IMG/VR virus record: IMGVR_UViG_2778261527_000009
Span: 1-5,114 of that record
DNA from: a virus
Taxonomy: Duplodnaviria > Heunggongvirae > Uroviricota > Caudoviricetes
Length of the DNA stretch: 5,114 nucleotides
Strand: one strand, 5' to 3'
Shown here: positions 1 to 5,114 of the stretch, piece by piece
Numbering within the stretch: the first letter of the stretch is position 1
Layout of the letters: every line of letters begins with the position of its first letter
The notes under the pieces: model-generated
Told to the model about the DNA's origin: nothing
What the model saw: the letters and a program-made list of their open reading frames with translations, nothing else
Databases searched by the model: none
Made by a program: the position numbers and the translations under genes

Positions 1-450
1 TGCTGCATGCTCCTGCAGCTTCGAAATTGAGAGATACAGCTCGTCGTTAATTGCTGTCTTCTCATGCGGTTCCACCACACCGTCTTCGATTGCCGAACGA
101 ATCTGTCTGGAATAACTGCCAATCTGTTCAATGACTTCCAGCAGGCGCTGGTTAATATCGGCGTTGTCCACATCCTCGACGTCAGGAAGAGACACAAAGA
201 CGCCATTTGCAGACTGCGCCACAGCGTCAGCAATGAAGTGAGTTCCACCAGCACGTTGCAAAATCATTGCCCATCCCAGCGGGAAAATCTGATCGCCATC
301 GGCACGAAGGCGGTTAAATAATGCGTTTTCTGTTACATCCAGCCAGTCAGCTGCTTCAGCGTAACCACCCGGCAACGCTGCGATAGTTTTTCTGACAGCT
401 TTCACGTACCACTCAGGCTGTTTTTCTACTTTCCAGTGATGCTTACCCAC
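1..450 (-). CDS. CII-like / YdaT-like lysogeny regulator, partial (3' end runs off the window start); GTG start
   Basis: Minus-strand frame is open from GTG (plus 448-450) to position 1 with no stop (150 codons, hand-translated: VGKHHWKVEKQPEWYVKAVRKTIAALPGGYAEAADWLDVTENALFNRLRADGDQIFPLGW...ISKLQEHAA). Strong SD AGGAGG (plus 457-462, 6 nt spacer). Sits immediately downstream of the cro-like gene, the position held by cII/ydaT in lambdoid prophages. Not in the ORF track because it lacks an in-window stop. Family assignment is from memory of CII(CP76)/YdaT-like proteins, not a search. Confidence 0.5.
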   Translation of the reverse strand, partial: MGKHHWKVEKQPEWYVKAVRKTIAALPGGYAEAADWLDVTENALFNRLRADGDQIFPLGWAMILQRAGGTHFIADAVAQSANGVFVSLPDVEDVDNADINQRLLEVIEQIGSYSRQIRSAIEDGVVEPHEKTAINDELYLSISKLQEHAA

Positions 451-703
451 GGTTCACCTCCTGTTCCTGTGGTTTAAACCCATTCTGGTTTTGGCTAGAT
501 TGAAAACGTGCCGGATAAAGAATCTGCATTTCGCTGACTTCACCCTTAAAAAAATTGGCTAAACGTTCTGCAAGCTCGATAGATGGAATCTGCTCCAGCC
601 TCTCAATACGACTCAACGTCGCTGGATTGACTTGAACACCCGCAGCAACATGCTGCAAAGTGAAACCATGCGCCTTACGCACATTTCGTAATGGTGATTG
701 CAT
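443..703 (-). CDS. Cro-like HTH (XRE family) transcriptional regulator
   Basis: 86-aa ORF, divergent from the repressor gene. The N-terminal segment GFTLQHVAAGVQVNPATLSRIERLEQIPS has the look of an XRE/Cro-type helix-turn-helix. SD GGAGG is 4 nt upstream of the ATG on the minus strand (plus 706-711). Confidence 0.8.
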   Translation of the reverse strand: MQSPLRNVRKAHGFTLQHVAAGVQVNPATLSRIERLEQIPSIELAERLANFFKGEVSEMQILYPARFQSSQNQNGFKPQEQEVNRG

Positions 704-800
704 ACGCCCTCCAAATATTGCGCGTTATGCATGTTATTTCACGCAATTATTTTGCGCAAGTTGATTTGCTTATCACGCAATAAAGAAATGTAATAAACGC
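704..800. promoter_or_regulatory. Divergent cI/cro operator-promoter region (OR-like) with three operator-like 15-mers
   Basis: 97-bp intergenic region between divergent cro-like and cI-like starts. Three sites fit TTGC-N7-GCAA: 718-732 (reverse orientation, ATGCATAACGCGCAA), 733-747 (TGTTATTTCACGCAA, weaker left half) and 767-781 (TTGCTTATCACGCAA). A perfect 8-bp palindrome TTGCGCAA lies at 752-759. Putative cI promoter: -35 TTGCTT 767-772, -10 TGTAAT 789-794. Putative cro promoter on the minus strand around 731-759. Confidence 0.55.
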
Positions 801-1493
801 ATGAACATAGGAAACCGAGTCAGACAACTTCGCCAAGCGAAGAACATGAAAATCGCCGATCTCGCTGAAGCAATAGGAGTAGATGCGGCGAACATCTCGC
901 GCTTAGAAACGGGTAAGCAAAAACAATTTACCGAACAAACACTGAGTAATATTGCCAAGAGCTTAGGTGTTGATATTGCTGATCTCTTTACCTCTGCCCA
1001 CAAAAGTAATACTGTATATAAAAACAGTAATGATGAGGATGTTGCGCAGGTGAAGGATGTGTTCCGTATTGAAATGCTGGATATCAGTGCCAGTGCGGGA
1101 AATGGCCTTATCCAGGGCGGTGATGTCATTGATGTGATTCATGCCATCGAATACAGAACTGATAATGCTGTATCAATGTTCGGCGGACGACCAGCCAATC
1201 ACATCAAAGTTATCAACGTTCGTGGGGACAGTATGTGTCCAACCATTGAGCCAGGAGATCTCATCTTCGTTGATGTCAGCATCAATCAGTTTGATGGTGA
1301 TGGTATATATGTCTTTGGTTTTGATGACAAAATATACGTTAAAAGACTTCAAATGATTCCTGACAAACTGCTGGTGATTTCTGATAACCAGATTTACCGT
1401 GAATGGGGAATTACTAGCGAAAACGAACACCGATTCATGGTCTTTGGAAAGGTCTTAATCAGTCAGTCGCAAACCCTTAAGAGACATAATTAA
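801..1493 (+). CDS. CI-like phage repressor (N-terminal HTH_XRE, C-terminal S24 LexA-like autopeptidase domain)
   Basis: 230 aa. N-terminal HTH (KIADLAEAIGVDAANISRLETG). Ala99-Gly100 is a candidate cleavage site. Ser144 in GDSM and Lys181 in VKRL are 37 residues apart, the same Ser-Lys spacing as LexA. No SD precedes the ATG, consistent with a leaderless PRM-type transcript. Confidence 0.9.
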   Translation: MNIGNRVRQLRQAKNMKIADLAEAIGVDAANISRLETGKQKQFTEQTLSNIAKSLGVDIADLFTSAHKSNTVYKNSNDEDVAQVKDVFRIEMLDISASAGNGLIQGGDVIDVIHAIEYRTDNAVSMFGGRPANHIKVINVRGDSMCPTIEPGDLIFVDVSINQFDGDGIYVFGFDDKIYVKRLQMIPDKLLVISDNQIYREWGITSENEHRFMVFGKVLISQSQTLKRHN

Positions 1494-1511
1494 CCTCAAT
1501 ATCCTTCCATC

Positions 1512-1536
1512 GGCCACCGAAAGGTGGCTTTTTATT
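1512..1536 (+). terminator. Rho-independent terminator downstream of cI
   Basis: GGCCACC (1512-1518), GAAA tetraloop (1519-1522), GGTGGC (1523-1528), followed by TTTTTATT. Lies 19 nt after the cI stop. Confidence 0.8.
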
Positions 1537-1546
1537 ACCTATCAAT

Positions 1547-1597
1547 TTGCATATCCCGCAAATATCACTTGCATATCTCGCAATTTAATTTTATCTT
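1547..1597 (+). promoter_or_regulatory. OL/PL-like element: two operator-like 15-mers overlapping a putative rightward promoter
   Basis: Direct repeats TTGCATATCCCGCAA (1547-1561) and TTGCATATCTCGCAA (1569-1583), 22 bp centre to centre, matching the 15-mer family seen between cI and cro. Putative -35 TTGCAT (1569-1574), 17-bp spacer, -10 TATCTT (1592-1597). Confidence 0.45.
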
Positions 1598-1744
1598 TTG
1601 TTCCAGACCAACTACAGGATTACAACAAAATCTGGTTGCAACACGGTGCATGTGTCGTAAGCAGTCAGTAAATGTCAAAAACGAACAGGCAGGACGCCCA
1701 CGAAGTAGCCGCCTGGGGCATATGAAGTCCAGGATGATTCGTTA

Positions 1745-1772
1745 GCAACAAAAAAGCGCCCTACAGGACGCT
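1745..1772 (-). terminator. Rho-independent terminator for leftward transcripts
   Basis: On the minus strand: 7-bp stem AGCGTCC/GGGCGCT (one G-U pair), loop TGTA, then TTTTTGTTGC. On the plus strand the same hairpin has a C-A mismatch and no clean U-tract, so it is better formed on the minus strand. Confidence 0.5.
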
Positions 1773-1774
1773 TA

Positions 1775-1786
1775 GCTCTTTAACAA
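1775..1786 (+). promoter_or_regulatory. boxA-like antitermination element (rrn/nut type), immediately after a hairpin
   Basis: GCTCTTTAACAA (1775-1786) is an exact match to the E. coli rrn boxA core (NusB/NusE binding sequence). It lies in the leader between the PL-like promoter and the first downstream gene and is preceded by the hairpin at 1755-1772, the boxB-then-boxA order of rrn leaders. Confidence 0.4.
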
Positions 1787-1831
1787 TCTGGTCCCCATCA
1801 ACAAGTAACTGATAACTTGAGGAGGTGTGAA

Positions 1832-2038
1832 ATGCACAAAACAGAACCCAAAATCGTCGCGCCCGGATACACAAATGAGGAAATTTACGAGTGGATGGCA
1901 AAGAAGCTGGCAGCTATAAACCAGCTTCGTGAAGTGCTGTCTTATCGACAGGAAATAATAGACTCCTTAAAAAAACTGGATCAGGAAATCACGGTTTTAT
2001 CACAGGATGTTACTTTAGATATTGTGCAGACAAATTAG
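1832..2038 (+). CDS. Hypothetical small protein (68 aa), moron-like
   Basis: ATG at 1832 preceded by a strong SD GAGGAGG (1819-1825, 6-nt spacer). The track's TTG at 1817 is unlikely to be the real start. AT-rich relative to flanks. Product MHKTEPKIVAPGYTNEEIYEWMAKK...; no family recognised. Confidence 0.55.
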   Translation: MHKTEPKIVAPGYTNEEIYEWMAKKLAAINQLREVLSYRQEIIDSLKKLDQEITVLSQDVTLDIVQTN

Positions 2039-2444
2039 GATCCCATTCATTTTCGTCAAAATCATCAAAGTGATGAATTTGTGATCTCCAGTCTCGATAA
2101 TCTAAAAATTTCTGGGCGGTTACGCTTATTTTATCAAGTGTGAGTTCATCCTGAATTGAAAGAAGAAGTTCATCAAATTTCATCTCATTAATCTGTTTTG
2201 GCATCCAGTGATGCTTCATCAGAATAAGGTGAACCAGAGCCTTTTTCCCATTCAACTGATTATAGGGAGTGCCGAATTTCTTCCGGTGCTCATGTAAGAC
2301 AAGGTCCAGAAGAGTAAGTAATGTTGCCCTTGATTCGACTTTGCTTATTTCGACTGATGACACTACCCCACTGATTTCAATGCCCCGATACTTTCCAACA
2401 TTTTCACAGTGGGATTTGTACAGCGTGTAGATATTACCGGACAT
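2010..2444 (-). CDS. Hypothetical protein (144 aa), convergent with and overlapping the 68-aa gene; candidate moron/exclusion gene
   Basis: 144-aa ORF with a mixed, protein-like composition. Weak SD (AAGGAAA) about 6 nt upstream of the ATG on the minus strand. AT-rich. Overlaps the 3' end of the 68-aa gene by 29 nt. No family recognised from memory. Confidence 0.6.
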   Translation of the reverse strand: MSGNIYTLYKSHCENVGKYRGIEISGVVSSVEISKVESRATLLTLLDLVLHEHRKKFGTPYNQLNGKKALVHLILMKHHWMPKQINEMKFDELLLSIQDELTLDKISVTAQKFLDYRDWRSQIHHFDDFDENEWDPNLSAQYLK

Positions 2445-2459
2445 TTCTTTTCCTTTTGC

Positions 2460-2511
2460 GTTGTTGGGGATAACCAGATTAACCGAATCCTTGTTGTTGG
2501 GGAATAACCAG
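2460..2511. repeat. Two near-identical direct repeats (18/19 bp) upstream of the 144-aa gene
   Basis: GTTGTTGGGGATAACCAG (2460-2477) and GTTGTTGGGGAATAACCAG (2493-2511), identical apart from one inserted A, 33 bp apart. They lie 16-67 nt upstream of the minus-strand ATG at 2444. Confidence 0.6.
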
Positions 2512-2805
2512 GTCCACCTCGCCTGATGTGGCTAAAAGCAGGCACATAACAGCTAAGTATTTTCAACCAGAGAGAATCCTTAGCGTTGTGGTGAATGCGG
2601 CTCAGCGCACGCGGGTTAAGGTTGAGGCTGACAGTCGACCTTCTGTGGATACCCACCCGCCTGGTGTGCAACCTTCGCCAGGCACCGGGAGGCACCCGGC
2701 ACCACAACTTTATGCTGTGTGTAGTCCTGGCGGTACCAGTTTGTACCCTTGCTTCCGGCTGGCATCCCCGCACCACTGAAACGACTTCTTCCTGACTATA
2801 AACGG

Positions 2806-3066
2806 ATGGAAGAAAAAATAGACGCCGTAATCCGTGAGAAATACGGGTTACCTCCTGTTATGAGCACGCCAGTGAAATATGCCGATCTCATTATGCTGGC
2901 AACCGAACGCCGCGATCTCGGGCTTGATGATGGCTCTTTCTGGCCTGTGCTGGAAGGTATCCCGGCAACAGAGATGTTCAACGTGATTCCACTGGCTCCA
3001 GGCCATGCCTACGGGATGTTTATGGAACGCTTTAACGAATTATCGGAGTTACGCAAATGCGCATGA
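2806..3066 (+). CDS. HD-domain phosphohydrolase C-terminal remnant (YfdR/YfbR-like), N-terminally truncated; possibly a pseudogene
   Basis: The frame is open from 2725 (stop at 2722-2724) to the stop at 3064-3066. The product contains TPVKY and ADLIMLATERRDL, resembling the C-terminal half of YfbR/YfdR-type 5'-deoxynucleotidases, but no H...HD metal-binding motif is encoded upstream in any frame. First in-frame ATG is 2806 (weak SD); the track's TTG at 2749 is an alternative. Confidence 0.45.
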   Translation: MEEKIDAVIREKYGLPPVMSTPVKYADLIMLATERRDLGLDDGSFWPVLEGIPATEMFNVIPLAPGHAYGMFMERFNELSELRKCA

Positions 3067-3419
3067 ATGTTTTCGAAATGGAAGGGTTTCTTCGTGGGAG
3101 ATGTGTACCGCGAGATCTGAAAGTGAATGAAACGGATGCTGAATACCTAGTGCGTAAATTCGATGCGCTTGAAGCTAAATGTGCAGCACAGGAAAACAAA
3201 GTAATACCAGTGTCAACTGAACTGCCACCAGCAAATGAAAGTGTTTTGTTATTCGATGCTAACGGAGAAGGCTGGCTAATTGGCTGGCGTTCTCTCTGGT
3301 ACACCTGGGGACAAAAAGAAACCGGAGAATGGCAGTGGACATTTCAGGTCGGGGACCTTGAAAACGTCAATATCACTCACTGGGCAGTAATGCCAAAAGC
3401 ACCGGAGGCTGGAGCATAA
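3057..3419 (+). CDS. DUF551-like phage early protein (120 aa; resembles the CPS-53 YfdS class)
   Basis: 120-aa ORF, SD GGAG (3044-3047). Start overlaps the upstream stop (ATG 3057, upstream TGA 3064-3066). Trp-rich C-terminus (WLIGWRSLWYTWGQKETGEWQW) typical of DUF551 proteins in lambdoid early regions. Resemblance is from memory, not a search. Confidence 0.7.
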   Translation: MRMNVFEMEGFLRGRCVPRDLKVNETDAEYLVRKFDALEAKCAAQENKVIPVSTELPPANESVLLFDANGEGWLIGWRSLWYTWGQKETGEWQWTFQVGDLENVNITHWAVMPKAPEAGA

Positions 3420-3724
3420 TGACCACTTTTACCGACAAAGAACTGATTAAAGAAATTAAAGAGCGTATCAGCAGCCTTGACGTGCGAGACGATATTGAGC
3501 GCCGTGCTTATGAAATCGCACTCCTATCTCTGGAAGTAGAACCAGATGAACGCGAAGCTTATGAATTATTCATGGAAAAGCGTTTTGGTGACTTAGTAGA
3601 TCGTCGGAGAGCAAAAAACGGCGATAACGAATACATGGCATGGAATATGACTCTCGGTTGGATCGTCTGGCAGCAACGAGCTGGTATCCATTTCTCAACA
3701 ATCTCACAGCAAGAGGTGAAATAA
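3419..3724 (+). CDS. Hypothetical phage early protein (101 aa; resembles the CPS-53 YfdT class)
   Basis: 101-aa ORF with TAATG stop/start overlap with the upstream gene at 3417-3421. SD GGAG at 3411-3414. Confidence 0.65.
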   Translation: MTTFTDKELIKEIKERISSLDVRDDIERRAYEIALLSLEVEPDEREAYELFMEKRFGDLVDRRRAKNGDNEYMAWNMTLGWIVWQQRAGIHFSTISQQEVK

Positions 3725-4074
3725 TGGAGCCATACAGCCTCACACTCGATGAGGCCTGTCATTTTCTCAAGATATCCAGACCGACTGCCATTAACTGGAT
3801 ACGCACAGGGCGTCTTCAGGCAACACGCAAAGATCCCACTAAGAATAAATCTCCTTACCTCACAACACGACAAGCCTGCATTGCGGCTCTTCAGTCTCCG
3901 CTGCATACTGTCCAGGTGAGCGCGGGTGATGGCATAACAGAGGAAAGAAAATGTCACTCTTCCGCAGAGGTGAAATATGGTACGCCAGTTTCACATTGCC
4001 GAACGGTAAAAGATTTAAACAGTCTCTTGGAACAAAGGACAAAAGGCAGGCGACAGAACTCCATGACAAGCTAA
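3724..4074 (+). CDS. xis: Excisionase (Xis), HTH DNA-binding, P22-type
   Basis: 116 aa starting [31 protein letters not shown], an excisionase-type HTH. TAATG overlap with the upstream gene at 3722-3726. Lies directly upstream of int and overlaps it. Length matches P22 Xis as I recall it. The track's longer ORF from 3640 is an in-frame upstream extension. Confidence 0.8.
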
Positions 4075-5114
4075 AGGCTGAAGCATGGCGGGTCAGCAAA
4101 CTTGGTGAAATACCTGATATAACGTTCGAGGAAGCGTGTGTCAGGTGGCTTGAAGAGAAAGCACATAAAAAATCACTGGACGATGACAAAAGCCGGATCG
4201 GATTCTGGCTTCAACATTTCGCAGGAATGCAACTAAGAGACATTACTGAATCAAAAATTTATTCAGCAATGCAGAAAATGACGAACCGGCGTCATGAGGA
4301 AAACTGGAAACTCAGGGCAGAAGCATGCAGAAAAAAAGGGAAACCTGTTCCAGAATACACGCCAAAACCAGCGTCCGTTGCAACGAAGGCTACGCATCTT
4401 TCATTTATAAAGGCCCTACTAAGAGCCGCAGAGCGTGAATGGAAAATGCTGGATAAGGCACCAATTATTAAAGTGCCTCAACCAAAGAATAAACGGATCC
4501 GCTGGCTGGAGCCCCATGAAGCACAAAGGCTGATTGATGAATGTCCGGAGCCATTAAAGTCTGTTGTTGAATTTGCACTGGCAACAGGCTTAAGACGCTC
4601 GAACATCATCAACCTTGAATGGCAACAAATAGATATGCAGCGCCGGGTGGCATGGATAAACCCGGAAGAGAGTAAATCAAACCGCGCAATTGGCGTTGCG
4701 CTGAATGATACTGCATGTCGCGTATTGAAAAAACAAATCGGGAATCATCACCGTTGGGTATTTGTGTACAAGGAAAGCTGTACCAAACCAGACGGAACGA
4801 AAGCGCCAACAGTAAGGAAGATGCGGTATGACGCAAACACAGCCTGGAAAGCGGCGCTGAGACGGGCTGGTATTGATGATTTCAGATTTCACGACTTGAG
4901 ACACACCTGGGCAAGTTGGCTGGTTCAAGCCGGAGTCCCGTTGTCAGTGTTACAGGAAATGGGAGGCTGGGAGTCTATCGAAATGGTTCGTCGATATGCT
5001 CACCTTGCACCTAATCACCTTACCGAACACGCACGGCAAATAGACTCGATCCTGAACCCATCGGTCCCAAATTTGTCCCAGTTAAAAAATAAGGAAGGTA
5101 CAAATGATGTGTAA
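3951..5114 (+). CDS. int: Tyrosine site-specific integrase, P22 Int-like
   Basis: 387 aa with SD AGGA (3941-3944). C-terminal catalytic signature [11 protein letters not shown] ... VRRYAHL (box II His/Arg and the Tyr nucleophile). The N-terminus [46 protein letters not shown] closely matches phage P22 Int as remembered. Confidence 0.95.

Follow-up and report, generated by a model that had tools for sequence, protein, structure and literature searches.

Three adjacent graded operators in each immunity region are the paradigm set by lambda, 434 and P22. In lambda, OR1 and OR3 lie about 47 bp apart, OR3 is weak, and looping between OL and OR is established. Operators are 14 bp long in 434 (ACAA-N6-TTGT) and 18 bp long in P22. 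A lambdoid phage without N, HK022, carries the put RNA, which is about 70 nt long and lies just downstream of PL (PMC9378689).

We analysed a window of 5,114 nucleotides from a virus of the Caudoviricetes (IMG/VR record IMGVR_UViG_2778261527_000009). The window holds the immunity and early-left region of a lambdoid prophage and is 99% identical to Shigella phage SfII until about base 1743. Its main genes and the terminator of cI are as follows.

443 to 703, minus strand: cro-like gene, 86 amino acids; Pfam HTH_3, E = 5e-10; annotated as 'Cro repressor' in SfII.
801 to 1493, plus strand: cI-like repressor, 230 amino acids; N-terminal HTH_3 (1e-11) and Peptidase_S24 (6e-19) in Pfam.
1512 to 1534, plus strand: intrinsic terminator of cI, GGCCACC-GAAA-GGTGGC and a T run; also annotated in SfII.
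3724 to 3957, plus strand: excisionase, 78 amino acids; Pfam HTH_17 (8e-9), PHROG excisionase (3e-32).
3951 to 5114, plus strand: tyrosine integrase, 387 amino acids; Pfam Phage_integrase (3e-48), annotated as int in SfII.

cI and cro are divergent and 97 nt separate them. The PHROG match of the repressor is 'CI-like repressor', and the protein has the features of an S24 autoprotease: Ala99-Gly100 (SAG, read from the sequence), the serine of GDSM and the lysine of VKRL. An alignment of UmuD to CI spans the last two motifs. In a PDB sequence search CI found remote relatives only, namely ClgR, UmuD, SinR and the 434 repressor, the latter as a weak match (E = 0.008). The immunity type is common: of 5426 complete E. 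coli genomes, 1039 have at least 80% coverage of the stretch from 440 to 1800. Besides the Shigella serotype-converting phage SfII, the immunity type is found in Stx2 phages, in Salmonella ST64B, and in Citrobacter and Klebsiella phages. A full-text search, to which the genome papers of ST64B and SfV were out of reach, returned no published description of the operators or of the leader RNA reported here.

On both sides of cI lie copies of a 15-bp dyad, TTGC-N7-GCAA. Judging from comparative sequence analysis, these dyads are very probably the operators of the prophage's CI-type repressor, a protein that joins a 434-type helix-turn-helix to an S24 self-cleaving domain. Scores in the following list come from a weight matrix trained on 40 sites, all from relatives.

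718 to 732: predicted operator OR-left, TTGCGCGTTATGCAT, 18.1 bits; over the -10/+1 of the putative promoter PR.
766 to 780: predicted operator OR-right, TTGCTTATCACGCAA, exact dyad, 18.3 bits; over the -35 and spacer of the putative promoter PRM.
1547 to 1561: predicted operator OL1, TTGCATATCCCGCAA, exact dyad, 15.7 bits; upstream of the -35 of the putative promoter PL.
1569 to 1583: predicted operator OL2, TTGCATATCTCGCAA, exact dyad, 19.1 bits, the best match of the window; over the PL -35 and spacer.
668 to 682: candidate weak operator in the 5' coding part of cro, aTGCGCCTTACGCAc, 11.7 bits.

A sequence-only reading of this DNA had placed five operators here. Those at 718-732, 1547-1561 and 1569-1583 stand, and so does the one at 767-781 once it is shifted by one base onto the exact dyad at 766-780. 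The fifth, at 733-747, has to be given up: it scores -37 bits there and -3.9 bits at 732-746 (TGTTATTTCACGCAA). The shifted candidate was rejected too, as positions 736-746 are conserved at 0.62, compared to a background of 0.68. The best copies do agree at 12-14 of 15 positions, as claimed; on its reverse strand, 718-732 reads ATGCATAACGCGCAA (13/15 match).

The arms of OR-left are kept in 11 of 11 aligned relatives, whose repressors are 66-92% identical. OR-right is kept in all of them, always 48 bp from OR-left and at -35 from the cI ATG. The candidate inside cro is the fifth-best matrix match in the window and also in the whole SfII genome (11.0 bits). At the equivalent position in relatives, -133 from the cI ATG, the scores rise to 16-18.6 bits, a conservation that is confounded by the coding constraint on Cro residues 8-12.

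The three-site OR proposed from the sequence needs correcting. Two strong sites exist, but they lie 48 bp apart and do not form a row of three adjacent ones. The graded triplets of the paradigm are absent; each region has two sites of at least 15 bits. What occupies the middle of OR is a block of half-sites.

752 to 761: invariant block TTGCGCAAGT, two operator half-sites without a spacer; includes the PR -35.

Conservation of this block is 1.00 in the 11 relatives, compared to 0.68 for the remaining intergenic region. Relatives have a weak middle site at -56 (10-12.5 bits), whose right arm is this block. In the window there is no credible equivalent of OR2: that middle site scores -5.5 bits, and the candidates range from -5.5 to -0.9 bits. 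An everted repeat, CGCAA-N5-TTGCG (742-756), was rejected because its matrix score in the window is below zero, and two candidates for a middle site (745-759 and 752-766) were rejected for the same reason. In the resulting geometry the sites at -133, -83 and -35 are strong and spaced by about 48-50 bp, and the half-site block lies between the last two. Such a switch may follow a logic unlike lambda's three-site cooperative switch.

The predicted operators would overlap three putative promoters.

730 to 758, minus strand: putative PR; -35 TTGCGC (758-753), 17-bp spacer, -10 TAACAT (735-730).
766 to 794, plus strand: putative PRM; -35 TTGCTT (766-771), 17-bp spacer, -10 TGTAAT (789-794).
1569 to 1597, plus strand: putative PL; -35 TTGCAT (1569-1574), 17-bp spacer, -10 TATCTT (1592-1597).

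A consensus promoter scan of 400-2100 found no sigma-70-like site and missed all three, so that conservation alone assigns them. They match the consensus at 7-8 of 12 positions (7/12 for both PR and PL), and their conserved hexamers overlap the operator sites. The -35 of PR is invariant and its -10 is conserved at 0.94. The PRM -10 does not vary among the 11 relatives, and 6-7 nt separate it from the ATG. With a PRM start placed at about 801, the cI mRNA is apparently leaderless, and no Shine-Dalgarno sequence is visible for cI. The putative PL falls directly behind the cI terminator, at 54-100 nt from the cI stop codon. Relatives keep the hairpin and T run of this terminator with a different stem sequence. 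The overlap of the downstream pair with a -35, claimed earlier, is borne out: the second site covers a plausible TTGCAT.

In the scheme that these elements suggest, we only infer the binding protein, the promoter hexamers, the signs of regulation and any use of the same sites by Cro. In a lysogen, CI dimers on OR-left would cover the -10/+1 of PR, the promoter that leads leftward into cro, and dimers on OL2 would cover the -35 of the rightward PL. OL1, 22 bp upstream of OL2, would probably help cooperatively. On OR-right, CI would cover the -35 of the cI maintenance promoter, leading to negative autoregulation. DNA damage would then cause RecA-stimulated cleavage of CI at Ala99-Gly100 and release both early promoters. 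Once released, PL would be transcribed into a structured leader RNA with boxA, the small early-left genes, xis and int. The predicted rightward route to xis/int passes the structured leader RNA, boxA, one gene on the opposite strand and a deletion scar. One observation is a counterpoint to this scheme. OR-right, which lies on the PRM -35, is no weaker than the other sites, unlike the weak OR3 of lambda, and hence continued cI expression in the lysogen is puzzling.

The putative PL transcript carries an unannotated structured RNA of 67 nt, which is followed by a perfect boxA core.

1679 to 1745, plus strand: structured leader RNA of the early-left transcript, 67 nt, with strong covariation.
1754 to 1786, plus strand: hairpin (1754-1773) and boxA core GCTCTTTAACAA (1775-1786).

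Across the alignment 96.9% of cells pair, with compensatory changes in 9 of 15 pairs. Not one of 500 shuffles reaches that level, and slid controls pair at 41% at most. The RNA consists of a closing stem, a small invariant hairpin, an invariant single strand of 14 nt and a hairpin with a 12-nt loop; the copy in the window scores 93.6 bits with the covariance model. Many repressors of other immunity types have it downstream, and its carriers include SfII, SfV, SfIV, ST64B, e14, ZF40-like phages and others. Rfam has no family for it, and the sole Rfam match in the window is a sub-threshold STnc100-like one at 2563-2748. Single-sequence folding of 1604-1800 is uninformative (z = -0.1). The boxA core is exact, where 0.05 matches are expected, and the hairpin before it had earlier been scored as a minus-strand terminator. 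The leader RNA may have a role in processive antitermination, either put-like or Nus-dependent. That PL feeds an undescribed antiterminator RNA of this kind instead of N/nut, in combination with a non-lambda switch logic, is a tentative proposal that we hold to be rather unlikely as a whole. If true, a PL gated by the downstream operators would feed the leader RNA and boxA without any N/nut system.

Alternatively, the downstream pair (1547-1583) could bind CI and control no promoter at all. As an auxiliary operator, it would contact OR about 800 bp away by looping and tighten PR repression or PRM autoregulation, or it would act as a roadblock behind the cI terminator. Such a role fits a window without a consensus-grade promoter at 1547-1583, an OR-OL distance that the fixed length of cI keeps at about 780-800 bp, and the looping established for lambda. 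What makes this alternative very unlikely is the sequence next to the pair. Relatives conserve a -10 of the form TAnnnT after OL2 at 17-bp spacing. In the same position e14 has a sigma-70 promoter that matches the consensus at 11 of 12 positions (TTGACA-16-CATAAT), with dyads in its spacer and at +1. Furthermore, in more than 100 phages the conserved same-strand RNA follows a few to about 75 nt downstream, which implies a transcription start at the OL pair. Looping and promoter control are also mutually compatible.

The reading as CI operators of an OR and an OL draws on the comparison of loci. The existence of the sites, their specificity, positional conservation, covariation with repressor type and linkage to cI were all shown by computation. 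A lack of conservation of the 15-mers with the repressor had been named beforehand as a result that would speak against the operators; the comparison gave the opposite result. Within this repressor family (21 loci, 66-100% amino-acid identity) the dyad is kept on both sides of cI in 20 of 21 loci and the downstream pair in 19 of 21, while spacers and flanks drift. In the 11 relatives conservation is 0.98 for operator arms, 0.70 for operator centres and 0.68 for other intergenic positions; OL1 lies 49-57 nt past the cI stop and OL2 22-24 bp after OL1. The dyads are also linked to cI. In about 90 loci with a near-identical cI, homology to the window stops at about 1652, 1743, 1790 or 2762. These mosaic breakpoints are always to the right of the downstream pair and never between cI and the OL pair.

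At least 7 repressor types carry a specific dyad at the two places, in an unchanged layout. The dyad is TGTAC-N7-GTACA for YmfK of e14, ACAG-N6-CTGT in 434-like loci and TAAG-N4-CTTA in P22-c2-like loci; further dyads with the same layout are CTAAG-N4-CTTAG, GTTT-N8-AAAC and TAAAC-N5-GTTTA. The 434-like and P22-c2-like dyads resemble the known 434 and P22 operator patterns, which provides some validation of the dyad scan. A genome scan with a single protein yielded 8 loci only; far greater diversity was reached by anchoring on the leader RNA sequence. Together, conservation, specificity and linkage support the lambda-like OR plus OL arrangement that the sequence-only reading had suggested.

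The same comparison bears on the identity of the binding protein, which might not be CI, but for example a Cro-like protein only or a YmfL/CII-like one. Like CI, Cro belongs to the HTH_3 proteins, its gene travels with cI, and the invariant block at 752-761 may serve a second protein. Yet in many phages a different S24 repressor type comes with a different dyad, and a YmfL-like gene is annotated beside both this repressor type and the unrelated one of e14. Symmetric dyads of 14-17 bp at PR and PL are moreover the classic CI pattern. We consider a protein other than CI very unlikely. Since cro co-varies with cI, Cro may use these sites as well, as it does in lambda. BLASTP gave no alignment between the N-terminal domain of CI and Cro; shared operators are suggested only by the Pfam register, which puts Ser-Arg-x-Glu into both recognition helices.

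The dyads also stand out from their background. The window has 3 exact copies of TTGC-N7-GCAA. Base composition predicts 0.07 copies and a first-order Markov model 0.19, and at least 3 exact copies arose in 2 of 2000 simulations. All three lie inside 224 nt of regulatory DNA, where this is the sole 4+4 dyad (spacers 0-12) with at least 3 copies. With one mismatch allowed there is no enrichment in the window (6 found, 3.9 expected); hence the evidence comes from the exact copies, from where they lie and from how well they are conserved. The four best matrix matches in the window are the four predicted operators (15.7-19.1 bits), and the next match outside the family has 4.8 bits. The same four sites lead in the 41.5-kb SfII genome with 17.7-18.9 bits, where the next match has 8.7. 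A similarity of the two regions by chance, or as a functionless relic of local duplication, would suit the unenriched one-mismatch pattern and the fact that a lone 18-bit match is unremarkable in 41 kb, where the null maximum has its 95th percentile at 20.3, but it is effectively refuted by the comparative data: four matches of at least 15.7 bits cluster in two stretches of at most 65 bp beside cI, the arms alone are conserved across genera while centres and flanks vary, and other immunity types repeat the geometry with different dyads.

If the dyads are CI operators, their sequence could predict superinfection immunity among prophages of this immunity type and provide defined targets for induction reporters. 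Repressor and 15-bp operator would form a parts list orthogonal to the lambda, 434 and P22 systems. The arrangement is ordinary, and the lambdoid paradigm gains nothing conceptually unexpected. The more useful by-products are a list of the dyads that belong to each repressor type and the conserved leader RNA of PL.

With lambda the locus shares a divergent cI/cro pair with dyad operators in between. It also shares a second cluster of operators beyond the end of cI, over a putative promoter that reads the same strand into an early-left operon ending in xis and int. Other common traits are the self-cleaving S24 repressor, an apparently leaderless cI mRNA and outer OR sites with almost the spacing of OR1 and OR3 (48 bp in the window). 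In contrast to lambda, the operator has 15 bp instead of 17, each region has two strong sites instead of three graded ones, and the middle OR position holds nothing but the invariant half-site block. The DNA-binding domain of the repressor is of the 434/XRE HTH_3 type. Between cI and OL there is no rexAB, but only 54 nt and the terminator; an extra candidate site lies inside cro; and a structured leader RNA with boxA takes the place of an N gene.

With 434 and P22 the locus shares the HTH_3 fold family and a similar dyad length, and close variants of their operators were recovered by the scan in phages with the layout of the window. The half-site, TTGCG, is different. The 434-like loci further differ in having three OR sites 22-23 bp apart, whereas the family of the window has two strong ones 48 bp apart.

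The put RNA of HK022 is similar to the leader RNA in size and position. Its architecture differs, however, and the leader RNA occurs once per phage, compared to putL plus putR in HK022. Homology of the two was rejected, as a covariance model built from 30 versions of the leader RNA finds no match in a 15-kb stretch of HK022 that includes PL and PR.

The cryptic prophage e14 of E. coli K-12 (repressor YmfK/CohE, Cro-like protein YmfT/CroE) has the same order of a cro-like gene, OR, S24 repressor and terminator, after which come two operators with a promoter, the 67-nt leader RNA, the early-left genes, xis and an int of the same integrase type. It differs from the window in its dyad, in a PL that is near consensus and in the repressor, where the S24 part alone aligns and the DNA-binding domain is unrelated.

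The window belongs to a lambdoid prophage and makes up its immunity and early-left region. Positions 1-1743 are 99% identical to Shigella phage SfII, whose record annotates cII, cro, cI and the terminator over the matching stretch, and no operator or promoter features there. Among 5426 complete E. coli genomes, 1039 cover at least 80% of 440-1800.

Genes of the window
1-450, minus: YmfL/CII-like gene
443-703, minus: cro-like HTH_3 protein
801-1493, plus: repressor (cI), 230 aa, HTH_3 and Peptidase_S24
downstream of cI: small early-left ORFs
2010-2444, minus: opposite-strand gene, ECs1072 family (PHROG 5286, a function-unknown family)
2809-3066: ORF of a truncated yfdR-like gene
3724-3957, plus: excisionase, 78 aa, HTH_17/PHROG match
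3951-5114, plus: tyrosine integrase

Judged from its sequence, the repressor has the hallmarks of self-cleavage: its GDSM and VKRL line up with the serine and lysine motifs of UmuD, and a Ser-Ala-Gly site can be read at residues 98-100. Further downstream, gene 2010-2444 looks like a moron insertion; it breaks up the plus-strand early-left operon, and its 3' end overlaps ORF 1832-2038 by 29 nt. In Rfam, the stretch 2563-2748 (+) matches the sRNA family STnc100 below threshold (35.6 bits against a gathering score of 47, E=3.5e-5); it is 87% identical to the ST64B stretch between sb38 and sb37. A deletion scar lies at ~2762-3066, where ~1.76 kb is absent compared to E. coli PSJ-07 (yfdP, yfdQ and the 5' part of yfdR); of a YfdR-like 5'-deoxynucleotidase, ORF 2809-3066 retains no more than the C-terminal 85 aa. 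In the SfII record xis is a 435-nt ORF (window 3640-4074) whose overlap with int exceeds 100 nt. The shorter ORF 3724-3957 (int overlap 7 nt) is the one that the HTH_17/PHROG match fits.

The dyads of the window are the OR/OL operator family of an ordinary lambdoid immunity region, as the sequence-only reading had correctly recognised. Exact TTGC-N7-GCAA 15-mers occur at 766-780, 1547-1561 and 1569-1583, all inside 224 nt of regulatory DNA, while 718-732 on the reverse strand matches the previously proposed consensus at 13 of 15 positions. Base composition predicts 0.07 exact copies and a first-order Markov model 0.19, against the three observed (a number reached in only 2 of 2000 simulations). 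When every 4+4 inverted dyad with spacers of 0-12 is scanned neutrally, TTGC-N7-GCAA is the only one with at least three copies in regulatory DNA. With one mismatch allowed, the bare pattern shows no enrichment, and the argument is therefore carried by location and conservation. We scored the window with a symmetrised weight matrix built from 40 distinct sites of relatives only, excluding window-like loci.

Best weight-matrix sites in the window, in rank order
1569-1583: OL2, second site of the downstream pair, 19.1 bits
766-780: OR-right, cI/cro intergenic region, 18.3 bits
718-732: OR-left, cI/cro intergenic region, 18.1 bits
1547-1561: OL1, first site of the downstream pair, 15.7 bits
668-682: candidate site inside cro, 11.7 bits

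No other site in the window exceeds 4.8 bits. Across all 41.5 kb of the SfII genome, the first four of these sites again rank on top (17.7-18.9 bits), the cro-internal site is fifth at 11.0 bits and the next match has 8.7. The top four are four of the five sites originally proposed, although one had been placed a base too far right, at 767-781. The fifth, 733-747, scores -37 bits, and -3.9 when likewise shifted to 732-746; these scores give it no support as an operator.

The sites are conserved together with the repressor. The dyad arms stay in place in all of eleven relatives, which come from Escherichia, Salmonella (ST64B), Klebsiella, Citrobacter (phiNP), Trabulsiella, Buttiauxella and others and whose repressors are 66-92% identical. 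The spacing between OR-left and OR-right is 48 bp in every relative, the downstream pair begins 49-57 nt past the cI stop codon and OL1 and OL2 are 22-24 bp apart. A hairpin and T-run terminator with a variable stem sequence directly precedes the pair.

Mean column conservation
operator arms: 0.98
operator centres: 0.70
rest of the intergenic region: 0.68
block TTGCGCAAGT (752-761): 1.00
hexamer TGTAAT (789-794): 1.00

Across 21 loci of the family, both downstream sites are kept in 19, one in 1 and none in 1. Comparison with ~90 loci whose cI is near-identical shows homology to the window stopping at ~1652, 1743, 1790 or 2762, always to the right of the downstream pair, which places the pair within the immunity module.

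Anchoring on a conserved RNA element after the downstream pair retrieved 197 loci with many different S24 repressors at the cI position. The neutral scan of these loci looked for dyads with copies on both sides of the repressor gene, one at most 150 nt before it and the other after its stop codon and ahead of the RNA. Each repressor type yields its own dyad at both places.

Dyads at both places, by repressor type (catalogue of loci L095-L214)
window's repressor family: TTGC-N7-GCAA
e14 YmfK: TGTAC-N7-GTACA
208-aa repressor type: CTAAG-N4-CTTAG
434-like: ACAG-N6-CTGT
P22-c2-like: TAAG-N4-CTTA
other types: GTTT-N8-AAAC; TAAAC-N5-GTTTA

In nearly all types, 48-50 bp separate the outer OR sites. 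The dyads of the 434-like and P22-c2-like types resemble the operator patterns of 434 and P22, which lends the scan some validation. That the dyad changes with the repressor type is the strongest computational evidence for the dyads as operators of the repressor, and for OR plus OL as the general design in this phage group. We consider it very probable that the dyads at both places serve as this repressor's operators.

The promoters are assigned with lower confidence than the operators, as are the regulatory signs.

Inferred promoters
PR (cro), minus: -35 TTGCGC 758-753, 17 bp, -10 TAACAT 735-730
PRM (cI), plus: -35 TTGCTT 766-771, 17 bp, -10 TGTAAT 789-794
PL (early-left transcript), plus: -35 TTGCAT 1569-1574, 17 bp, -10 TATCTT 1592-1597

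Each agrees with the consensus at no more than 7-8 of the 12 positions, and a promoter scan of 400-2100 found none. The assignments rest on conservation and on e14, which has an 11/12 promoter (TTGACA-16-CATAAT) at the PL-equivalent position, with e14's own dyads in the spacer and at +1. With these hexamers, OR-left would cover the PR -10 and start, and OR-right would lie over the PRM -35. The downstream pair had been proposed to overlap a -35; this applies to OL2, while OL1 lies just upstream. The PRM start (~801) would be the A of the cI ATG. TGTAAT is invariant and lies 6 nt before this ATG, and no Shine-Dalgarno sequence is visible in 789-803, which suggests a leaderless cI mRNA.

A 67-nt structured RNA element lies at 1679-1745 (+), in the 5' portion of the putative PL transcript. 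Many phages with other immunity types have it directly after their OL/PL region. It is present in 50 GenBank phage records (among them SfII, SfIV, SfV, ST64B, phiNP, Yersinia YeP1/YeP3 and Pectobacterium ZF40), as well as in e14 of K-12, and no RNA feature is annotated at its position in any of them. Aligning 30 versions gives support for three plus-strand helices: a stem that closes the element, a small hairpin that is invariant, and a second hairpin whose loop has 12 nt. Pairing holds in 96.9% of cells, with compensatory changes in 9 of 15 pairs; none of 500 shuffles reaches the observed score and slid controls pair at most 41%. A G·U pair seen by eye in one version (L059) is consistent with plus-strand RNA. 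The 25-nt segment CAGGCAGGAcGCCCACGAAGUAGCC is nearly invariant, in part as a result of the retrieval, which used an exact pattern that spans it. The covariance model finds one copy per phage; no Rfam family matches the element, nor did we find its sequence in any paper of the searchable literature. After it, at 1754-1786 (+), follow a hairpin (1754-1773), scored by our scan as a minus-strand terminator, and an exact rrn-type boxA core, GCTCTTTAACAA (1775-1786). Only a subset of the leader-RNA phages carries this module, with a mosaic junction at ~1743. SfII is reported to lack N (PMC3851460). The leader RNA is similar in size and position to the put RNA of HK022 (PMC9378689); its covariance model has no match in the 15 kb of HK022 that cover PL and PR. 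Given the boxA, the reported lack of N and the likeness to put in size and place, a role in processive antitermination is a reasonable hypothesis.

We found no description of this operator family in the searchable literature and no annotation in the records examined. To a specialist the main result is unsurprising. Worth following up are the leader RNA and the repressor-to-dyad catalogue.

The OR plus OL arrangement of lambda proposed from sequence alone agrees with the comparisons, in which both operator regions are conserved with the repressor and the dyad switches with its type. By analogy, a lambda-type switch is the best reading: CI dimers at OR-left and OL2 would shut PR and PL, OR-right would serve cI autoregulation, and RecA-stimulated cleavage of CI would lift repression. 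In three respects the window fits lambda less neatly. First, it lacks a credible middle operator. In relatives a weak one lies at -56 from the cI ATG (10-12.5 bits), with the block TTGCGCAAGT as its right arm; the window keeps only this half-site. The block, 100% invariant in the 11 diverged relatives, consists of two operator half-sites without spacer and holds the inferred PR -35. It may be what is left of one arm of such an operator, or may bind another protein, for example Cro. Cro may also share the operators of CI: in the Pfam register, the recognition helices of both proteins read Ser-Arg-(Ile/Leu)-Glu, but BLASTP gives no alignment between the two. Second, the site inside cro (668-682, at -133) fits lambda poorly. 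It reaches 16-18.6 bits in relatives, compared to 11.7 in the window, and lies 50 bp from OR-left, so that sites at -133, -83 and -35 from the ATG are spaced by ~50 bp. It is a candidate additional operator, in which coding constraint is inseparable from operator function. Third, the site on the PRM -35, OR-right, has full strength, which makes sustained cI expression hard to account for. In giving a leaderless cI mRNA, the putative PRM itself would resemble that of lambda.

Follow-up and report, generated by a model that had tools for sequence, protein, structure and literature searches.

The stretch of DNA analysed here (the window, 5,114 nucleotides) very probably represents almost the whole of a cryptic remnant of about 5.9 kb, which sequence comparison assigns to a lambdoid prophage of the SfII/SfIV/SfV type located at thrW in an E. 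coli chromosome. Its modules are those of the Shigella flexneri serotype-converting, thrW-integrating phages SfII, SfIV, and SfV; it has a tRNA/att junction at one end and a truncation at the other, it carries an internal deletion, and the reading frames of cI, cro, xis, and int are intact. The features of the window, with strand in parentheses, are as follows.

1..450 (-): YmfL, cII-like regulator, N-terminal 150 codons (Pfam Phage_CP76, 8.5e-14; PHROG 101 CII-like, 6e-56; NCBIfam YmfL equivalog, 162 bits)
443..703 (-): cro-like HTH repressor, 86 aa (Pfam HTH_3, 5e-10; cro annotated in SfII)
718..780: OR region between cro and cI, operator-like sites at 718-732 and 766-780
801..1493 (+): cI repressor, 230 aa, HTH and S24 self-cleaving domain, SOS-inducible type (Pfam Peptidase_S24, 6e-19; HTH_3)
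1512..1529 (+): intrinsic terminator after cI, 7-bp stem with 5 GC pairs, then TTTTTATT; terminator annotated in SfII
1547..1583 (+): OL, two perfect TTGC-N7-GCAA operators 22 bp apart (1547-1561, 1569-1583)
1685..1773 (-): two tandem terminator-like hairpins (1773-1754 and 1701-1685)
1832..2038 (+): 68-aa protein, first ORF of the leftward early operon (PHROG 1744, 2e-33, without functional annotation)
2010..2444 (-): 144-aa ECs1072-family protein, convergent, moron-like accessory gene (NCBIfam NF033230, 158 bits)
2563..2762 (+): STnc100-like structured RNA, five-helix core at about 2582-2711, conserved single-stranded stretch UGCUGUGUGUAGUC, 5' terminator arm only
2762..2763: deletion junction, 459-460 bp missing compared with prophages that otherwise match
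2763..3066 (+), ORF starts 2749/2806: yfdR pseudogene fragment, codons 78-178 (PHROG 6402/318 deoxynucleoside 5'-monophosphatase, C-terminal part only)
3057..3419 (+): YfdS-like protein, 120 aa (Pfam DUF551; PHROG 583, 1e-82; collinear with K-12 yfdS, 95%)
3419..3724 (+): YfdT, 101 aa (PHROG 660; yfdT annotated in 81EVA and K-12)
3724..4074 (+): excisionase (xis), 116 aa, HTH_17 (PHROG 2907 excisionase, 1e-50, from residue 29 of a longer ORF; TIGR01764)
3951..5114 (+): tyrosine integrase (int), 387 aa, intact, thrW-specific SfII type (Pfam Phage_integrase, 3e-48)

Relationship to SfII, SfIV, and SfV

Nucleotide comparison gives 98.4% identity to SfII across 85% of the window, 98.7% to SfIV across 77%, and 96.8% to SfV across 62%. 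The immunity, early-left, and int/xis modules form collinear blocks with those of the type phages in the order cII-cro-cI-OL-early-left-xis-int (96.8-98.7% nucleotide identity), and the integrase, the excisionase, the 46-nt thrW att core, and a short leftward arm that lacks N, Red, Gam, and Kil are likewise shared. The three phages have complete 37-41 kb genomes and form particles (PMC3772137, PMC3851460), whereas the window element has only ~5.9 kb left, its yfdR is truncated, and the gtr/acyltransferase end is absent; its cassette at 1744-2513 also differs from that of SfII. Complete E. coli genomes that cover at least 80% of the window number 168. One public E. coli contig (L012) matches it at 100% over all 5114 bases, and another locus (L013) is 100% identical apart from the internal deletion.

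The att junction and the left border

In L012, thrW, encoding tRNA-Thr(CGT), begins 15 nt past the int stop (L012 11179-11254). The 46 3'-terminal nt of thrW (L012 11179-11224) are the SfII attP core, beyond which the sequences diverge, and integration at thrW has used this shared core next to int. The expectation of the earlier note that an attachment site or tRNA target would lie just beyond 5114 is thus borne out in a contig 100% identical to the window. No second att copy is present in 21 kb of L012, where any 17-mer of the att region occurs in one copy only. The assembly collection contains the identical integrase protein in 219 blocks.

The truncation is read from the flanks of L012, not from the window itself. 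Phage homology starts at L012 position 5370, 681 bp to the left of the window. Here an ORF at 5167-5604 joins about 78 codons of a replication protein, which are all that remain of an HTH_36 replication initiator in this contig, to IS3 OrfA from about codon 33; beyond the fused ORF lie IS3 OrfB, dgcT, and pgaA, and the IS3 is itself truncated. The adjacency of dgcT and IS3 is native, as a query made of the dgcT 3' end and the IS3 fragment is covered to at least 80% in 2284 complete E. coli genomes. In L012 the replication gene is thus fused into the middle of a native IS3 copy beside dgcT and pgaA. The flank visible in L012 comprises 10 kb on each side of int; genes for replication, lysis, or virions are absent from it, as is a second att. 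The earlier note had proposed this inspection. (L003, another assembly that carries this yfdR deletion, ends as a contig 3 nt from the IS3 junction; its int has an additional 702-bp in-frame deletion.)

The int, xis, and immunity genes therefore sit in the chromosome at the attachment site, beside thrW-proA-proB-phoE, and essential lytic functions have been lost: the initiator is cut at about codon 78, late genes are absent within 10 kb, and yfdR is truncated. Because phage DNA in L012 breaks off within the replication gene, where a truncated IS3 follows, and because of the internal yfdR deletion, the element is a decayed one. Of the two possibilities raised in the earlier note, a decayed prophage or a helper-dependent island, the L012 flanks and the yfdR deletion support the former, and the satellite half is unsupported. 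Apart from the deletion, L013 matches the window at 100%, and none of cI, cro, xis, and int is disrupted; the truncation is thus recent, and the "decay" so far consists of two or three events and not of long erosion.

The internal deletion

Window positions 1-2762 and 2763-5114 are each 100% identical to L013, and 99.4% and 99.8% identical, respectively, to 81EVA, with 460 and 459 bp missing between them. The resulting junction was found only in L012 and L003; it is absent from 5426 complete E. coli genomes, phage records, IMG/VR, and GTDB representative genomes. Alignment with the 178-aa YfdR of L013 places the loss at yfdR codons 1-77, HD motif included. The deletion took away the N-terminal catalytic half of YfdR and, from the terminator that follows the RNA, the 3' arm and the U-tract.

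The same region connects the window to CPS-53 (KplE1), the K-12 cryptic prophage at argW with yfdP-Q-R-S-T, torI, and intS, another remnant of this phage lineage. Window 2763-3780 shares 95% identity with K-12 yfdR(3' part)-yfdS-yfdT-ypdJ, and the yfdR fragment by itself is 95% identical to CPS-53 yfdR. CPS-53 retains both att sites and is still excisable with TorI and IntS. It has lost its immunity region, and its annotated span runs from argW to just past torI; the stub at thrW, in contrast, keeps its immunity switch; it has a single att site, its integrase and its tRNA target are different ones, and its yfdR is broken. Overexpression of the yfdQRST cluster inhibits DnaA-dependent initiation, and YfdR binds DnaA (PMC4776307).

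The short leftward arm

The end of cI (1493) and the start of xis (3724) are separated by 2230 bp, compared with 8148 bp in lambda, and no window ORF has a match to N, Kil, CIII, Exo, Bet/RecT/Erf, or Gam in Pfam, PHROG, or NCBIfam. Like the lambda and P22 pL operons, the arm would be a repressor-controlled leftward operon running from operators just downstream of cI to xis and int; unlike the 8.15 kb lambda operon, with N/nutL, cIII, kil, gam, bet, and exo, it has 2.2 kb and none of these genes. Profile searches and spacing consequently uphold the description, in the earlier note, of a reduced early-left region devoid of N, kil, cIII, recombination, and anti-RecBCD genes. The gap is indeed short, although shorter than the figure of about 2.4 kb given there, and of the "three small early genes" placed in it two stand, the third being the yfdR pseudogene fragment.

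The reading of this arm as a sign of decay fails, however, because the same arm is found in inducible, infectious SfII and SfIV and in full-length, 99%-identical E. coli prophages. The cI-xis gap of SfII is 2417 bp, and no N, Red, Gam, or Kil is among its annotated genes (36.6 of 41.5 kb covered). SfII has been induced, yields myovirus particles, and infects three serotypes (PMC3772137); SfIV is UV-induced, forms plaques, has been plaque-purified, and makes lysogens (PMC3851460). The loci whose gene lists were compared have gaps of 2.3 to 4.3 kb. The prophages of E. coli 81EVA (99.6% identity) and elppa6 (99.2%) are full-length, carry the same module, and also encode replication, Q, lysis, terminase, capsid, and tail genes. 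The earlier note had made its reading depend on there being no complete, ordinary lambdoid genome around the module; such genomes do surround it in these relatives, but not at the identical locus L012. The short arm is, on these comparisons, best read as an inherited family trait and not as a product of decay, and since it is normal in SfII/SfIV/SfV/ST64B-type lambdoid phages, its length is uninformative about defectiveness.

The immunity switch

The regulatory end of the window has the predicted organization of a lambda-type SOS-inducible switch, with an S24 repressor, a divergent cro, and two predicted OL and two predicted OR sites. The repressor has the residues Ala99-Gly100, Ser144 (GDSM), and Lys181 (VKRL). 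Perfect operator matches number 3 in the window, versus 0.17 expected, and 0 of 200 shuffles reach 3; the pattern TTGCATATCNCGCAA with at most 3 mismatches finds 4 sites, versus 0.73 expected. The presumed pL would overlap the OL operators, its best hexamers being TTGCAT-17-TATCTT. The minus-strand hairpins would halt transcription of the ECs1072-family gene before it reached pL and cI, and the block 1677-1743 is kept beside other immunity alleles in three further loci (L006, L009, L010). The full ymfL gene, seen in L012, encodes 183 aa.

A similar arrangement is present in e14 of K-12 (cohE-croE-ymfL), which also has an S24 repressor, a divergent cro, and a YmfL regulator (NCBIfam YmfL equivalog), and which is likewise an SOS-responsive defective lambdoid element; this likeness is one of immunity-region type, with sequence compared through YmfL only. 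Unlike the stub, e14 is integrated in icd, has a length of about 15 kb, and still possesses both att sites as well as other genes.

The surviving part of the prophage would thus be its int-proximal end. This comprises int and xis with the att junction in thrW, the short leftward early operon typical of the family (yfdT, yfdS, the yfdR fragment, the STnc100-like RNA, and the accessory 68-aa/144-aa cassette), OL/pL, the cI-cro-cII(YmfL) switch, one small ORF, and the start of the replication initiator (~78 codons). The remaining replication genes, the nin-type genes, Q, and the lysis, terminase, head, and tail genes would no longer be adjacent, nor would the O-antigen-modification end or the other att site. 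Such a stub may still express cI, which would keep pL and pR shut and confer immunity to homoimmune phages. RecA-stimulated self-cleavage of cI would derepress the stub, giving Cro, Xis, Int, and the small early proteins. Excision should be impossible because the partner att site is missing, and replication, lysis, and packaging should be impossible as well.

Alternative explanations

The window could instead be the standard short arm of a functional, inducible SfII-like prophage whose other modules lie beyond position 1, and this is quite unlikely. Every regulatory and recombination ORF in the window is intact, and in 81EVA, elppa6, and L013 the same module has replication, Q, and lysis genes on its left (virion genes also being present in 81EVA and elppa6). 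However, the one contig that spans the left border together with the deletion junction, L012, runs into IS3 and host genes 681 bp to the left, where replication, Q, lysis, packaging, and morphogenesis genes would otherwise be contiguous with the early region; L003 breaks 3 nt from the same IS3 join; and the junction at 2762/2763 occurs in 0 of 5426 complete E. coli genomes and in no phage record. A less improbable alternative, although still a doubtful one, is that a large inversion or translocation, involving the native IS3 beside dgcT and the replication gene, split the prophage and left its late half, with the other att, at another place in the chromosome. The IS3 join links loci that are far apart on the E. 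coli map (in K-12, proBA-thrW lies near 0.26 Mb and pgaA-dgcT near 1.09 Mb), simply deleting the DNA between them would take out essential genes, and the orientation of the genes in L012 is consistent with an inversion; against this, the reciprocal junction is not seen within 10 kb on each side of int in L012. Even if true, a split would be a sub-case of the remnant explanation, since a prophage whose replication gene is broken and whose two att sites no longer flank one unit is still defective.

The least probable proposal by far is a satellite, that is, a P4-like, PICI-like, or cf-PICI-like helper-dependent inducible island that obtains particles from a helper phage. The argument made for it in the earlier note was the small size together with an intact int/xis and an intact repressor switch, and in other genomes compact int-bearing remnants of the module at thrW (L014, L018) do have a second att-core copy. 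The window element, however, has no replication module of its own, given the initiator cut at about codon 78 and the lack of a primase/helicase domain in any ORF. Its ORFs also have no terS, cos/pac, capsid-size/redirection, or helper-interference match in Pfam, PHROG, NCBIfam, or PADLOC, a result that for cos/pac holds at the level of ORF profiles. Moreover, the element is not bounded by two att repeats, having one att copy and a truncated IS3 as its left border, and its 98-100% identity to the matching part of complete phages marks it as a fragment and not as a separately evolved element. It is an ordinary cryptic prophage remnant, and support for a satellite is nil.

The accessory cassette and the STnc100-like RNA

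The 68-aa ORF sits in a swappable cassette (1744-2513), at which SfII and L004-type prophages have other DNA. The ECs1072-family gene lies in a low-GC stretch (GC 0.35-0.40). The AlphaFold model of its product is all-helical (pLDDT 82) and has no PDB fold match at E<0.9, and the protein has no PADLOC match.

The stretch 2563-2748, which had been left unassigned in the earlier reading, is occupied by the STnc100-like structured RNA. Its match to Rfam RF02076 has E=3.5e-5 and reaches 35.6 bits, whereas the gathering score is 47. The consensus fold has 99.5% pairing, compensatory changes occur at 5 pairs versus at most 1 in slid controls, and in the intact relative L013 the 3' end of the RNA has a 13-bp hairpin followed by U5. 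Rfam matches are also found in ST64B, phiES15, SJ46, and P1 (E=3e-6 to 5e-4). Related copies score 33-42 bits, and no copy in the loci of five intact relatives (145 kb) reaches the threshold. The RNA shares a multi-helix architecture with STnc100 (RF02076)/PasD; the CCGGG-AGGCA-CCCGG hairpin is identical, and a UGGUG...CACCA helix likewise closes the structure. It is related to STnc100 in architecture while not being a member of RF02076 by Rfam's criterion. Canonical STnc100 and PasD sit near Q and late genes (bioRxiv 10.64898/2026.05.13.724894; PMC12370729), whereas the subfamily of the window lies in repressor-controlled early operons. The presence of an STnc100-like RNA in the early operons of unrelated phages, P1 included, is the one mildly new item.

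Gene content of the window

The window is an unexceptional remnant of a cryptic prophage from a well-characterised phage family, situated at a classic tRNA integration site. Its gene order, as called from six-frame ORFs and profile searches, is that of a lambdoid immunity and early-left region.

Features of the window
1-450, minus strand: YmfL, a cII-like regulator identified by profile searches and cut by the window edge
443-703, minus strand: cro
801-1493, plus strand: cI
1512-1529: cI terminator
1547-1561 and 1569-1583: two perfect TTGC-N7-GCAA operators (OL)
1832-2038, plus strand: 68-aa ORF
2010-2444, minus strand: ECs1072-family ORF (144 aa), low-GC and convergent
2563-2762: non-coding STnc100-like RNA (Rfam STnc100 match over 2563-2748)
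to 3066: C-terminal fragment of yfdR
3057-3419: YfdS-like DUF551 protein
3419-3724: YfdT
3724-4074: xis
3951-5114: int, whose stop coincides exactly with the window end

The cI product has the features of a self-cleaving repressor (an Ala-Gly site and a Ser/Lys dyad), and the cro-cI spacer holds operator-related sites. A simple scan detected no sigma-70 consensus promoter at OL, and the putative position of pL is deduced from the operators only. Downstream of OL, a 64-68 bp block (1677-1743), which includes a minus-strand terminator-like hairpin (1701-1685), is kept at 97-100% after three different repressor alleles (those of the compared loci L006, L009, and L010). It looks like a module boundary between the immunity region and a swappable early-left cassette.

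For the 144-aa ECs1072-family protein just 14 homologues were found. Its AlphaFold model is all-helical and confident (pLDDT 82), the best Foldseek match in the PDB reaches only E=0.93, and PADLOC gave no hits. Just upstream of the start of this minus-strand gene is a direct repeat, GTTGTTGGGGA(A)TAACCAG, at 2460-2476 and 2493-2510 (33 bp apart), which could serve this accessory gene as a promoter element or a binding site.

The short early-left arm is a family trait

An earlier note on this DNA had pointed to the short cI-xis arm and its missing lambda early-left genes. That observation is correct, because the gap measures 2230 bp in the window versus 8148 bp in lambda, and six-frame ORFs and profile searches of the window revealed nothing similar to N, cIII, Kil, Gam, Exo, Bet, RecT, or Erf. 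The note went on to reason from the arm to a decayed prophage or a satellite, and this step fails. Shigella phage SfII, which is 98.4% identical to the window across 85% of the window's length, is arranged alike, with a gap of 2417 bp, and none of N, Red, Gam, or Kil is among its annotated genes (36.6 of the 41.5-kb genome covered). SfII has been induced from S. flexneri 2a, its particles are those of a myovirus, and it can infect three serotypes (PMC3772137); SfIV, to which the window is 98.7% identical, has been UV-induced, plaque-purified, and shown to form lysogens (PMC3851460). Identity to SfV is 96.8%. Furthermore, full-length prophages in the E. coli strains 81EVA and elppa6 contain the window module at 99.2-99.6% identity, and each also encodes replication, RusA, Q, lysis, terminase, portal, capsid, and tail functions. 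Because viable SfII and SfIV and these complete prophages share the short arm, a reduced early-left region is no evidence of decay or of satellite status; a short arm lacking N, Red, and Gam characterizes the SfII/SfV-type phage lineage.

At least 80% of the window is covered in 168 complete E. coli genomes. In the loci compared by gene list, the gap is between 2.3 and 4.3 kb, its size being set by the cassette after OL and by the presence or absence of yfdP and yfdQ. The genes that fill the arm in this family are those of yfdQRST in the K-12 cryptic prophage CPS-53, whose overexpression inhibits DnaA-dependent initiation (PMC4776307); K-12 yfdR'-yfdS-yfdT-ypdJ is 95% identical to window 2763-3780.

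Flanking sequence and the state of the element

Neither the short-arm trait nor the gene content of the 5-kb window speaks for defectiveness or satellite status, and it was the flanks that decided the question. Two assemblies, located through exact-protein look-ups, supply them. In the first (L012; GCA_904810055.1, contig CAJGGA010000004.1), all 5114 bases of the window are matched at 100%. On its right side, tRNA-Thr(CGT) thrW starts 15 nt past the int stop, followed in order by proA, proB, phoE, crl, frsA, gpt, and pepD. Comparison with the SfII attP yields a 46-nt common core that is the thrW 3' end, beyond which phage and host sequences differ. Thus, the tRNA attachment site that the earlier note had predicted just past 5114 is present.

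On the left side of L012, homology with every related phage ends at 5370, 681 bp outside the window. The ORF at this join consists of about 78 codons of an HTH_36 replication initiator fused to IS3 OrfA from about codon 33; beyond it are IS3 OrfB and then the host genes dgcT (ycdT) and pgaA. A query consisting of the dgcT 3' end and the IS3 fragment is at least 80% covered in 2284 complete E. coli genomes, so that the dgcT-IS3 adjacency is native to the host; it follows that a rearrangement into that IS3 copy broke the prophage. The junction between IS3 and the replication gene was not found in complete E. coli genomes, and no second copy of the att core is present in the 21 kb of L012 examined. 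The second assembly (L003; GCA_014912285.1) has the same yfdR deletion as the window, and its contig ends 3 nt from the IS3 join, as expected if it carries the same junction. It has a further 702-bp in-frame deletion within int (L003 4835-4836, corresponding to window 4159-4858), a sign either that the stub is still eroding in that lineage or that the assembly is faulty here.

What is left is a stub in which the reading frames of cI, cro, cII (YmfL), xis, and int are intact and the operators are kept, but which is without a replication initiator, late control, lysis genes, virion genes, and a partner att site. Such an element would be incapable of replication, excision, or packaging. cI is probably still made, in which case pL and pR would be repressed and homoimmune phages excluded, a superinfection immunity that the stub may be predicted to confer. 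Upon SOS induction, self-cleavage of cI would derepress Cro and YmfL on one side and the 68-aa protein, the RNA, YfdS, YfdT, Xis, and Int on the other; Xis and Int made in this way may act in trans on other thrW-type elements.

The other possibility raised in the earlier note, a satellite or helper-dependent island, would account for a compact element with an immunity switch and int/xis, but it is not supported. The stub has no replication module of its own, gave no profile or PADLOC hit to terS, cos/pac, or capsid-redirection genes, has one att site only, and is 98-100% identical over its entire length to the corresponding part of complete phages. Consequently, the note was right about a decayed prophage at a tRNA att site and wrong both in its satellite alternative and in arguing from the short arm. 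The IS3 join may also be one end of an inversion, with the late half of the prophage surviving elsewhere; even then, the replication gene remains split, and the stub at thrW is still a cryptic remnant.

An internal deletion in yfdR

Relative to 81EVA, SfII, a related locus without the deletion (L013), and others, 459-460 bp are missing at 2762|2763. The deletion is clean, with microhomology no longer than 1-2 nt, and among the databases and loci searched it is present only in L012-type and L003 assemblies. An exact junction 32-mer has no match in GTDB representative genomes or IMG/VR, a junction 50-mer has none in 5426 complete E. coli genomes, and, with a 151-nt query spanning the junction, the phage-record matches listed were all two-piece or half-length. 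The deletion takes out yfdR codons 1-77 and with them the HD-domain metal-binding motif (His and His-Asp). Behind the STnc100-like RNA, L013 has a 13-bp hairpin and then a U5 tract. The deletion begins within the 3' arm of this hairpin and so abolishes the terminator, leaving the RNA joined to the yfdR fragment. Apart from the 460 bp that it retains, L013 matches the window at 100%, and to the left of the module it has PerC, RusA, KilA-N, DUF968, Q, and a putative lysis-region gene (transglycosylase-domain product). Because of this identity and these surviving left genes, the truncation and the deletion are recent and belong to one lineage.

Breaks in the window lineage, L019, and L015, a frameshift in L020, L021, and L023, and an IS1 in L014 all fall into a stretch of about 30 nt. 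A breakpoint hot spot at yfdR codon ~78 was rejected as an explanation because the loci had been retrieved via the 86-aa product, which the gene caller probably reports only if yfdR is disrupted in a short interval (an estimated ~70 nt) just upstream of the product start. Upstream yfdR is intact at 149 of the 159 motif occurrences across all loci compared, and the remaining 10 come from the window, L012, L003, and loci that the 86-aa look-up had brought in. L017 and L018 have N at the join, which suggests scaffolding artefacts. The frameshift in L020, L021, and L023 is a 1-nt deletion, TTGCCAGGA to TTGCAGGA, near 9950 (yfdR codon ~76), in prophages that otherwise look complete; thus, yfdR has been repeatedly inactivated in this SfII-like family.

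An STnc100-like RNA in early operons

The ~190-nt RNA represents a subfamily, so far uncatalogued, of an STnc100-like RNA domain with five helices. Besides the window copy, copies are located at L024 2519-2637, L025 2589-2774, and L026/L027 2504-2623, and more than 120 IMG/VR contigs carry the RNA. In a 14-sequence alignment the five-helix fold is 99.5% paired, with compensatory changes in 5 pairs (in the closing helix and two others) versus at most 1 when the partners are slid. The layout is tRNA-like, with a 5-bp hairpin directly after the closing helix, as in an acceptor stem and T arm. Rfam STnc100 scores are 33-42 bits for all types, below the gathering score of 47 bits, which no copy in the loci of five intact relatives reaches. 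ORFs over 2528-2795 (83 aa, 66 aa, and a minus-strand 137 aa) were rejected as genes: their products are rich in Arg, Cys, and Trp, their annotation is inconsistent (112 aa in SfII, 'frameshifted' in 81EVA, a YfdP fusion in H10407), and the compensatory base-pair changes fall in the same region.

The core of the RNA is kept in four settings, SfV-type, ST64B, phiES15, and P1/SJ46, which places the subfamily in repressor-controlled early operons of unrelated phages. The ST64B copy is between cI and a yfdP-like gene, the Cronobacter phiES15 copy is just upstream of kil and gam, and the P1 and SJ46 copies lie within the C1-controlled ban operon, ~30 nt upstream of tciA. In the SfV-, ST64B-, and phiES15-type lambdoids it thus occupies the leftward early operon, where lambda has N/nutL. 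In contrast, canonical STnc100 and PasD are located near Q and the late genes (bioRxiv 10.64898/2026.05.13.724894; PMC12370729). The early-operon subfamily extends the prophage sRNA catalogue slightly.

The lambdoid versions share a conserved single-stranded UGCUGUGUGUAGUC stretch, which in the SfV-type and phiES15-type versions is followed by a terminator. This arrangement is in keeping with an sRNA that termination releases from the early transcript. It seems quite improbable that the RNA, rather than being solely a trans-acting Hfq sRNA, affects the early transcript in cis, either by marking it for processing or by promoting put-like read-through of the terminator behind it; if true, such a cis role could explain how the distal xis and int are expressed from pL in phages without N.

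Other elements at thrW

In L014 (3277, 12324) and L018 (8460, 12324), compact remnants of the int-proximal module, the thrW att core occurs twice (matches of at least 14 nt); the extra copy is about 9 kb away from the one in thrW in L014 and about 3.9 kb away in L018. These are KplE1-like situations, unlike the window locus with its single att site, and the elements may still be excisable. In L015 (5440-12400; GCA_003008665.1), yfdR'-yfdS-yfdT-xis-int at the thrW site adjoins an opposite-strand block that encodes a Toprim primase, a D5_N helicase-primase, and SSB. This 7-kb island, between pao/yagP-type host genes and proA, is superficially satellite-like, but searching it for a second att core copy (14 nt or longer) gave no match. 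Finally, in 81EVA (L002 25955-45573) an acyltransferase gene is located directly past int and is followed by a P22-like prophage with tailspike, ejection proteins, capsid, portal, and terminase, so that an SfII-like and a P22-like prophage appear to lie in tandem at one shared site.

Follow-up and report, generated by a model that had tools for sequence, protein, structure and literature searches.

The locus described here raises the question of how the early-left (PL) operon of a lambdoid prophage devoid of an N gene may avoid polarity. The window, i.e. the whole stretch of 5,114 nucleotides analyzed, is part of a lambdoid prophage of the SfII/SfIV/SfV type, with a sequence identity of 98% to SfII and SfIV, and of 97% to SfV, phages of Shigella. 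It contains, in an order resembling that of a reversed lambda, cro, cI and the PL operators, followed further on by xis and int; its relatives are members of the e14/CPS-53-like (ymf/yfd) group. The features are listed by position, strand and description.

443-703, minus strand: cro-like gene
801-1493, plus strand: cI-like repressor, 230 aa, HTH and S24 peptidase (Pfam Peptidase_S24, HTH_3), annotated as cI in SfII
1512-1529, plus strand: predicted intrinsic terminator of cI (terminator scan: 7-bp stem, then TTTTATT), likewise annotated as terminator in SfII
1547-1597, plus strand: PL-like operator/promoter region, read from the sequence
1547-1561 and 1569-1583, plus strand: two operators, TTGCATATC(C/T)CGCAA, read from the sequence
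1569-1574 and 1592-1597, plus strand: putative PL hexamers, -35 TTGCAT and -10 TATCTT, spacing 17, read from the sequence
1681-1742, plus strand: conserved structured PL-leader RNA element (RNAalifold, covariation)
1745-1773, minus strand: predicted intrinsic terminator of the leftward cassette genes (stem-loop from 1773 to 1754, U-tract from 1753 to 1745)
1775-1786, plus strand: boxA GCTCTTTAACAA, putative orphan of nutL type (consensus match, cross-genus conservation, Xenorhabdus homology)
1832-2038, plus strand: cassette ORF68, 68 aa, PHROG 1744 (function unassigned), annotated by PGAP in the related locus L005; strong Shine-Dalgarno sequence, GAGGAGG, at 1819-1825
2010-2444, minus strand: ECs1072-family phage-associated protein, 144 aa (NCBIfam NF033230, 157.8 bits; PHROG 5286), convergent with ORF68 and overlapping it by 29 nt
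2460-2762, plus strand: conserved right flank of the cassette (BLAST breakpoints), including a GC-rich STnc100-like segment at 2563-2748
2809-5114, plus strand: downstream PL-operon genes, namely yfdR (5'-truncated, 2809-3066), a DUF551 protein (3057-3419), a yfdT-like gene (3419-3724), xis (3724-4074) and int (3951-5114)

A boxA sequence in the PL leader

A perfect rrn-type boxA had been proposed for this region by a sequence-only reading, and GCTCTTTAACAA is found at exactly the coordinates then given, 1775-1786 on the plus strand. A match by chance is unlikely, as had been argued: searched with up to one mismatch, the 12-mer occurs a single time in the window, where 0.05 matches are expected, and 9 of 200 shuffled sequences contained a match. 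The gamma-proteobacterial boxA consensus, GYTCTTTAANA (PMC5725501), also has 1775-1786 as its sole match in the window (0.03 expected; matches in 6 of 200 shuffles). The "rrn-type" label is only partly appropriate: the sequence is identical to the rrn core GCUCUUUAACAA, exactly and at this position alone in the window, yet it is not unique to rrn operons, and is homologous to the nutL boxA of Xenorhabdus prophages (see below). Constraint on the element follows the functional consensus in 13 distinct versions. The 12-mer is, as judged from its sequence, a genuine boxA in the sense orientation of PL (early-leftward) transcription.

A placement in the leader is also plausible: relative to the PL-type promoter/operator region, 3' of cI, the element appears to lie downstream and to be in sense orientation. 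The leader bearing boxA follows at least five repressor/promoter types, the majority of which feature a good sigma-70 promoter that ends 5-15 nt ahead of the conserved leader. In relatives of the ymfK type a consensus promoter (TTGACA-16-CATAAT) is located about 105 nt upstream, and boxA falls at about +104 to +115; in the window, whose own immunity type has about 70 extra nt, it falls at about +170. The PL hexamers of the window are weak (7/12), and are not called by the consensus promoter scan. From this anatomy we infer that boxA is contained within the PL transcript.

Absence of an N gene and of a boxB

As previously stated, no N-like gene is present in the window: all ORFs, including an arginine-rich 31-aa ORF at 1650-1745, are negative when compared to Pfam (N_peptide) and PHROGs (PHROG 271). 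The same libraries do detect the N proteins of three Xenorhabdus loci (L235, L243, L246). By this analysis the window ORFs do not provide the N gene that accompanies a nut site; a boxB is similarly missing, as the cassette types diverge 3-5 nt past boxA and no conserved hairpin is found on its 3' side.

The search for an N-like gene elsewhere in homologous prophages leads to a phage group without N: SfII encodes only a Q-like antiterminator, and SfII, SfIV and SfV are all reported to lack N, cII and cIII (PMC3851460). SfIV is an isolated, functional phage. For phage LLS, a related phage described in 2025, N is also reported as absent, and a put-like mechanism is offered there as a guess (PMC12315714).

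The adjacent hairpin is a predicted terminator on the opposite strand

A hairpin does precede boxA, as had been noted: the stem is formed by 1754-1761 and 1766-1773, the loop is TACA, and a single spacer base, 1774, separates it from boxA. Its interpretation as an rrn-style boxB, in contrast, does not survive closer analysis: the loop varies freely, the imperfect pair is a G.U on the minus strand only, and the hairpin corresponds to a predicted minus-strand terminator. In the terminator scan the top match is the minus-strand hairpin, featuring 8 pairs (5 G-C, one G.U) followed by TTTTTGTTG; the sequence after the stem is given by the scan as TTTTGTTGCT, and the U-tract UUUUUGUUG is of the kind required for an intrinsic terminator. 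On the plus strand nothing is reported by the scan at 1754-1773. An A-run precedes the hairpin on this strand, and the U-tract is thus found on the minus strand only. Fold energy is -7.5 kcal/mol for the plus strand; for the minus strand it is -11.5 for the centroid hairpin and -12.1 kcal/mol for the MFE structure.

At the imperfect pair, 1759/1768, a plus-strand C.A corresponds to a minus-strand G.U, and this asymmetry is constant in about 250 related loci. In a rare variant of the stem (G to A, position 17) it is again the minus strand alone that stays paired; in another variant the whole hairpin is swapped for a different, perfect one, and the minus-strand U-tract is retained. One variant, present in a single copy, runs opposite to this bias. 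While the stem is invariant across genera, the loop is found in 11 forms (TACA, TGCA, TATA, CGAA, TGTAA, CGCT, GATT, ATA, CGCA, CGTA, ATT), a behavior unlike that of a protein-recognized boxB loop. Moreover, the stops of leftward ORFs are located, in several cassette types, 16-42 nt rightward of hairpin and boxA, and in one locus (L024) the same hairpin closes a leftward gene in unrelated surroundings, without boxA. All this indicates that the hairpin is a textbook, though predicted, intrinsic terminator of leftward accessory ("moron") genes on the minus strand; in the PL sense it is only a weak, U-poor structure. An rrn-type leader, with a boxB upstream and a boxC downstream on the same strand, is not recognizable here, the sequence 3' of boxA being unconserved.

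An exchangeable cassette starts next to boxA

In a BLAST comparison with E. coli genomes and viral contigs, the left breakpoint of homology to the window is at about 1791-1807 and the right one at about 2451-2474, and at least eight gene sets are found between the two conserved flanks. The commonest content is a single leftward gene of 144-173 aa, whose function is unassigned: for cassette genes PADLOC reports no defence function, and NCBIfam gives just the "ECs1072 family" name. The left flank always ends with the arrangement ...hairpin-N-GCTCTTTAACAATCTGG; as at least eight cassette types diverge a few nt past ...AACAATCTGG, boxA is the last conserved element on this side.

On the opposite side, the GC-rich segment at 2563-2748 scores 35.6 bits with the Rfam STnc100 model, under the gathering score of 47, and is therefore indicated here as STnc100-like; scores of 35-40 bits, always on the plus strand, are obtained at homologous positions in three other loci (L003, L002, L271). 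Within the cassette, the terminator scan reports a plus-strand terminator-like hairpin at 2113-2128. GC skew, taken as a rut indicator, is uninformative: no clear signal emerges from it for the cassette region.

Conservation across genera and relation to nutL

Conservation in homologous prophages, suggested by the earlier reading as a check, is indeed found. A total of 13 distinct versions of hairpin plus boxA were compared: those of the window, of two viral contigs, of a Klebsiella phage and of nine genomes from other species, the named sources being Enterobacter, Kosakonia (two), Atlantibacter, Raoultella, Pseudescherichia, Symbiopectobacterium and a mislabelled assembly titled Chryseobacterium. 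Positions 1-9, 11 and 12 of boxA are invariant in all 13 versions; position 10 alone varies (C/A/G), and it corresponds to the N of the published consensus GYTCTTTAANA. Variation is otherwise found in the length of the A-run, in the hairpin loop, in the single spacer nucleotide and in the sequence beyond +2 of boxA. As to the possibility that the match is just unconserved flank of the minus-strand terminator, boxA does abut the terminator, but is conserved across genera. On these comparisons boxA looks to be under selection. The pair of hairpin and boxA also follows a different PL leader in Klebsiella phage Kp4882-1, again beside a leftward gene.

Some of the observations call for a more cautious evaluation. 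In E. coli the leader module is nearly invariant, and conservation there does not single out boxA. The hairpin stem is as invariant as boxA, so that hairpin and boxA may simply spread horizontally as a block. SfIV carries leader, hairpin and boxA; SfII and SfV, which share the PL leader, feature no boxA-consensus match in the 10-17 kb of each that were searched, indicating that boxA is not essential to this phage type.

A relation to nutL is suggested by Xenorhabdus, where three loci (L204, L235, L243) have boxA behind the same PL leader but no hairpin. In two loci (L241, L246) a boxB of lambda/P22 type, GCGCTGAAAAAGCGC, comes 4 nt after boxA. N-like ORFs come next in L235 (...TARRFERRAEFLAKK...), L243 (...AARRYERRAAFLAKK...) and L246 (...NARKRRHERRKEQ...); all three match PHROG 271, and are just under the cut-off for Pfam N_peptide. 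The occurrence of boxA, boxB and N behind the same leader indicates that the window boxA is homologous to a nutL boxA, here left alone. A consensus boxA is present within 200 nt in 15 of the 69 species genomes that bear the leader, and is missing in the other 54. Ten of the 15 boxA loci feature the hairpin and no N-like ORF; the remaining five are without hairpin, and for three of them an arginine-rich N-like ORF is detectable. The best description of the window element is therefore that of a putative orphan boxA of nutL type which, in a lambdoid prophage without N, adjoins a moron terminator on the opposite strand.

A structured RNA at the 5' end of PL transcripts

A separate observation concerns the region preceding the hairpin, where a covarying RNA element of 62 nt (1681-1742) is located at the 5' end of PL transcripts and is found across Enterobacterales. 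A 19-nt probe taken from it identified 77 loci in species-representative genomes, about 69 of which are real. They are found in Escherichia, Shigella, Xenorhabdus, Photorhabdus, Yersinia, Serratia, Phytobacter, Kosakonia, Erwinia, Pectobacterium, Rahnella, Raoultella, Kluyvera, Atlantibacter and others, with the element always just past a promoter, beside a repressor gene.

RNAalifold, applied to 56 distinct sequences, predicts two helices, with compensatory changes in 6 pairs. P1 pairs 1681-1687 with 1735-1742; SL2 pairs 1712-1716 with 1729-1733, its 5-bp stem being capped by a 12-nt loop, GGCRUAUGAAGA. The closing helix occurs in forms such as GCGAA/UUCGC, UCGAA/UUCGA, GCAAA/UUUGC and ACGAA/UUCGU; that of phage mEp237, outside the alignment and read by eye, is CCACC/GGUGG. 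The structure is paired in 97.5% of cells, with a covariation of 0.487: shuffled alignments score 0.137 and none of 500 reaches the observed value, while slid controls do not exceed 0.077. Wobble pairs leave the strand ambiguous (4 G.U vs 5 A.C/C.A cells), and the strand was therefore assigned from the constant post-promoter position.

The covariance model built for the element (R2) finds exactly one copy per locus, and recovers the element of mEp237 (73 bits) as well as that located between ymfK and ymfJ in the e14 prophage of E. coli K-12 (81 bits), at about 1,202,108-1,202,180 on the minus strand of MG1655. No second copy, which would be the analogue of putR, is present in 386 kb of related loci. 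Rfam gives no match at 1600-1830 even at E <= 10, and the element is absent from that database. For Phytobacter, Kosakonia and mEp237, where an STnc100-like element right after the leader was considered, Rfam gives no match, and no ancestral arrangement is claimed. A literature search with leader or boxA-flank strings returned a single, unrelated paper on CRISPRi of T7.

Several readings of the element were discarded. A "CAGGAUGA" motif shared with put, which prompted a comparison with put RNA, is superficial: a put model (R1) was built from 8 sequences (HK022 putL, HK022 putR, HK639, phiEt88, CobraSix, S9-5, UPF_BP1, PdC23). With this model putL and putR score 95 and 53 bits, respectively, while its matches in the window and in L001-L005, with filters off, are all below 9 bits (E > 1), none of them at the leader. 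A hammerhead-like GAUGA/CGAA reading is ruled out by covariation, which pairs the G of CGAA. A leader peptide, MKSRMIR (1722-1745), has a frame unconserved in L058 and L045, and other genera have ACG or AAG in place of its AUG, so that RNA structure better explains the conservation. As the leader precedes N-less operons and ordinary N/nut systems alike, it is probably not a stand-alone antiterminator; we consider it a candidate for a new family of RNAs, located at a site of classic regulatory importance.

Possible roles of the orphan boxA

The reading that we favor, with a probability of roughly 0.5, is that boxA loads NusB/NusE, and that PL transcription would thereby become Rho-resistant across the mostly untranslated cassette. 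In this mechanism boxA, in the nascent PL RNA, would bind host NusB-NusE(S10); NusA, NusG and SuhB would join, forming an elongation complex able to resist Rho, as at rrn and CRISPR-array leaders. The complex would then cross about 0.7-1 kb of largely untranslated RNA, made of the cassette in antisense and of the GC-rich structured segment, and would reach the downstream genes and xis/int without a phage N protein. Where a boxB hairpin and an N gene would be expected, this lineage has the exchangeable, mostly leftward accessory cassette. Nus binding, the Rho target and the effect on downstream expression are what we infer from the arrangement. Action of Nus factors through boxA alone, against Rho on long untranslated RNAs, is established for rRNA and CRISPR arrays (PMC7665894, PMC5725501).

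The earlier proposal that the element recruits the host Nus machinery on its own may thus be regarded as plausible. The complexes formed at rrn-type boxA act mainly against Rho, and the plus-strand terminator-like hairpin at 2113-2128 might accordingly escape suppression. A broader reading, only tentatively advanced, is that hairpin and boxA, as a portable unit with a role for each strand, act as an "insulator" where the leftward moron cassette adjoins PL: one strand would encode the moron terminator, the other a Nus loading site giving PL transcription resistance to Rho over the antisense, untranslated cassette; early antitermination without N would then be carried out by host factors alone, possibly aided by the PL-leader RNA.

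Other explanations may be considered. The element might be a relic, an ancestral nutL boxA which lost boxB and N on arrival of the cassette, has no present function and is carried by a young module spreading as a block. The complete boxA-boxB-N set behind the same leader in Xenorhabdus is in favor of this; the near invariance of the E. coli module, which makes conservation there uninformative, and the lack of boxA in SfII and SfV also fit. Across genera, however, 11 of 12 boxA positions are unchanged in spite of divergence in the loop, in the spacer and on the 3' side, the only variable one being the degenerate position of the consensus, and the decay of both hairpin and boxA in the decaying genome of Serratia symbiotica (L228) shows what neutrality looks like: the relic reading is therefore doubtful. 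Alternatively, the likeness to boxA could be coincidental, the sequence acting on the minus strand, where UUGUUAAAGAGC, in the 3' UTR of leftward genes, would aid the terminator as an A-rich element (in efficiency or bidirectionality) or seed an sRNA derived from that 3' UTR. It is true that the hairpin functions on that strand, that in several cassette types, with stops 16-42 nt away, the boxA complement makes up most of the 3' UTR, and that an AAAGAG tract can pair, in the predicted fold, with the U-tract. The hairpin of L024 works as a terminator without the boxA sequence, though, boxA occurs without the hairpin in Xenorhabdus, and a terminator flank would not be expected to match a 12-nt consensus exactly, with variation confined to the degenerate position; such a role is accordingly unlikely.

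It might also be supposed that boxA needs a partner, either an unrecognized phage analogue of N, several PL-operon ORFs being without assigned function, or the PL-leader RNA (1681-1742) in place of boxB or put, since this strongly structured, conserved RNA lies directly upstream in nearly all boxA loci. On the other hand, 54 of 69 leader loci are without boxA, and Klebsiella phage Kp4882-1 has hairpin and boxA without the leader; in Xenorhabdus ordinary N/nut systems, too, come after the leader, which does not match the put covariance model, while the ORFs adjoining boxA differ among cassette types. We regard a dedicated partner as quite improbable. Repression as in suhB, where a Nus complex on boxA would block translation of ORF68 and lower its expression, is very unlikely. 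ORF68 has a strong Shine-Dalgarno sequence and starts 45 nt downstream of boxA, within the 50 nt from a start codon that were used to find suhB-type targets (PMC5725501); most cassette types, on the other hand, have no plus-strand ORF after boxA, so that this kind of repression cannot explain the retention of boxA across types. Finally, the version originally put forward, in which hairpin and boxA jointly form an antitermination site of boxB-boxA type, is hardly tenable: the order of the two elements resembles that of rrn leaders, but the plus-strand hairpin is the weaker one, with its C.A mismatch and unconstrained loop, the U-tract is on the minus strand only, the hairpin is located at the 3' end of leftward genes, and no conserved boxC-like sequence follows boxA.

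Relation to known systems

Recruitment of Nus factors by boxA alone, the reading favored here, bears on how the early-left operons of N-less lambdoid phages avoid polarity. To our knowledge, N is absent from many lambdoid phages and prophages, among them SfII, SfIV, SfV, ST64B, phiNP, LLS and the e14-like/CPS-53-like prophages. If the proposal is true, a stand-alone boxA would bring the early operons of phages within the scope of Nus-factor antitermination, next to rRNA and CRISPR arrays, and would explain how accessory genes may be inserted in antisense into an operon without silencing xis/int.

The closest similarity is with the nutL sites of lambdoid phages (lambda, P22, phi21): the window boxA shares with them place (the PL leader, by the repressor gene), orientation and core, and relatives with the same PL leader carry boxA, boxB and N together. 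The window differs in having neither boxB nor N, a swap-prone cassette on the 3' side and an adjacent hairpin belonging to the opposite strand.

In rrn leaders, where NusB, NusE, NusA, NusG, SuhB and S4 act, boxA has a core identical to that of the window, and the same action may be proposed for the latter, i.e. Rho resistance on untranslated RNA without a phage protein. Rho resistance of the rrn boxA complex without a phage protein is described in PMC4807359 and PMC6614797. Unlike rrn leaders, the window has no conserved boxC, its hairpin is not a boxB, and the operon is a phage one, under repressor control.

Precedents for a stand-alone boxA, outside rRNA and N systems, are provided by the leaders of CRISPR arrays, in Salmonella and others, and by the 5' UTR of suhB. 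In the former, boxA protects long untranslated transcripts from Rho (PMC7665894); in the latter it regulates the downstream gene (PMC5725501). These are chromosomal host loci with experimental support, whereas the boxA of the window belongs to a prophage early operon, and its role is a predicted one.

A further comparison is with the put sites of HK022, another N-less lambdoid phage, where putL is located right after PL and antitermination is independent of N (PMC9378689). The window similarly features a conserved structured RNA (1681-1742) right after PL. Its leader differs from put in that it does not match the put model and is present in a single copy, with no analogue of putR; leaders of the window type, moreover, are also found upstream of ordinary N/nut systems.

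The PL-leader RNA

Transcripts from PL begin with a structured RNA that is kept in many Enterobacterales genera and occurs in a single copy per locus. The loci carrying it include:

Window 1681-1742, plus strand: PL-leader structured RNA, about 62 nt, 5' end of PL transcripts
L004 (related locus) 3006-3067: PL-leader RNA
L272 (E. coli K-12 e14) 4609-4681, minus strand: PL-leader RNA
L192-L268 (further loci): PL-leader RNA

A helix closes the RNA, which also contains the invariant strand CAGGCAGGACGCCCACGAAGUAGCCGC and a covarying stem of 5 bp with the loop GGCRUAUGAAGA, after which comes GAUGA. Among isolated phages it is found in SfII, SfIV, SfV, ST64B, phiNP, ZF40, YeP1-3 and mEp237. Rfam holds no family for this RNA. 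Its identification as a put RNA, of the HK022 N-independent antiterminator type, was ruled out. A match of about 47 nt (84%) to the 5' half of the RNA is present in two T5-like Providencia phages (KY363465 and MW057857; hits H129-H132), in one of them inside an annotated repeat_region; this match may be due to chance.

Xenorhabdus prophages share the window's PL leader; behind it come nutL sites, either canonical or variant, together with N-like proteins. The C-terminus of these proteins is conserved (...CCMSEVALYSTK..RRRL..G.VTARV), while their N-terminal RNA-binding motifs vary. The prophage loci are:

L241 4235-4400, plus strand: PL leader with nutL/N
L246, L243 and L235, minus strand: PL leader with nutL/N
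L193 and L208: PL leader with nutL/N

The accessory cassette and its terminator

Accessory genes are exchanged at a hotspot located as follows:

Window about 1792-2459, and L003, L004, L005 and L006-L125 (related loci): accessory-gene cassette hotspot, with the PL leader on one side and the GC-rich flank on the other

At least eight alternative contents are observed, mainly consisting of one leftward gene of 144-173 aa each, and one terminator hairpin is common to all of them. PADLOC returned no match among the cassette genes. In the window, a 68-aa plus-strand ORF (PHROG 1744) and a 144-aa minus-strand gene of the ECs1072 family are convergent, and overlap by 29 nt at 2010-2038; the leftward transcript of the latter reaches the terminator only by crossing the entire 68-aa ORF antisense.

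The identical hairpin AAGCGCCCTATAGGACGCTT, with its A-run, is also found in an unrelated phage context (IMG/VR contig L024), at the 3' end of a leftward 104-aa ORF and with no boxA, from which it follows that the terminator is mobile as a module of its own.

Just upstream of the ECs1072-family gene start, in the minus-strand sense, lies a repeat that may serve the leftward cassette genes as a promoter or as a site for a regulator:

Window 2461-2477 and 2494-2511: direct repeat TTGTTGGGGA(T/AT)AACCAG, two copies

The region is kept across genera, where it is visible as a spurious translation, ...SPTTRIRLIWISPTT...

The right flank

The conserved flank 2460-2762 includes:

Window 2563-2748, plus strand: GC-rich, hairpin-rich segment

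This segment matches Rfam STnc100 below threshold (35.6 bits vs 47); homologous positions in three relatives, L003, L271 and L002 (SfV), score 35-40 bits, always on the plus strand. STnc100 has been described as a PasD-related small RNA of prophages (bioRxiv 10.64898/2026.05.13.724894).

All BLAST alignments share a sharp junction at 2762/2763. About 460 nt are absent from the window relative to L005, its closest relative; when L003 is the reference, yfdP, yfdQ and the 5' portion of yfdR are missing. The yfdR gene (2809-3066) is thus 5'-truncated.

PR-side RNAs in relatives

The PR-side operons of two relatives carry RNAs scoring above the Rfam threshold:

SfV (L002) 1354-1542, minus strand: C4 antisense RNA and isrK
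mEp460 (L269) 854-1042, minus strand: C4 antisense RNA and isrK

In both phages, these RNAs are the usual antirepressor-control module.

Follow-up and report, generated by a model that had tools for sequence, protein, structure and literature searches.

The locus described here raises the question whether a small hairpin ends the transcript of a leftward 144-aa gene only after this transcript has run antisense through the whole of a 68-aa gene, which is encoded on the opposite strand. The locus is part of a stretch of 5,114 nucleotides from a virus of the Caudoviricetes (IMG/VR record IMGVR_UViG_2778261527_000009, positions 1 to 5,114), which is referred to in its full length as the window. 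Judging from its sequence, the window covers the region from immunity to integrase in a lambdoid prophage of the SfIV/SfII/SfV/e14 type. It contains a cro-like gene (443-703, minus strand) and a cI-like repressor gene (801-1493, plus strand), whose product has an HTH and an S24 peptidase domain. According to the terminator scan, the repressor gene is followed by a terminator of its own (1512-1529, plus strand). The rightmost part of the window harbors a truncated dNMP phosphatase gene, genes of the DUF551 type, xis and int.

To the right of the repressor gene we identified a putative PL promoter on the plus strand (1569-1597; TTGCAT, 17 nt, TATCTT), which overlaps operator-like sites of the form TTGC-N7-GCAA that are present in two exact copies (1547-1561 and 1569-1583). 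The sole further exact copy of this motif is located in the cro-cI intergenic region (766-780). Since PL overlaps these operator-like sites and a third copy is found between cro and cI, plus-strand transcription from about position 1605 is likely to represent the repressor-controlled early-left operon. An alignment with SfV, SfII and SfIV revealed a variable cassette (1744-2513) with conserved blocks on either side (1677-1743 and 2514-2762), and the borders of the cassette are sharp relative to SfV and SfII (1743/1744 and 2513/2514). The cassette was found in 407 of the 5,426 complete E. coli genomes, and a distance of 10 nt separates its left border from the hairpin.

Anatomy, strand asymmetry and conservation of the hairpin

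The terminator scan, RNA folding and the conservation in more than 140 loci identify an intrinsic-terminator stem-loop at 1754-1773 on the minus strand. Read from 1773 to 1754, the minus-strand DNA consists of AAGCGTCC-TGTA-GGGCGCTT, which is followed by TTTTGTTGCT, and the corresponding RNA forms the stem-loop AAGCGUCC-UGUA-GGGCGCUU with one G.U pair. The stem comprises 8 bp, five of them G-C, and encloses a loop of 4 nt, which is in line with the stem of an intrinsic terminator (about 5-14 bp, G+C-rich, with a short loop). It is followed by a U6 tract on the minus strand (1750-1755, A6 on the plus strand), which overlaps the last two A-U pairs of the stem and continues with GUUGCU. The minus strand thus has the U tract that is expected of an intrinsic terminator, whereas the plus strand lacks it, the sequence 3' of the plus-strand stem being UUAGCUCUUUAAC without any U run. 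In the consensus scan, the minus-strand site from 1773 to 1754 was ranked at the top of the terminator-like sites of the window, which amounted to 10 in total compared to 4.8 ± 2.2 in shuffled sequences.

RNA folding revealed the same difference between the strands. The minus-strand RNA folds into an unbroken stem of 8 bp with -14.1 kcal/mol in context, whereas the stem is broken in the plus-strand RNA (-8.0 kcal/mol), where c1759 faces a1768 as a C.A mismatch; the same pair is G.U on the minus strand. The original prediction had described a strand-asymmetric hairpin with a 7-bp stem at 1755-1772, and this asymmetry is indeed borne out, with a stem of 8 bp at 1754-1773. The further claim that the hairpin acts as a terminator in the leftward direction only is supported by the G.U pair and the U6 tract, which are both specific to the minus strand, termination as such being predicted from the sequence. 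In summary of these features, the hairpin looks like an ordinary Rho-independent terminator that is predicted to work in one direction. A scan of the entire window against Rfam with E-values up to 1 returned nothing at the hairpin and matched only an STnc100-like region. The hairpin is the first terminator-like site downstream of the 144-aa ORF, with which it is co-oriented on the minus strand, and neither the terminator scan nor the structure check revealed a second terminator-like site on this strand between 2010 and 1773.

The hairpin recurs in more than 140 independent viral contigs, and the hairpin region is represented by 19 sequence variants among the loci listed. The loop sequence varies freely across these 19 variants, whereas stem and U tract are retained, with the U6 tract kept in 18 of them. 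The minus-strand fold of the variants ranges from -12 to -15.6 kcal/mol, with a single variant (L135) as the sole exception (-8.5 kcal/mol), and the plus-strand fold ranges from -6 to -10 kcal/mol, the minus strand always being the stronger one. Almost all variants keep the G.U pair, which corresponds to C.A on the plus strand. One variant (L178) has a G-C pair instead, through a compensated change, and the copy from Escherichia albertii (L196) contains a second wobble, U.G, which allows pairing on the minus strand only. As far as can be judged from these comparisons, the G.U pair is what makes the hairpin one-directional, and the combination of a free loop with a fixed stem across the variants points to selection on the hairpin that goes beyond chance.

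A fixed frame with exchangeable cargos

We scanned viral contigs twice, with either the hairpin or the right-hand leader of the cassette as anchor, and obtained at least 120 loci in each scan; after classification, the set anchored on the leader repeat amounts to at least 171 loci, and the hairpin is also present in about 140 of them. Hairpin and leader form a frame that encloses about ten or more cargo types, which differ from one another. In every class examined the main cargo gene is encoded on the minus strand, and in most classes it begins about 25-40 nt to the left of the leader repeat. The distance between the stop codon and the hairpin amounts to 23-42 nt in five cargo classes and to 92-237 nt in the remaining ones. 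The window shows a gap of 237 nt, which is due to the YdfC-family 68-aa gene filling the space before the hairpin. In phage PhiR29_1, both the hairpin and the right-hand leader are identical to those of the window, and only a single minus-strand gene, without a 68-aa gene, is located between them; the stop codon of this gene lies 39 nt from the stem.

These loci bear on the original prediction in two ways. Its premise that the hairpin belongs to the transcription unit of the 144-aa gene gains support from PhiR29_1 and four further cargo classes, in which the identical hairpin and leader enclose a single minus-strand gene that ends 23-42 nt from the hairpin. The idea that the terminator was placed for the pair of the 144-aa and the 68-aa gene has to be abandoned, since the hairpin is part of a generic frame common to about ten or more unrelated cargos. 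Being generic, the terminator probably serves above all to prevent polymerases that move leftward from entering OL/PL and the antisense strand of cI. The shared frame also provides the strongest available support for a leftward transcription unit, which would extend from about 2470 to 1750. The alternative cargo proteins yielded no Pfam match at the curated cut-off and no PADLOC match; a weak LprI-like match was found among them (E = 0.006).

At its right end, the frame has a leader that comprises CCCCAACAAC repeats and a -10-like element, TAATCT, which is conserved. The distal copy of the leader repeat (2485-2513, minus strand) reads CCTGGTTATTCCCCAACAACAAGGATTC, is invariant in the at least 171 loci anchored on it and holds a weak -35-like element, TTCCCC (2504 to 2499). 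The proximal copy (2458-2482, minus strand), which represents the 5' leader of the 144-aa gene and at the same time the right arm of an inverted repeat, holds the putative -10 element TAATCT (2481 to 2476). Across the cargo classes examined, the -10-like element always conforms to TAnnnT (TAATCT, TATAAT, TATTAT or TAATAT), and the locus L134 has a perfect TATAAT. The resulting candidate for a leftward promoter (TTCCCC, 17 nt, TAATCT) reaches a score of 5.3 with a poor -35 element, whereas the putative PL scores 8.9 and the PL of SfV 12.5.

The inverted repeat brackets the cargo. Its left arm (1785-1805, AATCTGGTCCCCATCAACAAG) can pair with 2458-2482 and with 2490-2503, and the arms vary by cargo class, with distinct types (GGATGACT, GTAACCCTC) pairing best with their cognate partner. 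One repeat type is common to most classes, and cognate specificity is clear for three types only. A strand preference of the inverted repeat was considered and rejected, since the energy of the duplex is about -25 kcal/mol on both strands. The strongest segment of the right arm overlaps the putative -10 element and may be absent from the leftward RNA.

The properties of the repeat bear on an alternative to leftward termination, which we consider highly improbable, namely that hairpin and inverted repeat act mainly on the DNA, in cassette exchange, or on the plus-strand PL RNA, as a loop-out for processing, and that leftward termination is secondary. Arms that differ by cargo class and prefer their own partner, a duplex of the same strength on either strand and a right arm whose strongest part perhaps lies outside the leftward RNA would all be in agreement with such a role. 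However, neither a DNA site nor an element of the plus-strand RNA would need the consistent minus-strand asymmetry of the hairpin. The slot has no associated recombinase gene, and the main cargo gene is located on the minus strand in every class examined, without any sign of inversion; moreover, the preference for the cognate partner is restricted to the three repeat types mentioned above.

The original prediction had referred to both genes of the cassette as morons. Morons are known from lambdoid phages, the concept going back to HK97 and HK022; they are additional genes that have a promoter and a terminator of their own, are located between conserved genes and are expressed in the prophage state. 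The cassette of the window resembles a moron in being present in some close relatives and replaced or absent in others, in being closed by a Rho-independent terminator and in having a weak promoter-like element of its own, with an orientation that is independent of the surrounding operon. In contrast to a moron, its promoter/leader and terminator form a fixed frame, which is reused by about ten or more cargos, its cargo is bracketed by an inverted repeat, and this cargo includes a second, opposite gene that belongs to the transcription of the host operon.

The convergent gene pair and its antisense geometry

The 144-aa ORF (2010-2444, minus strand), which was taken from the ORF list, encodes a member of the ECs1072 family (NF033230; phrog_5286). 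Its product matches the NCBIfam model NF033230 (ECs1072) with 157.8 bits, where the curated cut-off is 70, and the match extends over positions 2-142 of the 142-position profile; the family includes about 65 representatives at the 50% clustering level. The AlphaFold model of the protein is all-alpha with a pLDDT of 93.8; a search for structural neighbours of this model gave no informative fold match, and none of the defence-system models matches the protein.

The 68-aa ORF (1832-2038, plus strand) is preceded by the Shine-Dalgarno sequence GAGGAGG (1819-1825). Its product matches phrog_1744 (1.8e-33) and, according to tblastn, shares 38-39% identity over 97% of its length with the products of genes annotated as ydfC or YdfC family. 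By these matches the gene is a member of the YdfC family, an assignment that relies on annotated ydfC genes and on operon position, the comparator not being the K-12 YdfC sequence itself. In the phages Evi and PPompW, the ydfC homologues are located inside the dicA-side early operon, where they are co-oriented with kil and exo. Since no plus-strand promoter was found in the stretch from PL to the start of the 68-aa gene, this gene is likely to represent the first ORF of the PL operon. The designation as a moron gene is therefore not appropriate for the 68-aa gene, which is co-oriented with PL, has no promoter of its own and has homologues within early-left operons.

The two ORFs overlap by 29 nt at their 3' ends. 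The common polymorphisms of window-type cassettes mostly affect third codon positions in both ORFs; this reading is restricted to common polymorphisms, since non-homologous cassettes of similar length contaminate the rarer ones. With regard to this substitution pattern and to the protein families, both ORFs look coding. A divergent locus (L148) contains homologues of both genes, with 36% and 35% identity, in the same frame and with the same convergent overlap of 29 nt, and the pair of the 144-aa and the 68-aa gene is also held by the E. albertii copy. Another locus (L195) carries an ECs1072-family gene with 56% identity and its own nearby hairpin, but no YdfC-like partner. The pairing thus appears to be conserved but is not obligatory. 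We also considered the ECs1072 locus of Sakai as a further instance of this pairing and rejected it, since pairwise BLAST revealed no similarity of its large protein; the small ORF at this locus matches over 29 residues only (E = 0.003), and we did not count this as evidence.

A similar arrangement is known from e14, with ymfJ/ymfI, and from SfV, with orf33 and an ORF on the opposite strand. These pairs occupy the same slot, which extends from the PL leader RNA to the STnc100-like region, and they likewise consist of a small PL-oriented gene that converges on and overlaps a reverse gene. In contrast to the window, the cargos of e14 and SfV lack the frame of hairpin and leader, and there is no terminator between the reverse gene and the leader RNA element. 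The modest novelty of the locus is the reusable frame together with its inverted-repeat bracket and the recurrent convergent gene pairs in the slot, whereas the terminator itself is ordinary.

By geometry, a leftward transcript that ends at the hairpin would have a tail of about 256 nt past the stop codon of the 144-aa gene. No further classical terminator is present in its predicted untranslated 3' UTR (1774-2009, minus strand), which would lie antisense to the 68-aa gene with its Shine-Dalgarno sequence. The transcript would be complementary to both in their entirety, since with an end at 1750-1755 it spans 1819-2038, provided that the polymerase reads through from 2010. The claim that the mRNA of the 144-aa gene is antisense to the 68-aa gene therefore stands as far as the geometry and the tail of about 256 nt are concerned; it is weakened by the poor match of the leftward promoter and by possible Rho-dependent termination within the 237 nt before the hairpin. 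Taking both sides into account, the leftward mRNA probably runs antisense through the 68-aa gene.

This tail could also be shorter than predicted. The 144-aa mRNA might end soon past its stop codon through Rho or processing, in which case the hairpin would only catch rare read-through and little antisense RNA would be made, a scenario that we regard as rather unlikely. It would be in agreement with the 237 untranslated nucleotides past the stop codon, in which C is at or above G over about 1950-1890, with a hairpin that is generic to the frame rather than cargo-specific, and with the five cargo classes that end beside the hairpin, so that the frame does not require a long 3' UTR. However, no second intrinsic terminator follows position 2010. 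A slight bias of C over G in a tail that is rich in U (85 of 236 nt) and, by prediction, well structured (-70 kcal/mol) is unfavourable for Rho loading. Furthermore, gaps of 92-237 nt in front of this hairpin are maintained in several independent cargo classes. With respect to a transcript that reaches the hairpin, a counterargument is an internal stem of 9 bp at about 1899-1930 in the tail, which could cause pausing.

Phages are known to produce cis-antisense RNAs that end at an intrinsic terminator, examples being OOP/cII of lambda and sar/ant of P22. The predicted RNA of the window resembles these in that it would end at a strong terminator and be complementary to a convergent early gene, either in its 3' part or entirely, and pairing could lower the expression of this gene. 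It differs from them in that the window lacks a dedicated short antisense gene with a conserved promoter, the antisense segment being the 3' UTR of a protein-coding mRNA. We nevertheless considered that a dedicated antisense RNA of about 270 nt could start from a promoter-like match within the 3' end of the 144-aa ORF (2059 to 2032; TTGACG, 16 nt, TAATTT) and end at the hairpin, like OOP and sar, and find this very improbable. The score of the match is close to that of the putative PL (8.7 compared to 8.9), and the match is conserved in the E. albertii copy. Yet it is located within the codons of the conserved protein motif DENEWDPN, and its conservation is thus explained by coding; in addition, it is absent from the divergent pair of the same architecture in L148, and the hairpin is also found in cassettes without a plus-strand gene to regulate.

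We favor, with moderate confidence, the reading that the hairpin closes a leftward cassette nested against the PL operon and that the leftward transcript reaches the hairpin. As to the antisense relation between the two genes, the original prediction holds with regard to the geometry, but this relation is not one-way, since the 144-aa mRNA would in turn be covered over its full length by antisense transcripts from PL. This opposite effect, in which PL transcription silences the 144-aa gene upon induction, is probably the stronger one; we consider the effect of PL on the cassette to be more consequential because a stable lysogen has little 68-aa mRNA to repress. In the literature on ECs1072, STnc100 and put-like RNAs, we found no RNA-seq, Term-seq or RACE data on the cassette or the hairpin.

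Proposed mechanism and flanking RNA elements

From the findings on geometry, strand asymmetry, conservation and frame, which are established here, we infer transcripts, promoter activity and regulatory outcome as follows. The cassette is placed between the PL leader RNA element and the STnc100-like region and would be transcribed against the direction of PL. Its fixed frame would be composed of the right leader with the -10-like TAATCT and the left terminator, between which cargos are swapped, the cargo of the window being a convergent pair of the leftward ECs1072-family 144-aa gene and the rightward YdfC-family 68-aa gene. In the lysogen, the repressor would close PL, and the weak leftward promoter would transcribe the 144-aa gene. 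The polymerase would continue for about 256 nt beyond the stop codon to the terminator and would thereby be kept out of OL/PL and cI, and the 3' UTR, being fully antisense to the 68-aa gene, could pair with leaky PL transcript. Upon induction, the PL transcript would pass the hairpin, which is not expected to terminate in that orientation, and the 68-aa gene would be expressed, while head-on transcription and a full-length antisense RNA would shut down the 144-aa gene.

Convergent promoters are used as transcriptional interference switches in coliphage 186 (pR/pL) and in lambda (PR/PRE). The window resembles these switches in that a strong lytic promoter, PL, faces a weak promoter of the lysogenic state, and mutually exclusive expression is predicted. 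It differs in that about 870 nt and two ORFs separate the promoters, and in that the weak unit is an accessory cassette instead of an immunity gene. If the transcripts are as predicted, the locus would provide a compact example of an accessory cassette that is shielded from the immunity region by a one-way terminator and silenced automatically by convergent transcription at the lytic switch, while the 3' UTR of the cassette holds an early gene quiet in the lysogen. With a common cassette and many cargos, the slot could also be a useful hunting ground for lysogenic-conversion or exclusion genes.

A more far-reaching interpretation, which we consider unlikely as a whole, would take the cassette as a modular reverse-cassette frame, undescribed before, at the head of the PL operon of SfV/e14-type phages. 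According to this interpretation, the inverted repeat would be functional, either as a 5'-3' RNA clamp or as an exchange site, the convergent small gene would be the PL-expressed partner (e.g. an antidote or switch) of a cargo expressed in the lysogen, the two being mutually exclusive via antisense, and the PL leader RNA would represent a new put-like class of antiterminators that lets transcription from PL through the cassette.

The leader RNA in question is a conserved, structured element with the helices P1, P2 and P3 (1678-1747, plus strand), which closely follows PL and ends 3 nt before the U tract of the terminator. It is also present in phages of Yersinia, Pectobacterium and Pantoea, and in YeP1, ZF40, AH07 and SfV it is found 10-20 nt past near-consensus promoters. 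Nine of its 14 proposed pairs covary, with changes on both sides; none of 500 shuffles reached the observed values, and the slid controls collapsed. The covariance model built for this left element (R1) detected one copy per related locus as well as one in e14 of K-12, and a second copy on the PR side was not found among the loci compared. The whole-window scan against Rfam with E-values up to 1 gave no match to the element.

With the put antiterminator RNAs of HK022, the left element shares its length of about 70 nt, its structured nature with covariation-supported helices and its position 10-70 nt past the PL start, and the phages that carry it have no N-like gene in the regions compared. 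We tried the left element as a homologue of HK022 put and rejected this relation: R1 misses both putL and putR with filters off and E-values up to 10, and blastn likewise returned nothing. The short motif CAGGAUGA alone is common to put and the left element, which further differs from put in that the loci compared contain no second, PR-side copy. We thus suggest that the left element may be a positional analogue of put rather than a demonstrated member of the put family.

On the other side of the slot, the conserved right flank contains the STnc100-like sRNA region (2563-2748, plus strand). Its match to STnc100 (Rfam RF02076) extends over the full length with 35.6 bits and E = 3.5e-05 and thus does not reach the gathering score of 47. 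According to this match, the region at 2563-2748 is probably a diverged relative within the STnc100/PasD group, a family of sRNAs known from prophages.

A structured RNA behind the putative early-left promoter

Directly 3' of PL, the putative early-left promoter, the plus strand carries a conserved RNA element, structured and about 70 nt long (1678-1747), in which the helices P1 and P3 show numerous compensatory changes. This PL leader RNA is present behind the repressor genes of phages of Escherichia, Shigella, Salmonella, Yersinia, Pectobacterium, Pantoea and Klebsiella and also in e14 of E. coli K-12; it has no match in Rfam, and it was not recognised as HK022 put. Exact operator-like sites of the form TTGC-N7-GCAA occur three times in the window, where they are confined to the cro-cI intergenic region and the putative PL (718-780; 1547-1583), and this distribution defines OR and OL of the immunity type of the window.

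A diverged copy of the leader RNA lies in the terminal repeat of Providencia phage PR1, a virulent, T5-like phage (at about 140-205 of the compared locus), and a strong promoter (TTGCTT, 16 nt, TATACT) is located about 15 nt upstream of it. Since this copy is found in a T5-like phage and 3' of a strong promoter, it suggests that the element is functional beyond the lambdoid phages.

The frame of the cassette slot and its cargos

The cargo of the slot is flanked by an inverted repeat (1785-1805 versus 2458-2482 and 2490-2503), the right arm of which is a tandem duplicate consisting of a variable proximal copy and an invariant distal copy. The arms vary by cargo class, and the distinct types show their best pairing with their own partner. 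The repeat may act as an RNA 5'-3' clamp, as a recombination site or as a duplicated promoter/leader.

Six of the compared loci (L131, L134, L137, L144, L168 and L169) represent further cargo classes that share the frame of this slot, and several of these cargos are two-gene minus-strand operons. Their first gene encodes a peptide of 27-39 aa, which is proline-rich in most classes, and their second gene a protein of 150-189 aa, which starts with MTRDD and contains hydrophobic segments resembling two transmembrane helices. Searches of Pfam and PADLOC returned no matches for these two-gene cargo proteins.

The conserved right flank and its truncated gene

The slot is adjoined by an STnc100-like region (2563-2748, plus strand), a full-length match to the Rfam model with a score under the gathering score, which is conserved across the examined SfV-like phages of Shigella and E. 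coli as well as in e14; a small conserved hairpin (CCAC-N10-GTGG, 2514-2531) lies upstream of it. The same slot is present in e14 of K-12 (locus 5228-6181). It comprises a PL close to consensus, the leader RNA, the pair ymfJ/ymfI, whose genes converge and overlap, and an STnc100-like region ahead of ymfH; the RefSeq record annotates none of these RNA elements.

Further downstream, the similarity to SfV skips from the end of the STnc100-like region to the middle of orf30 (window 2763-3066), and the plus-strand ORF located there (2809-3063) is limited to the C-terminal 85 residues of a YfdR-like dNMP phosphatase. Together, this jump and the truncated ORF show that this prophage has lost its yfdP/yfdQ-like genes along with the 5' half of the gene for the phosphatase.

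What the first reader, a model, noticed from the sequence alone, without database searches (positions are those of the whole stretch)
1832..2520. Convergent, 3'-overlapping pair of unknown genes (68 aa + / 144 aa -) at the cI-adjacent moron position
Directly downstream of cI, where lambda carries rexAB and other lambdoid phages carry exclusion or defence morons, sits a visibly AT-rich island with two protein-like ORFs of no recognisable family. They face each other and overlap by 29 nt at their 3' ends. The 68-aa gene has a near-perfect SD, so it is probably real. The 144-aa gene has its own upstream region containing two 18/19-bp direct repeats and appears to have its own leftward terminator. 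The arrangement suggests mutual antisense interference or a two-component module such as toxin/antitoxin, abortive infection or superinfection exclusion.
Basis: partly seen in the sequence, partly recalled or inferred. Interest (0 to 1): 0.7.

Follow-up and report, generated by a model that had tools for sequence, protein, structure and literature searches.

The report
Conserved face-to-face prophage gene pair
Two overlapping genes that face each other, just downstream of the early-left promoter of an SfIV-like E. coli prophage, are a real two-gene module inherited together across many temperate phages; its function is unknown, and my best guess is a lysogen-expressed accessory or defence protein paired with an antidote made in the lytic cycle.

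Summary
A 68-aa ORF (1832-2038, +) and a 144-aa ORF (2010-2444, -) converge and overlap by 29 nt. The strong SD, the direct repeats and the minus-strand terminator are all present.

Two parts of the interpretation need correcting:
- The genes are not family-less. The large one is an NCBIfam "ECs1072 family phage-associated protein"; the small one is YdfC-like.
- The pair is not in the lambda rexAB slot. Operator repeats (OL/PL) lie between cI and the pair, so it sits inside the early-left operon. The small gene runs with the operon and the large gene runs against it.

The main result is that the pair is an ancient unit. The same convergent, 3'-overlapping arrangement recurs at 20-50% identity in Salmonella, Klebsiella, Serratia, Erwinia and P2-like prophages, in three different lytic operons. 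The large gene is always antisense to the operon. The two proteins have diverged together (r=0.90).

The large protein gives a very confident all-helical model with no match in PDB, BFVD, Pfam or PADLOC.

Best reading (inferred, about 40%): a lysogen-expressed accessory or defence protein that is switched off on induction, by antisense transcription from the lytic promoter and by the small protein. Function is untested.

The parts
1512..1529 (+). cI terminator (context)
   Evidence: Intrinsic-terminator match GGCCACCGAAAGGTGGCT followed by a T-run, directly after the cI stop codon at 1493.
1547..1583 (+). OL/PL operator repeats (two copies of TTGCATATC[C/T]CGCAA). The early-left promoter reads rightward in window coordinates.
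   Evidence: The motif occurs three times in the window, the third copy in the cI-cro intergenic region at 766; 0.03 matches expected by chance. The SfV relative has an 11/12 sigma-70 promoter at the equivalent place.
1677..1743 (+). Conserved structured leader element of the PL transcript; left boundary of the cargo slot.
   Evidence: Shared by SfV, SfII, SfIV, PhiR29 and mEp460, which carry different cargo. Among 75 distinct sequences there are many compensatory pair changes in two helices.
1754..1773 (-). Intrinsic terminator for the large gene's transcript, lying beyond the small gene.
   Evidence: AAGCGTCCTGTAGGGCGCTT followed by TTTTTT. A nearly identical terminator sits at the same relative place in the 52%-identical pair of L009 and in other minus-strand cargo cassettes.
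1785..1805 (+). Left inverted-repeat arm (AATCTGGTCCCCATCAACAAG), about 30 nt upstream of the small gene.
   Evidence: Complementary to 2461-2480 (75%) and to 2490-2503 (93%). Duplex energy is -28.1 kcal/mol against -14.4 +/- 3.4 for shuffles. Other cassettes in this slot carry their own covarying arms.
1832..2038 (+). Small gene, 68 aa, YdfC-like. Same direction as the PL operon, strong SD.
   Evidence: phrog_1744, E 1.8e-33. 39% identity to YdfC-annotated proteins. Homologous partners sit beside distant large-gene homologues. AF2 model: a 14-residue extended N-terminus followed by one long helix, pLDDT 87.
2010..2038 (.). 29-nt overlap of the two 3' ends. It lies next to the near-palindrome TGGGATCC that encodes the large protein's conserved EWDP motif.
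   Evidence: Coordinates. The 3' overlap is 29-95 nt in the pairs examined. W133 of the large protein is invariant.
2010..2444 (-). Large gene, 144 aa, ECs1072 family. Antisense to the PL operon.
   Evidence: NF033230, 157.8 bits against a cutoff of 70. phrog_5286. 76 representatives at 50% clustering. AF2 pLDDT 95.6, all-helical. No structural or sequence match in PDB, BFVD, Pfam or PADLOC.
2460..2512 (-). Upstream region of the large gene: two direct repeats (GTTGTTGGGGA[A]TAACCAG), which are also the right inverted-repeat arms.
   Evidence: D2, I2, I3. The outer copy belongs to an adapter conserved upstream of unrelated minus-strand cargo genes. No consensus sigma-70 promoter was found here.
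2514..2762 (+). Conserved STnc100-like structured RNA region; right boundary of the cargo slot.
   Evidence: Rfam RF02076 hit at 2563-2748, 35.6 bits (gathering score 47), E 3.5e-5. Shared by all relatives regardless of cargo. A full-scoring STnc100 (108 bits) follows the homologous pair in Klebsiella phage KPP5665-2.

Best explanation
Shown:
- The 68-aa and 144-aa genes are one conserved, mobile two-gene module carried as cargo in promoter-proximal positions of lytic operons of temperate Enterobacterales phages.
- Here the module sits between the structured PL leader and an STnc100-like RNA.
- The small YdfC-like gene runs with the operon and has no recognisable promoter of its own, so it is most likely made only when PL fires.
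- The large ECs1072-family gene is antisense to the operon and has its own upstream region and its own terminator, which lies beyond the small gene.

Inferred mechanism:
- In the lysogen PL is repressed, and the large protein is made from its own promoter. Its long 3' UTR is antisense to the small gene and would mop up any leaky small-gene message.
- The large protein acts as a lysogen-phase accessory factor. The most likely role is exclusion or abortive-infection defence against incoming phages.
- On induction, PL transcription runs head-on through the large gene, giving transcriptional interference and antisense RNA. It also produces the small protein, a conserved N-terminal peptide followed by one long helix. 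The small protein binds and neutralises the remaining large protein, so the prophage can grow lytically. This is cognate self-immunity.
For: Module status:
- The pair recurs as a convergent, 3'-overlapping (29-95 nt) unit in the window and SfIV; in L009 (52%/50% identity); in L190; in Erwinia L099; in L098; in Serratia L016; in Salmonella ST64B; in Klebsiella prophages; and in a P2-like early operon.
- In 120 viral contigs chosen without reference to the pair, 21 have both genes and all 21 are convergent and adjacent; 2 have only the large gene and 1 only the small.
- Pairwise identities of the two proteins correlate at r=0.90, Mantel p=0.0002.
- The two small-protein subfamilies align profile to profile from the N-terminus (89.7% probability, E 1.9e-6).

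Orientation rule:
- In every context examined the large gene is antisense to the flanking lytic operon: PL operon, the region between the late regulator (Q in KPP5665-2) and holin, and the P2-like Cox-to-gpA operon.

Transcription signals:
- OL/PL lies upstream of the pair.
- The minus-strand terminator lies beyond the small gene in the window and in L009.
- In ST64B the large gene's terminator is embedded in the small gene's coding sequence, and a 10/12 promoter-like site precedes the small gene.

Asymmetry:
- All 14 phage records with the large gene also have a small partner. Of these, 6 were also detected by tblastn and I inspected 2 of the other 8 directly (ST64B and KPP5665-2). 19 phage records have a YdfC-like gene and no large gene.

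Compatibility with lytic growth:
- Isolated phages SfIV, Kati, vB_EcoS-569R4 and vB_EcoM-689R6 carry the pair.

Lysogen expression:
- ECs1072 gave a measurable, growth-phase-dependent microarray signal in uninduced O157 Sakai (weak evidence).

Moron traits:
- Low GC, its own terminator, and a slot with at least 15 alternative cargos.

Precedents for defence plus self-immunity:
- BstA/aba (PMC8585504) and TerI/anti-TerI (bioRxiv 10.1101/2025.02.27.640495).
Against: - No function has been tested, and no defence-system model matches either protein (PADLOC).
- No consensus promoter for the large gene was found, so expression in the lysogen is inferred from layout plus one microarray entry.
- Physical interaction between the two proteins is not shown, and the tools would not accept a complex prediction.
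- A few large genes lack an intact partner: L007, possibly L100, and the frameshifted copy in L008.
- YdfC-like genes are common without the large gene, so the small protein may have a separate role.
- The large protein has no recognisable catalytic or membrane features. The only nearly invariant polar residues are R53, H71 and W133.
Confidence: 0.4

Rival explanations
1. Developmental toggle. The large protein is a lysogeny-phase regulator of the prophage itself. It might damp an early lytic function, or act on the flanking leader or STnc100-like RNAs. The small protein, made first from the lytic promoter, would be its antagonist. The module would then tune the lysis-lysogeny decision or the induction threshold rather than defend against other phages.
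For: - The pair always sits promoter-proximal in lytic operons, with the large gene antisense.
- It repeatedly neighbours STnc100 or STnc100-like RNA.
- Several unrelated cargos in the same slot are also plus/minus convergent pairs.
- From memory, Roberts et al. 2007 (J Gen Virol 88:3187; cited in PMC3475682) reported a transcription-termination immunity, and its prevention, in this region of SfV.
Against: - The slot holds at least 15 unrelated cargos and some phages carry none of them. No particular cargo can therefore be essential to the regulatory circuit.
- The module also sits in late and P2-type operons, which have different regulation.
- No DNA- or RNA-binding fold was recognised.
- The SfV paper could not be read.
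Confidence: 0.2
2. Addiction-type toxin/antitoxin. The large protein is a toxin and the small protein its antitoxin, stabilising the prophage or triggering abortive infection when the antitoxin is lost.
For: - Two small co-inherited genes.
- The partner that can occur alone is the small one, as seen for orphan antitoxins.
- The 3'-overlapping convergent geometry recalls antisense-controlled (type I) systems.
Against: - The genes are convergent, not an operon.
- The small gene has no evident promoter and lies downstream of the repressed PL, so it would not be supplied continuously in a lysogen.
- E. albertii keeps an intact large gene beside a frameshifted small gene.
- Neither protein matches any known toxin or antitoxin family.
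- The large protein is not a small hydrophobic peptide, unlike type I toxins.
Confidence: 0.15
3. Lysogenic-conversion moron with no phage-directed role. The large protein changes host physiology or virulence. The small gene is an ordinary early gene whose overlap with the moron only reflects tight packing and shared inheritance.
For: - The same type of slot, bounded downstream by STnc100, carries stx2 in Stx phages (PMC12370729).
- The pair is in 395 of 5426 complete E. coli genomes.
- YdfC-like genes are ordinary members of early-left operons elsewhere.
Against: - Mere packing does not explain why the two genes move together between three kinds of operon, keep their 3' overlap, and diverge together down to about 20% identity.
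- The large protein has no signal peptide or membrane segment and no hit to any virulence family.
Confidence: 0.15

Closest known systems
BstA / aba (prophage BTP1 and relatives; Owen et al. 2021, PMC8585504)
   Same: A prophage accessory gene encoded downstream of the cI locus and expressed in lysogeny. It defends by abortive infection and is paired with a cognate self-immunity determinant at the same locus, so that the prophage can still replicate lytically. Direct repeats sit just upstream of the defence gene's start codon.
   Different: No sequence relationship; PADLOC found no defence-family match. The BstA self-immunity element is a 63-bp DNA element, not a protein. BstA has no convergent partner gene. 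Here neither defence nor self-immunity has been shown.
TERi system of Listeria phi10403S (TerI with anti-TerI1 and anti-TerI2; bioRxiv 10.1101/2025.02.27.640495)
   Same: [quoted passage not shown] This is the logic proposed here.
   Different: Different host phylum, no detected homology, different gene layout. The target there (terminase) is known; the target here is unknown.
YdfC of the Qin/Kim cryptic prophage dicBF operon (ydfABC-dicF-dicB)
   Same: The 68-aa protein is 39% identical over 66 residues to YdfC-annotated phage proteins. Both are small early-left-operon genes, lie downstream of a cI/DicA-type repressor, and are followed by a processed sRNA. In phage Evi, DicF and an STnc100-like element follow it.
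   Different: The YdfC loci examined have no ECs1072-family gene opposite them. YdfC itself has no known function, so the similarity names the protein but does not explain it.
Lambda rexAB, and sieB of lambda and P22 (from memory)
   Same: Exclusion or abortive-infection genes of lambdoid prophages located next to the immunity region. P22 SieB comes with an escape function (Esc) encoded at the same locus.
   Different: rexAB lies between cI and PL and is co-transcribed with cI. The pair here lies beyond OL/PL and the large gene is antisense to PL. There is no sequence similarity.
Type I toxin-antitoxin loci with convergent 3'-overlapping transcripts, such as Bacillus txpA/RatA and bsrG/SR4 (from memory)
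   Same: Convergent transcription units whose 3' ends overlap, so each RNA is antisense to the other.
   Different: In those loci one partner is a non-coding RNA and the toxin is a short membrane peptide. Here both partners are conserved soluble proteins.

Membership tests
NCBIfam NF033230 'ECs1072 family phage-associated protein' (large gene) | Full-length HMM score above the curated cutoff of 70 bits | tested here: met
   157.8 bits, E 1.7e-46, residues 4-144 against model positions 2-142 of 142. RefSeq annotates the identical protein WP_000016389.1 with this name.
YdfC-like small prophage proteins (small gene) | Significant full-length sequence similarity to proteins annotated YdfC. Neither Pfam nor NCBIfam returned a YdfC model for this protein. 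| tested here: met
   39% identity over 66 of 68 residues with no gaps; pairwise E 2e-16. tblastn E 3e-8 to 19 phage records, many of them annotated 'YdfC family'. Also phrog_1744, 68 of 68 positions.
Lambda rexAB-type slot (cI-proximal, PRM-transcribed exclusion genes) | Located between cI and OL/PL, on the cI strand, and co-transcribed with cI | tested here: not met
   The cI terminator at 1512-1529 and the two operator repeats at 1547-1583 come before the pair. The large gene is on the opposite strand.
Type II toxin-antitoxin module | Two adjacent genes co-transcribed as one operon | tested here: not met
   The genes are convergent and overlap at their 3' ends.
Type II toxin-antitoxin module | Toxin or antitoxin belongs to a known TA superfamily | tested here: not met
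   No Pfam, NCBIfam, PADLOC or PDB match for either protein beyond the two families of unknown function.
Type II toxin-antitoxin module | Toxin arrests growth and antitoxin relieves it | not testable with these tools
   Needs expression experiments. Indirect evidence against: an intact large gene beside a frameshifted small gene in E. albertii.
Known anti-phage defence systems (PADLOC-DB v2) | HMM match to a component of a described system | tested here: not met
   No families for either protein at E up to 1.
Prophage defence with cognate self-immunity (BstA/aba, TERi) | Defence gene expressed from the repressed prophage | tested here: inconclusive
   Own terminator and antisense orientation, and a microarray signal for ECs1072 in uninduced O157 Sakai. 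However, no promoter was identified.
Prophage defence with cognate self-immunity (BstA/aba, TERi) | Protects the lysogen against other phages, and the self-immunity element rescues the prophage's own lytic growth | not testable with these tools
   Needs plaque and induction assays.
Rfam RF02076 STnc100 (flanking RNA at 2563-2748) | Covariance-model score at or above the gathering score of 47 bits | tested here: not met
   35.6 bits, E 3.5e-5, full model length matched. I therefore call it 'STnc100-like'. The Klebsiella phage counterpart scores 108.1 bits.

The most novel reading that the evidence does not exclude
The ECs1072/YdfC-like pair would be a previously unrecognised, widespread family of prophage-encoded anti-phage (exclusion or abortive-infection) modules. 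It would be built on a new protein fold. Self-immunity would be wired into the genome layout in two ways: head-on transcription from the prophage's own lytic promoter, and a small helical antidote made from that same transcript. The many 'orphan' YdfC proteins, including the one in the E. coli K-12 Qin prophage, would then be antidotes or counter-defence proteins against this family.
Probability: 0.3. Interest if true: 0.75.

Novelty: new variant of a known kind. Interest (0 to 1): 0.6.

Why it matters
If the reading is right, it would matter in four ways:
- It adds a new protein family, apparently with a new fold, to the prophage-encoded defence repertoire.
- It gives a first functional handle on YdfC, a long-unexplained K-12 prophage gene family.
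- It offers a clear example of how a prophage can carry a weapon yet switch it off for its own lytic growth, using only gene orientation plus a small antidote.
- The same kind of slot, bounded by a structured leader or a lytic promoter on one side and an STnc100-type RNA on the other, carries Shiga toxin genes in Stx phages and at least 15 other cargos here. Understanding its expression logic therefore bears on how prophage cargo genes are regulated in general.

The module is present in about 7% of complete E. coli genomes, so it is easy to test.

Tried and rejected
- HK022 put-type antiterminator for the PL leader: no sequence similarity to the HK022 immunity/PL region. Rejected as a membership claim; the element is nevertheless clearly structured.
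- P4-type immunity, in which an RNA pairs with leader sequences: the duplex between the leader (1670-1790) and the STnc100-like region is not better than shuffles (-76.1 against -67.8 +/- 5.8). Rfam C4/CI did not hit. Not supported.
- The paper describing transcription-termination immunity in SfV (Roberts et al. 2007) is not held in the library. Anything I say about it is from memory.
- Flanking inverted repeats as a defining feature of the pair: they are present in the window and in other minus-strand cassettes of this slot. They are not consistently present around distant copies of the pair. They therefore belong to the slot or cassette, not to the pair.
- Promoter for the large gene: no consensus sigma-70 match on the minus strand, and by eye only weak candidates. 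Left open.
Two single-protein scans of viral contigs found nothing.
- A complex prediction of the two proteins is not possible with the tool, which takes one exact sequence.
Full report
WHERE THE WINDOW COMES FROM. The window is the immunity-to-integrase segment of an SfIV/SfII/SfV-type (CPS-53/KplE1-like) lambdoid prophage of E. coli. It contains:
- a cro-like gene (443-703, minus strand);
- a cI-type S24 repressor (801-1493, plus strand; Pfam HTH plus Peptidase_S24);
- the region in question;
- a 5'-truncated yfdR, a DUF551 gene, yfdT, an excisionase-like gene and a tyrosine integrase.
A RefSeq E. coli chromosome is 100% identical over the finding, and 395 of 5426 complete E. coli genomes carry at least 80% of the 1500-2820 segment. 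The isolated phages SfIV, Kati, vB_EcoS-569R4 and vB_EcoM-689R6 carry it too.

THE OBSERVATION. The two ORFs, the 29-nt 3' overlap, the GAGGAGGT Shine-Dalgarno, the direct repeats and a minus-strand terminator are all present. GC falls to 0.34-0.39 in the centre of the pair, against 0.57-0.59 just to its right. Three details change the picture:
- The terminator (1773-1754) lies on the far side of the small gene. The large gene's mRNA must therefore carry a roughly 260-nt 3' UTR that is antisense to the entire small gene, including its ribosome-binding site.
- The repeat motif has a third, inverted copy at 1785-1805. Near-identical sequence (AATCTGGT..CCCCA.CAACA) therefore lies 30-45 nt upstream of both start codons, and the module is bracketed by inverted repeats.
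- TTGCNNATCNCGCAA occurs once in the cI-cro intergenic region and twice at 1547-1583, directly after the cI terminator (0.03 expected). In the SfV relative the equivalent place holds an 11/12 sigma-70 promoter pointing the same way. The pair is therefore downstream of OL/PL and inside the early-left operon. It is not in the cI-PL interval where lambda keeps rexAB.

BOTH GENES ARE REAL AND BELONG TO NAMED FAMILIES OF UNKNOWN FUNCTION.
- The large protein matches NCBIfam NF033230 'ECs1072 family phage-associated protein' (157.8 bits, cutoff 70) and phrog_5286.
- The small protein matches phrog_1744. It is 39% identical, without gaps, to proteins annotated YdfC in many lambdoid phages.
- Pfam, PADLOC and PDB sequence searches give nothing for either protein.
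- Among close alleles, substitutions fall mainly at third codon positions in both genes.
- An exhaustive profile search finds 76 representatives of the large family at 50% clustering.
- A profile search finds more than 220 clusters (at 90% identity) of the small family. All named hits are from Enterobacterales and all named ones are 'hypothetical'.

THE PAIR IS A CONSERVED UNIT. I examined the surroundings of distant large-gene homologues. The same arrangement appears again and again: a small gene converging on the large gene and overlapping its 3' end by 29-95 nt.

| Locus | Identity to the window pair (large/small) | Genome context |
|---|---|---|
| L009, metagenomic contig | 52% / 50%, both intact | not determined (1.6-kb contig); same terminator beyond the small gene |
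| L190 | divergent second pair (33% / 36%) | same slot as the window |
| L099, Erwinia prophage | divergent (31% / 28%) | next to cI |
| L098 | divergent (29% / 25%) | not determined (1-kb contig); the same large protein lies near cI in L097 |
| L016, Serratia | large protein 35% | not determined |
| Salmonella phage ST64B | large protein 32% (residues 51-142) | large gene unannotated, opposite sb50, between the early-region genes and the holin |
| Klebsiella prophages | large protein 29-30% (residues 51-143) | between Q and holin |
| P2-like prophage | large protein 22% | between cox and gpA |

- The small partners share an N-terminal motif (EPxIxAPGYTxEExxxW) followed by a long helix. The two main small-protein subfamilies align profile to profile from the N-terminus (89.7% probability, E 1.9e-6).
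- In 120 viral contigs collected through the PL-leader sequence, and so without reference to the pair, 21 have both genes and always as convergent neighbours; 2 have only the large gene and 1 only the small.
- Across ten pairs the identity matrices of the two proteins correlate at r=0.90 (Mantel p=0.0002).
- In every context examined the large gene is antisense to the surrounding lytic operon, and the small gene (where present) runs with it.
- Exceptions are few. L007 has no partner. L100 is unclear. In E. albertii (L008) the small gene is frameshifted while the large gene is intact.
- The converse does not hold. 19 phage records have a YdfC-like gene and no large gene.

THE PROTEINS.
- With a 47-sequence alignment the large protein gives a very confident all-helical model (pLDDT 95.6, pTM 0.90).
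- Nearly invariant residues are L49, R53, L63, G65, A68, H71 and W133. There is no signal peptide, membrane helix or recognisable catalytic motif.
- The conserved C-terminal EWDP is encoded on the near-palindrome TGGGATCC at the overlap. In the ST64B-type pairs both proteins read WDP from it on opposite strands.
- The small protein is predicted to be a 14-residue extended N-terminus followed by a single helix, residues 15-67 (pLDDT 87). That shape suits binding a partner.

THE SLOT.
- Comparison with SfV, SfII, PhiR29 and mEp460 shows sharp mosaic boundaries: a conserved 67-bp element (1677-1743) on the left and a conserved 249-bp element (2514-2762) on the right, with unrelated cargo in between.
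- Among 63 loci with both flanks there are at least 15 cargo types, and the window's pair is the commonest at 18 of 63.
- Several other cargos are also plus/minus convergent overlapping pairs: SfV orf33 with an unannotated 81-aa gene, the SfII 68/63-aa pair, and the L116 120/97-aa pair.
- Minus-strand cargos share a conserved terminator on the left and a conserved adapter on the right. Just inside these are cargo-specific inverted repeats that covary. This would let the 5' and 3' ends of the minus-strand mRNA pair with each other, or form a stem around the cargo in the PL transcript.
- The left element is a structured RNA with abundant compensatory changes.
- The right element resembles Rfam STnc100 but scores below the gathering score (35.6 against 47 bits). 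A full-scoring STnc100 follows the homologous pair in Klebsiella phage KPP5665-2 (108 bits).
- According to the literature, a copy lies 75 nt downstream of stx2 in Stx2 phages, and 11 STnc100 copies are listed in EHEC, nearly all with substantial RNA-seq reads.

HOW IT MOST LIKELY WORKS. Shown: the layout, the co-inheritance, the orientation rule and the signals above. Inferred:
- With PL repressed, the large gene is expressed from its own upstream region, and its antisense 3' UTR keeps the small gene silent.
- When PL fires, head-on transcription and antisense RNA shut the large gene down. The small protein, one of the first products of the operon, neutralises the large protein already present.
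- That logic fits a lysogen-phase factor that would harm the phage's own lytic growth. The best-documented kind is a prophage-encoded defence protein with cognate self-immunity, such as BstA/aba and TerI/anti-TerI.
- Supporting hints: the large gene is almost never without the small one while the reverse is common; phages isolated as virions carry both genes; and ECs1072 gave a microarray signal in uninduced O157 Sakai.
- I put this at about 0.4.
- Rivals: a prophage developmental toggle (0.2), an addiction-type TA (0.15; weakened by the convergent layout, the lack of a small-gene promoter and the E. albertii frameshift), and a host-directed conversion gene with an unrelated neighbour (0.15; weakened by the co-divergence and co-mobility).

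COMPARISON WITH WHAT IS KNOWN, AND VERDICT.
- As families, both genes are already catalogued (NCBIfam, PHROGs, 'YdfC'), but without function.
- I found no paper mentioning them as a pair, or the large protein at all, apart from one microarray table.
- The new points are the recognition of the two as one ancient module, its fixed orientation relative to lytic promoters, its apparently new fold, and its place in a cargo slot shared with many other morons.
- I rate it a new variant of a known kind: a prophage accessory module with built-in control by the lytic promoter. Interest 0.6.

Noticed in passing
window 2762/2763: The window jumps from the end of the STnc100-like element straight into the middle of yfdR. 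The closest relatives have 460 bp here, including the yfdR start; SfV-type phages have about 1.76 kb with yfdP and yfdQ. No complete E. coli genome listed has the junction in one piece. Only a GG microhomology is visible, so yfdR is 5'-truncated in this source.
   Followed up: partly
window 1677-1743 (and 130 loci, L105-L224): A 67-nt element at the 5' end of the PL transcript is a structured RNA with strong covariation (for example, one pair is seen as UA/CG/GC/AU in 14/28/26/5 sequences). It has an invariant loop, GGCAGGACGCCCACGAAGUAGCCG. It has no Rfam family and no similarity to HK022 put. It may be an antiterminator or part of the termination-based immunity reported for SfV.
   Followed up: partly
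window 2514-2762; L012 2528-2723; L013 4248-4433: STnc100 or STnc100-like RNA marks the downstream edge of cargo slots in different lytic operons. It lies after this pair in the PL operon, after the homologous pair between Q and holin in a Klebsiella phage, after DicF in phage Evi, and (from the literature) 75 nt after stx2. Its role at these boundaries is unexplained.
   Followed up: partly
L002 (SfV) 2595-3053; L003 (SfII) about 2650-3203; L116: Other cargos in the same slot are also convergent, 3'-overlapping plus/minus gene pairs of unrelated sequence: SfV orf33 with an unannotated 81-aa minus-strand ORF; the SfII 68-aa/63-aa pair; and the L116 120-aa/97-aa pair. The face-to-face layout may be a general design at this slot.
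   Followed up: no
window 1754-1805 and 2460-2512; L005, L106, L151, L187: Minus-strand cargo cassettes share a conserved terminator and a conserved upstream adapter. Just inside these are cargo-specific inverted repeats that stay complementary while their sequence changes (GGATGACT/AGTCATCC, GGATATC/GATATCC, GTAACCCTC/GAGGGTTAC). This suggests a 5'-3' end-pairing stem in the mRNA, or an RNase III site, or it could be a footprint of cassette exchange.
   Followed up: partly
L011 (ST64B) 2845-3279; L012 (KPP5665-2) 2818-3291: The ECs1072-family genes of Salmonella phage ST64B and of Klebsiella phage KPP5665-2 are not annotated in the deposited records I opened. They lie on the strand opposite all their neighbours. 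In ST64B the large gene's terminator hairpin is embedded in the coding sequence of the small gene (the EKAALEERL segment).
   Followed up: yes
window 2036-2046 and homologous overlaps: The large protein's conserved WDP motif is encoded on the near-palindrome TGGGATCC inside the overlap. In the ST64B/Klebsiella/Serratia subfamily the small protein also reads WDP from the same palindrome on the other strand.
   Followed up: no
L151 4350-5184: One viral contig carries a second, very divergent ECs1072-like gene elsewhere in its immunity region. It is overlapped by about 270 nt by a convergent 160-aa ORF. That ORF has a faintly similar motif (RDLANWLIGK) but does not match the small-protein profile.
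   Followed up: no

Follow-up and report, generated by a model that had tools for sequence, protein, structure and literature searches.

The closest described systems are the sieB promoter of phage P22, with its antisense RNA sas, and the corresponding region of phage lambda. Ranade and Poteete reportedly found in 1993 that sas is made by superinfecting or lytic P22 and that it blocks the translation of SieB; the lambda sieB promoter is likewise said to have been identified through its homology to the P22 promoter. In the GenBank annotation of P22, the sieB promoter spans 29690–29720 and the sieB RNA starts at 29727, a position which is the A opening an exact repeat, ACCCCTACAG. A second exact copy of this 10-mer starts 34 bp upstream, and the −10 region, GATAAACT, sits between both copies and inside the annotated promoter. 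A 127-nt RNA named P22A-sas was reported in a 2026 small-RNA-seq study, whose authors equate it with the published sas antisense RNA of sieB (PMC13397905). As judged from the sequence given in that study, this RNA begins opposite the sieB start codon, spans the two motif copies and then covers a conserved module. Our literature search on the sieB promoter, sas or a small RNA at this site returned nothing further beyond the P22 small-RNA-seq table (PMC13397905).

The window analyzed here, a stretch of 5,114 nucleotides (positions 1 to 5,114 of IMG/VR record IMGVR_UViG_2778261527_000009), covers the end of an SfII/SfIV-type lambdoid prophage that extends from the immunity region to the integrase gene, in the orientation opposite to the lambda map (Table 1). 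Sequence comparison indicates that approximately 2455–2546 of this window is homologous to the DNA just upstream of sieB in lambda and P22. A sensitive blastn search of phage genomes with 2440–2565 as the query found identical or near-identical copies in SfIV and in several E. coli phages, and diverged ones in Klebsiella and Salmonella phages. Lambda 34394–34464 aligned to window 2476–2546 with 76% identity over 71 nt; this lambda segment is intergenic and directly upstream of sieB, a gene located between N and ral and antisense to the early-left operon around it. When compared with the window, the P22 sas RNA had its top site on either strand at 2475–2546, with a local score of 51, whereas shuffled sas sequences did not exceed 23. 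In lambda, P22 and the Klebsiella and Salmonella phages, a G-rich motif occurs twice, 33–35 bp apart, and both copies are followed by the near-invariant CCACC..GCCTGA.GTGG..AAAAG(A)CAGGCA. The version of the motif is CTGTAGGGG in lambda and P22 and GTTGTTGGGG in the window.

Table 1. Coordinates of the repeats, the predicted promoter and RNA elements, and the surrounding prophage genes (positions in the window).
Feature	Position	Strand	Basis or remark
Cro-like gene	443–703	minus	
cI-like repressor	801–1493	plus	
Operator 15-mers and early-left promoter region	about 1547–1600		
68-aa gene	1832–2038	plus	
144-aa gene, ECs1072 family of phage-associated proteins	2010–2444	minus	NCBIfam NF033230, 157.8 bits; PHROG 5286
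ATG of the 144-aa ORF	2444–2442	minus	
Non-coding stretch	2445–2762		
Predicted 5′ untranslated leader of the 144-aa mRNA	2445–2470	minus	Sequence reading; AAGGA Shine–Dalgarno at 2455–2451
Proximal repeat copy, GTTGTTGGGGATAACCAG	2460–2477	plus	Read from the sequence
Predicted transcription start	near 2470	minus	By homology with P22
−10 region of the PsieB-like promoter, TAATCT / GTTAAT	2476–2483	minus	Aligned to P22 GATAAACT; between the copies
Distal hairpin, CCU-U-GUUGUU-GGGG-AAUAAC-C-AGG	2489–2512	plus	RNAalifold consensus of 30 double elements
Distal repeat copy, GTTGTTGGGGAATAACCAG	2493–2511	plus	Read from the sequence
Conserved 31-nt module, CCACCTCGCCTGATGTGGCTAAAAGCAGGCA	2514–2544	plus	Matches the 3′ part of P22 sas RNA; lambda 34394–34464
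Truncated yfdR, two small genes, xis, int	2763 onwards, int to 5114		

The initial annotation had pointed out two near-identical direct repeats upstream of the 144-aa gene, and their coordinates, the 33-bp distance from start to start and the one extra A of the second copy are all as it described them. In a local-repeat scan with one indel allowed, the pair scores 18, made up of 11 exact bases and 7 more past a 1-nt indel, versus a mean of 10.6 and a maximum of 16 for the best local repeat in 300 dinucleotide-preserving shuffles of the window; the chance expectation of the exact 18-mer is 0.01 occurrences. The view that such a pair exceeds chance is therefore justified. Its assignment to the promoter or 5′ leader of the 144-aa gene is borne out by the P22 sieB alignment, which places the −10 between the copies, and the end of the proximal copy is separated by 5 nt from the Shine–Dalgarno sequence. 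It was also correct that the repeats are unlike the cI operators. The operator 15-mer, TTGCATATC(C/T)CGCAA, i.e., TTGC(A/T)TATC(A/C/T)CGCAA, has three copies (766–780, 1547–1561 and 1569–1583), located at both ends of cI, which are likely the repressor operators (OR and OL), and it bears no resemblance to the repeat motif. A third copy of the motif, inverted and partial (AATCTGGTCCCCATCAACAAG), lies at 1785–1805 on the plus strand, just upstream of the 68-aa gene, and is complementary to 2490–2502 at 12 of 13 positions; it is present in close relatives only (L048 and L079), is absent from the 47%-identical homologue in L026, and may be there by chance.

Elements of this kind were collected by scanning IMG/VR for the conserved module, which returned at least 120 stretches with at least about 90 distinct element sequences, from Enterobacterales prophages. 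The scan pattern fixed most module bases, so the conservation of these bases is partly imposed by the search. Two forms could be distinguished. The single form has one hairpin, immediately upstream of the module, and its opposite-strand start codon is 35–41 nt from the module; in the double form, to which the window belongs, the motif copies are 32–35 bp apart and the start codon is 66–75 nt from the module, a difference of one repeat unit. The first opposite-strand ORF beside the element fell, among the matches listed, into 33 BLASTP clusters, some short ORF calls among them being possibly spurious, and the clearly distinct families comprised SieB, ECs1072 and at least two dozen others, again among the matches listed. 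Within that same scope, the cassette is found upstream of up to about 30 unrelated opposite-strand gene families. The ECs1072 family itself occurs with both forms, e.g., with the single one in L026 and with the double one in the window.

A search of other prophages for the motif, proposed initially as a check on its relevance, was rewarding: 1113 of 5426 complete E. coli genomes (about a fifth) carry the window subtype, which was also found in Enterobacter, Citrobacter, Scandinavium, Trabulsiella, Atlantibacter, Edwardsiella, Serratia symbiotica and Shigella. No annotated feature lay under the match in any of the 30 E. coli records sampled. Many of the E. coli matches start exactly at 2460, which indicates a mosaic joint there. 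One viral contig (L109) carries two modules with differing cassettes, one single-hairpin and one double of the b-type, so more than one cassette-driven gene per early-left operon is possible. In four loci (L018, L024, L085 and L043), a DicF RNA (Rfam, 58–77 bits) lies 215–240 nt downstream of the module on the same strand, which puts the cassette in dicB-type early operons too.

The repeated motif exists in five subtypes, CTGTAGGGG, GTTGTTGGGG, TTGACTGTGGAA, GCATTGGGG and TTGTGGGGG, and the two copies are alike in each. Copies inside one element share 11.4 of 13 positions, while the same copy compared between elements shares 7.9–8.6 of 13; none of 10,000 permutations reached the observed within-element match (p < 1e-4). 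Element sequences are related, so the number of independent co-change events is nearer five. The comparison of these sequences strongly supports that the two copies co-evolve between phage lineages. The part that is consistently repeated across relatives is limited to the first 10–13 nt (GTTGTTGGGGA); the extra ATAACCAG identity is specific to the lineage of the window, and most b-type relatives have TATCCAG in the proximal copy.

On the minus strand, the alignment with P22 leads us to infer a weak sigma-70 promoter for the 144-aa mRNA, starting at about 2470. Both its −10 and its −35 are weak, and a simple consensus promoter scan of the window did not call it. The first ~11 nt of the proximal copy, as written on the plus strand, correspond on the minus strand to the predicted 5′ end of the mRNA, (U)CCCCAACAAC, and the rest of this copy falls between the −10 and the +1. 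The minus-strand leader is predicted to be unstructured (MFE −6.1 kcal/mol, z +0.4). A −10-like hexamer was found 5–8 nt upstream of the exact-repeat edge on the minus strand in all 30 aligned two-copy elements, and it is a perfect TATAAT in seven of them, including L009, L040, L043, L058 and L069. This constant position implies that the exact repeat starts at the expected mRNA start, as mapped in P22, and the geometry of the predicted promoter can be regarded as a strongly supported, conserved property of the cassette.

The single-hairpin relatives display the same geometry, with the −10 at another place. A TAnnnT directly after the module (minus strand) is present in 36 of 49 elements without a double repeat versus none of 41 double elements, and the window has no such −10 directly after its module. 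In these single-hairpin relatives, the minus strand of the module reads as a TTAACC-like −35 with a 16-nt spacing to the TAnnnT −10, and sequence reading places the predicted start inside the hairpin. The 5′ end of the mRNA in the single form would thus be complementary to the hairpin loop and 5′ arm simply through overlap.

In the plus-strand hairpin, the inner 5′ arm, the GGGG loop and the greater part of the 3′ arm all come from the distal copy. Across the 30-element alignment, 91.2% of the hairpin cells hold standard pairs, against 74% for column shuffles and 40–48% for slid partners, and compensatory changes were detected in six of the eight pairs; the covariation score of 0.544, against 0.242, was reached by none of 500 shuffles. 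The signal is also strand-specific: of the 239 cells in the hairpin columns, 218 pair on the plus strand versus 189 on the minus strand, with 37 G·U pairs versus 8 A·C, and the plus-strand fold is the more stable one in 62 of the 75 distinct elements among the matches listed. Compensatory substitutions together with the G·U/A·C asymmetry argue for selection on an RNA and not on a protein-binding DNA site. In the double form, the hairpin lies upstream of the minus-strand RNA start and is therefore usable by a plus-strand RNA only. These alignments strongly support a plus-strand RNA hairpin that includes the distal copy. This support is limited to the distal hairpin, since the whole plus-strand element of the window folds no better than shuffled sequences (z +0.6).

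Other structural candidates were discarded. The proximal copy does not form a second conserved hairpin: by eye, its 3′ flank varies freely and without compensation, as expected for DNA between a −10 and a +1. An H-type pseudoknot within the module is not claimed, because only one of its stems shows compensation, the CCAC/GUGG pair being replaced by CCGC/GCGG in 4/4 variants found, while variants of the GCCUG/CAGGC stem are uncompensated. CsrA-type GGA loop motifs were rejected as a general explanation, being present in subtypes b and c and absent in a and e (by eye).

Taking these observations together, our preferred reading, which we put at a rough probability of 0.6, is that the repeats are the paired motif copies of a ~90-bp PsieB/sas-type cassette that acts on both strands and is joined to a gene of the ECs1072 family, which an antisense RNA would repress. 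That the repeats belong to a conserved sieB-promoter/sas-type cassette is, as far as sequence evidence goes, strongly supported. In a lysogen, the minus-strand promoter would express the 144-aa gene from an mRNA whose first bases are complementary to the proximal copy. In the lytic cycle, plus-strand transcription in the early-left direction, from pL or from an internal sas-type promoter, would yield a structured RNA, antisense over the start and leader of the gene and continuing through the hairpin into the module. Such a product is postulated for the window on the strength of P22, and we identified no equivalent of the sas plus-strand promoter in the window. The antisense RNA would pair with the 5′ end and leader of the mRNA, lowering its translation or stability, and the exposed distal loop and 5′ arm would stay complementary to the first ~8–11 nt of the mRNA and could nucleate this pairing. 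Located upstream of the mRNA start, the distal copy can have no overlap with the mRNA, and its identity with the proximal copy would thus be kept by selection. The repeat, in other words, would keep the 5′ end of the mRNA complementary to the antisense-strand hairpin.

The consistent complementarity between copies amounts to a seed of only about 6–9 nt, and no wobble-compatible bias was seen in the differences between copies when their sequences were read. It is not self-evident why an RNA that overlaps the leader, and already pairs fully with it, would need a second pairing site. The double form resembles a single form that has undergone a 34-bp duplication and in which selection now maintains the match. 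More tentatively, and with the balance somewhat against it, we hypothesize that the cassette is a portable on/off unit of prophage accessory genes throughout the Enterobacterales, by which up to about 30 unrelated gene families would be expressed in lysogens and silenced when the early-left operon fires, the hairpin of the double form, displaced from the mRNA overlap by the 34-bp duplication, recognizing the mRNA only via a co-evolving 8–11-nt seed. If so, a cis-encoded antisense RNA would act by a trans-type seed pairing.

Alternatively, a regulatory protein could bind the DNA of both copies, one of which lies over the −35 region and the other over the +1 of the 144-aa promoter; tandem regulator sites were indeed what the initial annotation proposed. 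The like orientation of the copies, their distance of about 3.2 helical turns and their position bracketing the −10 are consistent with this explanation, as is the poor −35, which resembles that of activator-dependent promoters; concerted change of the copies may also result from co-evolution with a binding protein. However, a DNA site needs neither the compensatory changes of the hairpin nor the strand-specific G·U excess, and the identity between the copies begins at the RNA start whichever the subtype. We found no protein family within −5/+4 kb that all members of one subtype share and that the other elements lack (the best cases were 7/14, 20/33 and 3/7), and one and the same downstream gene family is found with subtypes a, b and e; a host factor common to the host species would be expected to recognize one motif and not five. 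Since no protein within this range tracks the motif and the same gene family goes with different motifs, the 144-aa product is unlikely to be the specific binder. With the distal copy inside a covarying, strand-asymmetric hairpin and the repeat edge at the RNA start, tandem regulator sites fared poorly, and we regard them as an improbable explanation. The idea of iteron-like elements, raised in the initial annotation as well, fared worse. Replication-origin iterons, or the RNA antitoxin repeats of a type III toxin–antitoxin system (ToxIN), are suggested by short direct repeats directly upstream of a small gene of unknown function, but the copies are only two, the unit is repeated in part (18 of 33 nt), and the site is between cI and int, within the early-left operon, with the replication genes on the far side of cro. 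Two copies and a location away from the replication genes argue against iterons; the partial unit, a 144-aa protein that matches neither Pfam nor PADLOC and a cassette preceding, among the matches listed, up to about 30 unrelated gene families speak against a ToxIN-like system. Either identity is, in our view, extremely unlikely.

The repeat could also be the scar of a tandem duplication of ~34 bp in a single-hairpin cassette, its copies being similar through slippage or gene conversion and having no function of their own. The distances from start codon to module in the two forms, which differ by one repeat unit, would follow from such an event, as would the occurrence of both forms with the same gene family in L026 and in the window. 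Only 10–13 nt of each 33–35-nt unit are identical, however; the remainder has diverged, and a −10 has arisen in the spacer. Both copies are kept matched in each of the five motif subtypes, and genera as far apart as Escherichia, Edwardsiella and Serratia have kept this arrangement. Furthermore, gene conversion between 10-nt repeats 34 bp apart is not known as an established process. A functionless scar is in our estimation about as improbable as the protein-binding sites. The evidence as a whole points to repeats that are regulatory and unrelated to cI, and it favors an RNA/promoter cassette over protein-binding sites or iterons.

The gene that the cassette would control in the window encodes a protein unrelated to P22 SieB (BLASTP E 9.4). 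Its AlphaFold model is all-alpha (pLDDT 82.6) and had no PDB match below E 2. The position of the gene is that of sieB in lambda and P22, and a role in exclusion or defense is a reasonable guess from this position, though no more than that. ECs1072 was detected by microarray in an uninduced O157 culture (PMC2241611). The 68-aa and 144-aa genes overlap tail to tail (2010–2038), and the same convergent pair recurs in L026, with about 47% identity and beside a single-hairpin cassette, suggesting a two-gene unit. Downstream of the 144-aa gene, a GC-rich hairpin at 1754–1773, flanked by T runs, can be read as a minus-strand terminator, before which the 144-aa transcript would cross the 68-aa gene in antisense; it could also be a plus-strand terminator just past the pL leader.

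Several further observations concern the prophage itself. The early-left leader contains a hairpin, CCUGG-GGCAUAUGAAGU-CCAGG, at 1713–1736 on the plus strand, whose arms covary (CCGG/CCGG in L119, CCCCA/UGGGG in L026). In L119, this leader runs into the module without intervening genes, and approximately 1745–2513 of the window therefore looks like an insertion into the backbone, comprising the terminator, the 68-aa gene, the 144-aa gene and the repeats. A deletion joint is located at 2762/2763, where 460 bp of E. coli NZ_AP027865 (L001 4264–4723) and 1763 bp of SfIV are missing, with the result that yfdR is truncated in its 5′ part. Shigella flexneri SFBU0723 (L152, CP182557.1) is identical to the window across the cassette, and this identity, together with the tRNA-Thr/proA integration site in L001, fits a prophage akin to the serotype-converting phages of Shigella and E. 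coli.

An Rfam search of the whole window (E ≤ 1) returned nothing over the repeats or the module (2445–2552), and AgvB and other prophage sRNA families were unmatched. Downstream, at 2563–2748 on the plus strand, a structured GC-rich region resembles STnc100, with 35.6 bits (E 3.5e-5) against a gathering score of 47, and it is thus not assigned to that family. The ORFs annotated across this region are SfIV_34 and, in NZ_AP027865, a frameshifted pseudogene. PHROG support for SfIV_34 is limited to residues 101–225, so that its first ~100 codons are probably STnc100-like RNA and not protein. HK022 put RNA showed no similarity to the pL leader or to the STnc100-like region. A 2026 preprint relates STnc100 to the PasD sRNAs. 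The weak match in the window lies 50 nt downstream, on the same strand, and is a separate element that includes neither the repeats nor the module.

These results offer an explanation for an unannotated element of about one in five complete E. coli genomes. They also connect a little-cited P22 finding of 1993, on sas and the sieB promoter, with a far broader range of accessory genes in prophages. In annotation, the cassette may serve to predict promoters and RNA starts for many unannotated opposite-strand genes of early-left operons. A co-evolving duplicated seed would be an additional feature and is directly testable. Should seed pairing be true, duplication would have separated an antisense regulator from its target, and selection would since have maintained their match; should it be false, the repeats would be a conserved landmark of a promoter/antisense cassette within ordinary phage regulation.

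When compared with the known systems, the element of the window is a further member of the P22 sas/sieB promoter cassette. The relationship is seen in homologous sequence, with intermediate sequences that could be aligned, and in location, the cassette being found downstream of pL and immediately before a gene that runs antisense to the early-left operon; the order is cI (801–1493), operators (1547–1583), the minus-strand gene (2010–2444) and the cassette (2445–2544). As in P22, where the copies are 34 bp apart, a −10 lies between two copies, 33 bp apart in the window, and the RNA start falls at the proximal copy, the hexamer of the window being 7 nt from the repeat edge and its predicted RNA start being set by analogy with P22 29727. 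On the other strand, both have a GGGG-loop hairpin followed by the CCACC..GCCTGA.GTGG..AAAAG module, which in the window would give a structured RNA. The window differs from P22 in its motif subtype and in the controlled gene, which belongs to the ECs1072 family. It shows no sign of a SieB/Esc-type switch between two in-frame starts, such as the internal esc start of sieB. The 144-aa protein has no similarity to SieB and belongs to NF033230, so the window holds a relative of the cassette and not a sieB/esc system. Transcription was mapped in P22, whereas the promoter, RNA start and antisense RNA of the window are carried over from it.

Lambda 34358–34481 has the same two-copy architecture and the same module, with another motif subtype and another downstream gene. 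Its cassette comes after N and sieB, whereas that of the window comes after the 68-aa gene, and no N homologue was found between pL and the cassette in the window. Beyond lambdoid phages, hok/Sok, CopA/CopT and RNA I/RNA II are cases of loop-initiated cis-antisense control. The mechanism proposed here is similar to them in that the loop of the putative antisense RNA is complementary to a single-stranded part of the mRNA leader; it differs in that the candidate nucleating loop lies outside the overlap with the mRNA and would match it via a duplicated motif.

Follow-up and report, generated by a model that had tools for sequence, protein, structure and literature searches.

A divergent STnc100/PasD-type RNA module and a separate deletion junction in the early-left arm of a defective lambdoid prophage

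Between an AT-rich moron and the early genes of a defective prophage lies a short GC-rich segment, which a preliminary description of the DNA took for either a structured non-coding RNA or a recombination scar. Which of the two is it, and what might it do? In the stretch of 5,114 nucleotides analysed here (the window), both readings are true, each of a different part of the segment. Comparison with homologous loci shows the segment to belong to the prophage STnc100/EcOnc27/PasD RNA family, of which it is a divergent and intact representative encoded on the plus strand, and shows the junction at 2762/2763 to be an illegitimate 1.76 kb deletion that is unrelated to the RNA and truncates yfdR. 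Membership in a known family is the point missing from the preliminary description. The family itself has been described already; what is new is a sub-threshold variant that annotation misses or calls protein and, for the window, the distinction between an intact RNA module and an unrelated deletion scar.

Prophage setting and right edge of the segment

The window holds the immunity region and the early-left arm of a defective e14/SfV-like lambdoid prophage. Its landmarks are as follows.

443-703, minus strand: cro-like gene
739 and 773: OR operator repeats TCNCGCAAW
801-1493, plus strand: LexA-type repressor gene, with its own terminator at 1512-1529 (cI terminator)
1548-1786, plus strand: early-left context (OL/PL operators, hairpin, boxA)
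1554 and 1576: OL/PL operator repeats TCNCGCAAW
1754-1773: hairpin directly before boxA
1775-1786: exact rrn-type boxA GCTCTTTAACAA (0.05 expected by chance)
2010-2444, reverse-oriented: AT-rich moron of the ECs1072 family
2514-2762, plus strand: conserved non-coding module
2762/2763: deletion junction, at which the window lacks 1,763 bp present in SfIV and 459 bp present in E. coli 1506
2763-3066, plus strand: 3' remnant of yfdR (HD-domain 5'-deoxynucleotidase), lacking ~77 N-terminal codons
Downstream of the GC-rich segment: the yfdR remnant, three small early genes and a P22/SfV-type integrase gene

The operator repeat TCNCGCAAW occurs four times in the window, against 0.52 occurrences expected by chance, and is confined to OR and OL. 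From this layout of genes and operators, PL transcription therefore runs rightwards through the GC-rich segment. The boxA lies ~190 nt 3' of the OL/PL operators and just ahead of a 68-aa ORF that corresponds to phrog_1744, of unknown function. The order of hairpin and then boxA at 1754-1786 is closer to that of rrn antiterminators than to lambda nut sites, and on the minus strand this hairpin is scored as a terminator for the moron as well. Upstream of the start codon of the moron are two direct repeats, GTTGTTGGGGA(A)TAACCAG, at 2455-2518, which are similar to the RNA element at its 5' edge as well (GAATCCTT..GTTGTGG); they may represent operator-like sites, or else partial duplications. No relevant neighbouring small RNA was found in the literature on ECs1072/Z1335.

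The prophage is mosaic. Its immunity region (cro, repressor and operators; 479-1676) is unrelated to the counterparts in SfIV, E. coli 1506 and e14, and the flanks on either side are 94-99% identical to the same three, a classic mosaic immunity swap. Besides the junction at 2762/2763, a second mosaic boundary is found near 2513/2514, where the matches to SfV and SfII start. The GC-rich segment had been drawn at 2520-2765, and a GC peak at 2600-2750 bears this out, with values in 100-nt intervals of 0.66 (2601-2700) and 0.61 (2651-2750) versus 0.32-0.45 across the moron (2000-2450); the left third (2520-2600) reaches only 0.48-0.51.

The right edge is where the proposed scar was found. In the alignment, window 1677-2762 corresponds to 4227-5313 of the SfIV locus and window 2763-5114 to 7077-9428, so that homology to intact relatives stops exactly at 2762/2763, the truncation point of the HD-domain gene as the preliminary description had noticed. 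The identity of the gene as yfdR follows from the RefSeq annotation of the homologous locus, PHROG matches and the alignment. Missing relative to SfIV are the rest of the leader, a gp34-type gene, a DUF2303 gene and ~77 codons of yfdR. Microhomology at the junction is 2 nt at most, and a search for the 40-nt junction sequence found it in none of 5,426 complete E. coli genomes and in none of the 246 fetched loci. E. coli 1506 carries a different deletion of 1,306 bp in the same region, and e14 has lost everything up to xis. The scar is limited to this edge: the RNA core is a separate entity that ends 54 nt before it and, because of this distance from its closing helix P1, was left untouched by the deletion. 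Origin from a host or IS fragment was ruled out, every DNA match being to lambdoid or P1-like phages or prophages.

Family, fold and covariation of the RNA module

The module at 2514-2762 is common to SfV, SfII, SfIV, Kati, PhiR49_1, mEp460_4F5 and the e14 prophage of K-12; on the right the phage matches reach as far as 2762, and on the left they start at 2514 for SfV and SfII and further upstream for SfIV. Window 2555-2762 is 100% identical to the inducible phage PhiR49_1, and 2520-2727 is present at ≥ 90% identity in 1,878 of 5,426 complete E. coli genomes (35%). In SfIV, ST64B, phiES15, 118970_sal3 and e14 the module keeps its place and orientation, with the repressor gene on one side and the first early-left gene on the other, and in the P1-like phage RCS47 a lipoprotein gene follows the copy downstream. 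Aligned phage copies consist of two conserved blocks, UUGUGGUGAAUGCGGCUMAGCGCACGCGGG and CACCGGGAGGCACCCGGCACCACAA, with a variable middle between them.

A covariance-model scan, as the preliminary description had proposed, gave a single Rfam match in the window, to STnc100 (RF02076), at 2563-2748 on the plus strand. It spans the full model (positions 1-206) with 35.6 bits and an E-value of 3.5e-5, below the gathering threshold of 47 bits; the copies in SfIV, ST64B, phiES15, RCS47 and 118970_sal3 likewise stay under the threshold, at 35-41 bits. The features of the STnc100 family are nonetheless present in the window: a helix P1 on GGUG...CACC with covarying extension pairs, GAAU and next to it hairpin H1, the loop of which is conserved (C-U-N-N-G-C-G across the inner pair; GAAU GCG-GCUCAGCGC-A-CGC in the window), and hairpin X with the near-invariant hairpin T after it, inside CACCGGGAGGCACCCGGCACC. 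A tRNA or tRNA-like element was rejected, as ARAGORN found none in the window and Rfam returned no tRNA match there.

A closing helix of 9 bp, four helices inside it and a pseudoknot make up the fold. Its parts, all on the plus strand, are listed with the flanking hairpins.

2521-2543: 5' flanking hairpin A, GCCUG / CAGGC, with a 13-nt loop (read from the sequence)
2552-2584: 5' flanking hairpin P0, a 13-bp imperfect stem abutting P1 (inverted repeat I1, 85% complementary)
2585-2708: STnc100/PasD-type core, closed by P1
2585-2593 with 2700-2708: helix P1, GUUGUGGUG with CACCACAAC (inverted repeat I2, 9/9 pairs)
2594-2612: junction AAU, then hairpin H1, GCG-GC[UCAGC]GC-A-CGC
2613-2658: helix P3, GGGU (2613-2616) with ACCC (2655-2658), enclosing the variable region
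2618-2624 with 2669-2675: pseudoknot P2, AAGGUUG with CAACCUU in the loop of hairpin X, 7 bp
2659-2683: hairpin X, GCCUGG / CCAGGC
2683-2703: near-invariant 21-mer CACCGGGAGGCACCCGGCACC, with hairpin T inside
2685-2699: hairpin T, CCGGG-AGGCA-CCCGG
2709-2762: 3' tail, with a weak hairpin at 2727-2739 and then UUUGU

Folding of the whole segment gave z = -2.17 for the plus and -1.04 for the minus strand. The core at 2585-2708 reached z = -3.09, none of 200 shuffles was as stable, and its minimum free energy fold equals the centroid; folded alone, the window core forms P1, H1, X and T. The last two are the inverted repeats that the preliminary description had picked out. Both exist, 1 nt to the left of where they had been placed, as GCCTGG (2659-2664) with CCAGGC (2678-2683) and CCGGG (2685-2689) with CCCGG (2695-2699), and the composite pattern of both occurs once in the window and in none of 200 shuffles. 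The register of P3 in the window was taken from a further inverted repeat, I3.

Relatives were gathered by scanning two public collections with the exact 21-mer, which gave at least 120 loci in each. They span the Enterobacterales (Escherichia, Salmonella, Citrobacter, Enterobacter, Kosakonia, Pantoea, Erwinia, Rahnella and others), and copies of the family often occur at 2-3 per kilobase. GGTGAAT was found 35-115 nt 5' of the 21-mer in 240 of 269 instances. GGUG and the junction AAU together form the anchor GGUGAAU, which was used to define the set of relatives. Because the relatives were seeded with the exact 21-mer, the invariance of hairpin T is partly built in, a bias relieved only in part by the copies located from the opposite end through the GGUGAAU/H1 anchor, of which 235 of 276 carry the exact 21-mer.

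Covariation supports the structure of 2585-2708, and the suggestion of a structured non-coding RNA holds in this stretch. From 89 non-redundant relatives (phages and genomes of Enterobacterales), RNAalifold predicted P1, H1, P3, X and T. Across these sequences 94.3% of the paired cells are maintained, versus 80.1% in shuffles and 39-45% with slid partners; compensatory double-change cells number 321 versus 95 in shuffles, and the covariation score of 0.398 (versus 0.131) was reached by none of 500 shuffles. The alignment of homologues thus reveals the compensatory substitutions whose absence would have spoken against an RNA. Discrete transcripts, the lack of which would have told against it too, are seen for homologues on Northern blots (PMC5331693, PMC8550237). 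G-U pairs are frequent across the relatives, which places the RNA on the plus strand.

The individual helices carry this signal as follows. The two P1 extension pairs are paired in 97% and 95% of 187 distinct cores (UA 133/CG 33/UG 13/AU 3 and GC 117/AU 45/GU 13). H1 has the canonical form CCC-CC[UAUGC]GG-A-GGG, of which every varying pair is compensated in the window; double changes at column pairs 16/33, 18/31 and 21/29 number 15, 16 and 21 among the 89 sequences. RNAalifold has P3 at columns 34-36/102-104, where the third pair shows 37 double changes, and hairpin X has double changes at all six pairs, in 9 to 37 of the 89 sequences. The pseudoknot was derived here and is present in the window, the consensus line that cmscan gives for RF02076 holding nested pairs only. 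In a partner-swap test the true P2 partners form a mean duplex of 5.95 nt, versus 4.25 ± 0.10 for swapped partners (maximum 4.48 in 200 permutations), and the pairing is kept with other bases in phiES15 (AAGGCUG/CAGCCUU), RCS47 (UGGUUAU/AUAACCA) and the locus L017 (CUGGUG/CACCGG).

In the 5' flank, hairpin A is kept in phiES15, e14 and a Lelliottia locus (L136), with no covariation seen within it, and longer hairpins equivalent to P0 are present in RCS47 and the loci L023 and L122. The pyrimidine-rich motif upstream of P1 is UGCUCUU-like in relatives and AAUCCUUAGC in the window; a boxA/nut reading of it was rejected, since it is the 3' strand of P0. Bases 2728-2762 are also found in other phages within the next module, as separate 35-nt matches. 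Intact relatives have a second conserved structured module 3' of the element (SfIV, L002 ~5314-5450; K-12-type e14, L247 ~3730-3860), a long hairpin CAGAGAAGAGCA...UGCUCUUCUCUG enclosing GGGCUCAUAACCC, which is deleted in the window. GGGCUCAUAACCC resembles the initiator-tRNA anticodon arm, and in RCS47 and L023 the element is flanked on its 5' side by a hairpin similar to this second module.

Coding potential and the ymfH annotation

The segment is poor in ORFs, as first described, with just overlapping frames of 49-137 aa on both strands and no Pfam match for any of them. A protein-coding reading would nevertheless invoke a YmfH-like ORF (2595-2795, plus strand), a phrog_3651-like ORF (2616-2765, minus strand) or a frameshifted fragment of either. 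In many genomes the RefSeq annotation of the homologous stretch reads 'hypothetical protein' or 'YmfH', and phrog_3651 (unknown function, 162 positions) matches the minus-strand ORF with an E-value of 3e-27. Conservation of a reading frame is, however, absent among the relatives: on neither strand does a frame across the core stay open in more than 37% of the 89 sequences, the spacing between the two invariant motifs is distributed evenly over the three residues modulo 3 (34/28/27) rather than a multiple of three, and the ends of the ORFs over the module differ between SfIV and ST64B. The substitutions follow instead the pattern of a base-paired RNA. The phrog_3651 match is attributed to ORFs annotated over conserved non-coding DNA in close relatives, and it looks as if phrog_3651 itself had been built from spurious ORFs on a non-coding region. 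On the sequences compared, the protein-coding reading is already contradicted, including that of a frameshifted protein gene, and we regard it as very improbable.

The K-12 gene ymfH is annotated on top of a copy of the RNA module: L247 3501-3880 corresponds to window 2514-2742 and is 95.7% identical over 230 aligned nucleotides. A 1-nt indel between K-12 and the window shifts the supposed YmfH frame, and ymfH is therefore probably not a protein gene. The e14 copy also has two changes in the near-invariant hairpin, GGGAGG to GGGGG and CCCGG to CCCGA. Over-expression of ymfH has been listed as triggering a retron toxin (preprint, 10.1101/2020.06.22.160242), and the gene belongs to the YmfT iModulon alongside other e14 genes (PMC12133099). 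Phenotypes assigned to ymfH, such as the triggering of a retron toxin on over-expression, are open to a reading in terms of RNA. The variant is present in about one-third of complete E. coli genomes, yet it stays under the Rfam threshold and is called protein (ymfH in K-12); its recognition as RNA would remove a spurious protein family.

Transcription, proposed function and known counterparts

The family has two forms. A heuristic of our own, applied to 166 copies, assigns a strong intrinsic terminator to 75 of them, beginning ~28-39 nt after the motif. Among the terminator-bearing copies, 47% have a -10-like hexamer at -14/-13 and a -35-like hexamer is enriched at -38, positions that imply a transcription start at the edge of P1. 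These canonical copies have no orientation bias relative to the next gene (37 on the same strand, 32 on the opposite one) and typically lie in the Q-to-lysis zone by holin, outer-membrane-protein, esterase or tRNA genes. Judged from such features, they behave as autonomous small-RNA genes.

The window-like form, with an H1 of the type GCG-GC...GC-A-CGC, accounts for 20 of 184 distinct cores, and 19 of the 22 classified copies of this form lack a terminator. The nearest downstream ORF of these 19 is on the same strand in 15 and on the opposite one in 4, and all 19 have an SD-preceded ORF within 400 nt. The window copy has neither mark of a discrete gene, a promoter at the P1 edge or a terminator ~30-40 nt after P1: no sigma-70 promoter-like or intrinsic terminator-like site was found flanking it, and a sigma-70 promoter of its own was rejected, there being none where canonical copies carry one. 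It lies ~1 kb 3' of OL/PL in the early-left orientation and would therefore be made within the PL transcript. A riboswitch-like terminator/antiterminator switch was rejected as well; the terminators that follow family members, 28-39 nt from P1, are unrelated in sequence, which implies that there is no conserved alternative pairing.

Other copies adjoin tRNA genes (loci L198 3746-4900; L207; L167; L106). Some end 8-11 nt upstream of phage tRNA-Met genes and others start 14-49 nt after a tRNA-Arg gene, and RNase P or tRNA processing could therefore set the ends of such copies in place of a terminator.

The stretch 2585-2708, with flanking hairpins that extend it to 2521-2762, encodes a compact structured RNA on the plus strand. 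Judged from its context, the leader-type variant would be transcribed as part of the PL transcript upon derepression of the prophage. By analogy with its relatives, the domain, once transcribed and possibly processed, may act as an Hfq-associated regulatory RNA, for which the invariant T hairpin and junction nucleotides could form the surface that a conserved host factor recognizes. The 1.76 kb deletion removed two early genes together with the remaining leader sequence and the 5' portion of yfdR, and in this decaying e14/SfV-like prophage it left the RNA fused to what remains of that gene. Production from the PL transcript and Hfq-associated action like that of the relatives is the most likely course of events by this analogy, and the joint reading of an STnc100-family RNA from the PL transcript, an Hfq-associated regulator and a separate deletion at the right edge is one that we hold to be probable, with some reserve. 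The poly-U of a terminator usually anchors Hfq on small RNAs; the window copy is without one, which counts against Hfq-type action. Activity of the window copy is also not guaranteed, since the prophage is visibly decaying and the e14 copy has already changed twice in the invariant hairpin.

The main rival, which we think unlikely, is a role in cis: the element would act within the early-left leader on the transcription complex or the downstream mRNA and not as a small RNA in trans. It could be a processive antiterminator or anti-Rho element (cf. HK022 putL), a stabilizer of the mRNA 5' end or a platform for translation. Its position speaks for such a role, always between PL and the first early-left gene and co-oriented with them in five lambdoid phages without an annotated N protein, as do the bias of window-like copies towards a same-strand ORF (15 versus 4) and the SD-preceded ORF within 400 nt in 19 of 19. 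In phiES15, a strong terminator at the position equivalent to the 3' tail of the window stands between the element and kil-gam, so that early-left expression in this phage needs RNA polymerase to read through. The fold is self-contained, and its invariant nucleotides would suit recognition by RNA polymerase or the ribosome (the T hairpin has GGGAGG). Against a cis role, the element appears unlike put RNA as described (two stem-loops, ~70 nt; PMC9378689) in sequence and architecture. Canonical terminator copies are unbiased in orientation (37 same, 32 opposite) and accumulate as discrete RNAs of ~200 nt (PMC5331693, PMC8550237), which implies efficient termination after them. Moreover, the upstream rrn-type boxA already offers a route to antitermination, and the unrelated terminator sequences leave no room for a conserved antiterminator/terminator switch.

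The module might also be a functionless relic, intact in sequence and inert, stranded in a defective prophage whose early-left operon was deleted and persisting because there has been too little time for decay. This part of the prophage has suffered several deletions (the window lacks 1,763 bp, E. coli 1506 lacks 1,306 bp and e14 still more), the e14 copy has its two mutations in an otherwise invariant hairpin, and the window junction is unique with respect to the 5,426 genomes. The identity of 2555-2762 to an inducible phage, the intact state of all helices and invariant motifs, and a deletion that stops 54 nt past the core and leaves the upstream PL and operators in place weigh against a relic, to which we assign a slightly lower probability than to a role in cis.

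The preferred reading of an Hfq-associated regulator may not exhaust the function of the domain. Five helices, a pseudoknot and invariant junctions are not what one typically finds in a small RNA that acts by base pairing, and the published role of the family may therefore be incomplete. One conjecture, to which we give a low probability, is that the core is a self-contained, pseudoknotted multi-helix RNA rather than a mere base-pairing small RNA, and that its near-invariant hairpin (CCGGG-AGGCA-CCCGG, with GGGAGG inside) and its junction nucleotides dock on a conserved host machine such as RNA polymerase, the ribosome or an RNase. Were this true, the leader-type variant, which heads the early-left operon in N-less e14/SfV/ST64B-type phages, would represent a new class of RNA that phages use in cis, possibly an antiterminator, a processing signal or a ribozyme-like element, and the small RNAs with terminators would have put this domain to a derived or parallel use. 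The pseudoknotted fold, the hairpin that is near-invariant across genera and the three modes of 3'-end formation in the family (terminator, tRNA processing and read-on into the operon) point to a conserved host factor. The STnc100/PasD-type family is among the most abundant annotated small RNAs of enterobacteria.

Several known systems resemble the module in one respect or another. The C4/CI antisense RNAs of P1, P7 and P4 and IsrK are also regulatory RNAs derived from phage leaders; they belong to other Rfam families, with no match in the window. The right arm of ST64B and that of 118970_sal3 carry C4 antisense RNA with isrK next to it (L003 1409-1597; L006 936-1124); both score above the Rfam threshold there, and neither has a counterpart in the window. 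HK022 putL/putR are alike in position, as structured leader RNAs in an early operon of an N-less lambdoid phage, ahead of terminators, but the analogy is functional only: compared by description, put consists of two stem-loops of ~70 nt (PMC9378689), whereas the window element has five helices and a pseudoknot in 124 nt.

PasD1 and PasD2 of enteropathogenic E. coli are prophage-encoded, Hfq-dependent RNAs, seen on Northern blots and with many RIL-seq partners (PMC8550237). They lie near Q antiterminator, lpxR and esterase genes, in contrast to the PL leader of the window, and are likened to it here by description. STnc100 (RF02076), which includes EcOnc27/sRNA103 located 3' of stx2B in E. coli O157:H7, is likewise prophage-borne. 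In EDL933, 11 STnc100 copies are expressed and STnc100_4 was confirmed by Northern blot (PMC5331693), and EcOnc27/sRNA103 downstream of stx2B overlaps STnc100 and is bound by Hfq (PMC12711010). A mechanism is established in none of the published reports on STnc100, EcOnc27 and PasD1/2 (PMC5331693, PMC12711010, PMC8550237, 10.64898/2026.05.13.724894). The window differs from STnc100 in its H1 stem (GCG-GC/GC-CGC, not CCC-CC/GG-GGG, every change being compensated), in its score of 35.6 bits against a threshold of 47, in having neither promoter nor intrinsic terminator of its own, and in its site in the PL leader instead of the Q-to-lysis moron zone by stx, tRNA, holin and esterase genes. The architecture is nevertheless the same along the full-model alignment, from the GGUG/CACC of P1 through the GAAU junction, the conserved loop of H1 and hairpin X to CACCGGGAGGCACCCGGCACC, and PasD and STnc100 themselves have been traced to a common ancestor and a common consensus structure (2026 preprint, bioRxiv 10.64898/2026.05.13.724894).
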